Shown here piece by piece: positions 1 through 64,000 of a stretch of 64,000 nt of DNA. Origin of the DNA: Endomicrobiales bacterium (GTDB lineage Bacteria > Elusimicrobiota > Endomicrobiia > Endomicrobiales > JALOBY01); the NCBI GenBank assembly GCA_963796955.1, contig CAWCNJ010000004.1, positions 320,001 through 384,000 of the forward strand. The letters run 5' to 3'. The position numbers were made by a program, and so were the translations under genes. Each line of letters starts with the position of its first letter. Position 1 is the first letter of the stretch. The notes below the pieces were generated by a model. The model worked only from the letters and a program-made list of their open reading frames with translations, ran no database searches and was not told where the DNA came from.

Positions 1-2
1 CC

Positions 3-368
3 CAAAATCTCGAGGATTATCTGTCGGGCAGGGTGTCTGACCGTCTGAACAAAAATTCTTTTAAAATGGGTGTCGTGCCGGCTGACCTGAACCAAATTTT
101 TCCGCACCCGGTCAATGAGGCATTAACGGCGGCTTTTTTGAAATGGCGGCAGGAAGAGCCTGCCTTTGTTTCCCGCGATGCTCTATTGCTGGCCGCGGAA
201 ACCAGACCTTCTTGTCCGTTAAGGATCAAGCGCACCGCCGACTATGTTTCCGAGAACATCGCAGGTCTGTACCCGATAGGGGAAGGTTCCGGGTACACTG
301 GCGGCATAACGAGCTCAGCGGCGGATGCGATCAAGGCTGTGGAATGCTGCTTAGCCGCGGGTTGTTGA
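3..368 (+). CDS. FAD-dependent oxidoreductase/dehydrogenase, C-terminal part (5' truncated by window edge)
   Basis: Frame open from the window start; C-terminal motif ETRPSCPLRI...GLYPIGEGSGYTGGITSSAAD is typical of this flavoprotein family. Confidence 0.8.
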   Translation, partial: QNLEDYLSGRVSDRLNKNSFKMGVVPADLNQIFPHPVNEALTAAFLKWRQEEPAFVSRDALLLAAETRPSCPLRIKRTADYVSENIAGLYPIGEGSGYTGGITSSAADAIKAVECCLAAGC

Positions 369-369
369 A

Positions 370-1479
370 TTATTTTGTTGTCGTGGTCGGTGTTGTCTCG
401 GTTTTTTTCTGCGGTGCGGTGTAGGTAACAGCGGTGACGTTGAAATACCCTATCGGAGTGCGCGCTTCCATAGCCTGGGCCAGCATGACATTCGCCTTAA
501 CGGAAAGCGCGTGAAAGAACGTAAGCTTTACTCCCAACCCAATGCCGATACTGCCCTTAACCGCTTCCCACGTATGGTATATATCAGTGCCGGCCACTTT
601 TCCGCCCTCCACCAGCAGTTGCGCCGTAAAAATATTCAATAATTTCGTCGGTTCGCAGTTTTCCGGGCTGCACAACAGCGACAAGTCGTATTCAAGCCTG
701 GTATAGGCCATGGCGTTGCCGCTCAGTTCGCGGTAGCGGTAGCCGTGCATATTGTCGTAGCCGCCAAGGTAGTAAGTGTCGCTGAGCGGACGGAAGGTAT
801 TCTCCACAGGGTAGCCCAGCTTCAACGTGGTTTTGATCAAATGACGGTCAAAAAACCGCAGGGTGCTTACAATGGATCCGTCGGCCTGCGTATATTCGTA
901 ATCGCTGCCCCAGCACCGTATCGCCCGTTTCAGGGAAACGGTAGAGAGCATGCCGCTGGGCTCGTCAAGGTCTTCGTCCAGCGTATCGAAATTCGTCGTG
1001 AGTATGCCGAGCACGGGCCGCCCGCTGTCCAAAACTATTTTCGTATCGCCGGTCGCAGTGATAGTCTGACCGAATGAAACACCGAACTTTCCCGAGATCT
1101 CCGGCGTGAACTGGCGGCCGACATACGGCATGGCGTAGCGCGTTTTCTGCAGGTAATTGCTGTTCGTATACAGCGCCGAGTAGTTAAGTTCGTCGTAAAA
1201 CTCCGTGCCGACGAACAACAGGGGAAAACGGAGTTTGAAATTAAGCCGGTTGTTGGTGAAATTGTTCAAGTAGTCGTACCTGGCGGCATACTCCGTATCG
1301 CTGATGCCGATGCTGTTGAGAACCAATATATCTATAACCCCGTTCGGAACATAAAATTTCAGTTCGGGGGACGTAGAGATAGAGGTTTGTTCCACCTTCG
1401 CCTGTGTCAGCTGCTTAAAATCCGCCTGCAGCGGCGCGGCTATAAGGCATATGCATAAAACGGTCAACGATTTTTTCAT
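370..1479 (-). CDS. Omp85/BamA-TamA-like outer membrane beta-barrel protein
   Basis: Signal peptide MKKSLTVLCICLIAAPLQA; motifs GSDYEYTQ, YLGGYDNMHGY (cf. VRGF/Y loop) and SIGIGLG. Confidence 0.6.
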   Translation of the reverse strand: MKKSLTVLCICLIAAPLQADFKQLTQAKVEQTSISTSPELKFYVPNGVIDILVLNSIGISDTEYAARYDYLNNFTNNRLNFKLRFPLLFVGTEFYDELNYSALYTNSNYLQKTRYAMPYVGRQFTPEISGKFGVSFGQTITATGDTKIVLDSGRPVLGILTTNFDTLDEDLDEPSGMLSTVSLKRAIRCWGSDYEYTQADGSIVSTLRFFDRHLIKTTLKLGYPVENTFRPLSDTYYLGGYDNMHGYRYRELSGNAMAYTRLEYDLSLLCSPENCEPTKLLNIFTAQLLVEGGKVAGTDIYHTWEAVKGSIGIGLGVKLTFFHALSVKANVMLAQAMEARTPIGYFNVTAVTYTAPQKKTETTPTTTTK

Positions 1480-1615
1480 GGGCATAGTATAACAAATATT
1501 TCCATGACAAATCACGCTGAGGGATGACGCGCTGGTAACGCGTTGTTGTTTTTAAATGCGAATTATTGGTATATATGGTATACTATGGTGGTCGCTATCG
1601 ATTACCGGAGGAATC

Positions 1616-2962
1616 ATGCTGCCCAAACTCAATGGATTGATGGCCAGTGTCGGCATTTTTTTTATGTTCTCGTGTCTTCAGGTGGTGTACGGGCAGGGGA
1701 TCTTTGTTTTACCCGGGGCGCGGGGCAACGGGATGGGCGCGGCTTTTACGTCCATAGCCGATGATGCGAGTGCGATATATTGGAACCCCGCGGGACTGGC
1801 GGCCCAGAAAAATACGCAGCTAGAGGTTTCAGGATTTTATATGTCCGATCCGACGAGATCAAATACATCGCTGGCCAACGTGCCCTCGCCAAACAGCGCG
1901 GACGGTGATTTTCCGCTGTTGAAGATTTATCCTACCGAACCTGCCTTATATTCAAAAAAAACAATGTCCGTGGATGTGTTTTCGCCTCTTGTCGCCGTTG
2001 TTTCTTCTTATAAAGGTTTTGTCTACGCTATCGGCATGTACGGTATCGGGGGCGGCTGCGGCAAATTCAACGATACCATCGCAGACACGGTAACCGGCGC
2101 GGATAGTATACACGCTGCTTTGGACGCCAATCAGGCCATAAGCGTCTACAATATTTCCGTGGCTAAAGATGTTGCGGATGGGCTTTCACTGGGTCTTGGG
2201 TTGGATATGTTAAAGATAACGGATAAACTGACGGTAGATAAAGAATACAATATAAACCCCGGCTCGCCGCTAACGGGCACCGGCCTGACGTCGTATAGCA
2301 TAAACGCCGGCAATGATGCGGCAGGTTCTGCGATCCAGGTGGACCTGGGCGCAAAATATAAAGCCGGCGAAAAGATGGATATAGGACTTGTGCTGCGTTC
2401 CGGAGCAACGGTAGACCTTAAAGGAAAAGCTACCTACGATCAAACCGGCCTCGCGGCCGTGGGCAGCCCTGATGCCAGCCTCAGGTCTAACTATGACAAA
2501 TACTATGCGTATCCCGCTACCATCGATCTGGGGTTGTCGTATAAAGTGTTGCCGCGTCTGGTGGTTGCCGCCGCGGTCTCATACGATATGTACTACACAA
2601 TGAAGAATGACGTCACGTACGCAGATCCGGTTCCCGGGGTATTTGATAATGTTGACCAGACCTCGCACTGGAAAAGCGAACCGCTTTACCGCGCGGGCGC
2701 CCAGTACGCCTGCAGCGACAGGCTGCAGCTTCGCGGCGGCATCAGCACGGACCCAACCCCGTTCGCCGTTGACGAAATGACGTTTCTGAATATCAATCAG
2801 TTCTCCATGCTCCAGTTTGCCGTCGGTGCAGGCTATGCAATGGGCAAAGTGCGGCTGGACGGCGAATATACCTATTCGATGTCAGATGATCCGTCGAAAG
2901 GCGACAGGACCTCTCAATTCCCGGTGAATGCTTTCAGGCTGGACCTTACGTACGGTTTTTAA
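1616..2962 (+). CDS. FadL/OmpP1/TodX-family outer membrane transport protein
   Basis: GARGNGMGAAF..ADDASAIYWNPAGL motif; C-terminal Phe (TYGF); GGAG RBS before ATG 1616. Confidence 0.85.
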   Translation: MLPKLNGLMASVGIFFMFSCLQVVYGQGIFVLPGARGNGMGAAFTSIADDASAIYWNPAGLAAQKNTQLEVSGFYMSDPTRSNTSLANVPSPNSADGDFPLLKIYPTEPALYSKKTMSVDVFSPLVAVVSSYKGFVYAIGMYGIGGGCGKFNDTIADTVTGADSIHAALDANQAISVYNISVAKDVADGLSLGLGLDMLKITDKLTVDKEYNINPGSPLTGTGLTSYSINAGNDAAGSAIQVDLGAKYKAGEKMDIGLVLRSGATVDLKGKATYDQTGLAAVGSPDASLRSNYDKYYAYPATIDLGLSYKVLPRLVVAAAVSYDMYYTMKNDVTYADPVPGVFDNVDQTSHWKSEPLYRAGAQYACSDRLQLRGGISTDPTPFAVDEMTFLNINQFSMLQFAVGAGYAMGKVRLDGEYTYSMSDDPSKGDRTSQFPVNAFRLDLTYGF

Positions 2963-2989
2963 TTTCGGATATATATTTATCGGAGCACT

Positions 2990-3424
2990 GTGATGAAAAC
3001 GTACGCCTTTATATACTGCATGGCCGGATTTATTTTAGGTTGCCTGGTTCTATTTGTATTGAAAAGAAATTGCCGGTTGTTGCTTAATTGGAAAAAGCAT
3101 AAAATACTGTCTGGCACGGAGAATGATGGCGTAAATGTCAAAGATCTTGAGCGTGTTGCTGAGAACGCTCGTGTAAAAGCTCTGGAAGAGGCGCGCGCCG
3201 AACTGGAGTCTATCGTTGATAAGCGTACCGCCCAGTTCAAAGCCAACTTCGCCGAGCTTTCGCGGAAAACGAATACACTGGCGCGTTTCCAGAAGATCAC
3301 TGTCGGAAGGGAACTGGAAATGATAGCCCTTAAGGCCAAGATTAATTCCCTGCTTAAAGAGCTGGGCCGCAAGCCGCTCTATACCCTGCCGGAAAATAGT
3401 AACATGAAGGATTTGGAACAATGA
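2990..3424 (+). CDS. Small membrane-anchored coiled-coil protein
   Basis: One N-terminal TM helix, then a helical segment ending ARFQKITVGRELEMIALKAKINSLL; stop overlaps the kinase start. Confidence 0.65.
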   Translation: MMKTYAFIYCMAGFILGCLVLFVLKRNCRLLLNWKKHKILSGTENDGVNVKDLERVAENARVKALEEARAELESIVDKRTAQFKANFAELSRKTNTLARFQKITVGRELEMIALKAKINSLLKELGRKPLYTLPENSNMKDLEQ

Positions 3425-5370
3425 ACATACTCGCGTTCGCCCATCTCATCTCATTCATATTTTATGCCTGGGCGATGGTCTTTATCCTGAGCAGGAATCC
3501 CGCGGGAAAATTGAACCGTATCTGTTCCGCGTTGGTATTCGTGATGGCGGTCTGGTCGCTGGCATACATTTTCAGGGAAAGCGCGTCTTCCGCCGGGACG
3601 GCTTTGTTCTGGTCCGGTGTGGGCTCGCTCGGCTGGTGCACCTTTCCCAGCCTTGCTCTATGGTTCGCAATAGTGCTTTCAGGCAGGGATGAAAAGATAA
3701 AACGCTGGTTGTACGCCCTGATATTTCTGGTACCGGCGATATTTTTTCTGGCTCAGATAACGCATACGGCTATGCTGCGGTCTTTGTATAAGCTGCCTGG
3801 AGGATATTACTGGAACGAACGCTGGGCGAATAATGCCTGGACATACCTTTATTATATGTATTTTCCTTCCTGCACGCTGATCTCCGTATACCTGCTCGGT
3901 TCCTTCGCAAGGAAGGTTAACGACCCGCGAAAAGCCAGACAGGCAATGATCGTGGCCGCGATGACATTGTGTTCCATCGTGATCGGTTCATTCACGAACG
4001 TGATACTGCCCAATGTTGGGATCCACACGCCGATCGTGGCAAATATTATCTCGCTTGTTTGGATGCTGGGTGTTGTCTACGCGGTAACAAAATACAGCCT
4101 TATGACCGTAACTATGGCGATCGCGGCAAAAGAAATAGTAGCTACTATGCCGGAAGCGATCTTTGTTATTTTGATCGACGCCACAATTATGGACATAAAT
4201 GAAGCGGCCTGTGAACTGACGGGCTATACCAGAAAAGAATTGTCGGGGAAGCCGGCTAAAATGCTTTTTACAGAAGATGGTTACGAGCGCAACGGCAAAC
4301 GTATGTACCGTGACCTGCTGGAAAAGTCTACCGTGCGCAATTATGCCGTGAGCATCAGGGCTAAAGACGGCTCTGAAATACCGGTGAACTTTTCCGGATC
4401 GGTTATACGTAACAGGCAGGGCGTCGTTATCGGGATGGTCGGTATCGCCCGCGATGTGCGGGAGATGGTGCGGCTGCAGGAACGGGAAAAAGAACTGTCC
4501 CTGAAAGCCGCTGCCGCCGAAAAAATGAGGATCGTCAGCCTTGAGGCCTCGCAGGCTGAACTTGAGAACAGGGTCGCCCTCAGGACCGCCGAACTTGAGC
4601 AGACGCATCTTGCCTCGCTTAATATCATGGAAGATCTGGAACTCAGAAGAAGCGAGCTGCAAGAGGCGTATGAAGAGTTGAAGACCGCGCAGGCGAGCCT
4701 TATTCAGTCGGAGAAGATGGCTGCCATGGGCCAGCTGGCGGCCGGGATAGCGCACGAGATCAATAATCCCATGGGTGTGATCCTCGGTTTTGCCCAGTTC
4801 ATAACCAAAAACCTGCCTCAATCCGACTTGTGTTATAAGCCGGCGAAATCCCTTGAGGCGGAGGCTGCCCGCTGCCGCCAGGTGATAGTAGATCTGTTGA
4901 GTTTCTCCAGGACCGGCCAGGTTGAACGGGAAAGCGTGCATATTAACGAGTTGATAGATCAAACCGTATCGGTTATCGGCGGACAGGCGAAAATAAAAAA
5001 TGTGATAATAGAGAAAACCTACGACGGCTCGCTTGGGGAAATACAAGCTCACAGGAACCAGATACAGCAAATACTGATAAATCTCTGCAATAATGCCATG
5101 GATGCGATGGCCGAGGGTGGTACCATTTATATCCGTACCAAAAGAACGGATGACTTTGCCGCCATTGAGGTGCAAGATACCGGGACCGGCATGCCCGAAG
5201 AAGTGCGCAAACATATTTTTGAGCCTTTCTATACGACTAAGGAAGCCGGCAAAGGCACCGGCCTTGGATTGGCCTTATGCTACGAATTCGTAAAAAAACA
5301 TAACGGAAGCATTGAAGTTAAAAGCGAAGTAGGCGCAGGAACCTCCATAACCATTCTTTTACCCGCCTGA
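3421..5370 (+). CDS. Sensor histidine kinase (N-terminal 7TM domain, PAS, HisKA, HATPase)
   Basis: About 7 hydrophobic segments, PAS (NEAACELTGY), H-box AGIAHEINNP, N-box NLCNNAMDAM, G-boxes DTGTG/GTGLGL. Confidence 0.93.
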   Translation: MNILAFAHLISFIFYAWAMVFILSRNPAGKLNRICSALVFVMAVWSLAYIFRESASSAGTALFWSGVGSLGWCTFPSLALWFAIVLSGRDEKIKRWLYALIFLVPAIFFLAQITHTAMLRSLYKLPGGYYWNERWANNAWTYLYYMYFPSCTLISVYLLGSFARKVNDPRKARQAMIVAAMTLCSIVIGSFTNVILPNVGIHTPIVANIISLVWMLGVVYAVTKYSLMTVTMAIAAKEIVATMPEAIFVILIDATIMDINEAACELTGYTRKELSGKPAKMLFTEDGYERNGKRMYRDLLEKSTVRNYAVSIRAKDGSEIPVNFSGSVIRNRQGVVIGMVGIARDVREMVRLQEREKELSLKAAAAEKMRIVSLEASQAELENRVALRTAELEQTHLASLNIMEDLELRRSELQEAYEELKTAQASLIQSEKMAAMGQLAAGIAHEINNPMGVILGFAQFITKNLPQSDLCYKPAKSLEAEAARCRQVIVDLLSFSRTGQVERESVHINELIDQTVSVIGGQAKIKNVIIEKTYDGSLGEIQAHRNQIQQILINLCNNAMDAMAEGGTIYIRTKRTDDFAAIEVQDTGTGMPEEVRKHIFEPFYTTKEAGKGTGLGLALCYEFVKKHNGSIEVKSEVGAGTSITILLPA

Positions 5371-5408
5371 CAACCTGTTAACCTATGGCTACCACTGTTA
5401 ATGCAGGC

Positions 5409-5437
5409 TTGACAAAAATAATGTTTTAGTTTATAAT
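5409..5437 (+). promoter_or_regulatory. Consensus sigma70 promoter for the XRE regulator
   Basis: TTGACA (5409-5414), 17-bp spacer, TATAAT (5432-5437). Confidence 0.85.
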
Positions 5438-5456
5438 ACAATTCAAAGGGGAATGC

Positions 5457-6008
5457 ATGAGCATTATCGGTGTAAACATCAAACGGTTACGCGAAGATAA
5501 ACACATTACGCTTCGCTCATTCGCGAAAAATGTGGACATCAGCCCAAGCTTTCTCTCTCAGGTTGAGACCGGCAAGGCGCTGCCTTCCCTGGATACGCTG
5601 AAAAGCATTGCCAATAACCTGGGCACCACGGTAGGTAACCTGATAGGCGAAGATCAGGTCGTCAGGTCATCGCCGGTGATCAGGTCGCATGAACGTATTA
5701 AGCTTAACGAGATCAGCAGCGGGATAAACCTGTACCTGCTTACCGCGCCGGACCCGAACAAGCAGATGGAGCCGCTTCTTTTTAAACTGAGCGAGAAAGC
5801 AGATTCCGGTGCCTCAATGTACAAGCACTTCGGTCAGGAATTCGTAATGGTCATTAAGGGCAGCATAGAGATAACGCTTAACGACGCGGTGTATGTGCTG
5901 AACAAGGGAGACAGTATTTACTTTAATTCAAGCACCCCTCATTCGTTCAAGAATTTGATGGAAGGTGACACAGAAGCGATCTGGGTGGTGACCCCGCCGA
6001 CATTCTAA
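5457..6008 (+). CDS. XRE-family HTH regulator with C-terminal cupin domain
   Basis: HTH ISPSFLSQVETGKALPSLDTL; cupin HFGQEF...GDSIYFNSSTPH. Confidence 0.92.
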   Translation: MSIIGVNIKRLREDKHITLRSFAKNVDISPSFLSQVETGKALPSLDTLKSIANNLGTTVGNLIGEDQVVRSSPVIRSHERIKLNEISSGINLYLLTAPDPNKQMEPLLFKLSEKADSGASMYKHFGQEFVMVIKGSIEITLNDAVYVLNKGDSIYFNSSTPHSFKNLMEGDTEAIWVVTPPTF

Positions 6009-6025
6009 ATTTTTTTTGCCTCGGG

Positions 6026-6064
6026 TGTTTAGTATAAGAATACAGTGTATTGTATATATGAACA
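6026..6064. promoter_or_regulatory. Two tandem 19-bp TGT-N13-ACA boxes, putative XRE operators (third copy at 5422-5440)
   Basis: TGTTTAGTATAAGAATACA (6026-6044), TGTATTGTATATATGAACA (6046-6064), TGTTTTAGTTTATAATACA (5422-5440). Confidence 0.6.
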
Positions 6065-6077
6065 AAAGGGAGTTTTT

Positions 6078-7280
6078 ATGAAGGACTTAATGAAGGGTAA
6101 ATTGGATGGCCTTACTGAACAAATGACGACTTTCAGTAAGAAACTGGACGCCTTTGATGTTAAAAAAAGCAATGTAGCCCAGTTCAACAAACTGTTGATG
6201 GATGAGATGAAGTTGTTGAGTTTTGACGATTGCAGCAACGACCGTTTTGACAACACCGTCGGCGTAGTTAAAGGCTTTCGCCACGAACGCGACATGGCGC
6301 TTATTTACAACATAGATTACCCCAGCGATACCGCGGGCGAAGACCAAACGGGCGAGACCTACAAAGCCGGTGTTATCTGCGCCTTGTATTCGGCCGCGCT
6401 GATGAAAAGAACACTGCTGCCAATGACGGGCGACATAGTAGTTTGCGGCGTGCCGAGATCCGGCTGCAGCGCCTACGGAGCCAGGTACCTGTTTGACTAC
6501 TATTTAAACCAGCGGGTAAAAGACATTATGGGCATTATCTTGTGCGAGCCGACAGACCACAATGTCTACCTTGGCCACCGCGGCCATATGGAATATGAGA
6601 TAGTGGTAAAAGTAAAACTCAGCGAAACCTTCGCCGCCAACCGCGGCATAAATATGCTGGGCACCATGTTCCCGCTTATCCACGAGCTGGAAACCTTGTC
6701 TCGCAGCCTGCCCACCAGCCAGTCGCTGGGCAACTCCAGCCTGAAAATAAAAGATGTTCATTTCTGCGGCACAAAACCAAAGGGATCTGAAAACGAATTT
6801 AAAGTTATCGTAGACAGGACCTTCGGCACCGAAGAGCAGGAAGAAAATATCCTGGAGCGAGCCAAGATGATAGCCCAATCGGTATACAAAAGCGAGTGCA
6901 GCGTGCAAATTGAAACCGATATTTCCCGGGAAGACATTAAAACCCTCGCCGGCACACTCCTTCGCTCCTCTAAGCACACCAAGCCCTGGATGATAGAAAG
7001 CCACCATCCGTTCGTCGCGAATTCCATTCAGGCGCTCAACGACGCCGGCCATAAAACCGGCTGCGGCTACTGGAAAAAGAATATTACCGCCGGCTCCTAT
7101 ACCTTTAGCGAACTGGGAATACCGACCATAGGCTATGGCCCGGGCCTTGAAACCGCCACCCAGGACCTTTCCGACCCAGCCACCCTGGCCGCCATAAAGA
7201 AAGCCGTATTGGGCAACGCCATGATACTGCAGCGCAATATTGGCGTGCCGACCTTCGGCTGGAGCTCTGATGAGATCTAA
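6078..7280 (+). CDS. M20 peptidase/YgeY-like fold protein with degenerate metal site
   Basis: CEPTDHNVYLGHRG, dimerisation-domain-like middle with VDR, GIPTIGYGPG; HxD, EE and C-terminal His motifs not recognisable. Confidence 0.7.
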   Translation: MKDLMKGKLDGLTEQMTTFSKKLDAFDVKKSNVAQFNKLLMDEMKLLSFDDCSNDRFDNTVGVVKGFRHERDMALIYNIDYPSDTAGEDQTGETYKAGVICALYSAALMKRTLLPMTGDIVVCGVPRSGCSAYGARYLFDYYLNQRVKDIMGIILCEPTDHNVYLGHRGHMEYEIVVKVKLSETFAANRGINMLGTMFPLIHELETLSRSLPTSQSLGNSSLKIKDVHFCGTKPKGSENEFKVIVDRTFGTEEQEENILERAKMIAQSVYKSECSVQIETDISREDIKTLAGTLLRSSKHTKPWMIESHHPFVANSIQALNDAGHKTGCGYWKKNITAGSYTFSELGIPTIGYGPGLETATQDLSDPATLAAIKKAVLGNAMILQRNIGVPTFGWSSDEI

Positions 7281-8499
7281 GGCCCCTGTAAATATACTGG
7301 TAATAAATTGCGGCAGCTCGTCGCTAAAATACCGGATAATCCGTATGCCGGAAGGGCGGGAACTTGCCGGCGGCGAGGCCATACGGGTGGGCGCGCTCAC
7401 GAACAAGCCCTCGCAGATAAACGCCTACCGGGGCGCCGAGAAACAAACCATCGTTACGCCCATGCCCGACCACGCCGCGGCATTTCGCGCCGTTATCGCG
7501 CTGCTGGACGGTTACCGGGCAAGTGATCCTGCCATAACCTACGATTGTTTCGCGCACCGGTACGTGCACCCGGGCGCGGCCTACAATAAAACGGTAAAGA
7601 TAAACGCTGCGGTTACCGCCAAACTGAAAGCGAACTTAAGCCTGGCCCCCATTCACAACAAGATATCGCTTGGCCTGATAGAAAGCTGCGCCGGGGAATT
7701 CAAAGATATTCCGCAATACGCCGTATTTGATACCACCTTCCACAAAAACATACCCGATGAATATGCCGCCTACGCCCTGCCGGAGCATTTAGTTAAAAAG
7801 TACAAACTTAAAAAAGTCGGCTTTCACGGCGTATCTCATAAATTTATCATGGAAGAGTCGTGCAGATATTTAGGCCGCGACTACGAAACGCAGAAAATAA
7901 TCAGCTGCCACCTGGGCAGCGGCGGTTCCAGTATTTGCGCCATTAGAAACGGCGTTTCTATCAACACTTCTATGGGCTTCACCCCGCTTGAAGGCTTGAT
8001 GATGAACACCCGCAGCGGCGATATGGATATAAGTGTGCTGTTCCACGTTATGGCGCAAAACAACCTTTCTGTGGCCGACGCCGAAAACCTGCTTAACTAC
8101 CAAAGCGGCGTCCTGGGCGTCTACAACACGTCGTCCGACATACGCGACGTCGCCAAACAGCGCAAGGTAGACCCAAAAGCCAATATGGTATTTGAAATGT
8201 ACGTACGGCGGGTGCGAAAGTTCATTTGTTTTTACTCCCTGATACTGCAAAAAGCAGACGTTCTTGTTTTCACCGACACCCTGGGCGTAGAAATGCCGGA
8301 ACTTCGCCAGGCCATTTGTAGCAACCTTACCGATGTCGGCATAGCGATAAACAACAAAAATAACAACGTAACAACCTACACCAATTCAGATATAACCGGC
8401 GACAGCTCGGAAGTGAAGGTTTTGGTAATACCAACCAACGAAGAACTTATGATTGCCAGAGACGCGTACAAGGAATCCCGCAATGATCTTAATAGTTGA
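7270..8499 (+). CDS. ackA: Acetate/propionate kinase
   Basis: NCGSSSLK, HR, LAPIHN, FDTTFH, GFHGVSH, HLG, TSMGFTPLEG, TRSGD, PTNEE motifs. Confidence 0.88.
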   Translation: MRSKAPVNILVINCGSSSLKYRIIRMPEGRELAGGEAIRVGALTNKPSQINAYRGAEKQTIVTPMPDHAAAFRAVIALLDGYRASDPAITYDCFAHRYVHPGAAYNKTVKINAAVTAKLKANLSLAPIHNKISLGLIESCAGEFKDIPQYAVFDTTFHKNIPDEYAAYALPEHLVKKYKLKKVGFHGVSHKFIMEESCRYLGRDYETQKIISCHLGSGGSSICAIRNGVSINTSMGFTPLEGLMMNTRSGDMDISVLFHVMAQNNLSVADAENLLNYQSGVLGVYNTSSDIRDVAKQRKVDPKANMVFEMYVRRVRKFICFYSLILQKADVLVFTDTLGVEMPELRQAICSNLTDVGIAINNKNNNVTTYTNSDITGDSSEVKVLVIPTNEELMIARDAYKESRNDLNS

Positions 8500-9598
8500 G
8501 CCTAATAATAATACGGCCGCGATACAGATTTTCAGCGAAGAAGAGAACCGCTCTACCATCTGGCAGTACAACAACTCTGATGACGAAACAGCTCGCGCTA
8601 AAAGCCTGCACTGTATGTTAAAAGACCTCTGCGGCGGCAAAACCCCGCGCGCGGTATCATTCCGTCTACACTTCGGCCCAGTAAACGTTAAAGGCCCCGC
8701 CAGAATAGACCGCAACTTCCCTGCCAAACTTATGGATATCGCCGACGACTTCCCAATGTACATACCGCCAGCAGCCGAACTGATACGTTTTTTCCTAAAA
8801 GAGTTCCCGGAAGTACCCCAGTTCGCCTTCTTTGAGACCTCGCTCTTTTCCCATATGTCTAAAGACAACAGCCGCCTGCCGATAGACAACAAATACGTAG
8901 AAAAAGGCAACTTCACAAGGCAGGGCTTCCATGGCATATACCACGGCGCCCACGCCAAAATGTTCCCCAAAGATAAGAAAGTAATTTCCGTAGTTTTAGA
9001 CCGCCACACCACGGTCTGCGCTATAGAACAAATGGTGCCGCTTACCATAAGCCTGGGCTCTACCCCGCTTGAAGGCATAATGTCCGCCAAAAGCTGCGGT
9101 GATATAGACCCCGGCATAATAGTCTACCTTATGAAAGAACACGGTTTCTCCATGTACCAGATAGACGAGATCCTTAAAAGCCAAAGCGGTTTCTTCGGCA
9201 TGACCGGCTACAACCTCTCCATGCCGGAACTTATAACGCTCGTAAACAAAGACCAGAAAGTTAAGCAGGCCTTCGACCTTTACACCAACCAGATACTAAA
9301 ACACATCGGCGACAGCATAGGCATGCTGGGCGGCTTTGACACGTTAATATTCGCCGGCCGCTACGTAAAGCCCTTCAACCAGGTGATCTTCGACCTGCTT
9401 AAAACCATCTCCTGCATGGGCCTAAGCCTGCGGGAACACCCCTGGGACTACAAAGTAGACCTCCTGAGAATATCCTCCGACAACTCAGCCCGGCAGGTAT
9501 ACATAAACAACCTGAAAGAATCCGACATAATCCACATGGAAACCCGCCGGATCCTGGGCAACAACCGACATACAACGTCCGATCCTTGCGCAGTTTGA
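8483..9598 (+). CDS. Degenerate acetate-kinase paralogue (probable pseudokinase)
   Basis: Keeps GFHG, TPLEG, GDIDPG and SG.FG.TG; lacks NxGSSS, HLG, the catalytic Arg and PTNEE. Confidence 0.75.
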   Translation: MILIVEPNNNTAAIQIFSEEENRSTIWQYNNSDDETARAKSLHCMLKDLCGGKTPRAVSFRLHFGPVNVKGPARIDRNFPAKLMDIADDFPMYIPPAAELIRFFLKEFPEVPQFAFFETSLFSHMSKDNSRLPIDNKYVEKGNFTRQGFHGIYHGAHAKMFPKDKKVISVVLDRHTTVCAIEQMVPLTISLGSTPLEGIMSAKSCGDIDPGIIVYLMKEHGFSMYQIDEILKSQSGFFGMTGYNLSMPELITLVNKDQKVKQAFDLYTNQILKHIGDSIGMLGGFDTLIFAGRYVKPFNQVIFDLLKTISCMGLSLREHPWDYKVDLLRISSDNSARQVYINNLKESDIIHMETRRILGNNRHTTSDPCAV

Positions 9599-9656
9599 GA
9601 GGGGTATGCGCTACTTCGCTAACCCATGGTATGCCACCACTATCTTTACTCCGCTA

Positions 9657-9685
9657 TTGTAAAACTATTTTCTTAGCGGTATAAT
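9657..9685 (+). promoter_or_regulatory. Sigma70-like promoter at the left edge of the accessory island
   Basis: TTGTAA-17 bp-TATAAT. Confidence 0.5.
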
Positions 9686-9811
9686 GTGCGAGTAATAGAA
9701 CTTTATCTCCATGGGGGAGATTTGCACCACCCAAAATACAAAAAACCCTCATGAAGTAAATTTTGCTGCCAAACTATACACGGCATAGGTGCGTTGGTAT
9801 GTAAATGGGTT

Positions 9812-9844
9812 TGGGCGTTAAGTTGGCAAATTGACTCGTCCCCT
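9812..9844. repeat. Junction motif copy A
   Basis: TGGGCGTTAAGTTGGCAAATTGACTCGTCCCCT, near-identical to 10370-10403. Confidence 0.85.
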
Positions 9845-9853
9845 ATACCACAC

Positions 9854-9878
9854 AACTGTTTCCAAAAAGGAAACAGTT
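9854..9878. other. Perfect 10-bp inverted repeat (hairpin)
   Basis: AACTGTTTCC-AAAAA-GGAAACAGTT. Confidence 0.7.
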
Positions 9879-10191
9879 CTAATGGGCTAACTGAAAAGTA
9901 GTGTTGATTGTGTGTGTCGTTTCATTTATGCCACTACCGTAACAGCCAACCTGTAATGAATTCTTACAAGTTCATAAAGAAGTCGTCGCACGCGCGGCAA
10001 CATGTTCCAAAATAGAACAAGTTCAAATCGAAGTGTCGCTCGAGTGCTGTGAACAAGAACTTCCTGAACTTTCAACTGCCGAGAAATCCTCGGTATTTCA
10101 AAACCGGTCGGTTACTCGTGAAATCAAATTTTACAATCTTGATAGCAATGTGCAAAATTTGCACAAACTGCCGATACCAGGGGTTTTCAAT

Positions 10192-10362
10192 ATGCACAAA
10201 CACAGGGGTTTTGATATGACGTATTTCATGGGTTTCATAGGCGCGGCCATTTACCTTATCCAACATTCAAAAGGCTTCTGGCCAGCAGTCGTAGCAATCC
10301 TCAAAGCCATAGTCTGGCCGCTGATCCTAACCTATAAAGCCTTTGGCATGATGGGTATGTAG
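10192..10362 (+). CDS. Small (56 aa) two-TM hypothetical membrane protein
   Basis: GFIGAAIYLIQ...FW...ILKAIVWP; a duplicate of its 3' end differs only at synonymous sites, supporting coding status. Confidence 0.7.
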   Translation: MHKHRGFDMTYFMGFIGAAIYLIQHSKGFWPAVVAILKAIVWPLILTYKAFGMMGM

Positions 10363-10369
10363 AGGGGGC

Positions 10370-10403
10370 TGGGCGTTAAGTTGTCAAATTGACTCCGTTC
10401 CCT
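10370..10403. repeat. Junction motif copy B
   Basis: TGGGCGTTAAGTTGTCAAATTGACTCCGTTCCCT with internal palindrome GTCAA-A-TTGAC. Confidence 0.85.
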
Positions 10404-10407
10404 TATC

Positions 10408-10464
10408 GCTATAGTCTGGCCGCTGATCCTGACCTACAAGGCATTTGGCATGATGGGGATGTAA
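10408..10464 (+). pseudogene. Orphan duplicate of the last 18 codons plus stop of the 10192-10362 gene
   Basis: Encodes AIVWPLILTYKAFGMMGM*, identical to 10306-10362, with 7 third-position differences. Confidence 0.9.
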
Positions 10465-10508
10465 AGATGCAACGCATCGGATGTGAGTAAAATTATTGGG
10501 AGGAGAAT

Positions 10509-11141
10509 ATGGCAACATTGCCGTACATTACAGCTCCAGGGAACATTGAAAAAGCGCTTCATGGTATTAAAACTGCTGCTACGCCTGAACGTGTTAGCCA
10601 GGATTTTGTGAAAACGATACTTCAAATTCATGGGGGGTCGGGTGACCAGGTGACATCCTACCTGAAGAAGATTGGTTTTACAAACCAAGATGGAAGTCCA
10701 TCTGATGTTTATAAAAAATTCCGTAATCCTGCAAGTAGTGGAGCTGCTGCTTCTGAGGCCTTAAGGATAGGGTACTCATCTTTGTACAGACGTAATGAGT
10801 ATATGCATCAGCTTTCTGACGAGAAATTGAAAGGGCTAATTATAGAGGAAACTGGTCAAGGTAAAGATTCAAGCGTAGTTGGACTTGTGCTTGCTTGTAT
10901 CAAAGCAATTAAAAAGAACGCTGATTGGACACAGCCAATCAAAGGTCAGGATGAAATAAATCAACCTCTTGGTGACAAACAACTCACCAGTCAAGATATT
11001 CCCCAGCCGCCTCCACACCCTACAGGAGATTTAGGATTGAATTTGTCCTACACGATAAATCTTAACTTGCCCGCTACGTCAGATATTGCGGTTTTCAATG
11101 CAATTTTTAAAAGTCTGAAAGATAATTTACTTAGGAAATAA
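10509..11141 (+). CDS. DUF5343-like protein
   Basis: N-terminal LPY...IKTAATPERVSQDF...LKKIGF and C-terminal LSYTINLNLPATSDIAVFNAIFKSL; GGAGGAG RBS. Confidence 0.7.
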   Translation: MATLPYITAPGNIEKALHGIKTAATPERVSQDFVKTILQIHGGSGDQVTSYLKKIGFTNQDGSPSDVYKKFRNPASSGAAASEALRIGYSSLYRRNEYMHQLSDEKLKGLIIEETGQGKDSSVVGLVLACIKAIKKNADWTQPIKGQDEINQPLGDKQLTSQDIPQPPPHPTGDLGLNLSYTINLNLPATSDIAVFNAIFKSLKDNLLRK

Positions 11142-11142
11142 A

Positions 11143-11733
11143 ATGACAAACACAGACGACTTCGTTCGGTCTTTTGGTATGTCGGGATTTATAATTACCA
11201 CCGAAATTAAATGTTTAGAAAAACAACTCAATATTGAACTTGGCCACACGCCGGGAACGGTTTCTCAAGACCCCCTTGAATATTATCCGCAATTCGAGCG
11301 TAGTGTTCGAAAAGAGGCTTGTGATATGGCACGTCACTACGAACTCTTTTACTGTCTCGAACAGGCGATCCGCAAACTAATTTCTGAGACGCTTGACGAG
11401 GAAAGTAAGGGCGCTGATTGGTGGGTAACTGGAAAAATACCTCCAGATATTGTGAGAGAAGTAAAAGGTCGAATCCAGAAAGAGACCGATGGCGGAGTTA
11501 CAAGACGTTCAGAAGCATTAATCGACTATACTACATTTGGTGAACTGTCAATTATAATCACATCAAACTGGAATTTGTTTGGTACTATTTTCACGAGTCG
11601 ACGTGCTGTTGAAAAGGTGATGAACAGTCTTAATATACTACGTTCGCCGATTGCGCACTGTTGCCCTTTATCTGAAGATGAAGCTGATAGACTCCATCTA
11701 ACCGTAAAGGACTGGTTTCGGATAATAGGATAA
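11143..11733 (+). CDS. Swt1-like HEPN domain protein (putative RNase effector)
   Basis: LEQAIRKLI, WW, YTTFGELSII and intact HEPN RxxxxH motif (RSPIAH). Confidence 0.8.
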   Translation: MTNTDDFVRSFGMSGFIITTEIKCLEKQLNIELGHTPGTVSQDPLEYYPQFERSVRKEACDMARHYELFYCLEQAIRKLISETLDEESKGADWWVTGKIPPDIVREVKGRIQKETDGGVTRRSEALIDYTTFGELSIIITSNWNLFGTIFTSRRAVEKVMNSLNILRSPIAHCCPLSEDEADRLHLTVKDWFRIIG

Positions 11734-11810
11734 ATTCCCTTAGGGGATAACGGGCTGGGGTCAGACCTCAACTATTGACAGAGACTGACAATCTAAGACA
11801 TTCTAGATGT

Positions 11811-12437
11811 ATGACTTATCAAAAGAGGCATCCAATAATTTATCCGACATTTCATCATTACAGGTTCTGCATCAAAAAGAAAAGATGTGTCCCGGTTGAG
11901 AAAATTGAAAACCGGAACAGTGTTGAAGTTGTTTCTTTCCAAAATCCTGTAACTAATCAAAGGCCCAAAATTTACATTGTAAAACATAAATATCAGATCG
12001 TGTATGTTGGCATCACATCGCAAAGCGTGATCAATAGACTGCGCTACGGGCTAATCGCTGATGGCAAAAACGGGTATCACGGCTATCATTGGAAAACTCT
12101 TAAGGGCAAGTTCGATCTGTTGGTCTGGTGCTTCAAAAAAAATGAGAAGGAACTGGTTGAGGCGATAGAAGCTGAAATTGTATATTTGGTACGGAAGAAT
12201 ACAGACAGGTGGCCTGAGCATCAAACTGAGATACACTTCACTAACAATTACAAACAAGCGTCGTTTGTCGCAAAAAACATATACTCCATTGCCCAGAAAA
12301 AGCGCGTCGGGAAAATACGGGACGTCCTGGACTTGCCCCGGTTTAGTGGACACAGAAAAGGGTATAATATGAAGACCCTGGAGGTGTCCGATGCAAAAGA
12401 GAGACCGGATGCGTTACAATCGGGAGTTCAAGCTTGA
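11811..12437 (+). CDS. GIY-YIG-like nuclease; 3' end extended by read-through into the IS3 element (start uncertain)
   Basis: IYIV...VYVGITSQSVINRL motif and later EAIEAE; removing the IS restores ...RDVLN* just after the insertion point. Confidence 0.6.
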   Translation: MTYQKRHPIIYPTFHHYRFCIKKKRCVPVEKIENRNSVEVVSFQNPVTNQRPKIYIVKHKYQIVYVGITSQSVINRLRYGLIADGKNGYHGYHWKTLKGKFDLLVWCFKKNEKELVEAIEAEIVYLVRKNTDRWPEHQTEIHFTNNYKQASFVAKNIYSIAQKKRVGKIRDVLDLPRFSGHRKGYNMKTLEVSDAKERPDALQSGVQA

Positions 12438-12729
12438 AGCAGTTCGCCGGACGCAGGTAAGCGGCAAAAGTGTTGCCGAAGTAGCCCGCGAGCTTGAGTT
12501 GCCCGTACATCATCTTTACAAGTGGCGAACCGAGGTTGATAAAAAAACCACTGAAGCATTTCCCGGTGTTGGCCACAACACCCCCAACACAGAGCTAGAA
12601 GATCTTCGCCGAGAGAACAAACGCTTGCGCGAAGAGCGGGACGTTTTAAAAAAAAGCCTAATTTACTTTGCCAAGGACGCATTGAACGATTCCGGTTCAT
12701 CAGGGAACACGAACGGGACTTCAGAATAG
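12391..12729 (+). CDS. IS3 OrfA (HTH); A-run slippery site at 12648-12656 for the -1 frameshift to OrfB
   Basis: YNREFKLEAV...VAEVAREL; TTTTAAAAAAAAG; OrfB lies in the -1 frame and is open from the slip site. Confidence 0.92.
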   Translation: MQKRDRMRYNREFKLEAVRRTQVSGKSVAEVARELELPVHHLYKWRTEVDKKTTEAFPGVGHNTPNTELEDLRRENKRLREERDVLKKSLIYFAKDALNDSGSSGNTNGTSE

Positions 12730-12734
12730 CAACA

Positions 12735-13562
12735 ATGTGCGATGTTCTGTCGGTTTCCAGATCCGGATATTATGCATGGAAATCGCGCGGTCAAAGCAAG
12801 CATAGCCGGACAGACACCGTATTACTGAGCAAAATTCGGGGCATTTATGATAAAAACCGGAAAGTATACGGAGCTCCCCGAATTCATGAAGCGCTGAAGT
12901 CCGAAGGTTTAAAGCTGGGACGAAAGCGCGTAGCAAGACTGATGAGAAAGAACGGTATCGTTGCAGCGCCACATCGCCGTATGCGATGGAAACGAGTGTT
13001 TAAGACAGCTATAGCAGCTGACAACCTGGTGCAACAACAGTTCAATGTTCCTGAACCAAACCGGGTCTGGGTCGCAGACATGACGACGTTCTGGACAGGT
13101 TCCGGATGGGTTCATCTGGCGGTTGTGCTAGACCTTTATTCGCGCAGGGTCGTTGGTTGGGCCATTCACGGCCAGATGACGGAGCGCCTTATAGTGAATG
13201 CCCTGGAAATGGCCATTGAGAGTCGCAGACCGACGGGGCCGTTGATTCATCACTCGGACCAGGGTAGCCAGTATAAGAGCTATGCGTTTCAGGCTAGATT
13301 AAAAGAGCATAACATTCAGATGAGCATGAGCCGCAAAGGAAATTGCTGGGACAACGCTGTTGCAGAGAGCTTCTTCAAGACATTGAAGTACGAATTACAA
13401 AACGACGCCAGATTCAATTCTCGCGAAGAAGCGAGAGCACAGTTGTTTGAGTACATCGAAATATTTTATAATCGCAAGAGAATGCACTCAACGTTGGGGT
13501 ATCTTAGCCCCACACAGTTCGAGGCAAAATTACCCGCTCTTGTGTCCACAAAAACGGGTTAA
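12735..13562 (+). CDS. IS3 OrfB DDE transposase/integrase core
   Basis: WVADMT, HHSDQGSQY, DNAVAESFFKTLK. Confidence 0.95.
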   Translation: MCDVLSVSRSGYYAWKSRGQSKHSRTDTVLLSKIRGIYDKNRKVYGAPRIHEALKSEGLKLGRKRVARLMRKNGIVAAPHRRMRWKRVFKTAIAADNLVQQQFNVPEPNRVWVADMTTFWTGSGWVHLAVVLDLYSRRVVGWAIHGQMTERLIVNALEMAIESRRPTGPLIHHSDQGSQYKSYAFQARLKEHNIQMSMSRKGNCWDNAVAESFFKTLKYELQNDARFNSREEARAQLFEYIEIFYNRKRMHSTLGYLSPTQFEAKLPALVSTKTG

Positions 13563-13636
13563 GTCCATCCTTAACTAATGATCTATTGCCTGGGCGGGAT
13601 GTAGACAAATCGATAGCCGCAAACACAATAATTGAT

Positions 13637-14719
13637 ATGAACCTTTCAGGGATTTCTAAAAGTAGGATCATAAACCAACAGCTCTCGGGGACTAAAATTA
13701 AGACCGTGAAGGGGATTGTTGGTTGGATGGGCGCGATGCAGGCGCAGGATCTTGAGATGGCTAAATGGGCTGTTGGCGTACGGCTGCCGGGCTCTACTGC
13801 CGCGATGGTGCAAACCGCGCTGGACAATGCCGAGATCATTCGGACTCATTTGTTAAGGCCTACCTGGCACCTTGTTTCGGCGGACGACATTTACTGGTTG
13901 CTTGCTTTGACCGCGCCGCGCGTAAAGGCAAAGATACGCTCACGGCACGCCACCCTGGGGCTCTCGGAAACCGTTATCCAGAAAAGTAACGCGGTTATTG
14001 AGAATGCCCTGCGAGGCGGGAATCACTTAACGCGGGAGCAATTAGACGCCGTGCTCGAGAAAGCGAACATATCTACCGGTGAGTACCGGGACTGGCATTT
14101 TTTTCTCCGGGCGGAGCTGGACGGCATTATGTGCAGCGGCGCGTCGGTGAACGGCAAACAGACTTTCGAGCTGCTGGAGGAGCGGGTTCCAAAGACCAAG
14201 CCTCTCAGCCGGGAAGAATCTATCGCAAAGCTTGCGAAAATATATTTTACCAGCCACGGGCCTGCTACGGTGCAGGATTTTACCTGGTGGTCGGGTTTAC
14301 CGGTAAGCGATGTAAAGAGCGTGTTGGAAATGCCCGGGGCCGGGTTCGTGCCGGAAACGGTCGGCGCGCAAAAGTACTGGCACACCGGCGCCAGTACCCG
14401 TTCTTCAAGACTCAGCACGTCGGTTTACCTTCTACCGGCATTTGACGAGTTTTTTATCAGTTACGCGGACCGGAGCGCGTTATTAGTTTCCGATGTGAGA
14501 CGAAAGCTTATATCCAGCAACGGAATATTTCGGCCTATTGTACTTTTCAACGGGCAGGCCGTTGGCAAATGGAAACGGACGATAGTAAAAGATACAGTGA
14601 CCTTAGAAGTAGAATATCTCAAAAACGACGTGAAAATACCCGCAAGCCTGATCAAAGAATCAGTCGCGCGTTTTGGCGATTTTTTGAATAAAAAAATTGA
14701 GTTTATAGTGAGAAACTGA
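13637..14719 (+). CDS. AlkZ/YcaQ-family winged-helix DNA glycosylase
   Basis: AMQAQD (QxQ motif), LLRPTWHLV, HGPATVQDFTWWSGL, LLPAFDE. Confidence 0.85.
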   Translation: MNLSGISKSRIINQQLSGTKIKTVKGIVGWMGAMQAQDLEMAKWAVGVRLPGSTAAMVQTALDNAEIIRTHLLRPTWHLVSADDIYWLLALTAPRVKAKIRSRHATLGLSETVIQKSNAVIENALRGGNHLTREQLDAVLEKANISTGEYRDWHFFLRAELDGIMCSGASVNGKQTFELLEERVPKTKPLSREESIAKLAKIYFTSHGPATVQDFTWWSGLPVSDVKSVLEMPGAGFVPETVGAQKYWHTGASTRSSRLSTSVYLLPAFDEFFISYADRSALLVSDVRRKLISSNGIFRPIVLFNGQAVGKWKRTIVKDTVTLEVEYLKNDVKIPASLIKESVARFGDFLNKKIEFIVRN

Positions 14720-15460
14720 ATGACAAAACTTCGGCCTGCCGGCGGTTATCGTACCACTTGTAGTTTTCAGACCTCGACGCTGATATATGACGCTACTTTC
14801 TGGTTCTGCGGTAAATTCATTGACTCTCGTTCCCGACTTGTTGACCAGATGATACAGGCCGCCCGTTCGGGACGACAAAACATTGCTGAAGGCAGCCGTG
14901 CCTCCGCGGCTTCGTCGCAGACGGAGCTTCGGTTGTTGCACGTGGCTCGGGCAAGCCTCGAAGAATTGTTGCTGGACTATGAAGACTTTCTTCGCCAGCG
15001 TCGTATTTGCCAATGGAAAATGGAAAGCCCGGAAGCGTCTGCAGTCCGCCAGGTACCATCGAAGTTTAAAAAGGATCGGACGGATCAGTCGGATCTGACG
15101 GATTTGACCGATCAAGAACGCCACCGCCTTTACGCGCCTTGGCTTGAAAATGATGACCCTGCTGTTCGGGCAAATGCTATAATTTGTCTAATTCACCAGA
15201 CGAATTTTCTGCTTGACAGGCAGACAGCCGCGCTGGAAAAACGTTTTATTGAAGAGGGTGGCTACACCGAACAGCTTGCAACCGCCCGGATCGTCGAGCG
15301 CGAACGCCGGAAACAAACAACTCCGCACGAGAAAACGCCTGTATGCCCAAAGTGCAGCGCCGCTATGGTTGTGCGTACAACTAAGAGCGGTGCGAACACA
15401 GGTAAACAGTTCTGGGGCTGCATAAAATACCCTGGCTGTAGAGGGACTGTGGCGGTTTAA
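14720..15460 (+). CDS. Four-helix-bundle protein with suffix domain and topoisomerase-type C4 zinc finger
   Basis: DQMIQAARSGRQNIAEGS, ARASLEELLLDYEDFL, CPKC...FWGCIKYPGC. Confidence 0.88.
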   Translation: MTKLRPAGGYRTTCSFQTSTLIYDATFWFCGKFIDSRSRLVDQMIQAARSGRQNIAEGSRASAASSQTELRLLHVARASLEELLLDYEDFLRQRRICQWKMESPEASAVRQVPSKFKKDRTDQSDLTDLTDQERHRLYAPWLENDDPAVRANAIICLIHQTNFLLDRQTAALEKRFIEEGGYTEQLATARIVERERRKQTTPHEKTPVCPKCSAAMVVRTTKSGANTGKQFWGCIKYPGCRGTVAV

Positions 15461-15500
15461 ACCGCGGATGTTATTAATTAAGATCTAACAGGAGCTTACT

Positions 15501-15815
15501 ATGCGCTGGTATCACTACGTTTCTTACTTCTTTGGCGGGTTCATACTTGCTAACGCCTTGCCGCATTTGGGTACCGGGATATCGGGGCATGCGTTCCAGA
15601 GCCCGTTCGCGAACCCGCCGGGGCAGGGGTTGTCTTCGGCGCCTGTTAATGTTCTGTGGGGCTTGTTCAACCTTGCGCTTGGGTATGTGCTTGTTTTCAG
15701 GGTGGGCAGTTTCGAGTTGCGCAAGAACAGCCACATCCTTACCCTGGGGGCGGGGATTGTGTTGTCTTCATTGTTTCTCGCATACGCATTCGGGCGTTTC
15801 CACGGCGGTTTGTAA
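15501..15815 (+). CDS. Small hypothetical membrane protein
   Basis: ANALPH...FQSPFANPPG.GLSS..VNVLWG; about 3 TM segments; AGGAG RBS. Confidence 0.75.
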   Translation: MRWYHYVSYFFGGFILANALPHLGTGISGHAFQSPFANPPGQGLSSAPVNVLWGLFNLALGYVLVFRVGSFELRKNSHILTLGAGIVLSSLFLAYAFGRFHGGL

Positions 15816-15824
15816 ACCCGTATT

Positions 15825-16391
15825 TTATGGCACCAGCATCTCTTCGCGGAACAGCGATTTGCGGTTGAGTATCCTGCCTGAGGTTTGGAATATGCCGTCG
15901 CCGGTGTAGTGCAGTGTGTCAGGGTGGGCGGGGGTCGGGGCGGCGTGGGCTTTAACTACCTCGAAGATGAAGAAGTTGTATTTGTTCACCATTGAGTCGT
16001 CGTAGAGTTTGCATTCAAAGTTGGCGTGGCATTCGCGTATCAGCGGGGCTTCAACTTTAAGCGCCTCGCCGGGTGTCAGGCCGAATTCTTTGAACTTGTC
16101 TATTTCCGAACCGCTGGAATTCCCTATCTTAACTACCGTGTCTACCATGTCCGCGGTGGGCAGGTTGATAACGCATTCCCCGCTGTCGCGAACCAGATTA
16201 AACGTGTAATTGCTGCTGGCTATCACGCAGCCGACCAGCGCGGGTGTGAACTCCATAACGGTGTGCCACCCAAGCGTCATGATATCCCGCTTTTCCTCCC
16301 ACCGTGACGATATCAGCACAATGGGGCCCGGCTCCAGATACCTGCGGACCTTCTCAACGGGAAAATCTTTCTTAACGGCGTACTTTTTCAT
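15825..16391 (-). CDS. Flavin reductase-like (FMN-binding split barrel) protein
   Basis: PGPIVLIS, GECVINLP, DKFKEFGLT, APLIRECHANFEC; GGAGG RBS. Confidence 0.88.
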   Translation of the reverse strand: MKKYAVKKDFPVEKVRRYLEPGPIVLISSRWEEKRDIMTLGWHTVMEFTPALVGCVIASSNYTFNLVRDSGECVINLPTADMVDTVVKIGNSSGSEIDKFKEFGLTPGEALKVEAPLIRECHANFECKLYDDSMVNKYNFFIFEVVKAHAAPTPAHPDTLHYTGDGIFQTSGRILNRKSLFREEMLVP

Positions 16392-16598
16392 ATAACCTCC
16401 CTGATGGCGCGCCAACCCTTCAAAATTATGAAACTCTCAGTAATTTGGCCATTGACGCACTCCCACGGACGCTGACAGATCTCTCACCGGTTACTAAAGG
16501 TCGTTGCCGCGTTTGGGACAGTGCGCGCTGTTGACACCTGGTAAAGCGTTTGAGAAAATAGAGCGGTTTAGTGCACTTAACGTTTTGCAGGGGGTAAC

Positions 16599-16760
16599 AT
16601 GGATAAATACAAATGCAGGGTATGTCCCTATATTTACGATCCTTCGGTCGGCGACCCTGACGGGGGCATTGCCGCGGGGACAAAATTTGAAGATCTGCCG
16701 GATGATTGGGTTTGCCCGATCTGCGGTGTTAAGAAGGATATGTTCGATAAGATCCCGTGA
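16599..16760 (+). CDS. Rubredoxin (53 aa, absent from the ORF track)
   Basis: Manual translation [53 protein letters not shown]; two CxxC motifs. Confidence 0.95.
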
Positions 16761-17263
16761 TATACACGATCGGGCACGGCACCCGGTCTATAGAATGTTT
16801 TATCGGGCTGCTGACATTGCATGGGATCAAGAAATTAGCGGATGTACGGACCATACCGGCTTCAAGACATAATCCCCAATTCGGCCAGGTCCCGTTAAAA
16901 GAAAGTTTACGGGAGGCCGCGATACGCTATGCGCATATTAAAGAACTCGGCGGCCTGCGGCATACGTCGAAAGATTCACCGAACACCGCCTGGCGTAACG
17001 CCTCATTCAGGGGATATGCCGACTATATGCAGACGGAGGGTTTCGCGGCCGGCCTTGCCAAACTGTTGCGGTTGGCCGCCGGTAAGAACACAGCCATTAT
17101 GTGCGCGGAAAGCGTGCCGTGGCGCTGCCACCGCTCCCTCATCGCGGACGCCTTGACCGTTCGCGGTGTGCAAGTGAAGCATATCATAAGCGAGACAAAC
17201 GTTTACGACCACAAATTAACGCCTTGGGCAAAGGTAAGCGGCTTGCTCATAACGTACCCTTAG
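16757..17263 (+). CDS. DUF488 family protein
   Basis: [34 protein letters not shown]. Confidence 0.88.
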
Positions 17264-17347
17264 CCAGTAAAAAGTGGAAACCGGTCACCAATGCGACGGT
17301 CATATTCAGGTAAAATTAGTTTTTATTGCAAACGGGAGGAGTAACGT

Positions 17348-18190
17348 ATGGGACGCGCTATTTGGTCCGGGATGGTATCGTTCGGGCTGGTTAATATTCC
17401 TGTGAAGGTTCAGACGGCGGTAACGGCTGATACGATGTCTATGAATTATCTGCGTAAGGACGATCTGTGCCCGATCCAGTACAAGAAGGTTTGCCGCAGT
17501 ACCGGCGAGGAAGTTCCTTTTGAAGACATCGTGCGCGGCTACCAGTACCAGAAAGACGATTACGTGGTGCTTAAAGACGAGGATTTTCAGCAGGCGGCTT
17601 CAAAAAGAACCTATTCGATAGATATAGAACAATTTGTCGCTGAAAAGGAGATAGATTTTAAGTACGTGGAAAAACCGTATTTCCTGGAGCCGGAAAAGAA
17701 AGCGCACACGACCTACGCGCTGTTTCGCACCGCGCTGGAGGAGTCGGGTTTGGTAGGCATCGGCAGGTTCGTTTTGAAGGACCGCGAGCATCTGGTGATG
17801 CTGAAAGCGGATCACGAAGTGATCATGCTTCATGTTATGCGGTTTCCGGCGACGCTGAAAAAAGCCTCTGAGCTGGAGCTGCCTAAAACCATGGAGATCC
17901 CGCGCAATCAGAAGGAATTGGCCCTGGAGCTGATAAACAAACTCAAAGGACATTTTAAGCCCGAACAATATAAAGATAATTATAACGAGCGTCTTAAGCA
18001 GATAATAGATTCCAAGAAGCAGGGTAAGCCCGTGCACGCTGCAAAAGAGGCGGCACCCCGTGAGACGGCGGCAGCAGACATCCTGGATAAACTTAAAAAA
18101 AGCCTGGAGCAGGTACATACGCCCGGGGACATACTAAGGAACGCGAGATCCGATAAGTCCCGGGGGCGTGCCTCGGCCGGGAAGAAGTAA
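17348..18190 (+). CDS. ku: Non-homologous end-joining protein Ku
   Basis: RAIWSG..SFGLVNIPVK N-terminus; basic C-terminal tail; adjacent to ligD. Confidence 0.95.
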   Translation: MGRAIWSGMVSFGLVNIPVKVQTAVTADTMSMNYLRKDDLCPIQYKKVCRSTGEEVPFEDIVRGYQYQKDDYVVLKDEDFQQAASKRTYSIDIEQFVAEKEIDFKYVEKPYFLEPEKKAHTTYALFRTALEESGLVGIGRFVLKDREHLVMLKADHEVIMLHVMRFPATLKKASELELPKTMEIPRNQKELALELINKLKGHFKPEQYKDNYNERLKQIIDSKKQGKPVHAAKEAAPRETAAADILDKLKKSLEQVHTPGDILRNARSDKSRGRASAGKK

Positions 18191-18191
18191 C

Positions 18192-20594
18192 ATGGCTGAG
18201 AAACTTAAGGATTACCGCAAAAAGCGTAATTTTTCAAAAACACCGGAACCCTCCGCGTCAAAGGCTGACGCCGGGGGTTTTCGTTTTGTGGTGCATAAGC
18301 ACAATGCGAGGAACCTTCATTATGACCTGCGGCTGGAGCATAACGGCGTTTTGAAAAGCTGGGCGATACCGAAAGGCATATCTTTTGATCCCGCACAAAA
18401 GCACCTGGCGGTGATGGTGGAAGACCATCCGTTCGATTACAAAGATTTTGAAGGTGTTATCCCGGAAGGCAATTACGGCGCCGGCGAAGTTATTATCTGG
18501 GATGAGGGGACGTACGCCCCGCTTGGTTATAACGGTACGGATCCCGCGGAAGGGGAAAAATTGATGGCGCAGGGCCTGGCGAAAGGGCATGTGACCGTTA
18601 TTTTCTCCGGCAAAAAGCTGAAAGGCGAATTTGCCCTGGTGCGGTTCAAAAGAGAAGATAACCAGTGGCTGATAATTAAGAAAGCCGATGAATATGCCAA
18701 TAGTCCCAACAGCGGCGATGAACGCTCCGCCCGTTCGGGCAAAACCATAGAAGACCTGAAAGAGGATCCGCCGGGAGACAGCAAGATGCCGGATTTCGTT
18801 GAGCCCATGCTCGCCACGCTTGTTGAAGAACCTTTCGACAGGCCGGGCTGGATATTTGAAGTTAAGTGGGACGGGTACCGCACGATCGCGATAATACACG
18901 AGGGTAAAACCAGACTTTTGTCGCGGAACGGAAAGGTGTACACCGGCGAATTTCCCGATATCGCTGCGGCACTGTCGCGTGGCCCCAACGCGATATACGA
19001 CGGTGAAATGGTAGTGCTGGATAAAGACGGACGTTCCGATTTTCAATTGCTGCAGGAATATTTGAAGACGGGTAAAGGGACCGCTGTCTATTATGTTTTT
19101 GATTGTCTGTATAAGGGCTCTGAAGACCTGCGCGCCTCGGCGCTTGAAGAACGCAGGAAGGTTCTGGAAAGCGTGCTGCCGGTTTCAAACATTGTGCGCC
19201 TGAGCGGTTACGTGGCTGCCAATGGGACGGGTTTTTATCGCGCCGCCGAACAAAATGCATTAGAAGGAATAATCGCGAAAAACTTAAAAAGCCGTTACCG
19301 TTCCGGAGAAAGATCTCGCGAGTGGCTGAAAATAAAGGCGCTTAGACAACAGGAGGCTATCGTCAGCGGCTTTACCGAGGGCCGCGCTTCGCGAAAATAT
19401 TTCGGGGCGCTGGTGCTGGGGGTATACCGCGACGGCACATTGTCTTTTGCCGGCCACGCCGGCGGCGGCTTCGACGACGCAGGGTTAAAAGAAATGTATG
19501 CAAAGCTTAAGCCGCTGATAACGGATAAGAGCCCTTTTGAGCATACGCCGAAAACCAATATGCCGGTTACCTGGGTGAAACCGGAACTGATCGTGGAAGT
19601 GAAATTCAGGGAGTGGACGACTGACGGGTTAATGCGCCAGCCCATAGTGCTGGGCCTGCGGGACGATAAGAACCCCGGTGATGTTGTGCAAGAAATGGCG
19701 GACAAGCAGTTTATTAAAACTAAAGCGGTACTGACACACCTTGAGAAGGTGTACTGGCCCGAAGAAGGATATACCAAAAAAGATGTTATAGATTACTATT
19801 GGCGCATGGCCGATTGCATGTTGCCGTACTTGAAGGACCGGCCGCAGTCGCTTAACCGCCACCCGAACGGTATTACCGGCGAGAATTTCTTTCAAAAAAA
19901 TATTGGAGATACAGCACCCCCCTGGGCCAGTACCGTTAAGGTGCCCATGGAGGAAAAAACCATCACGGCCCTGTTGTGCCAGGACCGGGACACCCTGATA
20001 TACATAGCGAACCTGGGCTGCATAGAGATAAATGTCTGGAGTTCCAGCGCCGGCAGCCTGGATAAACCCGATTACATGGTTTTTGATTTTGATCCGGTGG
20101 AAGTGCCGTTCTCTCGCGTGGTTGAGGCGGTGCTTGAGACGAAAAAAGTGCTGGACGATCTGGGCGCGCCCGCGTTTTGCAAGACCACCGGCGGCAAGGG
20201 TATGCATATATATGTACCGGTAAAGCCGGGTTACGATTATGAGCAGACCAAGAACGCGGCCAATCTTATCGGTATGGCGGTAAAACGCCGTCTGCCGGCT
20301 CTGGTAAGCCTTGAAAGAATGCCGGCCAAACGAAAGGGTAAGGTGTATATGGATTACCTGCAAAACCATTGCGGGGCGACCATGGCCGCGCCCTATTCCC
20401 TGCGGCCGAGGGAAGGCGCGAAAGTTTCTACGCCGCTTGATTGGAAAGAGGTTACTTCCAGGCTTGATCCCGCCGACTACAATATTAAGACCATGCTCAA
20501 ACGCGTGGAGGAAAAAGGCGACCTGTGGAAGGGTTTATTCAAGAAAAATCTGGACCTGAAAAAGGCGCTTGACACATTACAAAAATTGCTATAA
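18192..20594 (+). CDS. ligD: DNA ligase D (phosphoesterase-ligase-polymerase)
   Basis: HYDLRLE (PE), EVKWDGYR (ligase), FDFDP and KTTGGKGMH (polymerase). Confidence 0.95.
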   Translation: MAEKLKDYRKKRNFSKTPEPSASKADAGGFRFVVHKHNARNLHYDLRLEHNGVLKSWAIPKGISFDPAQKHLAVMVEDHPFDYKDFEGVIPEGNYGAGEVIIWDEGTYAPLGYNGTDPAEGEKLMAQGLAKGHVTVIFSGKKLKGEFALVRFKREDNQWLIIKKADEYANSPNSGDERSARSGKTIEDLKEDPPGDSKMPDFVEPMLATLVEEPFDRPGWIFEVKWDGYRTIAIIHEGKTRLLSRNGKVYTGEFPDIAAALSRGPNAIYDGEMVVLDKDGRSDFQLLQEYLKTGKGTAVYYVFDCLYKGSEDLRASALEERRKVLESVLPVSNIVRLSGYVAANGTGFYRAAEQNALEGIIAKNLKSRYRSGERSREWLKIKALRQQEAIVSGFTEGRASRKYFGALVLGVYRDGTLSFAGHAGGGFDDAGLKEMYAKLKPLITDKSPFEHTPKTNMPVTWVKPELIVEVKFREWTTDGLMRQPIVLGLRDDKNPGDVVQEMADKQFIKTKAVLTHLEKVYWPEEGYTKKDVIDYYWRMADCMLPYLKDRPQSLNRHPNGITGENFFQKNIGDTAPPWASTVKVPMEEKTITALLCQDRDTLIYIANLGCIEINVWSSSAGSLDKPDYMVFDFDPVEVPFSRVVEAVLETKKVLDDLGAPAFCKTTGGKGMHIYVPVKPGYDYEQTKNAANLIGMAVKRRLPALVSLERMPAKRKGKVYMDYLQNHCGATMAAPYSLRPREGAKVSTPLDWKEVTSRLDPADYNIKTMLKRVEEKGDLWKGLFKKNLDLKKALDTLQKLL

Positions 20595-20595
20595 T
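20569..20595 (+). promoter_or_regulatory. Extended -10 promoter inside the ligD 3' end, probably driving the tat operon
   Basis: TGCTATAAT at 20587-20595; TTGACA at 20569 with a short 15-bp spacer. Confidence 0.45.
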
Positions 20596-20628
20596 ATCGA
20601 TGTAATTGAATGTTGCACAGGAGGCACC

Positions 20629-20814
20629 ATGTTCGGCTTAGGATTTCAGGAAATACTTTTATTGCTGGTTATCGCCTTGTTGTTGTTCGGCTCAAAACGC
20701 CTGCCGGAAGTGGGCCGTTCTTTCGGTACCGCCATACGCGAATTCAAGAAAGCGATGAGCGGTGAAGAAGAAGAGAAAAAAGAAACGGCTGTTCCGGGCG
20801 ATGACAAAAAATAA
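20629..20814 (+). CDS. tatA: Twin-arginine translocase TatA
   Basis: MFGLGFQE...LLFGSKRLPEVGRSFG.AIREFKKA; AGGAGG RBS. Confidence 0.95.
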   Translation: MFGLGFQEILLLLVIALLLFGSKRLPEVGRSFGTAIREFKKAMSGEEEEKKETAVPGDDKK

Positions 20815-21562
20815 TTTAGCATTGTTAATGCCGTTGACGGATCATCTTGAAGAGCTGCGCAGCCGTCTTATCTGGTGCCTTGTCGCGATATGCGTGTGCA
20901 CGATAGCCGGGTTTTATGGTGTCACGCACGTGGTCGGCTATTTGAAGGCCGCGGGGGGCGTAAAAGACGCCCTGATAGCGATAAAGCCTGTTGAGGTCGT
21001 TTCGGTTTACGTCAAGATAGCGCTTTCCATAGGCACCTTGCTTGCAAGCCCGGTCATCGCCTGGCATGCCTGGCGGTTTATAGCGCCGGGGTTAAGTGAA
21101 CAGCTGCGTAAATACCTGCCGCTGTGGATCATTTCGATCGTAGCGCTTTTTATGTCGGGCATCGCTTTTGCCTTGTTCGTTTTGATACCCACCGCCTATG
21201 TGTTTTTGATCAACCTGACCCGCTCCCTTGCTGAGCCTATGATCACTCTGAATAGCTATATCTCGTTCATTCTGGCTATGATGCTGGCGAGCGGCATTGT
21301 TTTTGAGATGCCGGCGCTGGCTTTCGCGCTCGCACAGGCCGGGATCATTAACGCCTCTATGATGAGGGCGCACCGCCGCGAGGCTATCTTCGGGCTGGCG
21401 GTAGCCGCGGCCGTTATCACACCGACGACGGATATATTTAATATGCTTATATTCCTTGCGCCGATGCTGGCCCTGTACGAGATCAGTATTTTGGTGGTCG
21501 CGCGCGTCGGGCGGCAAAGGCCGGTAACAGGAGGGGATTATGGATATCAACAAAATGACTGA
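20801..21562 (+). CDS. tatC: Twin-arginine translocase TatC (atypical at the Glu103-equivalent position)
   Basis: LTDHLEELRSRL, WRFIAPGL, FEMP, ITPTTD, LYEIS. Confidence 0.93.
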   Translation: MTKNNLALLMPLTDHLEELRSRLIWCLVAICVCTIAGFYGVTHVVGYLKAAGGVKDALIAIKPVEVVSVYVKIALSIGTLLASPVIAWHAWRFIAPGLSEQLRKYLPLWIISIVALFMSGIAFALFVLIPTAYVFLINLTRSLAEPMITLNSYISFILAMMLASGIVFEMPALAFALAQAGIINASMMRAHRREAIFGLAVAAAVITPTTDIFNMLIFLAPMLALYEISILVVARVGRQRPVTGGDYGYQQND

Positions 21563-22529
21563 CAAACTGGCTGAGGTTCTTAAAGCCCGTTTCTCTCGCG
21601 GCTCGTTCCTGAAATTTGCCGCCGTGACCTTCGGCTCTCTTGCCGTACCACCCATGTTCAAACGAAAAGGCCTGCTGCACGCGGCGACGACCCTTGACCC
21701 GCGCCCTAAAAAGAATATCGCTACCGCATGCGCCCTTGCGGTGGCTAACCATGCGGACCCGGCCGCCGGCACGCGCGCGGCGGTTAACGCTCTCGGCGGC
21801 ATGAAGCTGTTCGTTAAAAAAGGCGATACCGTCGTTGTAAAACCGAACATCGGCTGGGACCGCGCCCCTGAATTTGCCGCCAACACCAATCCCGCGGTCG
21901 TTGAGACACTGGTGAGAATGTGTTTTGAGTCAGGCGCGAAGGTGGTAAAAGTCTTTGATTATACCTGTAACGATTCGCGCCGTACCTACGCGAACAGCGG
22001 AATAGCCGCGGCGGCGAAAAAAGCCGGCGCCGACGTATATTTTGTCGACGACTGGAAATTTTTCCCGGGCAAGTTCCCGGCGGGCGCCATGATGGCGGAC
22101 TGGCCGATCTACCGTGACGCCGTTGCCTGCGATTGTTTTATAAATGTACCGGTAGCCAAACATCACCGTCTGACCGATGTGACGCTTTCTATAAAGAATT
22201 TGATGGGAGTTTGTGGTTCCGGCAGGGGCCAGATGCACCAGGATATCGCCCCGAAGCTCGCCGAGGTGCTGGCCTTTATGCGGCCTGAACTGACGGTGAT
22301 AGACGCCTGCCGCATATTGCTGCGAAACGGCCCGACGGGCGGCAGCGTGGGGGATGTAAAGAAAATGGATACCTTCATCGCTTCCGCCGACCCGGTGCTC
22401 GCCGACGCCTACGCCGCCACGCTGTTCGGCCATAAACCGGGCGATATAGGCTACATCAAAGCCGCCGCCGACAAAGGCCTTGGCAGCCTGGACTTGAAAG
22501 CCGCTAATATCAAAAAGGTAACCGCGTAA
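21540..22529 (+). CDS. DUF362 Fe-S-associated protein with Tat-like signal
   Basis: VVVKPNIGWD, NTNP, INVPVAKHH, TLSIKNLMG, DPVLAD; N-terminal SRGSFLK plus hydrophobic stretch. Confidence 0.88.
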   Translation: MDINKMTDKLAEVLKARFSRGSFLKFAAVTFGSLAVPPMFKRKGLLHAATTLDPRPKKNIATACALAVANHADPAAGTRAAVNALGGMKLFVKKGDTVVVKPNIGWDRAPEFAANTNPAVVETLVRMCFESGAKVVKVFDYTCNDSRRTYANSGIAAAAKKAGADVYFVDDWKFFPGKFPAGAMMADWPIYRDAVACDCFINVPVAKHHRLTDVTLSIKNLMGVCGSGRGQMHQDIAPKLAEVLAFMRPELTVIDACRILLRNGPTGGSVGDVKKMDTFIASADPVLADAYAATLFGHKPGDIGYIKAAADKGLGSLDLKAANIKKVTA

Positions 22530-24049
22530 TGACCGTTGTCCGCCGGACTGTTCAGATACTGGTTTTTACCGCTTTTGCCGCCATCGTCTGGATGACCCGT
22601 TATCCGCTGAGCGTTCAGGTGAACCCTTCGCTGTTATTTAAAGCCGACCCGTTAATAATGACGATAACGTCCGTCGCGGAACGTGTGTTGCTGCCGGGCC
22701 TGTTGATCGCCGCAGCTATCCTTTTGCTGACGCTGCTGTTCGGCCGGGTCTTTTGCGGCTGGCTCTGTCCGCTGGGCTCGCTTTCCGACGGCGTCGCTTT
22801 CGTAACACGCCGCTTCCTTAAGCTTTTCCGCTTCAATTTGAAAGACCATCCCCTGCCCGCCGGGCTTTTCTTAAAATATATCCTGCTTGCCGCTATCGCG
22901 GCGCTTGCTGTGGCAGGTATCCAGTTCGTCTGGCTTTTTGATCCGCTGACAATAGTTGTGCGCAGCCTTTCCTTCAGCGTGATACCCTTAGCGAACCATA
23001 TTTTGGACTCGGTAAGCGCGGCGCTTATTCAGGCAGCGAATTTCTACCAGCCTCTCGATAATCTGTACCATGTCCTTAAAGAAGCCTTGTTCGATCCGCG
23101 CCGTCCGGTTTTTCCTCACGCGCCGGTAATCAGTATAATTTTCACCGCTATCCTGCTGCTGCCGTTCGTTGTGCGGCGGTTCTGGTGCCGTTACCTGTGC
23201 CCGCTGGGCGGTATGCTGGCCCTGGTCGCGAAATTCTCTTTCCTGAAACGCCATTCCACCGTCTGCGCCGGAAAATGCAGGTCCTGCAAGGATATTTGCC
23301 GCATGGGCGCCATCCGCGAAGACAATTCTTATATGCCCTCGGAATGCATTGTCTGCATGGACTGCGTGCGCTACTGTCCGTCGCAGAAAACTTCTTTCAA
23401 TTTTGGTGTGAATGCCGCGCTGCCCGCAAAAGCTGCACAAGACACTCAGGGGAATAAAGGTATGTCGCGCTCCCAGTTCATGGGCTGGGCAACGGCCTCG
23501 CTTGCCTTGCTGCTGCCGAAAGCCGCCCAGGCAGCCATTAAATATAAAAAGAGCACGGTCTTACGGCCGCCTGCCGCCTTGCCGGAGGCAGCGTTCGTAC
23601 AGCGTTGCGTACGGTGCGGTAACTGCATGAAAGTGTGCGTTACCAATTGCCTGCAGCCGGTGTTGCTGGAAAGCGGCCCCGAGGGCATCTGGACGCCTAA
23701 GATCAACGCAAAGATCGGTTACTGTGAGTACGGCTGCACGCTCTGCGGTCATGTGTGCCCGACCGGCGCTATACCGCCATTGAGCGTTGAGCAAAAAGCC
23801 CGCACCAAGATGGGCCTGGCAGAGATACTGCCCGATACCTGCATACCCTGGGCCACCGGGCAGGACTGCCTGGTTTGCGAAGAACACTGCCCAACGGCCC
23901 GAAAAGCCATACAGGTAAAAGAAATGAATCGGAACGGCAGGAAGGTATTGGTGCCCTACATTGATACAGAAGCTTGCGTCGGCTGCGCACTATGCGAGAA
24001 TGTCTGCCCCGCCTCACCGAAAGGTGTCGCTGTAAGGCCTTTCGCCTGA
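22529..24049 (+). CDS. Membrane polyferredoxin (NapH/MauN-like TM part fused to a MauM/NapG-like multi-4Fe-4S domain)
   Basis: GRVFCGWLCPLG, RFWCRYLCPLG, several CxxCxxCxxxC motifs, LRPP..L.E..F..RCVRCGNC. Confidence 0.9.
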   Translation: MTVVRRTVQILVFTAFAAIVWMTRYPLSVQVNPSLLFKADPLIMTITSVAERVLLPGLLIAAAILLLTLLFGRVFCGWLCPLGSLSDGVAFVTRRFLKLFRFNLKDHPLPAGLFLKYILLAAIAALAVAGIQFVWLFDPLTIVVRSLSFSVIPLANHILDSVSAALIQAANFYQPLDNLYHVLKEALFDPRRPVFPHAPVISIIFTAILLLPFVVRRFWCRYLCPLGGMLALVAKFSFLKRHSTVCAGKCRSCKDICRMGAIREDNSYMPSECIVCMDCVRYCPSQKTSFNFGVNAALPAKAAQDTQGNKGMSRSQFMGWATASLALLLPKAAQAAIKYKKSTVLRPPAALPEAAFVQRCVRCGNCMKVCVTNCLQPVLLESGPEGIWTPKINAKIGYCEYGCTLCGHVCPTGAIPPLSVEQKARTKMGLAEILPDTCIPWATGQDCLVCEEHCPTARKAIQVKEMNRNGRKVLVPYIDTEACVGCALCENVCPASPKGVAVRPFA

Positions 24050-24064
24050 TCAGGAAAAATAATC

Positions 24065-24877
24065 ATGTCATTTAAAGTTTGCGTTCTGGGAAGCGGCAGC
24101 AGCGGCAATTGCACGGTTGTCTGGACGGAAAAAGATGCGTTGCTGATCGATTGCGGCAGGCTCAGCTACCGTTATATTATTGAACAGCTCTACGCGATTG
24201 GCCTTCCCGCGAACCGCATTACCGGCATGGTGATAACCCATGCGCACACCGACCACATCGGCCGTAGCGCTGTGCGGCTTGCACAAGCATACTCCATCCC
24301 TATTTACCTTCACCAGAATATTTATAAAGATGTGGTCTCCGGCGGCAACGACTGCGGCCTGGATGCGTTGGACAAAAAGCTGGTGCGCTTCCATGCGGCT
24401 GAAAAGTTCGAGGTTGGCTCTCTGTCGGTGCATCCCTTTAAAACCTATCACGGCCTTGGTTCCGTTACCATGTCCCTCGGCTTTTGCGTTTCACACGAAG
24501 GCGCGAAGATATCTTACGTGACCGATTGCGGCAAAGTAGACGACATGATAGTGCGGGCCATGAGCGGCTCGCATGTGGCGGTCATAGAGGCAAACCACGA
24601 TATTGAGATGGTTAAAAAAAGTAAACGCCACTGGGCGGCAAAACAATGGGTGCTCAGCGATCAGGGCCATTTGAGCAACGAGGCCGCGGCCGAACTTATT
24701 AAATGCATCGGCGGCGGAAAAAGCCCCCTGCGCCACGTGCTGCTGGCGCACGTGAGCGAAGAGCACAATATTCTGGAAGGACTGATACAAGTTATCGCCG
24801 GACATATACAGAACGAGACCATTCAACTGCACGTTACCTACCACCACGCCCGCAGTGAAATAATCGAGATCAAGTAA
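24065..24877 (+). CDS. MBL-fold metallohydrolase (WalJ/YycJ-like)
   Basis: LGSGSSGN, THAHTDH, EANHD, GHLSN, LAHVS. Confidence 0.88.
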   Translation: MSFKVCVLGSGSSGNCTVVWTEKDALLIDCGRLSYRYIIEQLYAIGLPANRITGMVITHAHTDHIGRSAVRLAQAYSIPIYLHQNIYKDVVSGGNDCGLDALDKKLVRFHAAEKFEVGSLSVHPFKTYHGLGSVTMSLGFCVSHEGAKISYVTDCGKVDDMIVRAMSGSHVAVIEANHDIEMVKKSKRHWAAKQWVLSDQGHLSNEAAAELIKCIGGGKSPLRHVLLAHVSEEHNILEGLIQVIAGHIQNETIQLHVTYHHARSEIIEIK

Positions 24878-27291
24878 TGTATACCGTAAAAGTTTCCGTC
24901 GGAGACCTTATCACCTTCGTGCTGCAAAGCGGCGACATCGACAGCGGCTTTACCAGCAGCTCGCGCCTTGCGGAAGGTATATGGCACCATCAGGCGATCC
25001 AAAAGGCGAACAAACTTGCTTCCAACCGGGATAAGGTGTATACCGCCGAAGTAGGCGTCGCCTATGGGATAACACGTAAAGGAATCCGCCTGGAAGTGGG
25101 CGGCCGCATTGACGGTGTTTTTGATAAAGGCGGCGAGATAACGATACAGGAAATAAAATCCACCGCGCGCGAACTGCATGAGATCGATGAGGAAAGCTTT
25201 CCGCTGCACTGGGCGCAGGCCCAATGTTACGCCTATATGTACGGCCGCGAACACAAGAAAGATGCGGTTACGGTGCAGCTGGTATACTCCCAGCTGGATA
25301 CCAGGGACACCAGCGTTTTCGAGAAAAGATTTTTGTTCAGCGAGCTCGAAAACTTTTTTGTGCCCGTAGCCGAGTCTTATATCGAATGGGCACGGGTCTT
25401 AAAAGAATGGGCCAAGACCCGCAACGCCTCAATAAAAAATATGGCCTTCCCATTCGAAAGCTACCGCGAGGGCCAGCAGGAATTGGTTAACGGCGTCAGC
25501 GACGCCGTGCACTGCGGCAATCACCTGTTTGCCCAGGCACCCACCGGTATCGGCAAGACCATGGCAACGCTCTACCCCTCCATACAGGCTGTTGGGAAAA
25601 ACACTGTTTCGAAAATATTTTATGCTACCGCCAAGACCGTAACCCGCGCTGTCGCGCAAAAAGCCGTCGATACGCTGCAGCGTAAAGGCCTGCGCCTGAA
25701 AACCGTGACCATAACCGCCAAAGATAAGATCTGTTTTAACCCCGACGCCGAATGCAAACCTGAAGACTGCGAGTTCGCCAAAGGTTACTACGACCGCCTG
25801 CGCCCCGCCATAAAAGAACTCTTTGAGCAGGATGCCCTCGACCGGCCTGCCATAGAAGCGATGGCGCGAAAGCATTCTCTGTGCCCTTTTGAACTGACGC
25901 TTGATATGTCGCTGTGGGCGGACTGTATTATCTGCGACTACAACTATCTTTTCGATCCCCGGGTCTACCTGCGCCGTTTCTTCTCAGAGGAGGAACGCAG
26001 CGATGAGCGCGAATACGTTTTTTTAGTCGATGAAGCGCATAACCTGGTAGACCGTTCGCGCGAGATGTTCTCGGCCCAGCTTGCCCGCAACCTGATACTG
26101 AACGTGCAAAAGTCAGCCGGTAAACCAAGAAATGTTAAAGATGTTGGCCGTATGTTGAAGCTCAACAGGATCCTTGAGGGCCTTGCCTTTTTTATGGAAG
26201 AAGCCTCCGGCGCCTGCGGCCGCGAAGACGAAGCAGGCACTCGCCAGGATTTTGTGGTAAAAGAAGACGCCCCTTTTGAACTGGTGCCGATGTTAAAATC
26301 CTTTATAGTGGTAGCCGGCAAGATACTGGAAAAAACCAAGCCCTCCGTTTTCAGCGAAAAACTGCTGGAACTGTATTTTATCGCCCACAACTTCCTGCGC
26401 ACCGCCGAATATTTCGACCACCGTTACCGCTGCTATTATCAGGAAGCCGAGGGCGACTTTACCGTAAAACTTTTTTGCGTGGACCCATCGTATCTTATGA
26501 AGGAAGCTTTAGAACGCGCCCGCTGCGCCGTATTCTTCTCGGCAACGCTGACGCCCATCCCGTATTTTCAGGAACTGCTGGGCGGCGGCGAGAACGCCGA
26601 CCGCCTGAAACTGGGTTCGCCCTTCCCGAAGGAAAACCTGCGTGTGCTGGTAGACGACCGGGTGGCGACAACGTACCGCATGCGGGAATTCTCTTATGAT
26701 CGAATCGCCCGCGAGATCGCAGCGCTCTGCGCCGGCAAGGTAGGCAACTACATAGCCTATTTTCCGTCCTACAAATACATGAACGAGGTCCGCGGCCGCT
26801 TTATACAGGAAAACCCCGCCATTTCAGTTATCTCGCAGGGACAGGGCATGTCTGAAGCCGCCCGCAGCATTTTTCTTGAAGAATTTTCCCGCTACGGCGA
26901 AACAACGCTGGTAGGCTTCGCCGTAATGGGCGGCGTATTCGGCGAGGGCATAGACCTGGTAGGCGAACGCCTTTCAGGCGTTATCATCGTCGGCGTCGGC
27001 CTGCCGCAAATTTCTTTGGAACGCAACCTGATAAAAAATTATTTCCAGGAAAGCCACGAAGCCGGCTACGAATACGCCTACATATACCCCGGCATGAACA
27101 AAGTCCTGCAGGCCGCCGGCCGCGTTATCCGCACAGAAACCGACCGCGGCGTTATCCTGCTGATAGACGAACGCTTCGCCCGCCCACCCTACAGCGACCT
27201 GATCCCCGACCACTGGCACCCCCTGCACCACCTGAAAAACACCCCCAAAGGCCATACCCTGGAACTGGTACAAGAATTCTGGCGAGGGTGA
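24877..27291 (+). CDS. DinG/Rad3-family Fe-S helicase with N-terminal PD-(D/E)xK nuclease-like domain
   Basis: GRIDG...EIKST...QAQCY; APTGIGKT; Fe-S Cys residues; DEAHN; QAAGRVIR. Confidence 0.9.
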   Translation: MYTVKVSVGDLITFVLQSGDIDSGFTSSSRLAEGIWHHQAIQKANKLASNRDKVYTAEVGVAYGITRKGIRLEVGGRIDGVFDKGGEITIQEIKSTARELHEIDEESFPLHWAQAQCYAYMYGREHKKDAVTVQLVYSQLDTRDTSVFEKRFLFSELENFFVPVAESYIEWARVLKEWAKTRNASIKNMAFPFESYREGQQELVNGVSDAVHCGNHLFAQAPTGIGKTMATLYPSIQAVGKNTVSKIFYATAKTVTRAVAQKAVDTLQRKGLRLKTVTITAKDKICFNPDAECKPEDCEFAKGYYDRLRPAIKELFEQDALDRPAIEAMARKHSLCPFELTLDMSLWADCIICDYNYLFDPRVYLRRFFSEEERSDEREYVFLVDEAHNLVDRSREMFSAQLARNLILNVQKSAGKPRNVKDVGRMLKLNRILEGLAFFMEEASGACGREDEAGTRQDFVVKEDAPFELVPMLKSFIVVAGKILEKTKPSVFSEKLLELYFIAHNFLRTAEYFDHRYRCYYQEAEGDFTVKLFCVDPSYLMKEALERARCAVFFSATLTPIPYFQELLGGGENADRLKLGSPFPKENLRVLVDDRVATTYRMREFSYDRIAREIAALCAGKVGNYIAYFPSYKYMNEVRGRFIQENPAISVISQGQGMSEAARSIFLEEFSRYGETTLVGFAVMGGVFGEGIDLVGERLSGVIIVGVGLPQISLERNLIKNYFQESHEAGYEYAYIYPGMNKVLQAAGRVIRTETDRGVILLIDERFARPPYSDLIPDHWHPLHHLKNTPKGHTLELVQEFWRG

Positions 27292-27402
27292 GGTCTCCTT
27301 CAATCGGAGTGTTTTTGTCAGTAGATGGTTGAAAGCGGTGGATGACTTCCAGGGAGTTTAAGCTACAATATAATTACAGAATAAAAGTAAGAAGGGGGAA
27401 TT

Positions 27403-27837
27403 ATGAAAGGATCTGCAACGACCGAAAAAATAGATGTTGAGAGCGGAAAAAACCGGCTGGAGGCCAACAAAAAGCTGGTGCTGGCTTTTTATGACGGCGC
27501 GTTCAACCAGAGAGACCTCAGTGTGGCCGATACATACGTCTGGGACGATTACATACAGCATAATCCCATGGCGCGCACGGGGAAGGCCGGTTTTGTAGAG
27601 GCTATTGGCGGGATGCTTAAACAGTTCCCGAACATGAAGGTTACTTTTAAGGAAGTGGTAGCAGAGGGAAACCTGGTGGTGGTGCACGTATGGCTGCAGA
27701 CCGATACGACGAATACCGGCGACCGGGGTTCGGCTGTATTTGACATGTTCCGTATCAAAGACGGCAGGATCGCCGAGCACTGGGATGTTGTTCAGCCTAT
27801 CCCTGAAAACCCGGCCAACGCTAACGGCATGGTTTAA
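27403..27837 (+). CDS. SnoaL/NTF2-like protein
   Basis: NKKLV..FY, YIQHNP, AEGNLV, DMFR...IAEHWDV. Confidence 0.88.
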   Translation: MKGSATTEKIDVESGKNRLEANKKLVLAFYDGAFNQRDLSVADTYVWDDYIQHNPMARTGKAGFVEAIGGMLKQFPNMKVTFKEVVAEGNLVVVHVWLQTDTTNTGDRGSAVFDMFRIKDGRIAEHWDVVQPIPENPANANGMV

Positions 27838-29736
27838 TCAATTACCGGAAGACTTTGTCTCAGTCTTGGACAAGGTTTCCAACTCTTCCCAGCGTTTAAA
27901 TGTTCTGGCGAGCTCGCTCTCGATCTCGGTAAGGCGAGTTTTTGATGAAGTTACAAAGCCCGGCTTTTGGCATTGCGTGTAGTCCGCAAGTTGGGCGTTG
28001 ATGACGTGCTGCTCGGCTTCAAGAGCCGCGATCGCCGCAGGAATAGCTTCCAACTCGCGTTTTTCCTTCATAGACATCTTTCGGGGGGCTTTAGCCGCAT
28101 ACGCCGGTTCGGCTATTATTTTTTTCGGGACCGGCACCGGTTTTTCGGGCTCAGCGTTCTCCGATATCTTGCTTTCCCAATCATCGTAGCCGCCCATGTA
28201 TTCTTTTATCGCGCCGTCTTTGCCGTACACCAGCGCTGAGGTTACCACGTCGTTAAGAAATTCTCTGTCGTGGCTTACCACGATCAACGTTCCCTCGTAT
28301 TGCAGCAGCACTTCTTCCAGCAGTTCCAGCGTTTCCGTATCAAGGTCGTTGGTGGGTTCGTCAAACACCAGCAGGTTGGACGGCATTGTAAATAATCTGG
28401 CCAACAGTAATCTGTGGCGCTCTCCGCCAGAAAGGAATTTGGCGCGGGTTCTCGCCCGTTCCGAGGTAAATAAGAAATCCTGCAGGTAGCTGATCACGTG
28501 GCGCGGCTTGCCGTTTACAAATACGTTGTCGCCGCCGGGGGCGACGTTTTGCTGCACGGTCAGTTCCGGATCCACGCCTTTTCTCAGCTGATCGAAATAC
28601 AGGGGCTTCACATTTGATCCCAGTTCCACCCCGCCTTTCTGCGGCGTAAGGCTGCCCAGCATAACGTTCAACAGCGTGGTCTTGCCGCAACCGTTGGGCC
28701 CAATAATGCCCACGCGCTCGCCGCGGGAAAGGAAATACGTAAAATCTTTTATTATTTGTTTTTCGCCGTAGGCGAAGGAAACATTTTTAGCGACCAGCAC
28801 CTTGTCGCCGGAGCGCTCGCCTTCGCTGATCGCCATGGTAACATTGCCGACGCGTTCCCGGCGTTTTTTGCGCTCTTCACGCATTTTTTTCAGCGCGGTA
28901 ACACGCCCTTCAGCCCTGGTGCGGCGGGCCTTCACGCCTTTGCGTATCCACACTTCTTCCTCGGCAAGTTTTTTGTCGAAGAGGGCGTTGGCCCGTTCTT
29001 CATTGTCCAGCACCGCCTGCTTGCGCGCCAGGAAGGTGGTGTAATCGCAGCTCCAGTCTATGATGCCGCCACGGTCCACTTCAACTATGCGGGTGGCCAG
29101 CACTTTCAGCAGGCGCCGGTCATGGGTAACGAACATAACGGTAAGGCGGGAGTTCAATAAGAAGTCTTCAAGCCATTTAATGGAAATAAGGTCAAGATGG
29201 TTGGTAGGCTCATCCAGCAGCAGAATATCAGGGTTGTTAACCAGCGCCCGCGCAAGGAAGACCCGTCGCCGCAGCCCGCCGGAGAGGGAGGAGAACTCCA
29301 CCTCAGGATCAATTTGCACCTGATCCAGCACCCGCTGGATATCGGCGTCTATCTGCCAGCCGTCGTGCTCGGTAAGGTCGTGCTGCAGCGTATGTATGAG
29401 GTCGTCATTAGTAGGTTTAGCCAGTTCCCGGTGATAGGCGGCAAGCGTATCGCCTATCTTACCCGCGCCGGAGGCCACAACGTCAAAGGCGGAGCCGGTG
29501 ATGTTTTCCGGCACATCTTGAGCGAGAAATGAAACCTTTAATCCAGGGGTTTTAATGACATCGCCGCAATCCGGTTTCAACTCCCCGTTTATGATGCGCA
29601 TCAGCGTGGATTTGCCTGCGCCGTTGCGCCCAAGTATACAGATGCGCTCCCCTTTGTTAATGTCCAGGGAAACGCCGTCCAGTATTTTCGGCCCGTCGAA
29701 AGCCAGATCAATGCTGTGCAGACTTATTAATGACAT
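27838..29736 (-). CDS. uup: ABC-F ATPase, Uup-like
   Basis: Two ABC domains (GRNGAGKS, LSGG, DEPTN), EEVWIRKGVKARRTR linker, C-terminal RWEELE. Confidence 0.9.
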   Translation of the reverse strand: MSLISLHSIDLAFDGPKILDGVSLDINKGERICILGRNGAGKSTLMRIINGELKPDCGDVIKTPGLKVSFLAQDVPENITGSAFDVVASGAGKIGDTLAAYHRELAKPTNDDLIHTLQHDLTEHDGWQIDADIQRVLDQVQIDPEVEFSSLSGGLRRRVFLARALVNNPDILLLDEPTNHLDLISIKWLEDFLLNSRLTVMFVTHDRRLLKVLATRIVEVDRGGIIDWSCDYTTFLARKQAVLDNEERANALFDKKLAEEEVWIRKGVKARRTRAEGRVTALKKMREERKKRRERVGNVTMAISEGERSGDKVLVAKNVSFAYGEKQIIKDFTYFLSRGERVGIIGPNGCGKTTLLNVMLGSLTPQKGGVELGSNVKPLYFDQLRKGVDPELTVQQNVAPGGDNVFVNGKPRHVISYLQDFLFTSERARTRAKFLSGGERHRLLLARLFTMPSNLLVFDEPTNDLDTETLELLEEVLLQYEGTLIVVSHDREFLNDVVTSALVYGKDGAIKEYMGGYDDWESKISENAEPEKPVPVPKKIIAEPAYAAKAPRKMSMKEKRELEAIPAAIAALEAEQHVINAQLADYTQCQKPGFVTSSKTRLTEIESELARTFKRWEELETLSKTETKSSGN

Positions 29737-29803
29737 GGAATGCATTATACCACAAAAACTGTTATAATACGTAAAATGATTATATAAGGAGCTAAAAATA
29801 CTT

Positions 29804-30145
29804 ATGTACGAACAGAAAAGCCTTCCCCTGCTTGCGAGGCATTTGTTTTATAGAAGGTTGTTTTTTAGCACCTTGCTTGGGCTTTCGCTTGTGGCGGCTT
29901 CTTTGATCGTTGGGATGTTCGGCTACCATCATTTTGAGAATATGTCGTGGATAGATGCGTTCGTTAACGCAGCCATGATACTGTCCGGTATGGGGCCGAT
30001 GGCGCCTATTAACACGTACGGCGGAAAATTGTTCGCCGGGTTTTACGCGATATACAGCGGGATAGCGCTGATCAGCGTTGCGGGCATCATCTTCGCGCCG
30101 GTATTCCACAGATTTTTGCACAGATTCCACATGGAGAGTAAATAA
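29804..30145 (+). CDS. Small 2-TM protein resembling an ion-channel pore module
   Basis: TM - WIDAFVNAAMILSGMGP - GKLFAGFY TM. Confidence 0.65.
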   Translation: MYEQKSLPLLARHLFYRRLFFSTLLGLSLVAASLIVGMFGYHHFENMSWIDAFVNAAMILSGMGPMAPINTYGGKLFAGFYAIYSGIALISVAGIIFAPVFHRFLHRFHMESK

Positions 30146-30147
30146 CT

Positions 30148-33100
30148 ATGACCTTGTCAGACCTTTCTATCAAACGGCCGGTTTTCGCCTGGATGCTTAT
30201 GGCGGGGCTTATTGTCTTCGGCGGCATTTCCTTTATGCGCATGGGCATCAGCCAGCTGCCGGACGTTGATTTTCCGGTGGTTTCCGTGAACATCCGCCTT
30301 GAAGGCGCGGCGCCCGAAGTTATAGAAACCTCTGTCGTGGATATTGTCGAAGATGCCTGCATGAGCATACAGAGCGTGCGCAGCGTTACTTCCGAGTCGG
30401 AAGACAGCGAAGGGACCGTTACGATAGAATTCGAGCTTAACCGTAATATTGACCTTGCCGTGCAGGATGTGCAGGCAAAAGTGGCTTCGGTGATGCAGAA
30501 GCTGCCGAAGGATGTTACGCAGGCTACCATCCGCAAAACAAACCCCGAAGACCAGCCGATAATGATGTTGACGCTGGAGAGCGACCGTTACCCGGCCAGA
30601 TATTTAATGACGTATGTAAACGACAGGGTAAAAGACCAGTTCTCTACCGTGGCCGGCGTAGGCGATATTACGCTTGGCGGCTATACCGATCCCAATTTGC
30701 GTATCTGGGTCTCCGACAGGCTGCTTAACAGGTACAATTTTTCCGTAAGCGATGTGGTAGACGCGGTTCAAAACGAGCATAGGGAAGCCCCCGCGGGCCA
30801 GCTTGAGACGGGCAACCGCGTGCTGAACGTCCGGACCATGGGCGAGGCGGCAAGTATCGAGGAGTTCAATGATATTTTCATAAATAAGAGGGCCGGCCAG
30901 CAAAACTACGTCCGCACACGCCTGAAAGACGTCGCCCGCATTGAAGAAGGGCTCGCCGACCGTACCAGGATAAGCCGTGCCATGGGCGTGCCGTGCGTCG
31001 GCTTGGGAATACTAAAACAACGCGGCTCCAATGCCGTTGCGGTCGCAAAAGCTGTAAGGGCCCGTGTTGCCGAGATCCAAAAAGGCCTCCCCGAGGGCAT
31101 GCAGCTGAAAATTAATTACGACGGCACCAAATTTATTGAAAAGGCCGTGAAGGAACTTAATTTCACTCTTTTGCTTTCCGCGCTGTTAACCGCATTTGTT
31201 TGCTGGATGTTCCTTGGTTCATGGTCGTCAACATTGAATGTTATATTGGCGATCCCCACATCGGTCGTCGGTACGTTCATAGTTCTTTACTTCGCGGGTT
31301 TCACGCTTAACACATTTACTTTGCTCGCGCTCAGCCTTTCCATCGGTATAGTTGTGGACGATGCTATCATGGTGCTTGAAAACATCGTGCGCCATCAGGA
31401 AAAGGGTGAGGACCGGTGCACGGCCGCTATAAATGGGGCCAGAGAAATTACGTTCGCGGCTGTAGCGGCCACTGTCTCGATCGTGGCTATCTTTCTGCCG
31501 GTCGCATTTATGAGCGGCGTTATCGGCAAATTCTTCTTCCAATTCGGCGTAACCATTACGGTCGCGGTGCTTCTCTCCTTGTTGGAAGCGCTTACGCTTA
31601 CCCCGATGCGATGCTCTCAATTTGTCGATGTAGGTAAACGCACCACGCGCATCGGCAAAGGTATAGAAGCGCTTATGGAAGGCTCTACGCGGCTTTACGG
31701 CAGAACACTGGGTAAGGCATTAGACCATAAATGGAAGGTCATGTTCGGTGCGCTGATAGTCTTTGCGGCCGGGTTCTCTACCTTCTGGGTTTTGAATAAA
31801 GAATTCATTCCGTCCGAAGATCAGAGCCGTTTCAATATGCGTCTTAAAACGCCTGTCGGCTCGGCGCTTTCGTATTCAGATAAGCGTTTTGGCGAGGTGG
31901 AAAAATTCCTTTCAAGCAGGCCGGAGATAGAGCGCTACGTGCTGCAGGTTGGCGGCGGCTCGCCGGGAGACTCTAACAGCGGCAGCGTGCTGGTGACTAT
32001 GAAAGACAAAGGCCATCGCGGCATTGATCCCGAAGCAAAACACGAACTGAGCCAGCAGGAATTCATGATGCTATGCCGCAAACACTTCAAGAAATCCGAA
32101 GGCTTGCGCGTGGTGATACAAGACCTCTCATCGAAAACATTCTCGGCTTCCCGGGGATTTCCTGTGGAGTTCGTTATCCAGGGGCCCGATTGGGGCGACC
32201 TGGCGAAATATTCCCAGCTGATAATGGACGGGCTGGAAAAGACCGGCCTGGTGACCGACCTGGATACCAATTATGCCGTCGGCCAGCCTGAACTGCACGT
32301 GCTGCCGGACCGCAAGAAGGCCGCGGAACGCGCTGTCAGCGTTGCAAGCATCGTGCAGACGGTGAACGCTATGATCGGCGGGGTAGTTGTCGGCACATAC
32401 GAAAAAGGCGGCCACCGCTACGATATTCGCCTGAAGCTGGAAGAGGGGAAAGAAGACCCGAGAGAAAAAGTTAAAAGCCTGTATGTGCGCAACAACGCCG
32501 GCGAACTGATACGTCTTTCCGACTTGGTAACCATGGAAGAAAAATCGTCGATGGTGGCTATCTGGCGTAGCAACCGCGAACGTTCCATTTCCGTATATGC
32601 GAACGTAAAAGCCGGGGCCTCTCAGCAGGATGCGCTTGACGCGGTTTCCCGCGTGGCGAAAAGCATATTACCGCCGGACTACCACATAACCCTGAGCGGC
32701 AGTTCCCAAACATTCATTGAATCGCTGCAAAGCCTGTTCTGGGTGCTTATCCTGGGTATATTTGTTGCCTACATGGTGCTGGCGTCGCAGTTCAACAGTT
32801 TCAGCGACCCGCTCGCCGTATTGATGGCGCTGCCGTTCAGCGTTTCAGGCGCATTTGTCGCCCTGTTCCTGTTCCACCGGTCAATAAATATTTACAGCAT
32901 CATAGGTCTGATCTTATTAATGGGTATCGTTAAGAAAAACTCTATTTTGCTGGTAGATTTTACGAACCAATATATGGCCGAAGGCAGCTTGTCCGCCCGT
33001 GAAGCTCTTTTAAAAGCCTGCCCGGTGCGCTTTCGCCCGATCATAATGACCTCGGTAGCGACCATTGCCGGCGCCATTCCTGCCGCTCTCGCAATTGGCC

Positions 33101-33225
33101 CCGGAGCCGAAAGCCGTATCCCCATGGCTATCGCCGTGATCGGCGGTGTTTTTGTCTCAACATTGTTAACGCTCTATGTTGTGCCGTGCGCTTATATAAT
33201 GTTATCGCGTTTTAAAGGAAAATAA
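30148..33225 (+). CDS. RND efflux permease (AcrB/AcrD/AcrF family)
   Basis: IKRPV, GIVVDDAIMVLENI, GIVKKNSILLVDF, RFRPIIMT. Confidence 0.95.
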   Translation: MTLSDLSIKRPVFAWMLMAGLIVFGGISFMRMGISQLPDVDFPVVSVNIRLEGAAPEVIETSVVDIVEDACMSIQSVRSVTSESEDSEGTVTIEFELNRNIDLAVQDVQAKVASVMQKLPKDVTQATIRKTNPEDQPIMMLTLESDRYPARYLMTYVNDRVKDQFSTVAGVGDITLGGYTDPNLRIWVSDRLLNRYNFSVSDVVDAVQNEHREAPAGQLETGNRVLNVRTMGEAASIEEFNDIFINKRAGQQNYVRTRLKDVARIEEGLADRTRISRAMGVPCVGLGILKQRGSNAVAVAKAVRARVAEIQKGLPEGMQLKINYDGTKFIEKAVKELNFTLLLSALLTAFVCWMFLGSWSSTLNVILAIPTSVVGTFIVLYFAGFTLNTFTLLALSLSIGIVVDDAIMVLENIVRHQEKGEDRCTAAINGAREITFAAVAATVSIVAIFLPVAFMSGVIGKFFFQFGVTITVAVLLSLLEALTLTPMRCSQFVDVGKRTTRIGKGIEALMEGSTRLYGRTLGKALDHKWKVMFGALIVFAAGFSTFWVLNKEFIPSEDQSRFNMRLKTPVGSALSYSDKRFGEVEKFLSSRPEIERYVLQVGGGSPGDSNSGSVLVTMKDKGHRGIDPEAKHELSQQEFMMLCRKHFKKSEGLRVVIQDLSSKTFSASRGFPVEFVIQGPDWGDLAKYSQLIMDGLEKTGLVTDLDTNYAVGQPELHVLPDRKKAAERAVSVASIVQTVNAMIGGVVVGTYEKGGHRYDIRLKLEEGKEDPREKVKSLYVRNNAGELIRLSDLVTMEEKSSMVAIWRSNRERSISVYANVKAGASQQDALDAVSRVAKSILPPDYHITLSGSSQTFIESLQSLFWVLILGIFVAYMVLASQFNSFSDPLAVLMALPFSVSGAFVALFLFHRSINIYSIIGLILLMGIVKKNSILLVDFTNQYMAEGSLSAREALLKACPVRFRPIIMTSVATIAGAIPAALAIGPGAESRIPMAIAVIGGVFVSTLLTLYVVPCAYIMLSRFKGK

Positions 33226-34617
33226 ATGAAGAATTTCACCAGTGGCAGTATCCCCCGGGCAATGCTTGCCTTTCTTGTGCCCTTAATGGTAACCAATATT
33301 TTGCAGGCTTTGTATATGGTCATAGACGCGATGTGGGCGGGGCGCCTGCTTGGCCCCACAGGTGTTGCAATTGTGGCCACCGGGATGCCTGTGGTGTTTT
33401 TGCTTTCGTCGTTGTTCATTGGCTTCGTTGTCGGTGCTTCAATACTTGCGGGTCAGGCTTTTGGTGCTCACGATAAGGAAAAGCTGTCCGACATAGTATC
33501 CAGCTCTGCCCTGGCTACGTTAGGTCTGTCGTTAGTTATTTCGCTGGCCAGCGTTTCATTCATAGGTAAGATATTACTGCTTATCAACACACCGGCCCCG
33601 CTTTTTAACGGAAGCCGCATATTCCTGTCGCTGATAATCCTTGCGATGCCAATAACCTCCATGGTGGGCTGGTTCAACGCCATAATGAACGCGACCGGCG
33701 ATTCAAAAACTCCGCTGCGCATAATATTGACATCTTTGGTGGTTAATGCGGTGCTTGCCCCCGTCCTTATAACAGGCGCCGGAATTTTCCCGCCGCTGGG
33801 GGTGGCGGGCTCCGCCGTTTCAACGATCATTGCCAATATTATCGCGCTGGCTGTGTGCATTATCTCGTGGCGTTCTCATCACCTCTCAGAGATCGCGCCT
33901 TTTCGTCTGCGCATACATACGCCTACCATCAAGCGCATCATCGCCCTCGGCCTGCCGCTTGGCATGCAGATGATCGTGGTCTCATCAAGCTTCATATTTA
34001 TTCTGTCGCTGGCCAATAAATTTGGCCCTACCATAACGGCAGTTTTCGGCATAGGAAGCCGCGTAGACCAGTTCGCCTTTCTTGCCATGTTCGCCGTGAC
34101 CGCCGCGATCTCCGCCATGACAGCCCAGAATTTCGGCGCGGGCAAGCTGGATCGCATAATATCCGTCTCAAAATGGGGGGTCTTAATTTCAGCCTGTCTT
34201 TCCCTGATATTCTTTACCGCCGTAACCCTCTTTCCGGACCGCATAACCGGCCTGTTCACCAAAGACCTTGAAGTGATCAGATTGACCAGAAATTATTTCC
34301 ATTACGTAAGCTTCAGCTATCTGGCCCTTGCGGTTCTCTTTACGTATCAGGGCGTCCTGCGCGGCGTTGGCGACACCATAACTTCATTTATCATCGTCTC
34401 CTGCAGCATGGTTGTATTGCGTGTCCCAACCTGTTACTGTCTTTCTCACTATACCCCCATGCACGAGTCCGGCCTGTGGCTTGGCATAACCATAAGCTCC
34501 ACCGTCGGCGCCATGACATTTTACCTCTACTATGCCGCCGGCCGCTGGAAACGCCACCCCAACCTGAACCGCGTCCCGGTAGACACTATTCCAGTGGTTC
34601 CAGAAGAGACGATGTAA
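33226..34617 (+). CDS. MATE family efflux transporter
   Basis: About 12 TM segments; two repeats with GQAFGA/AQNFGAG and GDSKTP/GDT motifs. Confidence 0.92.
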   Translation: MKNFTSGSIPRAMLAFLVPLMVTNILQALYMVIDAMWAGRLLGPTGVAIVATGMPVVFLLSSLFIGFVVGASILAGQAFGAHDKEKLSDIVSSSALATLGLSLVISLASVSFIGKILLLINTPAPLFNGSRIFLSLIILAMPITSMVGWFNAIMNATGDSKTPLRIILTSLVVNAVLAPVLITGAGIFPPLGVAGSAVSTIIANIIALAVCIISWRSHHLSEIAPFRLRIHTPTIKRIIALGLPLGMQMIVVSSSFIFILSLANKFGPTITAVFGIGSRVDQFAFLAMFAVTAAISAMTAQNFGAGKLDRIISVSKWGVLISACLSLIFFTAVTLFPDRITGLFTKDLEVIRLTRNYFHYVSFSYLALAVLFTYQGVLRGVGDTITSFIIVSCSMVVLRVPTCYCLSHYTPMHESGLWLGITISSTVGAMTFYLYYAAGRWKRHPNLNRVPVDTIPVVPEETM

Positions 34618-36423
34618 ATGAAAAACCGCATACTGCAAACACTTACCCAGTATTGGGGTTATAACAGCTTCAGGCCTTTTCAGGAAAAAGCCATTCTCTC
34701 TATTATGGATGAGCATGATACGCTTACGGTGTTGCCGACGGGTGGGGGCAAATCTGTCTGTTTTCAGCTGCCGGCGCTTATTTCTGACGGGATGGCGGTT
34801 ATTATTTCGCCGCTTATTTCTTTGATGAAAGACCAGGTAGATTATTTAAAGGATATGGGTATCGCCGCTGAATGCCTGAACTCCAGCCTAACCTCGAAAA
34901 AACAGCAGGAAGTGGTTGATAAGATACAGGCCGGGGAACTGAAACTGCTCTATATATCTCCGGAACGGTTGTTGATAGAGCATACGGCCGACTTGCTGAA
35001 AAGCGTAAAGCTTTCCTTCTTCGTTATCGACGAAGCGCATTGTATAAGTCACTGGGGCCACAATTTCCGTGCGGAATACCGGATGCTCGGCATGATAAAA
35101 TCGCAATTCAAAAACATAAGTGTGCATGCATTCACCGCTACTGCTACGGAACAGGTGCAGGAAGATATTATAGCTCAGCTGAGGCTTGAAGAGCCGCACA
35201 TTTATGTGGGCAATATAGACCGGCCGAACTTGAATTTCCGTCTTATACAGCGCACGGGCTCGGCGTTGAGCCAGGTAGTGGATACTATCAAAAAACACCC
35301 CGATGAACCTGGAATAATCTATTGCCTGCGCAGAAGCGATGTTGATGAAATATCTAAAAAGCTTAACGGCATGGGTTATAAGAATTTGCCCTATCACGCC
35401 GGCCTTGGCGATAAAGAACGCAAGAACAATCAGGAAGAATTTTCTCAGGAAAAAGTAAATATTATCGTGGCAACGATCGCCTTCGGTATGGGTGTGGATA
35501 GGTCCAATATCCGCTACGTGATACACGCGGCGATGCCGAAATCCATTGAGCATTACCAGCAGGAGACCGGCCGCGCGGGGCGCGACGGATTGCCTGCCGA
35601 TTGTTACCTGTTCTACTCCGGCGCCGATTACCGCATCTGGGAATTCATGCTGAAAGATTCATCCGACCGGCTGGTGATGTTGCAAAAATTACGTGCGATG
35701 TACAACTTTTGCACACGCCCCGTGTGCCGTCATAAATTCCTGGTGGAATATTTCGCCCAGGAATACGGCGACAAAAATTGCGGTGCCTGCGATTACTGCC
35801 TCGGAGAGATGGAGATGGTGGAAGACCCTTTGATAGTAGGGCAGAAAATAATTTCCTGCGTCGCGCGGGTTCAGGAAGGCTTTGGCGCCGACTATATTTC
35901 AGATATATTGAATGGCAAAGACACTCCGTCCGTTCGCCAGCGGGGGCATGAAAAGCTTTCCACATTCGGGCTTATGAGCGCTGAAACCAAGGTGTATATC
36001 CGGTTCATGATCGAGCAGCTGATTGGACAAGGTTTTCTTAAGCGTGTGGGCGAGTACCTGACTATCGCTATAACCGAATCCGGCCGCAGCCTGCTTAAAG
36101 GCGAAGTTACGCCGGTGTTGGCCAAGCCCATCGTTGCCGCCAAGAAGAAAGATATAGAGCGCAAGAGAAGATCTAAGCATTTCCAGGAGTGGGACGGTAT
36201 CGACCAGAAGTTGTTCGATCTTCTGCGTGCCAAGCGTACTGAGCTCGCCGGCGCCAAGAGCGTGCCTGCCTACATTATTTTCAGCGACAAGACGCTGCGC
36301 GATATGACGGTGGTAAAACCGGTATCGGTAGACCAGTTCGCCAATGTTTTTGGCGTCGGCGCGGCCAAGCAAAAGGAATACGGCCAGGTCTTTACCGAGC
36401 TGATAAGGGATTACATTGGATAA
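34618..36423 (+). CDS. recQ: ATP-dependent DNA helicase RecQ
   Basis: PTGGGKS, DEAHCISHWGH, QETGRAGRDG, Zn/RQC and HRDC domains. Confidence 0.96.
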   Translation: MKNRILQTLTQYWGYNSFRPFQEKAILSIMDEHDTLTVLPTGGGKSVCFQLPALISDGMAVIISPLISLMKDQVDYLKDMGIAAECLNSSLTSKKQQEVVDKIQAGELKLLYISPERLLIEHTADLLKSVKLSFFVIDEAHCISHWGHNFRAEYRMLGMIKSQFKNISVHAFTATATEQVQEDIIAQLRLEEPHIYVGNIDRPNLNFRLIQRTGSALSQVVDTIKKHPDEPGIIYCLRRSDVDEISKKLNGMGYKNLPYHAGLGDKERKNNQEEFSQEKVNIIVATIAFGMGVDRSNIRYVIHAAMPKSIEHYQQETGRAGRDGLPADCYLFYSGADYRIWEFMLKDSSDRLVMLQKLRAMYNFCTRPVCRHKFLVEYFAQEYGDKNCGACDYCLGEMEMVEDPLIVGQKIISCVARVQEGFGADYISDILNGKDTPSVRQRGHEKLSTFGLMSAETKVYIRFMIEQLIGQGFLKRVGEYLTIAITESGRSLLKGEVTPVLAKPIVAAKKKDIERKRRSKHFQEWDGIDQKLFDLLRAKRTELAGAKSVPAYIIFSDKTLRDMTVVKPVSVDQFANVFGVGAAKQKEYGQVFTELIRDYIG

Positions 36424-36670
36424 TATTACCGACAGGGATATGGGCGTGCAGCCCCTTGATGCCCTGATGAACGCCCATGAAATGACGAATGCCATGCTCG
36501 CCGGGCACTCGAAAGAACAGCTTACCATCAAGGAAGTTAACAAGGCGCGTAAAGGCCGGCTGCTTACCTGTAACATACAATCGAAAATAGTAAGGGCGAT
36601 GAATGCGGCGCTGCCCGAAAGTGTTTTTATGATCAAAGACCTTTTTACATACGAAGGGCGTAAAAAATAA
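36416..36670 (+). CDS. Small hypothetical protein, possibly HTH-like
   Basis: 84-aa ORF filling the recQ-PBP gap; QLT.KEV.KARKGR.LT. Confidence 0.6.
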   Translation: MDNITDRDMGVQPLDALMNAHEMTNAMLAGHSKEQLTIKEVNKARKGRLLTCNIQSKIVRAMNAALPESVFMIKDLFTYEGRKK

Positions 36671-36700
36671 CGGAGAACTGAACTGATAAAGAAGATCAGG

Positions 36701-38818
36701 TTGATATTATGGCTGGCGGCGTTACTGTTGTGCGTTTCCATCGGGCTTATTTTCTGGTTCAATACCATATTTGACCGGCTGGACATCGTTACTGCCCGGC
36801 GGGTGATGAACAACCCGGTACGGTATTATTCCGATATAACTTTCATTAAACCGGGACAGATGCTCTCCGCGGCGGGCCTTGAGACCAGGCTGCTTGAGCG
36901 CGGTTATAAGAACCAGAAAGAAGGCGCATTAGTAGAAGGCCGTTACCAATTTACAGAGGCAGCCGCCGCTGCTCATCCGGGTCAAGGTATTGAAGTATTC
37001 TTCAAACCTTTCCTTACACCCGCCGGGATCGCTACCTCCGGAATGTATCGCTTTGTTTTCAGCGGCGATGCACTTGCGTCCATAGTGCGGGTACCCTCCA
37101 ATACTGCTGCGAATGAAGTTTTACTGGAACCCATGGAGCTGGGCGATACACGCCGCGGCGAGGCCGGTATCCGCCCCTGGGTATGGATCGAAAAAGTTCC
37201 GGCCTGCCTGAAGGACGCTATCCTTGATTCCGAAGATAAACGTTTTTATCACCATCGCGGCATAGATCTGACCGGCATTGCCCGGGCGGTATTCGTAAAT
37301 GTCACGAAGGGGGACGTCCGCCAGGGCGGCAGCACCATCACCCAGCAGTTGGTACGGAACGCCTTTCTTACCCAGAAACGAACTTTCAGAAGAAAGTTCA
37401 CCGAGGCCGTCATGGCCGTTATACTGGAATTGCGCTACAGCAAAGACAGGATATTTGAGCTGTATCTTAACCAGATATATCTGGGCAAAAGCGGGCTGCA
37501 CCCGGTCTATGGTGTGGAGGACGCGGCCCTCTCCTATTTTGGCAGGCATGTTTCAGCCCTTTCTCCCTCGGAATGCGCGGTTATCGCCGGTTTGATACCG
37601 TCCCCGAACAGGAACAACCCCCGGACCAATCCCCAGGGCGCTCTCATACGGCGCAACATCACCATTAACGCTATGGTGAAGAACAAGCGGTTGGATGCAG
37701 CGCAGGCACGGGTTATCTTGTTGGAACCGCCTGTATACGCGCCGGTAACGAACCTGGGGATCGGCAGTTATTATATCGATTACGTCCGCCAGCTGCTGGA
37801 GGCTGAATGCGGCGCCCGGGCGATGGAAGTGAGCGGCTATAACGTTTACACCGCCCTGGACCCCGAAGTTGAAAAAGCTGCTGAAAAGGCTCTCTCTAAC
37901 CAGGGCTATGAGGGCGCCATAGTGGCCATGGATGCCTACACCGGTTACGTTCGCGCTTTGGCAGGGGGAAAAGATTTCGGTAAGTCGCCGTTCAACAGAG
38001 CGGTCCTTGCTAAAAGAAGTCCCGGCTCCGTATTTAAACCTCTGATATTTGCCGCCGGCCTTGAACAAAAGATCTTTAAGCCCGGCACTATGGTGAAAGA
38101 TGAACCCTTTACCGTTACTATAGACGGCAAGAAATGGCAACCGCGCAATTACGACGGCAGGTATATGGGCGCGATAACCTACCGTGATGCGCTGGTCTTT
38201 TCCAGAAATATTCCCGCAGTACGGCTGCTGCAAAAGATCGGTCCCGCGTATATCACCGAGTTTGCCCGTAAAATGGGCTTAAGCAGCGAGATGAAGATAG
38301 TGCCTTCGCTGGCCCTTGGCACCTCCGAGGTAACGCCGCTTGAGATGACGGCTTCGTTCGCGCCCTTCGCCAACGGCGGCAATGCCGTTAAGCCGGTCTT
38401 TATCCGCTGGGTTACGGATGCCTCCAACCGGGTTATACAAGAGAATAAGCCGGAGCTGACACCCGCGATCTCGCCTAAAACCGCTTCTCAGATCACGCTG
38501 ATGCTGGAAGACGCGGTCAACCGCGGCACCGGCAAAAACGTACGGAAGCTTGGTTACAGGGGGCCGGCCGCGGGGAAAACAGGGACCTCTGACGATTTCA
38601 ATGATGCCTGGTTCATCGGCTATACGCCGGACATCCTGTGCGGCGTGTGGCTTGGCAACGATATGCCCTCATCTCTCGGCGGTGTTGCGGCCGAGGTCGC
38701 CGTGCCGGTCTGGACCGAGTTCATCAGCTCTCTGCCTGCGCCCACCAAGGACGCCACATTCGGTAAAAAATACCCGCCAGGTATAAAAGGCTTTTTGCTG
38801 AAACTTTTCGGACAGTAA
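36701..38818 (+). CDS. Class A penicillin-binding protein (PBP1B-like, with UB2H-like region)
   Basis: EDKRFYHH, GGSTITQQL, SVFK (SxxK), SRN, KTGT. Confidence 0.93.
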   Translation: MILWLAALLLCVSIGLIFWFNTIFDRLDIVTARRVMNNPVRYYSDITFIKPGQMLSAAGLETRLLERGYKNQKEGALVEGRYQFTEAAAAAHPGQGIEVFFKPFLTPAGIATSGMYRFVFSGDALASIVRVPSNTAANEVLLEPMELGDTRRGEAGIRPWVWIEKVPACLKDAILDSEDKRFYHHRGIDLTGIARAVFVNVTKGDVRQGGSTITQQLVRNAFLTQKRTFRRKFTEAVMAVILELRYSKDRIFELYLNQIYLGKSGLHPVYGVEDAALSYFGRHVSALSPSECAVIAGLIPSPNRNNPRTNPQGALIRRNITINAMVKNKRLDAAQARVILLEPPVYAPVTNLGIGSYYIDYVRQLLEAECGARAMEVSGYNVYTALDPEVEKAAEKALSNQGYEGAIVAMDAYTGYVRALAGGKDFGKSPFNRAVLAKRSPGSVFKPLIFAAGLEQKIFKPGTMVKDEPFTVTIDGKKWQPRNYDGRYMGAITYRDALVFSRNIPAVRLLQKIGPAYITEFARKMGLSSEMKIVPSLALGTSEVTPLEMTASFAPFANGGNAVKPVFIRWVTDASNRVIQENKPELTPAISPKTASQITLMLEDAVNRGTGKNVRKLGYRGPAAGKTGTSDDFNDAWFIGYTPDILCGVWLGNDMPSSLGGVAAEVAVPVWTEFISSLPAPTKDATFGKKYPPGIKGFLLKLFGQ

Positions 38819-38904
38819 CTTCACACCGATTAACCTTGCGTAAAATACCCTCAACAGTTATAATTATTCTAAGATTGCTAGTTTTACTATCTTAAAGGTA
38901 ATAA

Positions 38905-39777
38905 ATGGCTATAGACAGGGCTAAATTCCTCCATCAGTTCCAGTTAGAGGTAAGCGAACATCTTTCTAATCTCTACCGCGGGCTTGTTCATCTTCAAAAT
39001 AATACGGCGGATATAAATTTGGTGAAATCCCTTATGATAGATGCGCATACTATCAGTGGGACTTCTTCTATGATGGGCTTGCAGGATATTGCAATGGTGG
39101 CGCGCAGCCTGGAAAACGGTTATATGAGAGTTTTTCAGCGTTCAGGTGAGATGACTGGCGCCCAGTTTGACGTATCATTCAGGGCGTTGCTCAGCATCTC
39201 TTCAGTAATGGATCAACTAAGCCGTTCTCCCGAGAGCCATTCTGAAGCCCTGGAACTCGGAGCTCTGAGCAGAATGATCAATGATGTCTTCATCGATACT
39301 TCTGAACCCTTAGCCCAAGATATAAATCGCCGCGCAGACGTTGTGCGGTCTGGCAGGCGTTGCTCTCCAGCCCGGACAATAGCGGTGCTTATAGTTGATG
39401 ACGCGCCGGTGATCACTTCCTTTGGAAGGGAAGTATTGGAGGCTGGTGGATACAAAGTATTCGTCGCATGTGACGGTGAAGAGGCCATGCATTTGCTGGA
39501 GCATCTTCATTTCGATCTCATAGTCACTGATGTTTCTATGCCGCGGATGGATGGAATAACTCTAACCCGAAGGGTAAAGCAGGATGGCCGCTTTAAACAC
39601 ATCCCGGTCGTTATCATGTCGACACGCTCATCGCTGCAAGAAGTTCAGTACGGCCAGGATGCCGGCGCCGACGCGTACATGGCTAAAAAAGATTTTACCA
39701 TAGAAAAACTTTTGAATGTTGTATATTCCCTTACTCACAAGGAGCCGTGCAATGAACAAAAAAATTCTGGTTGCTGA
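38905..39777 (+). CDS. Hpt-receiver fusion protein (CheA P1-like plus REC)
   Basis: AHTISGTSSMMG Hpt motif; REC VDD...TDVSMPRMDG...GADAYMAK. Confidence 0.85.
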   Translation: MAIDRAKFLHQFQLEVSEHLSNLYRGLVHLQNNTADINLVKSLMIDAHTISGTSSMMGLQDIAMVARSLENGYMRVFQRSGEMTGAQFDVSFRALLSISSVMDQLSRSPESHSEALELGALSRMINDVFIDTSEPLAQDINRRADVVRSGRRCSPARTIAVLIVDDAPVITSFGREVLEAGGYKVFVACDGEEAMHLLEHLHFDLIVTDVSMPRMDGITLTRRVKQDGRFKHIPVVIMSTRSSLQEVQYGQDAGADAYMAKKDFTIEKLLNVVYSLTHKEPCNEQKNSGC

Positions 39778-41317
39778 CGACAGCGCGACGGCGCGAAGCC
39801 TGGTGGCCTCATTATTAAGGGAGCAGGGGTATCAGGTAATAGAGGCTGAAGACGGCCTTGAAGCGGTTAAACAGGCGTATCAAACCTATCCTGACCTGAT
39901 AGTTCTGGATATATACATGCCCAAAATTAACGGTTATCAGGTGTGTAGAATGTTAAAAAATGATGAACTTACAAAAGACATACCAGTTCTGATGCTAACT
40001 AGCGCTGCGTCCAGGGAAAACAGGTTCTGGAGCCTGCGAACGGGTGCAGACAAGTTTGTTACAAAAACTGATGAATCACTGAATGCACTTGGATCGGTGG
40101 TGGGTGAAATGCTGGCGGCAACCATATCTCGGAAGTTTACGAAGGAACACGTGGCGAAAGTGGTTCCCTCGGACCCGTCCGAGATCTTTGAGAAGCTGGC
40201 AGGCCTGCTGGATAAGGAATTGTACACGGCAACCCTGGATAAAATGAAATTGGAAATAATTCTACAGGGCATCGGCGACGGGTTGTTCAGTATTAACCGT
40301 GAAGGCGGGGTCACTGAATTCAACGCGGCTATGGAAACGCTCACCGGCATTGCCAGGGCACAGGCGCTCGGAAAGAATGCCCGCGAATTGTTTAAAGACA
40401 CTCTTTGCTCGGAGTCATGCCTGTTCGATGAGGCGTTTAACACCAGAACTGATATTGTTGACCGCGAGCGGTCTCTTTCAGTGCCAGGGTGTAATGAAAC
40501 AATACCGGTTGTTGTAAGCGTCTCCCTGATAAAAGAGGATCAGGATAAGATAGAAGGCGCCATCTGCGTTATCAGGGATATCTCAAAAACGAAGGCTGCG
40601 GAAAGGATGAAGGAAGACTTTGTTTCAATGCTTACGCATGAATTGCGCAGCCCGATCGCCATTGTCATAGAAGCCATTGATGTTGTGTTATTCATGGGTC
40701 AGCTTACTGAGGCCCAGAAAAAATACTGTCAGATGGCAAAAGATCGCGCGAGCGGCCTTCTGGGGCTTGTCAACAACCTGCTTGATATTTCGAAAATGGA
40801 GTCAGATGTTCCGGTGCTGAACATTGCAGCGACAGATATAGCGAATGTGGCATCCAAGTGTATATTGGAAATGAACATACTAGCCAACGAGAAGGGTATC
40901 ACAGTGCTTTCCGATGGTATGGAACAACCGGTAATGGTGCCCGCGGATGCATCGCGTATTGAACAGGTGTTTATTAATCTTCTATCGAACGCCATAAAAT
41001 TCACTCCTGAGCAGGGAACTATTACCGTACGCATTAAGGACGGCCCTCAGATGGTTGAATGCGCGGTTGTTGATACCGGCATGGGTATGAAGCCCGATGC
41101 CGTAAGCAAGATATTCGATAAATACCACCAGATACATGATACGTCCGTTCGTCAAAAAGGCGGCACTGGTCTTGGTCTTTCAGTAGTGAAAAGCATTATA
41201 CTGGCGCATAATGGCGTTGTGTGGGCAGAATCTGAAGCAGGAAAAGGCGCACGAATGCTATTTACCCTGCCGAAAACTCAGGGAAGCTCTGCGTGCCAGT
41301 TGCCAAAAAGGGTTTAA
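39752..41317 (+). CDS. Hybrid REC-PAS-histidine kinase (cytoplasmic)
   Basis: REC (ADD, LDIYMP), PAS, THELRSP, NLLSNAIKF, GGTGLGL. Confidence 0.92.
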   Translation: MNKKILVADDSATARSLVASLLREQGYQVIEAEDGLEAVKQAYQTYPDLIVLDIYMPKINGYQVCRMLKNDELTKDIPVLMLTSAASRENRFWSLRTGADKFVTKTDESLNALGSVVGEMLAATISRKFTKEHVAKVVPSDPSEIFEKLAGLLDKELYTATLDKMKLEIILQGIGDGLFSINREGGVTEFNAAMETLTGIARAQALGKNARELFKDTLCSESCLFDEAFNTRTDIVDRERSLSVPGCNETIPVVVSVSLIKEDQDKIEGAICVIRDISKTKAAERMKEDFVSMLTHELRSPIAIVIEAIDVVLFMGQLTEAQKKYCQMAKDRASGLLGLVNNLLDISKMESDVPVLNIAATDIANVASKCILEMNILANEKGITVLSDGMEQPVMVPADASRIEQVFINLLSNAIKFTPEQGTITVRIKDGPQMVECAVVDTGMGMKPDAVSKIFDKYHQIHDTSVRQKGGTGLGLSVVKSIILAHNGVVWAESEAGKGARMLFTLPKTQGSSACQLPKRV

Positions 41318-41359
41318 TGTGCTAATATCATTCCTGTTAGCTTACACCCTGTAAGCTAT

Positions 41360-41427
41360 TTTGCTCTTCCAGTCGAGGAAGGGCTACCCCGCGCCGCCAA
41401 CGGCCCGGGAATCCAAAAAAGGAGGTC
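41360..41427 (+). promoter_or_regulatory. Structured rpsF leader, candidate S6:S18 autoregulatory element
   Basis: TTGCTCTTCC could pair either with GGAAGGGC or with the AAGGAG RBS; position matches known S6:S18 leaders. Confidence 0.45.
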
Positions 41428-41430
41428 ATA

Positions 41431-41835
41431 ATGACCTACGAAAGCACATTTATCTGTTCCCCTGAAGTGCCGGCTGAAAAGCTGGAAGAGATCGTCGAAA
41501 AAGCCAAAAAGATCGTAGAGACCAACGAAGGCAAACTTACGCTTCTCCAGCAGCTGGGAAAAAAGAAGCTGGCATACCCTATCGCCAAACACCGCGAGGG
41601 CAGCTACGTCTATATGGAGATCACCGGCCCGGGCAAGATCGTGAACGCCCTGGAGACTTTTTACAAGGTCAACGAAGCCGTTATTCGTTCCCTGACCATA
41701 AAAGTTGAGAAGAAAAAGAAAGTAGTTAAAGAAGTGAAACCGGAAGAAGTAAAGCCGGAAGCTGCCGCGGCTCCCGCCGTGGAAGCAAAACCAGAGGAGA
41801 AGGCCGATGTCAACACAGAATCTGCGGCTTCCTGA
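41431..41835 (+). CDS. rpsF: 30S ribosomal protein S6
   Basis: YESTFI, GKKKLAYPI, VIRSL. Confidence 0.95.
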   Translation: MTYESTFICSPEVPAEKLEEIVEKAKKIVETNEGKLTLLQQLGKKKLAYPIAKHREGSYVYMEITGPGKIVNALETFYKVNEAVIRSLTIKVEKKKKVVKEVKPEEVKPEAAAAPAVEAKPEEKADVNTESAAS

Positions 41836-42268
41836 ACAGAACAGCATAACCCTTGTGGGACGCCTTACCCACGACCCTGAAGTGCGTTTTACGACAAAGG
41901 GACAGGCGGTCTGCCGTTTTTCCATAGCCGTTAACCGCCGCTACAAAGATCAGGCGGGTTCCTGGCAGGACGATACTTCTTTCGTTCCGGTAGTGGTCTG
42001 GGGCGATAGCGCCAACCGCTGCGGAGAACGCCTTAAAAAAGGTGGTCCGGTGCACGTGGAAGGACGTCTGCAAAGCCGCGCCTGGGAAACCAAGGAAGGC
42101 CAGAAACGCACGAGCCTGGAAGTCATCGCGCGCCGCGTGCAGTTCCTCTCCAAAACAGAGGGCACAGCGGATTCAGGCGCCGAAGCTTCAGAGGACGCGC
42201 CATCAGCGGCTCCTGCAGCGCCGGCAGCCTCAACCGACACAACCGACGAAGACGAAATACCGTTTTAA
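41807..42268 (+). CDS. ssb: Single-stranded DNA-binding protein
   Basis: LVGRLTHDPE, VEGRLQ, C-terminal DEIPF. Confidence 0.96.
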   Translation: MSTQNLRLPEQNSITLVGRLTHDPEVRFTTKGQAVCRFSIAVNRRYKDQAGSWQDDTSFVPVVVWGDSANRCGERLKKGGPVHVEGRLQSRAWETKEGQKRTSLEVIARRVQFLSKTEGTADSGAEASEDAPSAAPAAPAASTDTTDEDEIPF

Positions 42269-42293
42269 CTAAAATCAATCAAGGAGATATAAT

Positions 42294-42632
42294 ATGACAC
42301 CAACTGGTCCTTCATCTCATTCTCGTCCTTCAAGCGGTCCCGGCGGACGTCGCCCGGGTCCCGGCGGAGCGCGCCCCGCGGGCGGCCCCGGCGGAGCAGG
42401 CAGGCCGCGCCGTCCCGGCGGTATGATGGCAAAACGCAAAGTTTGCCGTTTCTGCGCCGACAAGCTGGACATAGATTATAAGAACATAAATATGCTTCGC
42501 ACATTCATAACCGAACGCGGCAAGATAGTTTCAGGCCGTGTAACAGGCACCTGCGCGAAGCATCAGCGCGGACTTGGTGAAGCCATTAAACGGGCGCGCA
42601 TGCTTGCATTGCTGCCCTTCGCCGTAATATAA
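42294..42632 (+). CDS. rpsR: 30S ribosomal protein S18 (Zn-binding form) with Gly/Pro/Arg-rich N-extension
   Basis: CRFC, IDYKN, ITERGKI, CAKHQR, LLPF. Confidence 0.96.
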
Positions 42633-42650
42633 TCGGAGGTTCTATATAAA

Positions 42651-43151
42651 ATGAAAGTTATTCTTCGTGGAGATATCAAAAGCGTAGGACGCCTTGGCGA
42701 AATTAAATCAGTAGCCGACGGCTTCGCGCGTAATTACCTGCTGCCCAGAGAGCTGGTCTGGGAAGCGACCCCCGGCAACATGAAACGCTGGGAAAAAGAA
42801 AAGTCTAAGTTCGAAAAAGAACAGGAAAAACAGCTGGCTGCCGCAAAGATCCTCGCGGAGCAGATCGAAAAGACCGCTATCACCTTGTCAGTTAACGTCG
42901 GTGAGAACGGCAAGCTTTTCGGCGCCGTGACCAGCCTTGACATAGTTAAGGCCTTCGCGGAAAAATCCGTAAAAGTATTGAAGCAGGATGTGGTAATGGA
43001 GCCTATCCGTGAAGTTGGCGCCTATACCGTGGAGATCCGCCTGCACCACGATATTACGGCCAAACCGAAGGTTTGGATAGTTTCCAAGAAAGACAAAAAT
43101 AAGCACGAAACGGCCGAGACGGAAGAAACCGAAGAAGCCGCCAAGGAATAG
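42651..43151 (+). CDS. rplI: 50S ribosomal protein L9
   Basis: MKVIL, VADGFARNYLLP, GKLFGAVT. Confidence 0.96.
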   Translation: MKVILRGDIKSVGRLGEIKSVADGFARNYLLPRELVWEATPGNMKRWEKEKSKFEKEQEKQLAAAKILAEQIEKTAITLSVNVGENGKLFGAVTSLDIVKAFAEKSVKVLKQDVVMEPIREVGAYTVEIRLHHDITAKPKVWIVSKKDKNKHETAETEETEEAAKE

Positions 43152-43162
43152 TAAGCTCTGAC

Positions 43163-43210
43163 AAAAGAAGGCAGTGGATATGCAGTTCCTGTGTAGCACT
43201 GCCTTCTTTT
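43163..43210 (+). terminator. Intrinsic terminator-like hairpin after rplI
   Basis: AAAAGAAGGCAGTG...CACTGCCTTCTTTT. Confidence 0.75.
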
Positions 43211-43234
43211 ATATAGCCGCACCCCGGGATACTT

Positions 43235-44587
43235 ATGGCAGAACTTATTGATAAGATTCCACCCCGTTCGCTGGACGCGGAAATGGCCGTTCTCGGTTCT
43301 ATGCTTATCGAGAAAGAGGCCATCATAAAAGTTGTGGATCTTATAAAAGACACCGACTTTTATACCGACGCCCACCGTTATATATTTCGCGCCATACGCG
43401 ATATGTATATAAACAATGCTCCTGTTGATGCCATAACGATCTCTGATGAGATGAAAACGCGCCAGCTGCTGGAAGCCGTCGGCGGCGCCGCCTACCTTAC
43501 TTCCCTTATCCATTCCGTAGCTACCGCCGCCAACGTGGAACATTACGCCGGCATAGTCCGTGAAAAATCAATTTTGCGCCAGCTGATAATTACCGGCACC
43601 GATATGGTGACCGCTGCCTATAACGAGAAGAATTCCCCCGAAGAGATACTGGATAAATCCGAGGCGATGCTGTATAACGTTTCGGAGCGCAATGCCTCAA
43701 AAGGCTTTTCTTCAGTGCCGGATATGATACATTCGACATTGGAATTTATCGAGAAAGTCCATAAAGACAGAAAAGATATACCGGGCCTGCGCACCCATTT
43801 CGACGATCTTGATAATATGCTGGCAGGGCTTCAGCCGTCAGAACTTATCATTCTCGCCGCCCGCCCGTCAATGGGCAAAACATCTCTCGCGCTGAACATG
43901 GTGGAGAATGTCGCGCTGTATGAGAAAAAGCCGGTCGCCGTTTTTTCCCTTGAAATGTCAAAAGAAGCCTTAATGATGCGCCTGCTGTGCTCTACGGCAA
44001 AAGTTGATCTGCAAAAAGCCCGCCGCGGCTACATCGCCAATGTCTGGTCAGACCTTACCACGGCCGCGGGAAAACTCTCGGAAGCGCCGATATATATTGA
44101 CGACAGCTCAAGCCTGAGCGTGCTGGAACTGCGCGCCCGGGCCCGCCGTCTTGCCATGGAACTTAAAACCCAGGGCAAAGAACTTTCCATGATCATGATA
44201 GACTATATCCAACTGATGCGCGGCAGCGGTAATTCGGAATCGCGCCAGCAGGAAATATCTGAAATTTCCCGTTCCCTTAAAGGCCTCGCCAGGGACCTGA
44301 ACGTTCCCGTGGTCGCCCTTTCGCAGCTGTCGCGTAAAACCGAAGAGAAAGGCCGCGAAGGAAAACCAAAACTTTCCGACCTGCGCGAATCCGGCGCCAT
44401 CGAACAGGACGCCGACGTCGTTATGTTCATTTTCCGCGAAGGCTATTATAAACCCGAAGATCCGGACCTCGCCAAACTCGCGACTATCATCGTCGCCAAA
44501 CAACGTAACGGCCCGACGGGAGATGTGAATGTGGCCTTCCTGAGGGAATTCACCCGATTCGAGAACCTGGAGCGCCGCCCGACCTAG
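43235..44587 (+). CDS. dnaB: Replicative DNA helicase
   Basis: AARPSMGKT, FSLEM, IDYIQL, SDLRESGAIEQDAD. Confidence 0.97.
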   Translation: MAELIDKIPPRSLDAEMAVLGSMLIEKEAIIKVVDLIKDTDFYTDAHRYIFRAIRDMYINNAPVDAITISDEMKTRQLLEAVGGAAYLTSLIHSVATAANVEHYAGIVREKSILRQLIITGTDMVTAAYNEKNSPEEILDKSEAMLYNVSERNASKGFSSVPDMIHSTLEFIEKVHKDRKDIPGLRTHFDDLDNMLAGLQPSELIILAARPSMGKTSLALNMVENVALYEKKPVAVFSLEMSKEALMMRLLCSTAKVDLQKARRGYIANVWSDLTTAAGKLSEAPIYIDDSSSLSVLELRARARRLAMELKTQGKELSMIMIDYIQLMRGSGNSESRQQEISEISRSLKGLARDLNVPVVALSQLSRKTEEKGREGKPKLSDLRESGAIEQDADVVMFIFREGYYKPEDPDLAKLATIIVAKQRNGPTGDVNVAFLREFTRFENLERRPT

Positions 44588-44602
44588 TATGGGGAAAATC
44601 AT

Positions 44603-45787
44603 ATGAAAAAAGCTGTGCCTGCCATGAATGAAGGGCGCATATCGTCTTGGAAGTGCCGCTGTGACGAGACGGCTTTTTATCGCCCGACATGGGCGGAGAT
44701 CAACACTACCGCTTTCAATCATAACCTTTCTTTTATTAAATCCCGGCTGCATTCAAAAACTAAAATTCTTGCCGTTGTAAAAGCCAACGCCTACGGGCAC
44801 ATGGTGGTGCCGATAGCGCGCCTGGCCGAGAAGGCCGGTGTGGCTATGCTCGGCGTTGCCTCCATCGAAGAAGGTATTTATCTGCGCGAGCACGGCATTA
44901 AGATGCCGATACTGATACTGGGCAGCATTTACCCGCTGGATAATCTGGCGGTAGTGGTGAAACATAACCTTATTCCGTCTATCTCCAGCGCGCAGGGTGT
45001 TATAGAGCTTATGCGGCTTGGTTCCCGTCTTAAAAAAACTCTGCAGTTCCATCTCAAAGTTGATACCGGCATGGGACGCATCGGCATTTTGCCGCAATCG
45101 GCGCTGACCCTGCTTAAAAAGATCGCCGGACGCAGGGAAATTTCCATGTCGGGAATGTATACTCATTTTTCCGAGGCCGACTCTGATCCTGCATATACAC
45201 GCCTACAGTTCTCCAAATTTATGGAAGTGGTAAAAACAGCGCGCAAACTGGGAATAAATTTTACGGCCCACTGCGCCAACTCTGCGGCGCTGCTTAAATA
45301 TCCGGAGATGCAGCTGGATATGGTACGCCCCGGCATAGCGCTTTACGGCCTTTCGCCCTGGCAGAAAATAGATAAAAAGATTGATCTTAGCCCCGTGCTC
45401 ACATGGAAATCGGCGGTAGTTTACCTGAAAAATGTGAATAAGGGAACTCCCATTAGCTACGGCCGCACTTTTACCGCGAGAAAGCCGATGACAGTGGCGA
45501 CCCTGCCCGTCGGCTACGCGGACGGTTATCCGCGTTCGTTGTCCAATAGGTCCGAAGTGCTGATCAGGGGGCGCAAGTGCCGCGTGCTCGGCCGCGTGAC
45601 CATGGATATGATGATAGTGGATGTTACGCGCGTTCCAAACCCCGCCATAGGCGATGAAGTCGTTCTGGTCGGCACGCAGGGCAAGGAACGCATACGCGTA
45701 GAAGACCTTGCCGCAATCGCCGGTACCATAAGCTATGAAATAACGTGCGGTATAAGCCACCGCGTGCCAAGGATCGAGACAAAATGA
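44603..45787 (+). CDS. alr: Alanine racemase
   Basis: AVVKANAYGH, KVDTGMGR, GYADGY, GRVTMD. Confidence 0.96.
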   Translation: MKKAVPAMNEGRISSWKCRCDETAFYRPTWAEINTTAFNHNLSFIKSRLHSKTKILAVVKANAYGHMVVPIARLAEKAGVAMLGVASIEEGIYLREHGIKMPILILGSIYPLDNLAVVVKHNLIPSISSAQGVIELMRLGSRLKKTLQFHLKVDTGMGRIGILPQSALTLLKKIAGRREISMSGMYTHFSEADSDPAYTRLQFSKFMEVVKTARKLGINFTAHCANSAALLKYPEMQLDMVRPGIALYGLSPWQKIDKKIDLSPVLTWKSAVVYLKNVNKGTPISYGRTFTARKPMTVATLPVGYADGYPRSLSNRSEVLIRGRKCRVLGRVTMDMMIVDVTRVPNPAIGDEVVLVGTQGKERIRVEDLAAIAGTISYEITCGISHRVPRIETK

Positions 45788-46578
45788 TCCTGAGTTCCTT
45801 AGAGTTCATAGGAAAAAAATCGTCCGATATTGCGACCAGCGTGGGAAAGTTCACGACGCTGGTGACAGAAACTTTCTACTGGGTTTTGCGCGGCAGGATA
45901 AATGTAAGGAACACGGTCATCCAGATGGTGAAGGTGGGCTGGGATTCCATGCCGGTGATCTGCCTGACCTCTTTTTTTACGGGCATGGTGCTGGCACTGC
46001 AGGCCGGTTCCTCTACCAGAAATGTTTTCAACGAGCCGGTGTATGTCGGTACGCTGGTAGGTTTTTCTCTGGTCAAGGAACTGGGTCCGGTTATGACGGC
46101 AATAGTACTTTCCGGCAGAATGGGCGCTGCTATCGCCGCCGAGCTTGGCACTATGAAGGTAACCGAGCAATTGGACGCTTTAAGGACCCTCGGCACGAAC
46201 CCGGTTAAATATCTTGCGGTGCCCAGATTTCTGGCTTTTATCACGATGATGCCGTTACTTGGCGTGCTCTCAAATGTGGTCGGCATCGCGGGCGGTATGC
46301 TGGTGGCTTCTTCAGTCTTGAACGTGCCCACAACGGTCTTCTGGGAAGATATTATAACGTTCATGGACACCGGTGACTTTTTTCACGGCTTTATTAAAAC
46401 GGTCGTCTATGCCGCGATAATCGTTTTTATTTCCTGCTACAAGGGGTTTGAGTGCGAGGGCGGTGCCGAGGGTGTCGGGAAGGCTACAACCGATGCCGTG
46501 ATGGTTTCTATGATACTGATACTGGTATCGGATTACTTCCTGACGGCAACGCTACGGGGCATTGGTATCGGCGGATGA
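45784..46578 (+). CDS. mlaE: MlaE lipid ABC permease
   Basis: KELGPV, AAELGTMKVTEQLDAL, GAEGVGKATT. Confidence 0.93.
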   Translation: MILSSLEFIGKKSSDIATSVGKFTTLVTETFYWVLRGRINVRNTVIQMVKVGWDSMPVICLTSFFTGMVLALQAGSSTRNVFNEPVYVGTLVGFSLVKELGPVMTAIVLSGRMGAAIAAELGTMKVTEQLDALRTLGTNPVKYLAVPRFLAFITMMPLLGVLSNVVGIAGGMLVASSVLNVPTTVFWEDIITFMDTGDFFHGFIKTVVYAAIIVFISCYKGFECEGGAEGVGKATTDAVMVSMILILVSDYFLTATLRGIGIGG

Positions 46579-47339
46579 TAAGTATCGTAGATCTCCATAA
46601 GAGTTTCGGTGATAACCATGTGCTGAGAGGCACCAACCTGGAGATCCAGGACGGCGAAACGGTCGCTATTATCGGTGGTTCCGGTACCGGCAAAAGCATA
46701 TTGCTGAAAAACATCATCGGCCTGGTGAAACCCGATTCCGGGCAGGTTTGCATAGACGGCAATGAAGTGACGTGTATGGACGACCGTGAATTATTATCCG
46801 TACAGAAGAACATCGGCTATTTGTTCCAGGACGCAGCGTTGTTCGATTCCCTTACTATCGAAGAGAATGTCGCCTTTGGCCTGCGTACCGTTGATAAAAT
46901 GAAAGATGAGAGAAAGATACGCGACCGGGTGAATGACTGTCTGGCGATGGTGGGTTTGAAAGGCGTCAATAAGCAGCTGCCGGGCGAACTTTCAGGCGGC
47001 ATGCGGAAACGCGCCGGCCTTGCCCGCGCGATAGCCTACAAGCCTAAATATCTTTTGTACGATGAGCCGACGACCGGCCTTGATCCCATTATGTCGGACG
47101 TGATCAACGACTTGATCTTGCGGATGCAAAAGCAGATAAATGTTACATCGATAGTCGTATCCCATGATATGAAGTCCGCCTACAAAATATCGAACCGCAT
47201 AGCAATGTTGTACAAAGGCACCATTATCGAGATCGGTACACCCGATGAGATAAAGCATTCGAAAAATCCGGTCGTCCATCAATTTGTGGAAGGGTTAAGC
47301 GAAGGACCCATTACCTTAGATCTTGAAAAGAGCAATTAG
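46575..47339 (+). CDS. mlaF: MlaF ABC ATPase
   Basis: GGSGTGKS, FQDAALFDS, LSGGMRKR, YDEPTTGLDP. Confidence 0.93.
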   Translation: MISIVDLHKSFGDNHVLRGTNLEIQDGETVAIIGGSGTGKSILLKNIIGLVKPDSGQVCIDGNEVTCMDDRELLSVQKNIGYLFQDAALFDSLTIEENVAFGLRTVDKMKDERKIRDRVNDCLAMVGLKGVNKQLPGELSGGMRKRAGLARAIAYKPKYLLYDEPTTGLDPIMSDVINDLILRMQKQINVTSIVVSHDMKSAYKISNRIAMLYKGTIIEIGTPDEIKHSKNPVVHQFVEGLSEGPITLDLEKSN

Positions 47340-47351
47340 GAGACCGTATCT

Positions 47352-48677
47352 ATGAACCGTGAAACGAAACTGGGGATGTTCGTGCTGATGGGACTGGCGC
47401 TGCTGGTTGCCAGTATCATGCTGCTGGGCGACTTTCATATACGGCGTTCATACGAGATCTCCGTGAGCTTTAATGACGTTTCAGGGTTGCCGGATAAAGC
47501 AAAAGTGAAAATAGCCGGTGTGGTCGTCGGATCGGTCAGAAAGATAGTTTTGCAGGGTGATAAAGCGATCGCATACGTGAGGATAAACGCCGGGGTGCGC
47601 GTTCACAGGGACACAAAACCCTGCATTGTTTCAACCGGTATTATCGGCTCAAAATATTTGCAGTTGACGGCCGGAACCGACCAGGCACCTTTGCTTGAAG
47701 AAGGTGACGCTATATCCGGCGAAGAATGCGTTTCTCTTGAGCAGATGGCCTCAAATCTGGTTAAAAAAGTTGATGAGTTATTTTCTTCTTTCAAAGGTAA
47801 AGAGGGGCAGGGCAGCCTGGGCGAGAATCTTGGCGACACGGTTGCCAACCTTAAGGCTGTTTCGAGAACGCTTAAAGTTGCCATCGGCGACCAGGAAGAA
47901 AAGATCCGCAGGATAGTGAACAATATCGACGACTTCACCGCTGATGTCGCGGAGATGACCGCAGAGAATAAGCAGGATATCCGTGATGCCGTCGCCAACA
48001 TTAAAGAGCTGAGCGCCAAGATGGACCGCGTGATGACGAAGGTGGATAAAGGGGAGGGCACGATCGGCAAGCTGCTATCCGACGAAAAAATGGGTAACGA
48101 CCTGAAAGACACCTTTGCTGACGTGAAAGAGACCGCGAAAGAGGCCAAACGCGTGCTGAAACGCATCAATTATATAGAGACCAGCTGGGACTATACCCAG
48201 CGCTATGACAGCACATACAGCACTTTTCGTTCTGACGCAGGGCTTCTTATCAATCCCCGTCCTGACAAATTTTATTATGTAGGCGCCTCGAATGTTGGTG
48301 ACAGTACGAATTCGACGGACATAGAAAAGATGAATACGATCAACTTTTTAATAGGAAAAAATCTGGGACCGGTAACGGCCTACGCCGGGGTGATCCGTTC
48401 CAAAGGCGGCCTTGGCGTGGTGATCCGCCCACTATGGCATTGGGAGCCGTGGCGCAAACTTGAAATTACAGGTCAGTCGTATGATTTCTCAAGGACCACC
48501 CCGAACAAGCCTGTCGTTACCGCTGGCGCGCGGGTGCAGTTGACCAGGTGGGTCGCTATCGGTTCACAGGTAGAAGATATGAGCAACCGGGCGAATGTGA
48601 ACAGCTATATAAACTTTACCGTCCGCGACGACGACCTTGGGTATGTTCTCGGCCTAGTAGGCCTTGCCAGGCCGTAG
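47352..48677 (+). CDS. mlaD: Long MlaD/MCE protein with helical stalk and beta-rich C-terminus
   Basis: N-terminal TM, MCE motif GL...AKVKIAGV.VG.V, GTIGKLL, about 170-aa beta-strand-like tail. Confidence 0.88.
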   Translation: MNRETKLGMFVLMGLALLVASIMLLGDFHIRRSYEISVSFNDVSGLPDKAKVKIAGVVVGSVRKIVLQGDKAIAYVRINAGVRVHRDTKPCIVSTGIIGSKYLQLTAGTDQAPLLEEGDAISGEECVSLEQMASNLVKKVDELFSSFKGKEGQGSLGENLGDTVANLKAVSRTLKVAIGDQEEKIRRIVNNIDDFTADVAEMTAENKQDIRDAVANIKELSAKMDRVMTKVDKGEGTIGKLLSDEKMGNDLKDTFADVKETAKEAKRVLKRINYIETSWDYTQRYDSTYSTFRSDAGLLINPRPDKFYYVGASNVGDSTNSTDIEKMNTINFLIGKNLGPVTAYAGVIRSKGGLGVVIRPLWHWEPWRKLEITGQSYDFSRTTPNKPVVTAGARVQLTRWVAIGSQVEDMSNRANVNSYINFTVRDDDLGYVLGLVGLARP

Positions 48678-48691
48678 CGTCCCAGGAAATC

Positions 48692-50055
48692 ATGAAACAA
48701 AAAAATAAAACGATATTCAGGTGTCAGGAATGCGGCTATGAGTCATCAAAATGGCTCGGCAAGTGCACTGATTGCGGTAAATGGAATACTTTTATAGAAG
48801 AAAAGCAGGAGACCGTCGCAGGCATACGCCATAGTTCTCACCTTACTGATTTCACTTCTGAAGTGACGCTGCTAAACGATGTCTCCACAGCCCAGTGCGA
48901 CCGCTGGCAGACGGATATCGGTGAGTTTGACCGCATAGTCGGCGGGGGTCTGGTACCGGGCTCCCTGGTGCTGCTGGGCGGTCCTCCGGGTATCGGTAAA
49001 TCCACGCTCATGCTGCATATCAGCGCGGCCCTGGCGCCGCAGCACAGCGTGCTCTATGTTTCCGGCGAGGAATCCCTTGCGCAGGTAAAGGCGCGCGCCG
49101 ACCGGCTGAACATTAAAAGCGATAATCTGTACCTGCTTTCTGAAACAAATCTTGAAAGCATTCTTACCGCGATAGATAAGATAAAACCTTCCGTCCTGGT
49201 GATAGATTCCATCCAAACGACGTATCGCGGCGATATGGTGGGCGCCCCGGCGCCGTCGGGCAGGTGCGCGAGTGCTCTGCCGAATTCTTACGCATCGCGA
49301 AATCCCGGCATATCTGCATTTTCCTTCTCGGCCATGTCACTAAAGAAGGTGACCTTGCCGGGCCCCGCATTCTTGAACATATCGTTGATACCGTGCTGTA
49401 TTTTGAGGCCGAGCGGCAGCAGATCTACCGGGTGTTGCGTGTGTACAAGAACCGCTTCGGCGCGACGAACGAGATAGGGGTTTTTGAAATGCGGGAACAG
49501 GGTCTGATAGAAGTCCCTAACCCTTCGCTCATATTCCTCGGCGAGCGTTCCATGAACGCGCCCGGCAGCGTGGTAGTGCCGACCGTTGAAGGCACACGGC
49601 CGCTATTGCTTGAGATACAGTCTCTGGTCAGCCGCACCAGCTTTGGCCTGCCGCGGCGCATGGTGACGGGGTATGATGCCAACCGTGTGATGCTGCTGAT
49701 CGCCGTCCTTGAAAAACGTGTCGGCCTGCATTTGGAGACACAGGATGTTTTTGTCAATGTCGTCAGCGGTATTAAAATAAAAGAGACAGCCGTTGATCTG
49801 GGCATAGCCTGCGCGATAGCTTCGGCGAACGGCAATTACGTCTGCCCGCCGAAAACACTTATTATCGGAGAAGTGGGTCTGGCGGGTGAAGTGCGTTCGG
49901 TAAGCCGCATAGAGGAACGCCTGACTGAAGGGGAAAAACTGGGTTTTGAAAAAGCGATCGTGCCGAACAGCAATGTAAAGTCATATAATTACAAAGGCAG
50001 TATGCAGGTGGCGGGTGTTGACACCGTAAGCGCCGCCATTGAACATCTGCGATAG
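48692..50055 (+). CDS. radA: DNA repair protein RadA/Sms with a 1-nt frameshift near 49249
   Basis: CQECG..KWLGKC, GPPGIGKST, IDSIQT in one frame; QVREC, KNRFG, GEVGLAGE in the next; one extra G restores GAPGAVGQVREC. Confidence 0.93.
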
Positions 50056-50064
50056 GGGTTATCT

Positions 50065-51225
50065 ATGATCCGTTTTGTCACAGCCGGTGAATCTCACGGA
50101 AAACAATTGACCGTCATCATTGAGGGGATCCCCGCCGGACTTTCGTTTACCGCCGCAGATATCGATACAGACCTTGCCCGTCGCCAGAAGGGTTTCGGCA
50201 GGGGCGCGCGCATGAAGATAGAGAATGACACCGTGGAATTTGTCGCCGGGGTTCGCGATCAGGAAACCACGGGCGCGCCGGTTTGTATGATCGTGAAGAA
50301 CCTTGATTGGGCAAATTGGGAAAAACTTATGTCACCGGCGTCCGCCGCTATAGCGCCCGGGGACATTCAGACAAAACCGCGCCCCGGTCATGCCGATCTG
50401 CCGGGTGTATTGAAATACGACCGCGAGGATATCCGTGATATTCTGGAACGTTCTTCCGCGAGGGAAACCGCCATGCGTGTGGCGGCAGGCGCGTTGTGTA
50501 AAAAATTCCTTGCCTCGTTCGGTGTTGTCATCGGCTCCTTTGTTACGGAAATAGGCGGCATTAAGGCGGAACATTCAACCGTGTCCCTTGAGGATGCCAT
50601 CAATACGGCAGAGAATTCCGAGGTGCGCGCGCCGGTTGCGGCGGCGGGCGAAAAAATGAAGGCAGCCATTACCAAAGCCGCTCAGGAGGGTGACACTCTT
50701 GGCGGCGTTTTCACGGTGGCGGCTCGCGGGGTAGTGCCGGGTCTGGGAAGCCACGTCCAGTGGGATAAAAAGCTTGACGCCCTGATCGCTTATGCTATGA
50801 TGTCTATACAGGCGGTAAAGGGTGTTGAAATAGGCGCCGGGTTCGGCTCCGCTGCCCTGCCCGGATCAAAAGTGCATGATGAGATATATTTTCATGAAAA
50901 AATAGGTTTCCACAGAAAGACGAACAACGCCGGCGGGATAGAAGGCGGAATTTCAAATGGCGCAACTGTAGTTGTGTCTTGCGCCATGAAGCCGATACCG
51001 TCACTTAAAAAACCTTTGAGCTCCGTTGACATTCACACAAAAGCGGTGGTAAAAGCTGAGGCCGTTAGATCTGATGTTTGCGCTGTCCCGGCAGCCGCCG
51101 TGGTTGGAGAGGCCGCACTCGCGATCGCCCTGGCCGCTGCTTACCGCGAGAAATTCGGCGGCGATTCCATGAAAGAAATACTGCGTAATTATCAAAATTA
51201 TCGTCAGCAGATAGCGGCATATTAA
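50065..51225 (+). CDS. aroC: Chorismate synthase
   Basis: TAGESHG, PRPGHAD, RSSARET, GGIEGG, MKPIP. Confidence 0.96.
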   Translation: MIRFVTAGESHGKQLTVIIEGIPAGLSFTAADIDTDLARRQKGFGRGARMKIENDTVEFVAGVRDQETTGAPVCMIVKNLDWANWEKLMSPASAAIAPGDIQTKPRPGHADLPGVLKYDREDIRDILERSSARETAMRVAAGALCKKFLASFGVVIGSFVTEIGGIKAEHSTVSLEDAINTAENSEVRAPVAAAGEKMKAAITKAAQEGDTLGGVFTVAARGVVPGLGSHVQWDKKLDALIAYAMMSIQAVKGVEIGAGFGSAALPGSKVHDEIYFHEKIGFHRKTNNAGGIEGGISNGATVVVSCAMKPIPSLKKPLSSVDIHTKAVVKAEAVRSDVCAVPAAAVVGEAALAIALAAAYREKFGGDSMKEILRNYQNYRQQIAAY

Positions 51226-51235
51226 CGGAGGGGCT

Positions 51236-52480
51236 TTGGGAGCGATCACTTCGACTCTGGGTAAACGGTTCTCATTGAACGAAAAAACAATACTGATAGT
51301 GTTGCGCTCGCTGGTGTTATGCGTTTCGCTTTTCCTGGTGTTCTACAACGCGGATGACAATACCCGCCTGATGCCGGTGTGCGTCACGATAACGCTGATG
51401 TTCCTCTCTATTGCGGGGCTGATCTTCGTACGGCGTTCATACTTTTCCGCGCGCTGGTTCCGCAATACCATATTCGTGCTGGATGTGGTCCTGATTTCAG
51501 CGATCATTTATTTCGCCGGCGGCATGGGTACCGACCTGTACCTGGCGTACTTCCTGATCATCTTTATGGCGAGCTCCGGCCAGAACGTAACCAATGCATT
51601 CTTCCTGACCATCGTTGTTGCCTCGGTTTACGCCATGCTTCTTTTTGCCAGGGGCATGACGTTCTCACTGGCGAATCCCGGTATTTTGCTGCGCATCCCG
51701 TTCTTTTTCATAGTCTCTTTTATTTTCACGCATTACGCCCAGGAAGACCGCAAGCTGCTGCAGGTACAGTCGGCGAGGATGGAAAAACTGTCCGTGCTCG
51801 GCGAACTAATGGCGGGTGTTCTGCATGAGCTGAAGAACCACCTTACGATAATTATCGGGTACGCGCACCTGCTTGATGAGATAAAGGAACCCGAGAAACA
51901 AAAACTCGTCTGGGACAAGATAGTTAAGGCGAGCGGCGAAGCTAACCATGTCATGAAAAATATCCTGGCTTTCGTTTCTTCGAATTCCGAAACCGAACAG
52001 GCTAATATCGACGTAAATCAGATGGTCAACACGACCCTTGAGATGCTTAACGAGAACCTGAAGATGGATCAGGTAAAACTGGTCAAGGTACTGGATTCAA
52101 ATTTGCCGCCGGTCCTGGGCACCGCCTCTCAGCTGCAGCAGGTGATCATGAATCTGGTCACCAATGCCCGTTACGAGCTGGTAAAGTCCCGCGACACATC
52201 AAATCGAAATATCATGGTCACGACGATACAAAAAGGCCGCGATATCTGCATACGGATACAGGACAATGGTGGCGGAATAAAGACGGAGAACCTGGAAAAG
52301 ATCTTCGACCCGTTCTTCACCACCAAACCCGAGGGCGAAGGTACCGGTCTCGGCCTTAGTATTTGTTACCGCATTATAAACCACCACGGCGGGGAAATAA
52401 CACTGGACAGCAAAGTAGGCGAAGGGACGAGCTTTACCATCAGCCTGCCCGCAGCCTCAAGGCCGGAAAATATACTATGA
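51236..52480 (+). CDS. Membrane sensor histidine kinase (TTG start)
   Basis: 5-6 TM segments, LHELKN, NLVTNA, DNGGG, GTGLGL; GGAGG RBS. Confidence 0.9.
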
Positions 52481-52977
52481 ATCTGGCATTAACCGGTTTT
52501 ATGGGCACGGGGAAAACCGCGGTCGGCAGGCTGCTCGCCGGACGTCTTGCCTGGCAGTTCATTGATATTGACGCGGAAATAGAAAAACTGGTGGGTATAA
52601 AAATATCCGATATCTTCGCAAAAAAAGGCGAGCCCTATTTTCGCAATGCCGAAACGAACGCCATTAAACTGGTCAGCCTTTTGAACCATGCCGTTATCGC
52701 CACCGGCGGCGGCGCCGTTCTTCGACCGGAGAACATGACCGCCTTAGAAACAACAGGCCAGATAGTCTGCCTGCGCGCCTCCGTAGAAACGATCTGTGAA
52801 AGAGTAAAGAACGACACCAATCGCCCCCTGCTGCAAGTCCCCGACCCGAAAAAGAAGATCGAAGAAATGCTATCCTCCCGCGCCCGCGCCTACTCCCACT
52901 GCACCTTCGCCGTAGACACCGACGGCAAAACAGTAGAAAAGATCGTTGATGAGATAATAGAAAAAGCCGGGGTGTAG
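52477..52977 (+). CDS. aroK: Shikimate kinase
   Basis: GFMGTGKT, GEPYFR, ATGGG, RPLL. Confidence 0.95.
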   Translation: MNLALTGFMGTGKTAVGRLLAGRLAWQFIDIDAEIEKLVGIKISDIFAKKGEPYFRNAETNAIKLVSLLNHAVIATGGGAVLRPENMTALETTGQIVCLRASVETICERVKNDTNRPLLQVPDPKKKIEEMLSSRARAYSHCTFAVDTDGKTVEKIVDEIIEKAGV

Positions 52978-52978
52978 G

Positions 52979-53452
52979 TTATTTCTTTTCGAGGGTTTCA
53001 AAAATTTCTGGGAGGTTTACGTCGGTGTTGGCGCAGCCGTCTTTGGTGAGAGGAACGAATTGGACGGTCAACTTATGTTTTTCGCACAGTTCCATGCCCT
53101 GGGCGCCTTCGAACGAGCAGGCGACGCCGATTATCGCGCCGGGTTTTTGCTCAGCGATCAGTTTTTCTATTGTTCTGCCGCCTTTCAGGATGTACAAGCC
53201 GTTATAGCCGAGCTGTTTGCATTTTTTGCTGATATCGGCGATCTTGCATTTGCCGCATTCTATGCAAATATAGTAGCTGCCGTGGTCTTTGGCCTTGCAA
53301 ACTTCATGGTTGCGCAGGCAGTGGGGGACCAGGGCAATGCGCTTGTCCATGGGAACGGCGCGGTATTTCGCGTCCATCGCCTTGTTCCGCCTGGTCGTTG
53401 CGGCAGCGTAGGCAGCCTGCCTGGTCTTCTTCAGCACCTTGCATAATTTCAT
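52979..53452 (-). CDS. DUF116 family Cys-rich protein
   Basis: PHCLR...C..CGKC.I, GG, IIGVAC, GC.NT.V. Confidence 0.8.
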   Translation of the reverse strand: MKLCKVLKKTRQAAYAAATTRRNKAMDAKYRAVPMDKRIALVPHCLRNHEVCKAKDHGSYYICIECGKCKIADISKKCKQLGYNGLYILKGGRTIEKLIAEQKPGAIIGVACSFEGAQGMELCEKHKLTVQFVPLTKDGCANTDVNLPEIFETLEKK

Positions 53453-53560
53453 GAATTCATTGTACTAAAATCCGATCAAAAATCAAAACTTTTCGTCCCA
53501 AAACCCTTGATAAATATGCTATAATACCCTTCGGGTAATATTGTGCAGAGGATCATTTTT

Positions 53561-54634
53561 TTGAAAAAAATAATTGTTAAACTGAAAGAACGCTCATATG
53601 CCATTACCATCGGCGGTGCTTTGGCCGGTGTTGGCAGGGCAATGTCTTCCGCAGGGCTGCGCGGGAAGGTGTTGCTGGTCACCAATACTACCGTGCAGAG
53701 GCTGTATGCCAAAGAGGTTCAGGATAGTTTAAAACGGGCCGGTTTTACGGTCGCTGCTATCGCGCTTCGCGACGGAGAGGAATATAAGGATCTCACGTCG
53801 GTATCAAATATCTACACCGCGGCCCTGAAAGCCGGATTGGACAGAAAGTCCACGATAGTCGCCCTTGGCGGCGGGGTTGTGGGTGACATCGCGGGTTTTG
53901 CCGCGGCCACGTATCTGCGTGGTATTTCGCTGGTACAAATACCCACGACGCTGCTTGCCATGGTAGATTCATCTGTCGGCGGCAAGACCGGGGTTGACCT
54001 TAAAGAAGGGAAGAACCTTGCCGGCGCTTTCTATCAGCCCAAACTTGTCTGGATAGATCCCGCCGTACTTAAGACCTTGCCCCCCCGGCAGCTGCAAAAC
54101 GGCATGGCCGAGGTCATAAAATACGGCGTTATCGCGGACCTCCAATTGTTTTCTTTCCTCGAAAAGAAGTTAACTCCGGTCTCCGGTCTTCGGTCTCCGG
54201 ACCTGGTTGGCGTAATTGCCCGTTGCTGCGGTATAAAGGCAAAGGTCGTGGAAAAAGACGAATTTGAAACAAAGGGTTTGCGTGAAATACTGAACTTTGG
54301 GCATACGTACGGCCATGCGGTGGAAGCCGCTTCCGGCTACAAGGTTTTGCATGGCGAGGCGGTGGCCATTGGTATGATGGCGGCCGGCAAGATAGCTGTG
54401 AAGCTTGGGTGCCTGAAGCTGAAAGATCTGGCAAGGCTTGGTGATCTTATTCAAAACACCGGTTTGCCGGTTCTGTCAAAGGTGAAATACCCTTTTTCCA
54501 CGATCGAAAAAATAATGCTGAAAGATAAAAAGACGCGTGACGGGAAATTTCGTTTTGTGCTGCCAAATAAAATAGGGCATGCCGCCGGTGGAATAATGGT
54601 GCCGGCCAATGTCCTGCGCGAGGTGCTGGAATGA
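53561..54634 (+). CDS. aroB: 3-dehydroquinate synthase
   Basis: [37 protein letters not shown] start after GAGGA (alternative GTG 53543). Confidence 0.95.
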
Positions 54635-55068
54635 AAAAAAAGATACTGGTCATCCATGGGCCAAATTTGATGATGTTGGGCGAGCGCGAACCGGAGATAT
54701 ACGGAACCATAACGCTGGACAAGATAAACGACGAGATATGCGCCCTTGCGATAGAACTGAATATTGACGTCGAAATATACCAATCCAATATTGAGGGAGA
54801 GATCGTAACCAAGATCGGCGATGCCCGTAAACTTTTCGACGGCCTTATAATCAACCCTGCCGCCTATACCCATACCTCGGTCGCCATCCGCGACGCGATA
54901 GCGGCTTCAAAGCTTCCCGCGATAGAGGTGCACATCTCTAACGTTTACGCGCGCGAAGAGTTCAGACAAACATCCATCACCGCGCCGGTATGCAAGGGCC
55001 AGATAGCGGGCCTCGGCATAGACAGCTACCTTCTTGGGCTGCGCGGTCTTTCTAAACTGCTTGCCTGA
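54631..55068 (+). CDS. aroQ: Type II 3-dehydroquinate dehydratase
   Basis: [30 protein letters not shown]. Confidence 0.96.
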
Positions 55069-55072
55069 GATC

Positions 55073-56104
55073 ATGCCTTCCAGAATAACAAAATTATCCC
55101 AAAGCCTGAAAACCGGGGCCTTGCTGCTTACCGGCAAGACTGATATTTTCTATTTAACGGGAATAGAGCTGGAAGGTTTCTGGCTGGTGGTCACAAAAAG
55201 AGGTTGCACGGCGATCGCTTCTCCTATGCTCGCGGGCCAGCTGCGCGCCATGAAGCCCGGGTTGGAAGTCATAGAATCGGACAACATGGCAAAAACTCTT
55301 GGGGAATACTGTCGAAAACGCCGCATTCGTTCTATCTTTGTTGATATGGATGTTACCACAGTGTCATTAGCCGCACGGCTGAAGAAATTCATTGCTGTAA
55401 CACCTATTCCTTCCCAACTGTCGTCTTTGAGGCTTATTAAGGATGTTCAGGAAGTAAACGCGATCAGAAAAGCCTGCCGGATAGCTGTCGACGCCTGCAA
55501 TTATGCGCGCACGTGGTGCAAGCCGGGAGTAACTGAACACGAGGTATATTTTAAAATAGAGGAATATTTCGCGCGCAACGGGGTAAAAGCCTCATTTCCA
55601 ACCATCGTGGCTTTCGGCCCGAACTCGGCAAACCCGCATCATGTGCCGGGGGCAAGAAAACTGCGTATAAACGATACGGTTTTGATGGACTTGGGCTGCG
55701 TCTGGAAAGGCTATTGTTCCGACTTGACACGCACCTTCTTTTTGGGTAGAATTACAGGGTTACAAACGCGTGTATTTTCATGTGTAAAACGCGCCCAGCA
55801 TGCCGCTTTAAAGGCGGTCGTTGCTGGTGCTTTTGCATATACGGTAGACGCCGCCGCCCGGGACCTTATAGGCGCCGACGGCTATGGGCCGAACTTTATC
55901 CATACCACGGGGCATGGCGTCGGTATAGATATTCACGAAGCCCCGCGTATAAGCGCGAAGGACAAAACCGTACTGAAGGCCGGTATGGTAGTTACCGTTG
56001 AACCGGGTGTGTATCTTCCCGGAAAGTTTGGCGTAAGGATAGAAGATACCGTGCTCGTTACTGGTAAAGGTTTCGAGATTTTAACCAAGGAGTTTCATAA
56101 ATGA
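55073..56104 (+). CDS. Xaa-Pro aminopeptidase (M24)
   Basis: [35 protein letters not shown]. Confidence 0.93.
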
Positions 56105-56664
56105 TTTCAACCGCAGATTTTAAGAATGGTTTAACGATCTTCGTAGATAAAGAACCCTATCAGATAATCTGGTTCCAGAACCACAAACCGGGCAAGGGCG
56201 GCGCCGTTATGCGCACCAAGATGAAGCACCTGCGCAAAGGCAGCATTATAGAGCGCACCTTTAAATCCGGCGAAAAGTTCGATTCTGTTGACGTTGAACG
56301 CCGCAAGAAGCAGTTCATGTACGGTGATGGAACGGATTTTCATTTTATGGATATGGCCAGCTTCGATCAGGTGGCGGTCTCAAAAGAAAAACTCGGCGAC
56401 AGCGCCCTCTTCCTGATGGAAAACATGGAAGTTCAGGCCATATATCTGGAAGGCGAACTGGTGGAGATAGAAATGCCCCTGAGCGTGGTGCTGACCGTTA
56501 CCGAAACGGAGCCCGGCTTGAAAGGCGATACGGTTTCCAACGTAATGAAACCTGCCAAACTTGAGACCGGCGCTAATGTGAAGGTGCCAATATTCATCAA
56601 GCAGGGAGATAAGATAAAAGTAGATACCCGTACCGGTGACTACGTTGAACGCGTAACAGAATAA
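56101..56664 (+). CDS. efp: Elongation factor P
   Basis: KPGKGGA, PGLKGDT, KVDTRTGDYVER. Confidence 0.97.
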   Translation: MISTADFKNGLTIFVDKEPYQIIWFQNHKPGKGGAVMRTKMKHLRKGSIIERTFKSGEKFDSVDVERRKKQFMYGDGTDFHFMDMASFDQVAVSKEKLGDSALFLMENMEVQAIYLEGELVEIEMPLSVVLTVTETEPGLKGDTVSNVMKPAKLETGANVKVPIFIKQGDKIKVDTRTGDYVERVTE

Positions 56665-56763
56665 GGTTGCATTATAGAGTGCCCGATCCCGCCATTGTGA
56701 GGCACACACGCCGTTGACGGCGGGATTTCGCGGTACGGCAATGATAACAGCAAGAGGTGCTCC

Positions 56764-57201
56764 ATGAACACTGATTCCCTGAAAAAACTGTTGTGCTCCC
56801 TGAGGGAGACGGACGTCGAAGAATTGAAATATGAAGCCGGTGAAACCAAGATATCTTTTCGCAAAAGCAACGTAAAGGCCGCTGCTGTTTCCCAGTCCGC
56901 GGTCGCGGTTGCCGCTCCAGTTGAACTGGCAAAGAAGATGGTATCCATCAAGTCCAACATGGTCGGCACCTTCCATCAGGCCGACAAGGCCAACCGCCCG
57001 CCGTTCGTTATGGAGGGTAACCATGTGCTGCCCGGCAAGAAAGTAGGCGTCATCGAAGCAATGAAGATAATGAAGGATGTTACCAGCAACGTAAAAGGCA
57101 AGATCGTTAATGTTCTTGTTAAAGACGGCCAGCCGGTAGAGTACGGACAAGAACTTTTTACCATTGACCCCAACGACGTGAAAGAAGAAGACGATAAATA
57201 G
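56764..57201 (+). CDS. accB: Biotin carboxyl carrier protein
   Basis: MVGTF, IEAMKIM, VEYGQELF. Confidence 0.93.
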   Translation: MNTDSLKKLLCSLRETDVEELKYEAGETKISFRKSNVKAAAVSQSAVAVAAPVELAKKMVSIKSNMVGTFHQADKANRPPFVMEGNHVLPGKKVGVIEAMKIMKDVTSNVKGKIVNVLVKDGQPVEYGQELFTIDPNDVKEEDDK

Positions 57202-57231
57202 TAGCTATCAAATCGACATTGAGAGGCCAGC

Positions 57232-58584
57232 ATGTTCAAGAAAGTTCTTATAGCCAACCGCGGTGAGATCGCCTGCCGCGTCATCCGAGCCTGTAAAGAG
57301 ATGGGCATGAAGACGGTAGCTATCCATTCCGAACCGGACCGGGATTGCCTGCATGTACGCCTAGCCGATGAATCTATTTGCATCGGTCCGGGACCTGCCT
57401 CTGAAAGCTATCTTAACATTCCGAGCATTATTTCCGCCGCGGAAATAACCGGCGCAGATGCGATACACCCGGGCTACGGTTTCCTCGCAGAAAATACCTA
57501 TTTCGCGGATGTGTGTGAATCGTGCCACATCAAGTTCATCGGGCCGGATAAATCTTCCATTGAACGCATGGGCGATAAGATCCGCGCGCGCGAACTGATG
57601 ATTAAACGCGGCGTGCCCGTGGTGCCCGGCTCGGACGGCCCGGTAAGCGCGGATGATCCCGATCTTTTCAAGATCGCGAAAAAGATCGGCTATCCGGTCA
57701 TCATCAAGGCGTCGGCGGGCGGCGGCGGTAAGGGCATGCGCGTCGTTGCGTCAGAAGAGGCGTTGAAGAACGCTATCGCGATGGCTTCATCCGAGGCAAA
57801 GGCTTCTTTTAACAATGAACAAGTGTACATGGAAAAATATATTGAGGAACCGCGCCACATAGAGTTCCAGATCCTTGGAGACAGCAAAGGCAAGGTCGTG
57901 TACCTGCCGGAGCGCGATTGCTCTATTCAGCGCCGCCATCAGAAATTGTTGGAAGAAAGCCCCTCGCCGTTCGTTGACGCGACGCTTCGTAAAAAAATGG
58001 GCAAAGCCGCGCGTCTTGCGGCCGAGGCTGTTGATTACGTTACTGTCGGCACCATAGAATTCCTGGTTGATAAACACGGGCATTATTATTTCATGGAAAT
58101 GAATACCCGTATCCAGGTAGAGCATCCCGTCACGGAAATGATAACCGGCGTTGACCTGATAAAGGAACAAATTCGCCTTGCTGCCGGAGAAAAGCTCAGC
58201 TTTGATTCCGAAGACATAAAGATACTCGGCCACGCCATAGAGTGCCGTATAAACGCCGAAGATCCGGATCGCGATTTCATGCCGAGCCCGGGCAAGGTCA
58301 CCCAGTTCATAGTGCCCGGCGGACCCGGCGTACGCGTAGAAAGCCACGTCTACACCGGCTACACCATACCGCCCTTTTATGACAGCATGATCGCCAAGGT
58401 CATTGTGCTGGATTCAACCCGCGAGGCCGCCATCACAAAGATGCAGCGCGCCCTTAAGGAAATGGTGGTTGAAGGCGTAAAGACCACCAAGTCGCTGCAC
58501 ATCAAGATCATGGATAATGAGGTATTCAAGAGCGGTGATGTTGCCACTGACTTCCTGCCCAAACATTTTTTCGGGCAGAAATAA
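57232..58584 (+). CDS. accC: Biotin carboxylase
   Basis: IANRGEIA, HPGYGFLAE, GGGGKGM, EMNTRIQVEH. Confidence 0.96.
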   Translation: MFKKVLIANRGEIACRVIRACKEMGMKTVAIHSEPDRDCLHVRLADESICIGPGPASESYLNIPSIISAAEITGADAIHPGYGFLAENTYFADVCESCHIKFIGPDKSSIERMGDKIRARELMIKRGVPVVPGSDGPVSADDPDLFKIAKKIGYPVIIKASAGGGGKGMRVVASEEALKNAIAMASSEAKASFNNEQVYMEKYIEEPRHIEFQILGDSKGKVVYLPERDCSIQRRHQKLLEESPSPFVDATLRKKMGKAARLAAEAVDYVTVGTIEFLVDKHGHYYFMEMNTRIQVEHPVTEMITGVDLIKEQIRLAAGEKLSFDSEDIKILGHAIECRINAEDPDRDFMPSPGKVTQFIVPGGPGVRVESHVYTGYTIPPFYDSMIAKVIVLDSTREAAITKMQRALKEMVVEGVKTTKSLHIKIMDNEVFKSGDVATDFLPKHFFGQK

Positions 58585-58595
58585 GGGGAACACGA

Positions 58596-59174
58596 GTGGA
58601 AAAAACAATAGCAGGTTTTATCGGCGACAGTATAGCGGCGAAGCAGGGAATGCTTGCCCCTGAGCAGATCGCCATGGTCAAGGCAATAACGGAGATGATC
58701 GTTAAGGCTTACCGCGCCGGCAAAAAGATAATCGTTTGCGGCAACGGCGGCTCGGCTGCGGACGCCCAGCATTTCACCGCTGAGCTTGTGGCCCGCTTTG
58801 AACGCGAACGCCCCGCCCTGCCTGCTATCGCGATAACCACTAACAGCTCTACCATTACAGCCATCGGCAATGATTATGGCTATGACGCCACCTTTCGCCG
58901 CCAGGTGGAAGCGTTCGCCCAGGAAGGCGATGTTGTTATAGGCATTTCCACCAGCGGTAATTCTGTTAACGTTCTCCTGGCGCTTGAAGAGGCCAAGAAA
59001 CGCAAAGCATTCACCGTCGGCATGACACGCAAGCAGGGCGGCAAACTTACAGGCGCTGCTGACCTTTGCTTTTGTGCGCCCTCAGACCACACGCCAAGGG
59101 TGCAGGAATGCCACATTCTGGTAATTCACATTATCTGCAAGCTGGTTGAGGAGTCGTTGTTTGGCGATAAATAA
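58596..59174 (+). CDS. gmhA: D-sedoheptulose 7-phosphate isomerase
   Basis: GNGGSAADAQH, ISTSGNS, RVQECH. Confidence 0.95.
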   Translation: MEKTIAGFIGDSIAAKQGMLAPEQIAMVKAITEMIVKAYRAGKKIIVCGNGGSAADAQHFTAELVARFERERPALPAIAITTNSSTITAIGNDYGYDATFRRQVEAFAQEGDVVIGISTSGNSVNVLLALEEAKKRKAFTVGMTRKQGGKLTGAADLCFCAPSDHTPRVQECHILVIHIICKLVEESLFGDK

Positions 59175-59646
59175 GCCCCCTAAAATTCAGCCCCGCGCGG
59201 CTCTCCGCAGGATACTGGTTGCGCTCAAAAAAAGAAAGCAAAGCATCGTTATTACGAATGGTTGCTTTGATATTTTACACGCCGGTCATATTAAGTCTTT
59301 CGAGACGGCCCGTTCCAAGGGCGATGTGCTGGTGGTCGCCATTAATACCGACGCCTCGGTGCGGCGCCTGAAGGGTAATAAGCGTCCCATCGTCGATGAA
59401 ATGAACCGGGCAAAACTCCTTGCGGGCCTTGCCTGTGTGGATTTTGTTACTTTTTTTGAAGAAGATACGCCTGAAGAGCTGATAAAAGAACTAAGCCCGG
59501 ATATTCTGGTAAAGGGCGGGGATTATAAGCTGGAAGAAATAGCCGGCCGGCAATATGTAAAAAAAGTCGTCCGCGTGCCGTTAGTGAAAGGAATTTCCAC
59601 TACAAAGATCATAGAGAAGATAGTTAAAGCGTATGGTCCCAAATAA
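59161..59646 (+). CDS. rfaE2: Heptose 1-phosphate adenylyltransferase (stand-alone HldE domain II)
   Basis: TNGCFDILHAGH, LVKGGDY, STTKII; likely TTG start at 59161 after GAGGAG. Confidence 0.9.
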   Translation: MAINKPPKIQPRAALRRILVALKKRKQSIVITNGCFDILHAGHIKSFETARSKGDVLVVAINTDASVRRLKGNKRPIVDEMNRAKLLAGLACVDFVTFFEEDTPEELIKELSPDILVKGGDYKLEEIAGRQYVKKVVRVPLVKGISTTKIIEKIVKAYGPK

Positions 59647-60055
59647 AAAGTTTCTCAGGCTTTTCGACGCGAATGTGAACCGATGCCGGGAAGGGTTGAG
59701 GGTGCTGGAAGACAGCGCCCGGTTCGTAATGAACAAGCCGGCGCTCTACAAGAAGTTAAGATCTCTGCGCCATAGTGTTGATAGATTGACGAGAAATATT
59801 TATCCTGAAATGCTGGCGGTCAGGGATTCTGTTTCGGACAGCGGTCGTTCGATGAAAGAAAATAGCAAAAGATCCGGACTTGGAGCGGTCCTTGCGGCGA
59901 ATTTTCGCAGGGTTGAAGAATCTCTCCGGGTCCTTGAAGAGTATGGAAAGATAGTTTGTCCTGATTCCGCAAAAGAATTTAAAGCGATACGATACGCCGC
60001 ATATACCATGGAAAAAAAGGTCAGCCTTGAAAACGAAAGCTCTGACGTTGGTTGA
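59633..60055 (+). CDS. Stand-alone helical domain otherwise found N-terminal to ThiE (ThiD2-like)
   Basis: R..DANVNRCREGLRVLED and ANFRRVEESLRVLEE internal repeat. Confidence 0.8.
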   Translation: MVPNKKFLRLFDANVNRCREGLRVLEDSARFVMNKPALYKKLRSLRHSVDRLTRNIYPEMLAVRDSVSDSGRSMKENSKRSGLGAVLAANFRRVEESLRVLEEYGKIVCPDSAKEFKAIRYAAYTMEKKVSLENESSDVG

Positions 60056-61301
60056 AGCAGCAAAAGCACATAAACAACACCCATCAATAACAGCGGCCGC
60101 AAAAAGCGAGAAGCTTTCCGCCTCATTTATCAGCAAGGGTGTGGCGGATGGTACCATCGTTATACCGCGCAACCGCAACCGCAAATTAAAACGCGTCGTC
60201 GGCGTCGGCAAGGGCCTTGTTTCCAAGGTCAACGCCAATATCGGCTCATCACCAAAACATATTTCAATAGAAAAAGAACGCCAAAAGCTGCAGGCGGCCA
60301 TCTCTGCGGGCGCTGATGCTGTTATGGACCTTTCCACCGGCGGCGACTTGAAAAAGATACGCCGTATGGTGCTGGACGAATGCCCCGTGCAGGTCGGCAC
60401 CGTGCCGCTGTACCAGGTTTCCTGCGAGACGATGAAACGCGGGAAAGGTCTTTCGGACCTTGACGGTGAACATTTATTCGACGTTATAGAGCAGCAGGCC
60501 GAAGAGGGCGTTGATTTTGTGACCGTGCACTGCGGCATAACGAAGCGTACCGTGCAGGCATTGCACAGCCGCAAGCGCCTGGTCGGTGTTGTCAGCCGCG
60601 GCGGCTCTATGCTCAGCAAATGGATACTGGCTACCAAAAAAGAAAATCCGCTCTTTGAGCAGTTCGACCGGCTGCTGGCCATAGCAAAAAAACATGACAT
60701 GACCTTAAGCCTCGGCGACGGACTGCGCCCGGGCTGCCTCGCGGATGCTAATGATGCCGGACAGCTTTCAGAATTGTCGGTGCTTGGCGATCTTGTGCTG
60801 CGCTGCCGTAAGGCCGGTGTGCAGGCTATGGTAGAAGGCCCCGGTCACATGCAGCTGAATTATATCGCCGACCATGTTAAAGCTGCCAAGAAAGTAATGC
60901 ACGGCGCGCCGTATTATCTTCTTGGGCCACTGGTATGCGATGTCGCTGCCGGCTACGATCATATAACCGGTGCCATAGGCGGCGCTATAGCCGGCGCCGC
61001 TGGAGCCGACTTTTTGTGTTACGTTACACCCGCGGAGCACCTGCGGCTGCCTAACGCCGACGATGTTTATCAGGGAGTGATCGCCAGCCGTATAGCGGGA
61101 CACGCTGCCGACATTGTTAAATATGGACAGAAAGCCCGTCAGTGGGATGATACCTTTTCAAAACACCGCAAGGCCTTCAACTGGAAAGCCATGGGAAAGC
61201 TGGCTTTGGACCCGATAAAATTCAATAAAGAAAAAGAAGTTATAGTAGGCGAAGGCGCGGAAGTTTGTACGATGTGCGGCGAATTTTGCGCGATGAAGTA
61301 A
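60027..61301 (+). CDS. thiC: Phosphomethylpyrimidine synthase, short type
   Basis: KVNANIG, MDLSTGG, VSRGGS, LSLGDGLRPG, EGPGH, YVTPAEHL, CTMCGEFC. Confidence 0.88.
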   Translation: MKTKALTLVEAAKAHKQHPSITAAAKSEKLSASFISKGVADGTIVIPRNRNRKLKRVVGVGKGLVSKVNANIGSSPKHISIEKERQKLQAAISAGADAVMDLSTGGDLKKIRRMVLDECPVQVGTVPLYQVSCETMKRGKGLSDLDGEHLFDVIEQQAEEGVDFVTVHCGITKRTVQALHSRKRLVGVVSRGGSMLSKWILATKKENPLFEQFDRLLAIAKKHDMTLSLGDGLRPGCLADANDAGQLSELSVLGDLVLRCRKAGVQAMVEGPGHMQLNYIADHVKAAKKVMHGAPYYLLGPLVCDVAAGYDHITGAIGGAIAGAAGADFLCYVTPAEHLRLPNADDVYQGVIASRIAGHAADIVKYGQKARQWDDTFSKHRKAFNWKAMGKLALDPIKFNKEKEVIVGEGAEVCTMCGEFCAMK

Positions 61302-61309
61302 ATTGAAAC

Positions 61310-61606
61310 GGTCGTACATTTCGGCCATCTTTCGGATTCACACTTTCAGAACGGCCTCCTGAGACTGCGTCTCATAGCGGAGGCCTCTAGAACCAACACA
61401 CTCTGAAAGTGTTCACCCGAAAATAGCCTCGTGTACGCCGCATTAAGAACAACTGCTGTTCTGTCAACGAAAAACCGCTATGTACGAGGGTATTTTCGGG
61501 GAGCATTTTCAGAGTGTGTCGCCTCTCGAGGCCCTCGTCATGAGACGCAGTCTCAGAGGGCCGTTCTGAAAATGCGAGTCGAAAGATACCCGAGATGCAT
61601 AGCACC
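61310..61606. repeat. About 297-nt imperfect inverted repeat (rod-like hairpin)
   Basis: Paired blocks TTCAGAACGGCC/GGCCGTTCTGAA, CTGAGACTGCGTCTCAT/ATGAGACGCAGTCTCAG, ACACACTCTGAAA/TTTCAGAGTGTGT, CCCGAAAATA/TATTTTCGGG. Confidence 0.9.
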
Positions 61607-61620
61607 TTAAGGGAAAAAGT

Positions 61621-62250
61621 ATGAATATAGTGTGTTTAGACCTTGAAGGTGTGTTAGTGCCTGAGATATGGATAGCTTTCTCTGAAAAAACAGGGATTGC
61701 CTCCTTGCGGGCGACGACCAGGGACATCCCTGATTATGATGTTCTTATGAGACAGCGTTTAAAGATACTGAAAGAAAATAACCTTAAGCTGAAAGATATT
61801 CAGGACGTGATCGGTACGTTGAAGCCGCTTGATGGGGCGCTGGATTTCATTAACTGGCTTAGAGAGCGCTTTCAGGTGGCGATATTATCAGATACATTCG
61901 ATGAATTTGCTTTGCCGTTAATGCGCCAGCTTGGCTACCCGATGTTGTTGTGCCATCGACTGGAGATCGACAGTAACGGTATGGTAGCAGGTTACTGTCT
62001 GAGGCAAAAAGAGGCCAAACGCGAATCGGTCAAAGCTTTCAAGAGCCTGAAGTACCAGGTGATCGCCGCAGGCGATTCTTATAATGATACGGCTATGCTT
62101 TCAGAGGCGCACGCGGGGATACTGTTTAAACCTCCCCAGAACGTGATAAACGATTTTCCTCAATTTCCGGTAACAAAGAGCTACGCGGAACTGCAGGATA
62201 CTTTGCTGAAAACTCAAAAACGCTTAAGTGAGGGTAGCATATGCCTTTAG
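61621..62250 (+). CDS. thrH: Phosphoserine phosphatase/homoserine phosphotransferase
   Basis: CLDLEGVLVPEIW, TTRDIPDYDVLM, ILSDTF, GDSYND. Confidence 0.94.
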   Translation: MNIVCLDLEGVLVPEIWIAFSEKTGIASLRATTRDIPDYDVLMRQRLKILKENNLKLKDIQDVIGTLKPLDGALDFINWLRERFQVAILSDTFDEFALPLMRQLGYPMLLCHRLEIDSNGMVAGYCLRQKEAKRESVKAFKSLKYQVIAAGDSYNDTAMLSEAHAGILFKPPQNVINDFPQFPVTKSYAELQDTLLKTQKRLSEGSICL

Positions 62251-63473
62251 TGGTCATGAAGTTCGGTGGTTCATCGGTAGCGAACGCGGAGAAAATTCGC
62301 CACGTGGCCGGGCGCGTTATTGCCAAAAAGAAGGCCGGTAACAAAGTCGTCGTAGTGGTTTCGGCACCAGGCGACATGACCGACGATCTGATAACAATGT
62401 CCGAGGGCGTGACGGATTCACCCGACGAACGTGAGATGGATATGCTGCTCGCCACAGGTGAACAGGTTTCTATAGCGTTGTTGTCCATGGCCATTAAACA
62501 CATCGGCGGCAAAGCGATATCCCTTACGGGGCCGCAGGCGGGAATTTTCGCGGATGCCTCTCACACGAGAGCCCGCATTACCAGTATCGTGCCGACAAAG
62601 GTGCACCGTGAACTAAAGAAGGGAAATATAGTCATAGTAGCGGGTTTCCAGGGTTTGAACCCTAATGAAGATATCACGACGCTCGGCCGCGGAGGCTCTG
62701 ACCTTACCGCTGTCGCGCTCGCCGCCGCCCTTAAGGCGGACATGTGCGAGATATATACCGACGTTGAGGGCGTTTACACGACCGACCCGCGCGTTGTGCC
62801 TGAAGCGAGAAAGATAAATTACATTTCCTACGAAGAAATGCTGGAGATGGCGGGCCAGGGCGCGCAGGTAATGCAGGGTCGCAGCGTGGAGGTAGGTAAA
62901 AAATACGGGATAGAGATACATGTACGTTCCACGTTCTCAGACAACAACGGCACAATAATAACGACAGAAGAGATCGCCCGGAGGAAGAATATGGAAGAAG
63001 TCGTCGTTTCATCAATAGCGTTCGATAAAAATCAGGTTAAGCTCTCTATCGTTGAAGTGCCCGACCGCCCCGGAATAGCCGCCAAGGTGTTCGGCGCGAT
63101 GGCAAAAGGCAACGTCAACGTAGACATGATAGTACAGTCCGCCGCAGCCGACCGCACGAACGACATTTCCTTCACGGTAAACCGCAGCGAGCTGAAAAAA
63201 GCCATGCCGATACTTGAAAAAGCGCAAAAAGAGCTCGGCGCCAAAGAAATACTGAGCGAGGATAAAGTTGCAAAACTCTCTATAATCGGCGTAGGCATGC
63301 GCAGCCACCCCGGCGTTGCCGCAAAAATGTTCGAGACCCTTGCCGATGAAGGCATCAACATAGAGATGATCTCCACCAGCGAGATCAAAGTAGCCTGCGT
63401 AGTCCGGGAAGATCAGCTCCACGACGCCGTAAAAGCGCTGCATAAGGCCTACGGCCTGGATAAAAAGAAATAA
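62241..63473 (+). CDS. lysC: Aspartate kinase
   Basis: KFGGSSV, TLGRGGSD, TDVEGVYTTDP, two ACT domains. Confidence 0.96.
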   Translation: MPLVVMKFGGSSVANAEKIRHVAGRVIAKKKAGNKVVVVVSAPGDMTDDLITMSEGVTDSPDEREMDMLLATGEQVSIALLSMAIKHIGGKAISLTGPQAGIFADASHTRARITSIVPTKVHRELKKGNIVIVAGFQGLNPNEDITTLGRGGSDLTAVALAAALKADMCEIYTDVEGVYTTDPRVVPEARKINYISYEEMLEMAGQGAQVMQGRSVEVGKKYGIEIHVRSTFSDNNGTIITTEEIARRKNMEEVVVSSIAFDKNQVKLSIVEVPDRPGIAAKVFGAMAKGNVNVDMIVQSAAADRTNDISFTVNRSELKKAMPILEKAQKELGAKEILSEDKVAKLSIIGVGMRSHPGVAAKMFETLADEGINIEMISTSEIKVACVVREDQLHDAVKALHKAYGLDKKK

Positions 63474-63475
63474 GA

Positions 63476-64000
63476 ATGAAAAAAATACAGTTGTTCGATA
63501 CGACGTTGCGGGATGGTGCACAATCCGCGGGGATATCTTTTTCCATCGAAGATAAACTTAAGATCGCGAAGGCGCTTGATGCTTTCGGGATGGATTATAT
63601 CGAAGGCGGCTGGCCGATGGCCAGCGCCAATGTTGAACAATTTTTCAGGGAAGCCGCCAAAATTAAATTCGGTCATTCAAAACTGGTGGCATTCGGTTCT
63701 ACGCGGCATAAGGCGAACAAGGCGCACAACGATCCGAATTTGAAGTCCATAGTGGCTTCAAAGGTAAAGGTGGCCTGCATATTCGGAAAGACGTGGGCCT
63801 TGCACGTGGAACACGCCCTGCATTCGACGCTTGACGATAATTTAAAGATGATCTCGGAGAGCGTCGCGTATTTGCGTTCGAAAGGTCTGAAAGTTGTTTA
63901 TGACGCCGAGCACTTTTTTGACGGATATCTGGATAACCCTGATTATGCCATGGCGACACTGAAGGCAGCGGCAGACGCCGGCGCCTTTAATTTAACGCTG
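63476..64000 (+). CDS. cimA: Citramalate synthase (3' truncated by window edge; absent from the ORF track)
   Basis: Manual translation MKKIQLFDTTLRDGAQ...YIEGGWP...AFGSTR...IFGKTW..HV...YDAEHFFDGY. Confidence 0.9.
   Translation, partial: MKKIQLFDTTLRDGAQSAGISFSIEDKLKIAKALDAFGMDYIEGGWPMASANVEQFFREAAKIKFGHSKLVAFGSTRHKANKAHNDPNLKSIVASKVKVACIFGKTWALHVEHALHSTLDDNLKMISESVAYLRSKGLKVVYDAEHFFDGYLDNPDYAMATLKAAADAGAFNLTL

Follow-up and report, generated by a model that had tools for sequence, protein, structure and literature searches.

In the 2026 structure of Escherichia coli TatBC bound to MdoD, the two arginines of the twin-arginine (Tat) signal are held by different parts of TatC: Arg1 is bound via Glu15 and Phe94, and Arg2 forms a salt bridge with Glu103 and packs on Tyr100 (PMC13323110; PDB 9e01). 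An E103A change leaves TatC with neither transport nor binding (PMC13323110). Other literature agrees on the TatC contacts, the Arg2-Glu103 bridge being a prediction there, and one report calls the twin arginine and Glu103 nearly invariant in all of life (10.1101/135103). Natural Tat or Tat-like signals with one arginine missing are on record, PMC1182353 being among the sources, namely Salmonella TtrB (KR), penicillin amidase and the KR or RK Rieske proteins of organelles; these are single substrates, with no matching TatC change described in the accessible text, and TtrB replaces Arg1 with Lys. Laboratory suppressors of TatC E103K or F94D and of KK signals bypass the twin-arginine site through h-region hydrophobicity, and extra signal hydrophobicity rescues E103K (10.1101/135103). 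In Bacillus subtilis, phoD-tatAd-tatCd consists of TatA and TatC only, encoded with their cargo (PMC6708511). The dual Sec/Tat polyferredoxin PFD (Q1NSB0, deltaproteobacterium MLMS-1) is a NapH-NapG fusion of a type defined by five transmembrane segments, in which an internal Tat motif precedes the weakly hydrophobic fifth segment, itself followed by basic residues; its RR is conserved, and changing RR to KK abolished export in E. coli (PMC5449189).

The window, a stretch of 64,000 nucleotides from an Endomicrobiales bacterium, contains a locus that shares features with each of these systems. We think it probably encodes a working minimal TatAC, together with two cargoes, whose receptor would no longer read the second arginine. 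Its features are:

20629..20814, forward strand: tatA (61 aa; PF02416 73.9 bits; TIGR01411 73.5 bits against a cut-off of 53.9; TatB model under its cut-off)
20801..21562, forward strand: tatC (253 aa with ATG 20801 as start, 244 aa with ATG 20828)
20834..20854, forward strand: residues of TatC transmembrane helix 1 that contact Arg1 and the Phe of the consensus (equivalents of Leu9, His12, Leu13 and Glu15), intact; roles from PMC13323110
21077..21079, forward strand: TatC Phe94 equivalent by alignment, intact; this residue stacks on Arg1 and is part of the Phe pocket
21095..21106, forward strand: TatC loop S-E-Q-L, in which alignment puts Ser opposite Tyr100 and Leu opposite Glu103, both Arg2 contacts being lost
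21540..22529, forward strand: DUF362 protein (329 aa; PF04015 166 bits) with a LarA-like fold, putative Tat cargo
21546..21584, forward strand: amphipathic N-terminal helix of the DUF362 protein, residues 3-15, ahead of the motif (predicted model)
21594..21614, forward strand: single-Arg Tat-like motif S-R-G-S-F-L-K, then h-region and basic c-region (translation)
22529..24049, forward strand: polytopic polyferredoxin (506 aa), a NapH-like N-half fused to a NapG-like C-half (profiles, Cys motifs, hydrophobic stretches)
23465..23482, forward strand: internal single-Arg Tat-like motif S-R-S-Q-F-M where the NapG-like half begins, followed by a segment of weak hydrophobicity with basic residues after it (translation)

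A first-pass annotation, made from the letters of the sequence, had described all four genes as linked by overlapping reading frames. This stands for tatC/DUF362 (23 nt) and DUF362/polyferredoxin (1 nt); for tatA and tatC it depends on the tatC start, since ATG 20801, as in the 253-aa database call (P0024), gives an overlap and ATG 20828 would leave a 13-nt gap after tatA. Profile searches of the genome, which is 81% complete, found tatA as the single TatA/B-family gene, no TatB, and a single match to tatC, so the second, canonical tatC that the annotation had suggested looking for did not appear. One TatA-family protein with TatC, no TatB and co-encoded cargo make this, at that completeness, a minimal TatAC, similar in this respect to the Bacillus system and different from E. 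coli TatBC. Scans of the same 81% complete genome found no RR Tat cargo, and nothing scored above the TIGR01409 cut-off despite the two candidates adjoining tatC; other RR or R-x candidates from the scans were read as integral membrane proteins, Sec-like N-termini or shadow ORFs. The TatAC thus looks dedicated to its cargo, as had been proposed, with the proviso that a second tatC or RR cargo may be absent from an assembly of this completeness.

The tatC product scores 193.9 bits against PF00902 (cut-off 25.1) and 183.2 against TIGR00945 (cut-off 132.7). Its predicted model (pLDDT 79.9) gave 7 matches at E<=0.001, all TatC structures, with predicted TM-scores of 0.81 to 4b4a and 0.70 to 9e01_A. 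The core residues Lys73, Pro85, Glu/Gln170 and Asp211 were found by sequence alignment, and equivalents of His12, Leu13, Glu15, Phe94, Pro97, Leu99, Glu170 and Asp211 are all present, in agreement with the first reading of the remaining hallmarks as intact; the protein is like the E. coli receptor in its fold and in keeping His12, Glu15, Phe94 and Leu99. The difference lies in the loop. In an ungapped alignment to E. coli TatC (9dzz_A, a reference chain that begins at residue 82), the Leu codon at 21104-21106 falls opposite Glu103, as initially noticed, and Ser falls opposite Tyr100, a change that had been overlooked. The alignments with M. xanthus and N. salsuginis TatC have the identical register, and that with Aquifex TatC has a one-residue gap that places the Gln of the window opposite the Glu. 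On these alignments, the window TatC keeps its contacts for Arg1 (His12, Glu15, Phe94) and the Phe pocket (Leu9, His12, Leu13, Phe94) and is without both Arg2 contacts.

The signals show the corresponding change, with no two consecutive arginines in either SRGSFLK or SRSQFM; translation places both motifs where the first reading had them. The residues lost from TatC are the ones that contact Arg2 in the structure (PMC13323110), which bears out the earlier suggestion that the changes match. The cap residue, the consensus Phe, a moderately hydrophobic h-region and a basic c-region are present in the window, and the cap residue, Arg1 and Phe are shared with E. coli S-R-R-x-F-L-K signals. When the N-termini of the genome's own ORFs were shuffled, a pattern of [ST]R..F[LIVMF] followed by a hydrophobic stretch arose by chance in 19 of 17,740. 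The DUF362 motif aligns with the RR position of its homologues, and Arg1 and Phe are invariant in all 13 aligned DUF362 proteins; three close genomes have RA at the RG codons, which makes it improbable that RG is a sequencing error.

The predicted model of the DUF362 protein, whose fold matches are lactate/malate racemases at E about 1e-4, has a helix at residues 3-15, a break, and a second helix at 20-35 that would begin at the Arg, after a Ser cap, as in E. coli signals. The extra N-terminal helix sets this signal apart from those of E. coli. It is typical of the DUF362 clade and mostly missing from the outgroup, the median position of the Tat-like motif being 16 in the clade and about 1 in the outgroup, and its hydrophobic moment exceeds that of the protein's own shuffles in 96 of 109 homologues. 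Median signal hydrophobicity is likewise higher in the clade (2.03 vs 1.65), although this difference and that in the N-helix each represent one phylogenetic contrast. Within the clade the medians are 2.12 for non-basic, 2.11 for RR and 1.86 for RK signals; since non-basic signals are not more hydrophobic than RR signals, hydrophobicity differs by clade and not by the Arg2 residue. A complex prediction of TatC with DUF362 residues 1-55 scored 0.00 in two runs in which the controls did not fold, so it carries no weight for or against the pairing.

In the polyferredoxin, TIGR02163 matches residues 2-151 and PRK09476/TIGR00397 match 323-502, all under cut-off, and the NapG-like half carries several four-Cys motifs. 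Upstream of the internal motif three regions, one of them broad, pass a 19-residue hydropathy of 1.6, and the putative Tat segment lies below 1.6. Iron-sulfur domains acquire their clusters in the cytoplasm and depend on Tat for export. The SRSQFM site lies where 44 of 50 outgroup polyferredoxins have their RR. PFD shares the fused halves and an internal motif ahead of the last, weakly hydrophobic segment with its trailing basic residues; the window differs from it in having S-R-S-Q-F-M in place of the conserved RR.

The paired change is a lineage trait. Among 29 orthologous TatCs of the Endomicrobiales type, none has Glu103 and none has Tyr100, but His12 and Glu/Asp15 occur in 28/28 filled rows and Phe/Tyr94 in 29/29; outside the Glu-less groups, 125 of 126 TatCs have Glu103. 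A one-motif contig scan returned mostly Acidobacteriota TatCs with Glu103, which served as controls. The signals neighbouring these tatCs include RR in 1/51: the DUF362 signals (n=28) comprise 1 RR, 22 RK and 5 non-basic, and the polyferredoxin signals (n=23) 0 RR, 14 RK and 9 non-basic (motifs of L041, P0183, G147/L198 and four outgroup rows were corrected against the sequences). The cap residue, Arg1 and Phe are retained in these signals, and Arg2 varies freely, with K, R, G, A, S, T, Q, E, H, I and F all seen and Lys the commonest replacement. In the outgroup, RR is found in 72 of 73 DUF362 proteins (outgroup assigned by tree), and the 50 polyferredoxin signals are 44 RR and 6 KR, so that Arg2 is kept in all. 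A Glu-less tatC adjoins 30 of the 31 DUF362 genes that the clade has in the order, and the single orphan has a decayed signal. The proposed co-variation of Glu103 with Arg2 therefore holds across orthologous operons. The clade TatCs also end in an invariant Tyr, whose codon in the window overlaps the DUF362 start codon, so it need not reflect a constraint on the protein.

The orthologues also bear on whether the acid has only shifted along the loop, with a neighbouring residue (101 in the window; 102 or 100 in relatives) replacing Glu103. The window does have Glu at 101, Glu occupies 102 in 12/29 orthologues, mostly with RK cargo, and 100 in 8/19 loosely attached Omnitrophota-type TatCs, and the Aquifex alignment moves the register by one. 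Even so, the window Glu (21098-21100), two residues upstream and the candidate stand-in that the first-pass annotation had itself raised, lies opposite Glu103 in none of the four alignments (E. coli, M. xanthus, N. salsuginis, Aquifex). Glu recurs at 101 in 3/29 orthologues only, which led us to reject it as a general substitute, and that position is Val and Asp in the two nearest genomes with RA signals. The Gly and Ser at Arg2 of the window cargo moreover offer nothing for an acid to bind. We judge a shifted site very unlikely; such replacement may apply to the RK subgroup only.

A decaying Tat system, its cargo now using Sec or kept inside and its motifs mere relics, would accord with the inactivity of E103A in E. 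coli, with the readier engagement of Sec by more hydrophobic signals (10.1101/135103) and with the Omnitrophota genome G070, which has an RK/RA module and no detected tatC. However, tatC is under purifying selection, with dN/dS of 0.08-0.24 (8 pairs) beside 0.07-0.17 (3 pairs) for canonical tatC; values for DUF362 (0.06-0.17) and polyferredoxin (0.09-0.20) are similarly low. The operon is retained across several families of the order, the invariant Arg1 and Phe are matched by a TatC that keeps their contacts along with Lys73 and Asp211, and the four-Cys motifs of the NapG-like half mark a domain for which Tat would still be needed. Decay is thus highly improbable.

Glu103 was lost separately in a second TatC lineage, found in other Elusimicrobiota and placed by quick trees: a single origin is rejected (p-AU 0.004, loop columns removed). 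There RR is found in 0/7 Rieske proteins, against 13/13 with Glu103, so that the co-variation recurs with different substrates, and the evidence consists of two independent losses and not dozens. The remaining comparisons separate two further explanations. In one, nothing has changed in how signals are read: ordinary TatC tolerates R-x for low-load cargo, signals drifted first, Glu103 then became dispensable, and co-variation reflects shared relaxed selection. Genus g75 fits this, having RG Rieske proteins in 7/7 genomes with an unrelated, Glu103-bearing TatC, which means that loss of Arg2 does not require loss of Glu103; RK occurs in 3/8 signals of Omnitrophota with Glu103, and TorA-GFP whose signal had Lys, Asn or Gln in place of Arg2 was exported by E. 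coli Tat (PMC1182353). Against it, the retention of Arg2 in the outgroup indicates that drift is not usual in these families, and g75 TatC may itself be altered, with Arg at the Tyr100 position in 11/12; a g75 nitrate-reductase-like protein has RR where the three orthologues from Glu-less genomes have RK. E103A kills RR transport in E. coli; the survival of RR cargo in genomes with a Glu-less TatC suggests that the receptor has changed. We regard relaxed selection alone as unlikely.

The other explanation is the orthogonal code of the first-pass annotation, in which the Glu-less TatAC reads single-Arg signals only, ordinary TatC cannot, and two translocases in one cell never cross. Some relatives have a pair of parallel TatAC operons with separate sets of neighbours, as in Bacillus; in all six genomes with both TatC kinds the Glu103 TatC adjoins an RR polyferredoxin-like gene and the Glu-less TatC adjoins RK signals (12/12), a difference at Arg2 and its contacts that is not reported for Bacillus in the accessible part of PMC6708511. 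The near absence of RR from Endomicrobiales-type operons and the failure to find RR cargo in the window genome point the same way. But Omnitrophota with a single detected, Glu103-less TatC have RR in 11/32 DUF362/polyferredoxin signals (non-basic in 7/32, against 0/8 with Glu103, a weak contrast), the second Glu103-less lineage has RR at 9/12 fetched Tat-signal sites (picked with an RR-trained model), and RR radical-SAM proteins sit directly beside Glu-less tatC in L102 and L181. Together with the RG signals of g75 and a commonest replacement, Lys, that E. coli Tat tolerates, these observations count against orthogonality, and at least ten different residues at Arg2 indicate a constraint lost and no new letter gained. 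We consider strict orthogonality quite unlikely. RR signals are probably still accepted by Glu-less TatAC, in which case the code has been loosened, not swapped.

Under the reading that we favour, of a receptor that has stopped reading Arg2, the signal would dock as in E. coli with binding resting on [S/T]-R-x-x-F. Since E103A is inactive and binding-negative in E. coli, a Glu-less TatC would need compensation, which the more hydrophobic h-region and, in DUF362, the added amphipathic helix may provide. This would parallel the laboratory suppressors, which are engineered single E. coli mutants (10.1101/135103), in a natural and conserved receptor-signal pair. The DUF362 protein would be exported folded; the N-terminal helices of the polyferredoxin would be inserted by Sec, its last segment passing the iron-sulfur-loaded NapG-like half to Tat. 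That the two cargoes would depend on Tat is suggested by the position of their motifs in homologues, the linkage of the genes and the type of cargo. The RG signals of g75 and the tatC-less module of G070 count against this reading. Compared with TtrB and the other single substrates, it is Arg2 that is lost here, often to a non-basic residue, lineage-wide and together with the receptor. A bolder proposal is that TatACs lacking Glu103 and Tyr100 recognise signals with one Arg, [S/T]-R-x-x-F (x being Gly, Ala, Ser, Thr or another residue, the N-helix aiding), whose export by ordinary TatC would be too slow to be of use, giving a naturally evolved, at least one-way private Tat channel that arose more than once and lets two-tatC genomes keep two cargo sets apart; we hold this to be possible but doubtful.

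Searches of the literature turned up no report of a matched loss of Glu103 and Arg2. Both partners of the Arg2-Glu103 pair have gone in nature on two or more occasions, in line with what would be expected from the 2026 structure. Predictors based on RR will miss Tat cargo in Glu103-less lineages. If the one-way private reading is true, these systems would supply parts for equipping engineered bacteria with another export channel. They also provide natural receptor/signal pairs for asking whether Arg2 serves affinity, triggering or the exclusion of Sec cargo, and how a receptor copes without it.

The tat genes of the window are followed on the same strand by two genes whose products carry Tat-like signals:

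20629-20814, + strand: tatA
20801 or 20828 to 21562, + strand: tatC
21540-22529, + strand: DUF362 gene
22529-24049, + strand: NapH-NapG-like polyferredoxin gene

The first-pass annotation had read single-arginine signals in both substrates and a missing Glu103 in TatC (residues in E. coli TatC numbering), and both observations were borne out. The sequence encodes SRGSFLK in the DUF362 protein, SRSQFM in the polyferredoxin and Leu at 21104-21106 of tatC, and alignment with the PDB chain of E. coli TatC placed this Leu opposite Glu103 and a Ser opposite Tyr100. Alignments to two further structures gave the same register; alignment to Aquifex TatC introduced a one-residue gap and set Gln opposite the Glu103 position instead. 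The nearest named relatives are genomes of Endomicrobiales or Elusimicrobiota. The window genome (81% complete) has one tatC and one tatA; no TIGR01409 signal in it exceeded the cut-off, and by our reading two pattern scans of its 3,918 ORFs yielded no credible cargo with both arginines (RR), but did pick up both tatC neighbours.

Directly 5' of tatA (17348-20594, + strand) are two gene types, Ku-like and LigD-like, which we take to serve non-homologous end joining, and at 12391-13562 (+ strand) is a pair of ORFs presumably akin to an IS3-family transposase pair. A metallo-beta-lactamase-fold hydrolase (PF12706; 24065-24877, + strand) begins 15 nt 3' of the polyferredoxin gene.

In the TatBC-MdoD structure the first signal arginine (Arg1) reaches Glu15 through a water bond and is stacked under Phe94, the second (Arg2) forms a salt bridge with Glu103 and packs on Tyr100, and the signal Phe occupies a pocket of Phe94, Leu9, His12 and Leu13; E103A was the transport-inactive control of that study (PMC13323110). 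A second structure paper agrees on the Arg1 contacts and predicts the Arg2-Glu103 bridge (10.1101/2025.09.16.676506), and Phe94 and Glu103 have been described as almost completely invariant (10.1101/135103). As judged by alignment, the losses in the window TatC are precisely both Arg2 contacts, Glu103 and Tyr100.

A TatC match was found in 39 of 61 genomes near the window's, and two kinds could be distinguished. Kind-A TatCs, encoded in tatA-tatC-DUF362-polyferredoxin operons, form a 29-row clade (support 99) that lacks Glu103 and Tyr100 throughout (0/29 each); His12 and Glu/Asp15 are conserved wherever the row is filled (28/28), as is Phe/Tyr94 (29/29). Kind-B TatCs have Glu103. The co-variation of Glu103 with substrate Arg2 that the annotation had proposed was recovered in these orthologous operons: with the duplicate locus L077 left out, the readable DUF362 signals of 28 genomes were 1 RR, 22 RK and 5 non-basic at Arg2 (G, A, A, A, Q), and 23 readable polyferredoxin motifs were 0 RR, 14 RK and 9 non-basic, counts that are not independent because one family supplies all 14 RK polyferredoxins and 17 RK DUF362s. 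Two additional genomes, outside these counts, have RK in both signals. Six genomes encode both kinds, and in these the gene preceding kind-B tatC is polyferredoxin-like with RR (6/6) and the signals beside kind-A tatC are RK (12/12). Pairwise dN/dS was 0.08-0.24 for kind-A tatC (8 pairs) and 0.07-0.17 for kind-B (3 pairs), rough figures given dS >1 in several pairs.

Several two-tatC genomes have Ala for Glu15, the Arg1 contact, in their Glu103-bearing TatC (L054, L055, L061, L249, L253, L027, L248; Asp in L059) beside neighbours that are still RR; a different acidic contact is gone in each translocase of these cells. In genomes G005 and G016 (L052, L053) a second tatC, next to haem/sirohaem synthesis-like genes, encodes Glu103 but carries His in place of Glu15. 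The polyferredoxin of genome G012 (L038:2794-4337) is either truly split into two ORFs or frameshifted in assembly; its NapG-like ORF starts just 5' of a TRAQFL motif and resembles a stand-alone Tat signal protein at its start.

In a tree built from the mature domains of 234 DUF362 proteins, without their signals, a 161-row clade including the window's protein (support 99) stood apart from 73 other rows. Outside the clade 72/73 signals are RR; within it the 159 readable signals (one row hand-corrected) are 43 RR, 98 RK and 18 non-basic, the last spread across many branches, with TatC state known for part of the rows. Of 50 outgroup polyferredoxins, 44 carry RR and 6 KR; their variants thus lose Arg1 but never Arg2. 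Clade DUF362 occurs in 31 of 104 genomes of the order and adjoins kind-A tatC in 30, two of them at contig breaks; the exception, genome G404, has an orphan copy with a decayed signal. This orphan lies at L455:297-1304, in a genome with canonical tatC only. Beyond the Glu-less groups, 125 of 126 TatCs have Glu103, in a set that counts 59 near-relatives from Acidobacteriota and, from Omnitrophota, two Glu-bearing rows of a weak fork shared with Glu-less ones. Of the best 120 database matches to the kind-A profile, 119 lack Glu103, the window's own protein among them.

Two other Elusimicrobiota families contain 22 TatCs with Trp, Phe or Leu at Glu103, nested among Glu-bearing TatCs (support 99). 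A tree uniting them with the first group was rejected (p-AU 0.004; loop columns removed, 42 rows, groups defined from an earlier tree), and on these phylogenies the second loss is separate. Excluding one truncated row, its membrane-anchored Rieske orthologues are RR in 0/7 (3 RK, 1 RA, 3 RG), versus 13/13 in sister families with Glu103. Three proteins of this lineage, which we take from their Cys motif to be nitrate-reductase-like, are RK, and a second Rieske type has RQ in two Glu-less genomes and RR in another. In a further Elusimicrobiota family with Glu103-less TatC (L218, L260), 4Fe-4S proteins beside tatC (L467, L469) have SRKQFL signals, and others have RR.

Genus g75, in one of the second-loss families, is a counter-case (L434, L436-L441, L444-L447, L266). 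Its TatC sits on a long branch, unrelated to that of its family, and has Glu103 (12/12), and its Rieske orthologues are RG (7/7) and group with the RG/RA Rieske proteins of Glu-less kin. The simplest reading of these trees is inheritance of RG followed by replacement of tatC, which would mean that RG signals can be handled by a TatC with Glu103. Arg occupies the Tyr100 position in 11/12 of these TatCs and might itself fill the Arg2 site.

Related Glu-less TatCs are common in Omnitrophota, where clade DUF362 occurs in 21 of 201 genomes and tatC was detected in 20 of the 21, the exception being G070. The 32 signals of 16 genomes with Glu-less TatC are 11 RR, 14 RK and 7 non-basic, and the 8 signals of four genomes with Glu103 are 5 RR, 3 RK and 0 non-basic, a small sample whose direction fits co-variation. 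RR plainly survives beside Glu-less TatC here, and in the second Elusimicrobiota lineage it was found at 9/12 Tat-signal sites examined from those genomes, among 20 examined of 80 listed by a model that favours RR. The annotation had further supposed a translocase orthogonal to ordinary Tat; with 11/32 Omnitrophota signals still RR, strict orthogonality of a Glu-less TatAC is unlikely. G070 itself retains an intact RK/RA module (L459:1171-3770). At two Omnitrophota loci (L102:807-1937, L181:1-1531) radical-SAM-like proteins, presumably of AmmeMemoRadiSam type, adjoin Glu103-less tatC and have Tat-like N-termini (TRRDFF, SRRIFL, TRKEFF).

Other features of the clade DUF362 signals, each a single phylogenetic contrast, suggest possible compensation for Arg2 loss: Ser/Thr precedes Arg in 156/159 (outgroup 9/73), median h-region hydrophobicity is 2.03 versus 1.65, and the motif lies ~16 rather than ~1 residues from the start, behind an extension that is amphipathic in 96/109 relative to its own shuffles and a separate helix in the predicted model. 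Within the clade, h-region hydrophobicity did not track the Arg2 residue. In E. coli, added signal hydrophobicity rescues E103K (10.1101/135103). The window polyferredoxin shares its design with the dual Sec/Tat protein PFD, whose RR is essential in E. coli (PMC5449189). The DUF362 protein has a LarA-like fold, and DUF362 and LarA belong to one Pfam clan (PMC11770544); we infer a putative outward-facing enzyme that the polyferredoxin would wire to the membrane.

Natural one-Arg Tat signals have been described, and E. coli Tat tolerates Lys, Asn or Gln at Arg2 (PMC1182353), though even Lys has been called poorly tolerated (PMC7317946). Bacillus is known to have parallel minimal translocases (PMC6708511), and mitochondrial Rieske proteins have KR/RK motifs (PMC6251230); Glu103 may have changed in organellar TatC too. 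The full texts searched, main articles with few subscription papers among them, contained no report of a natural Glu103-less TatC lineage with matching cargo. The Glu103/Arg2 feature is genuine: it extends across the lineage, and its two sides match structurally. By profile and fold the window protein belongs to TatC, yet it is no canonical twin-arginine receptor, and its neighbours' signals, as read from their motifs, are Tat-like rather than twin-arginine. On the best reading, the operon probably encodes a working TatAC that no longer reads Arg2, a putative function.
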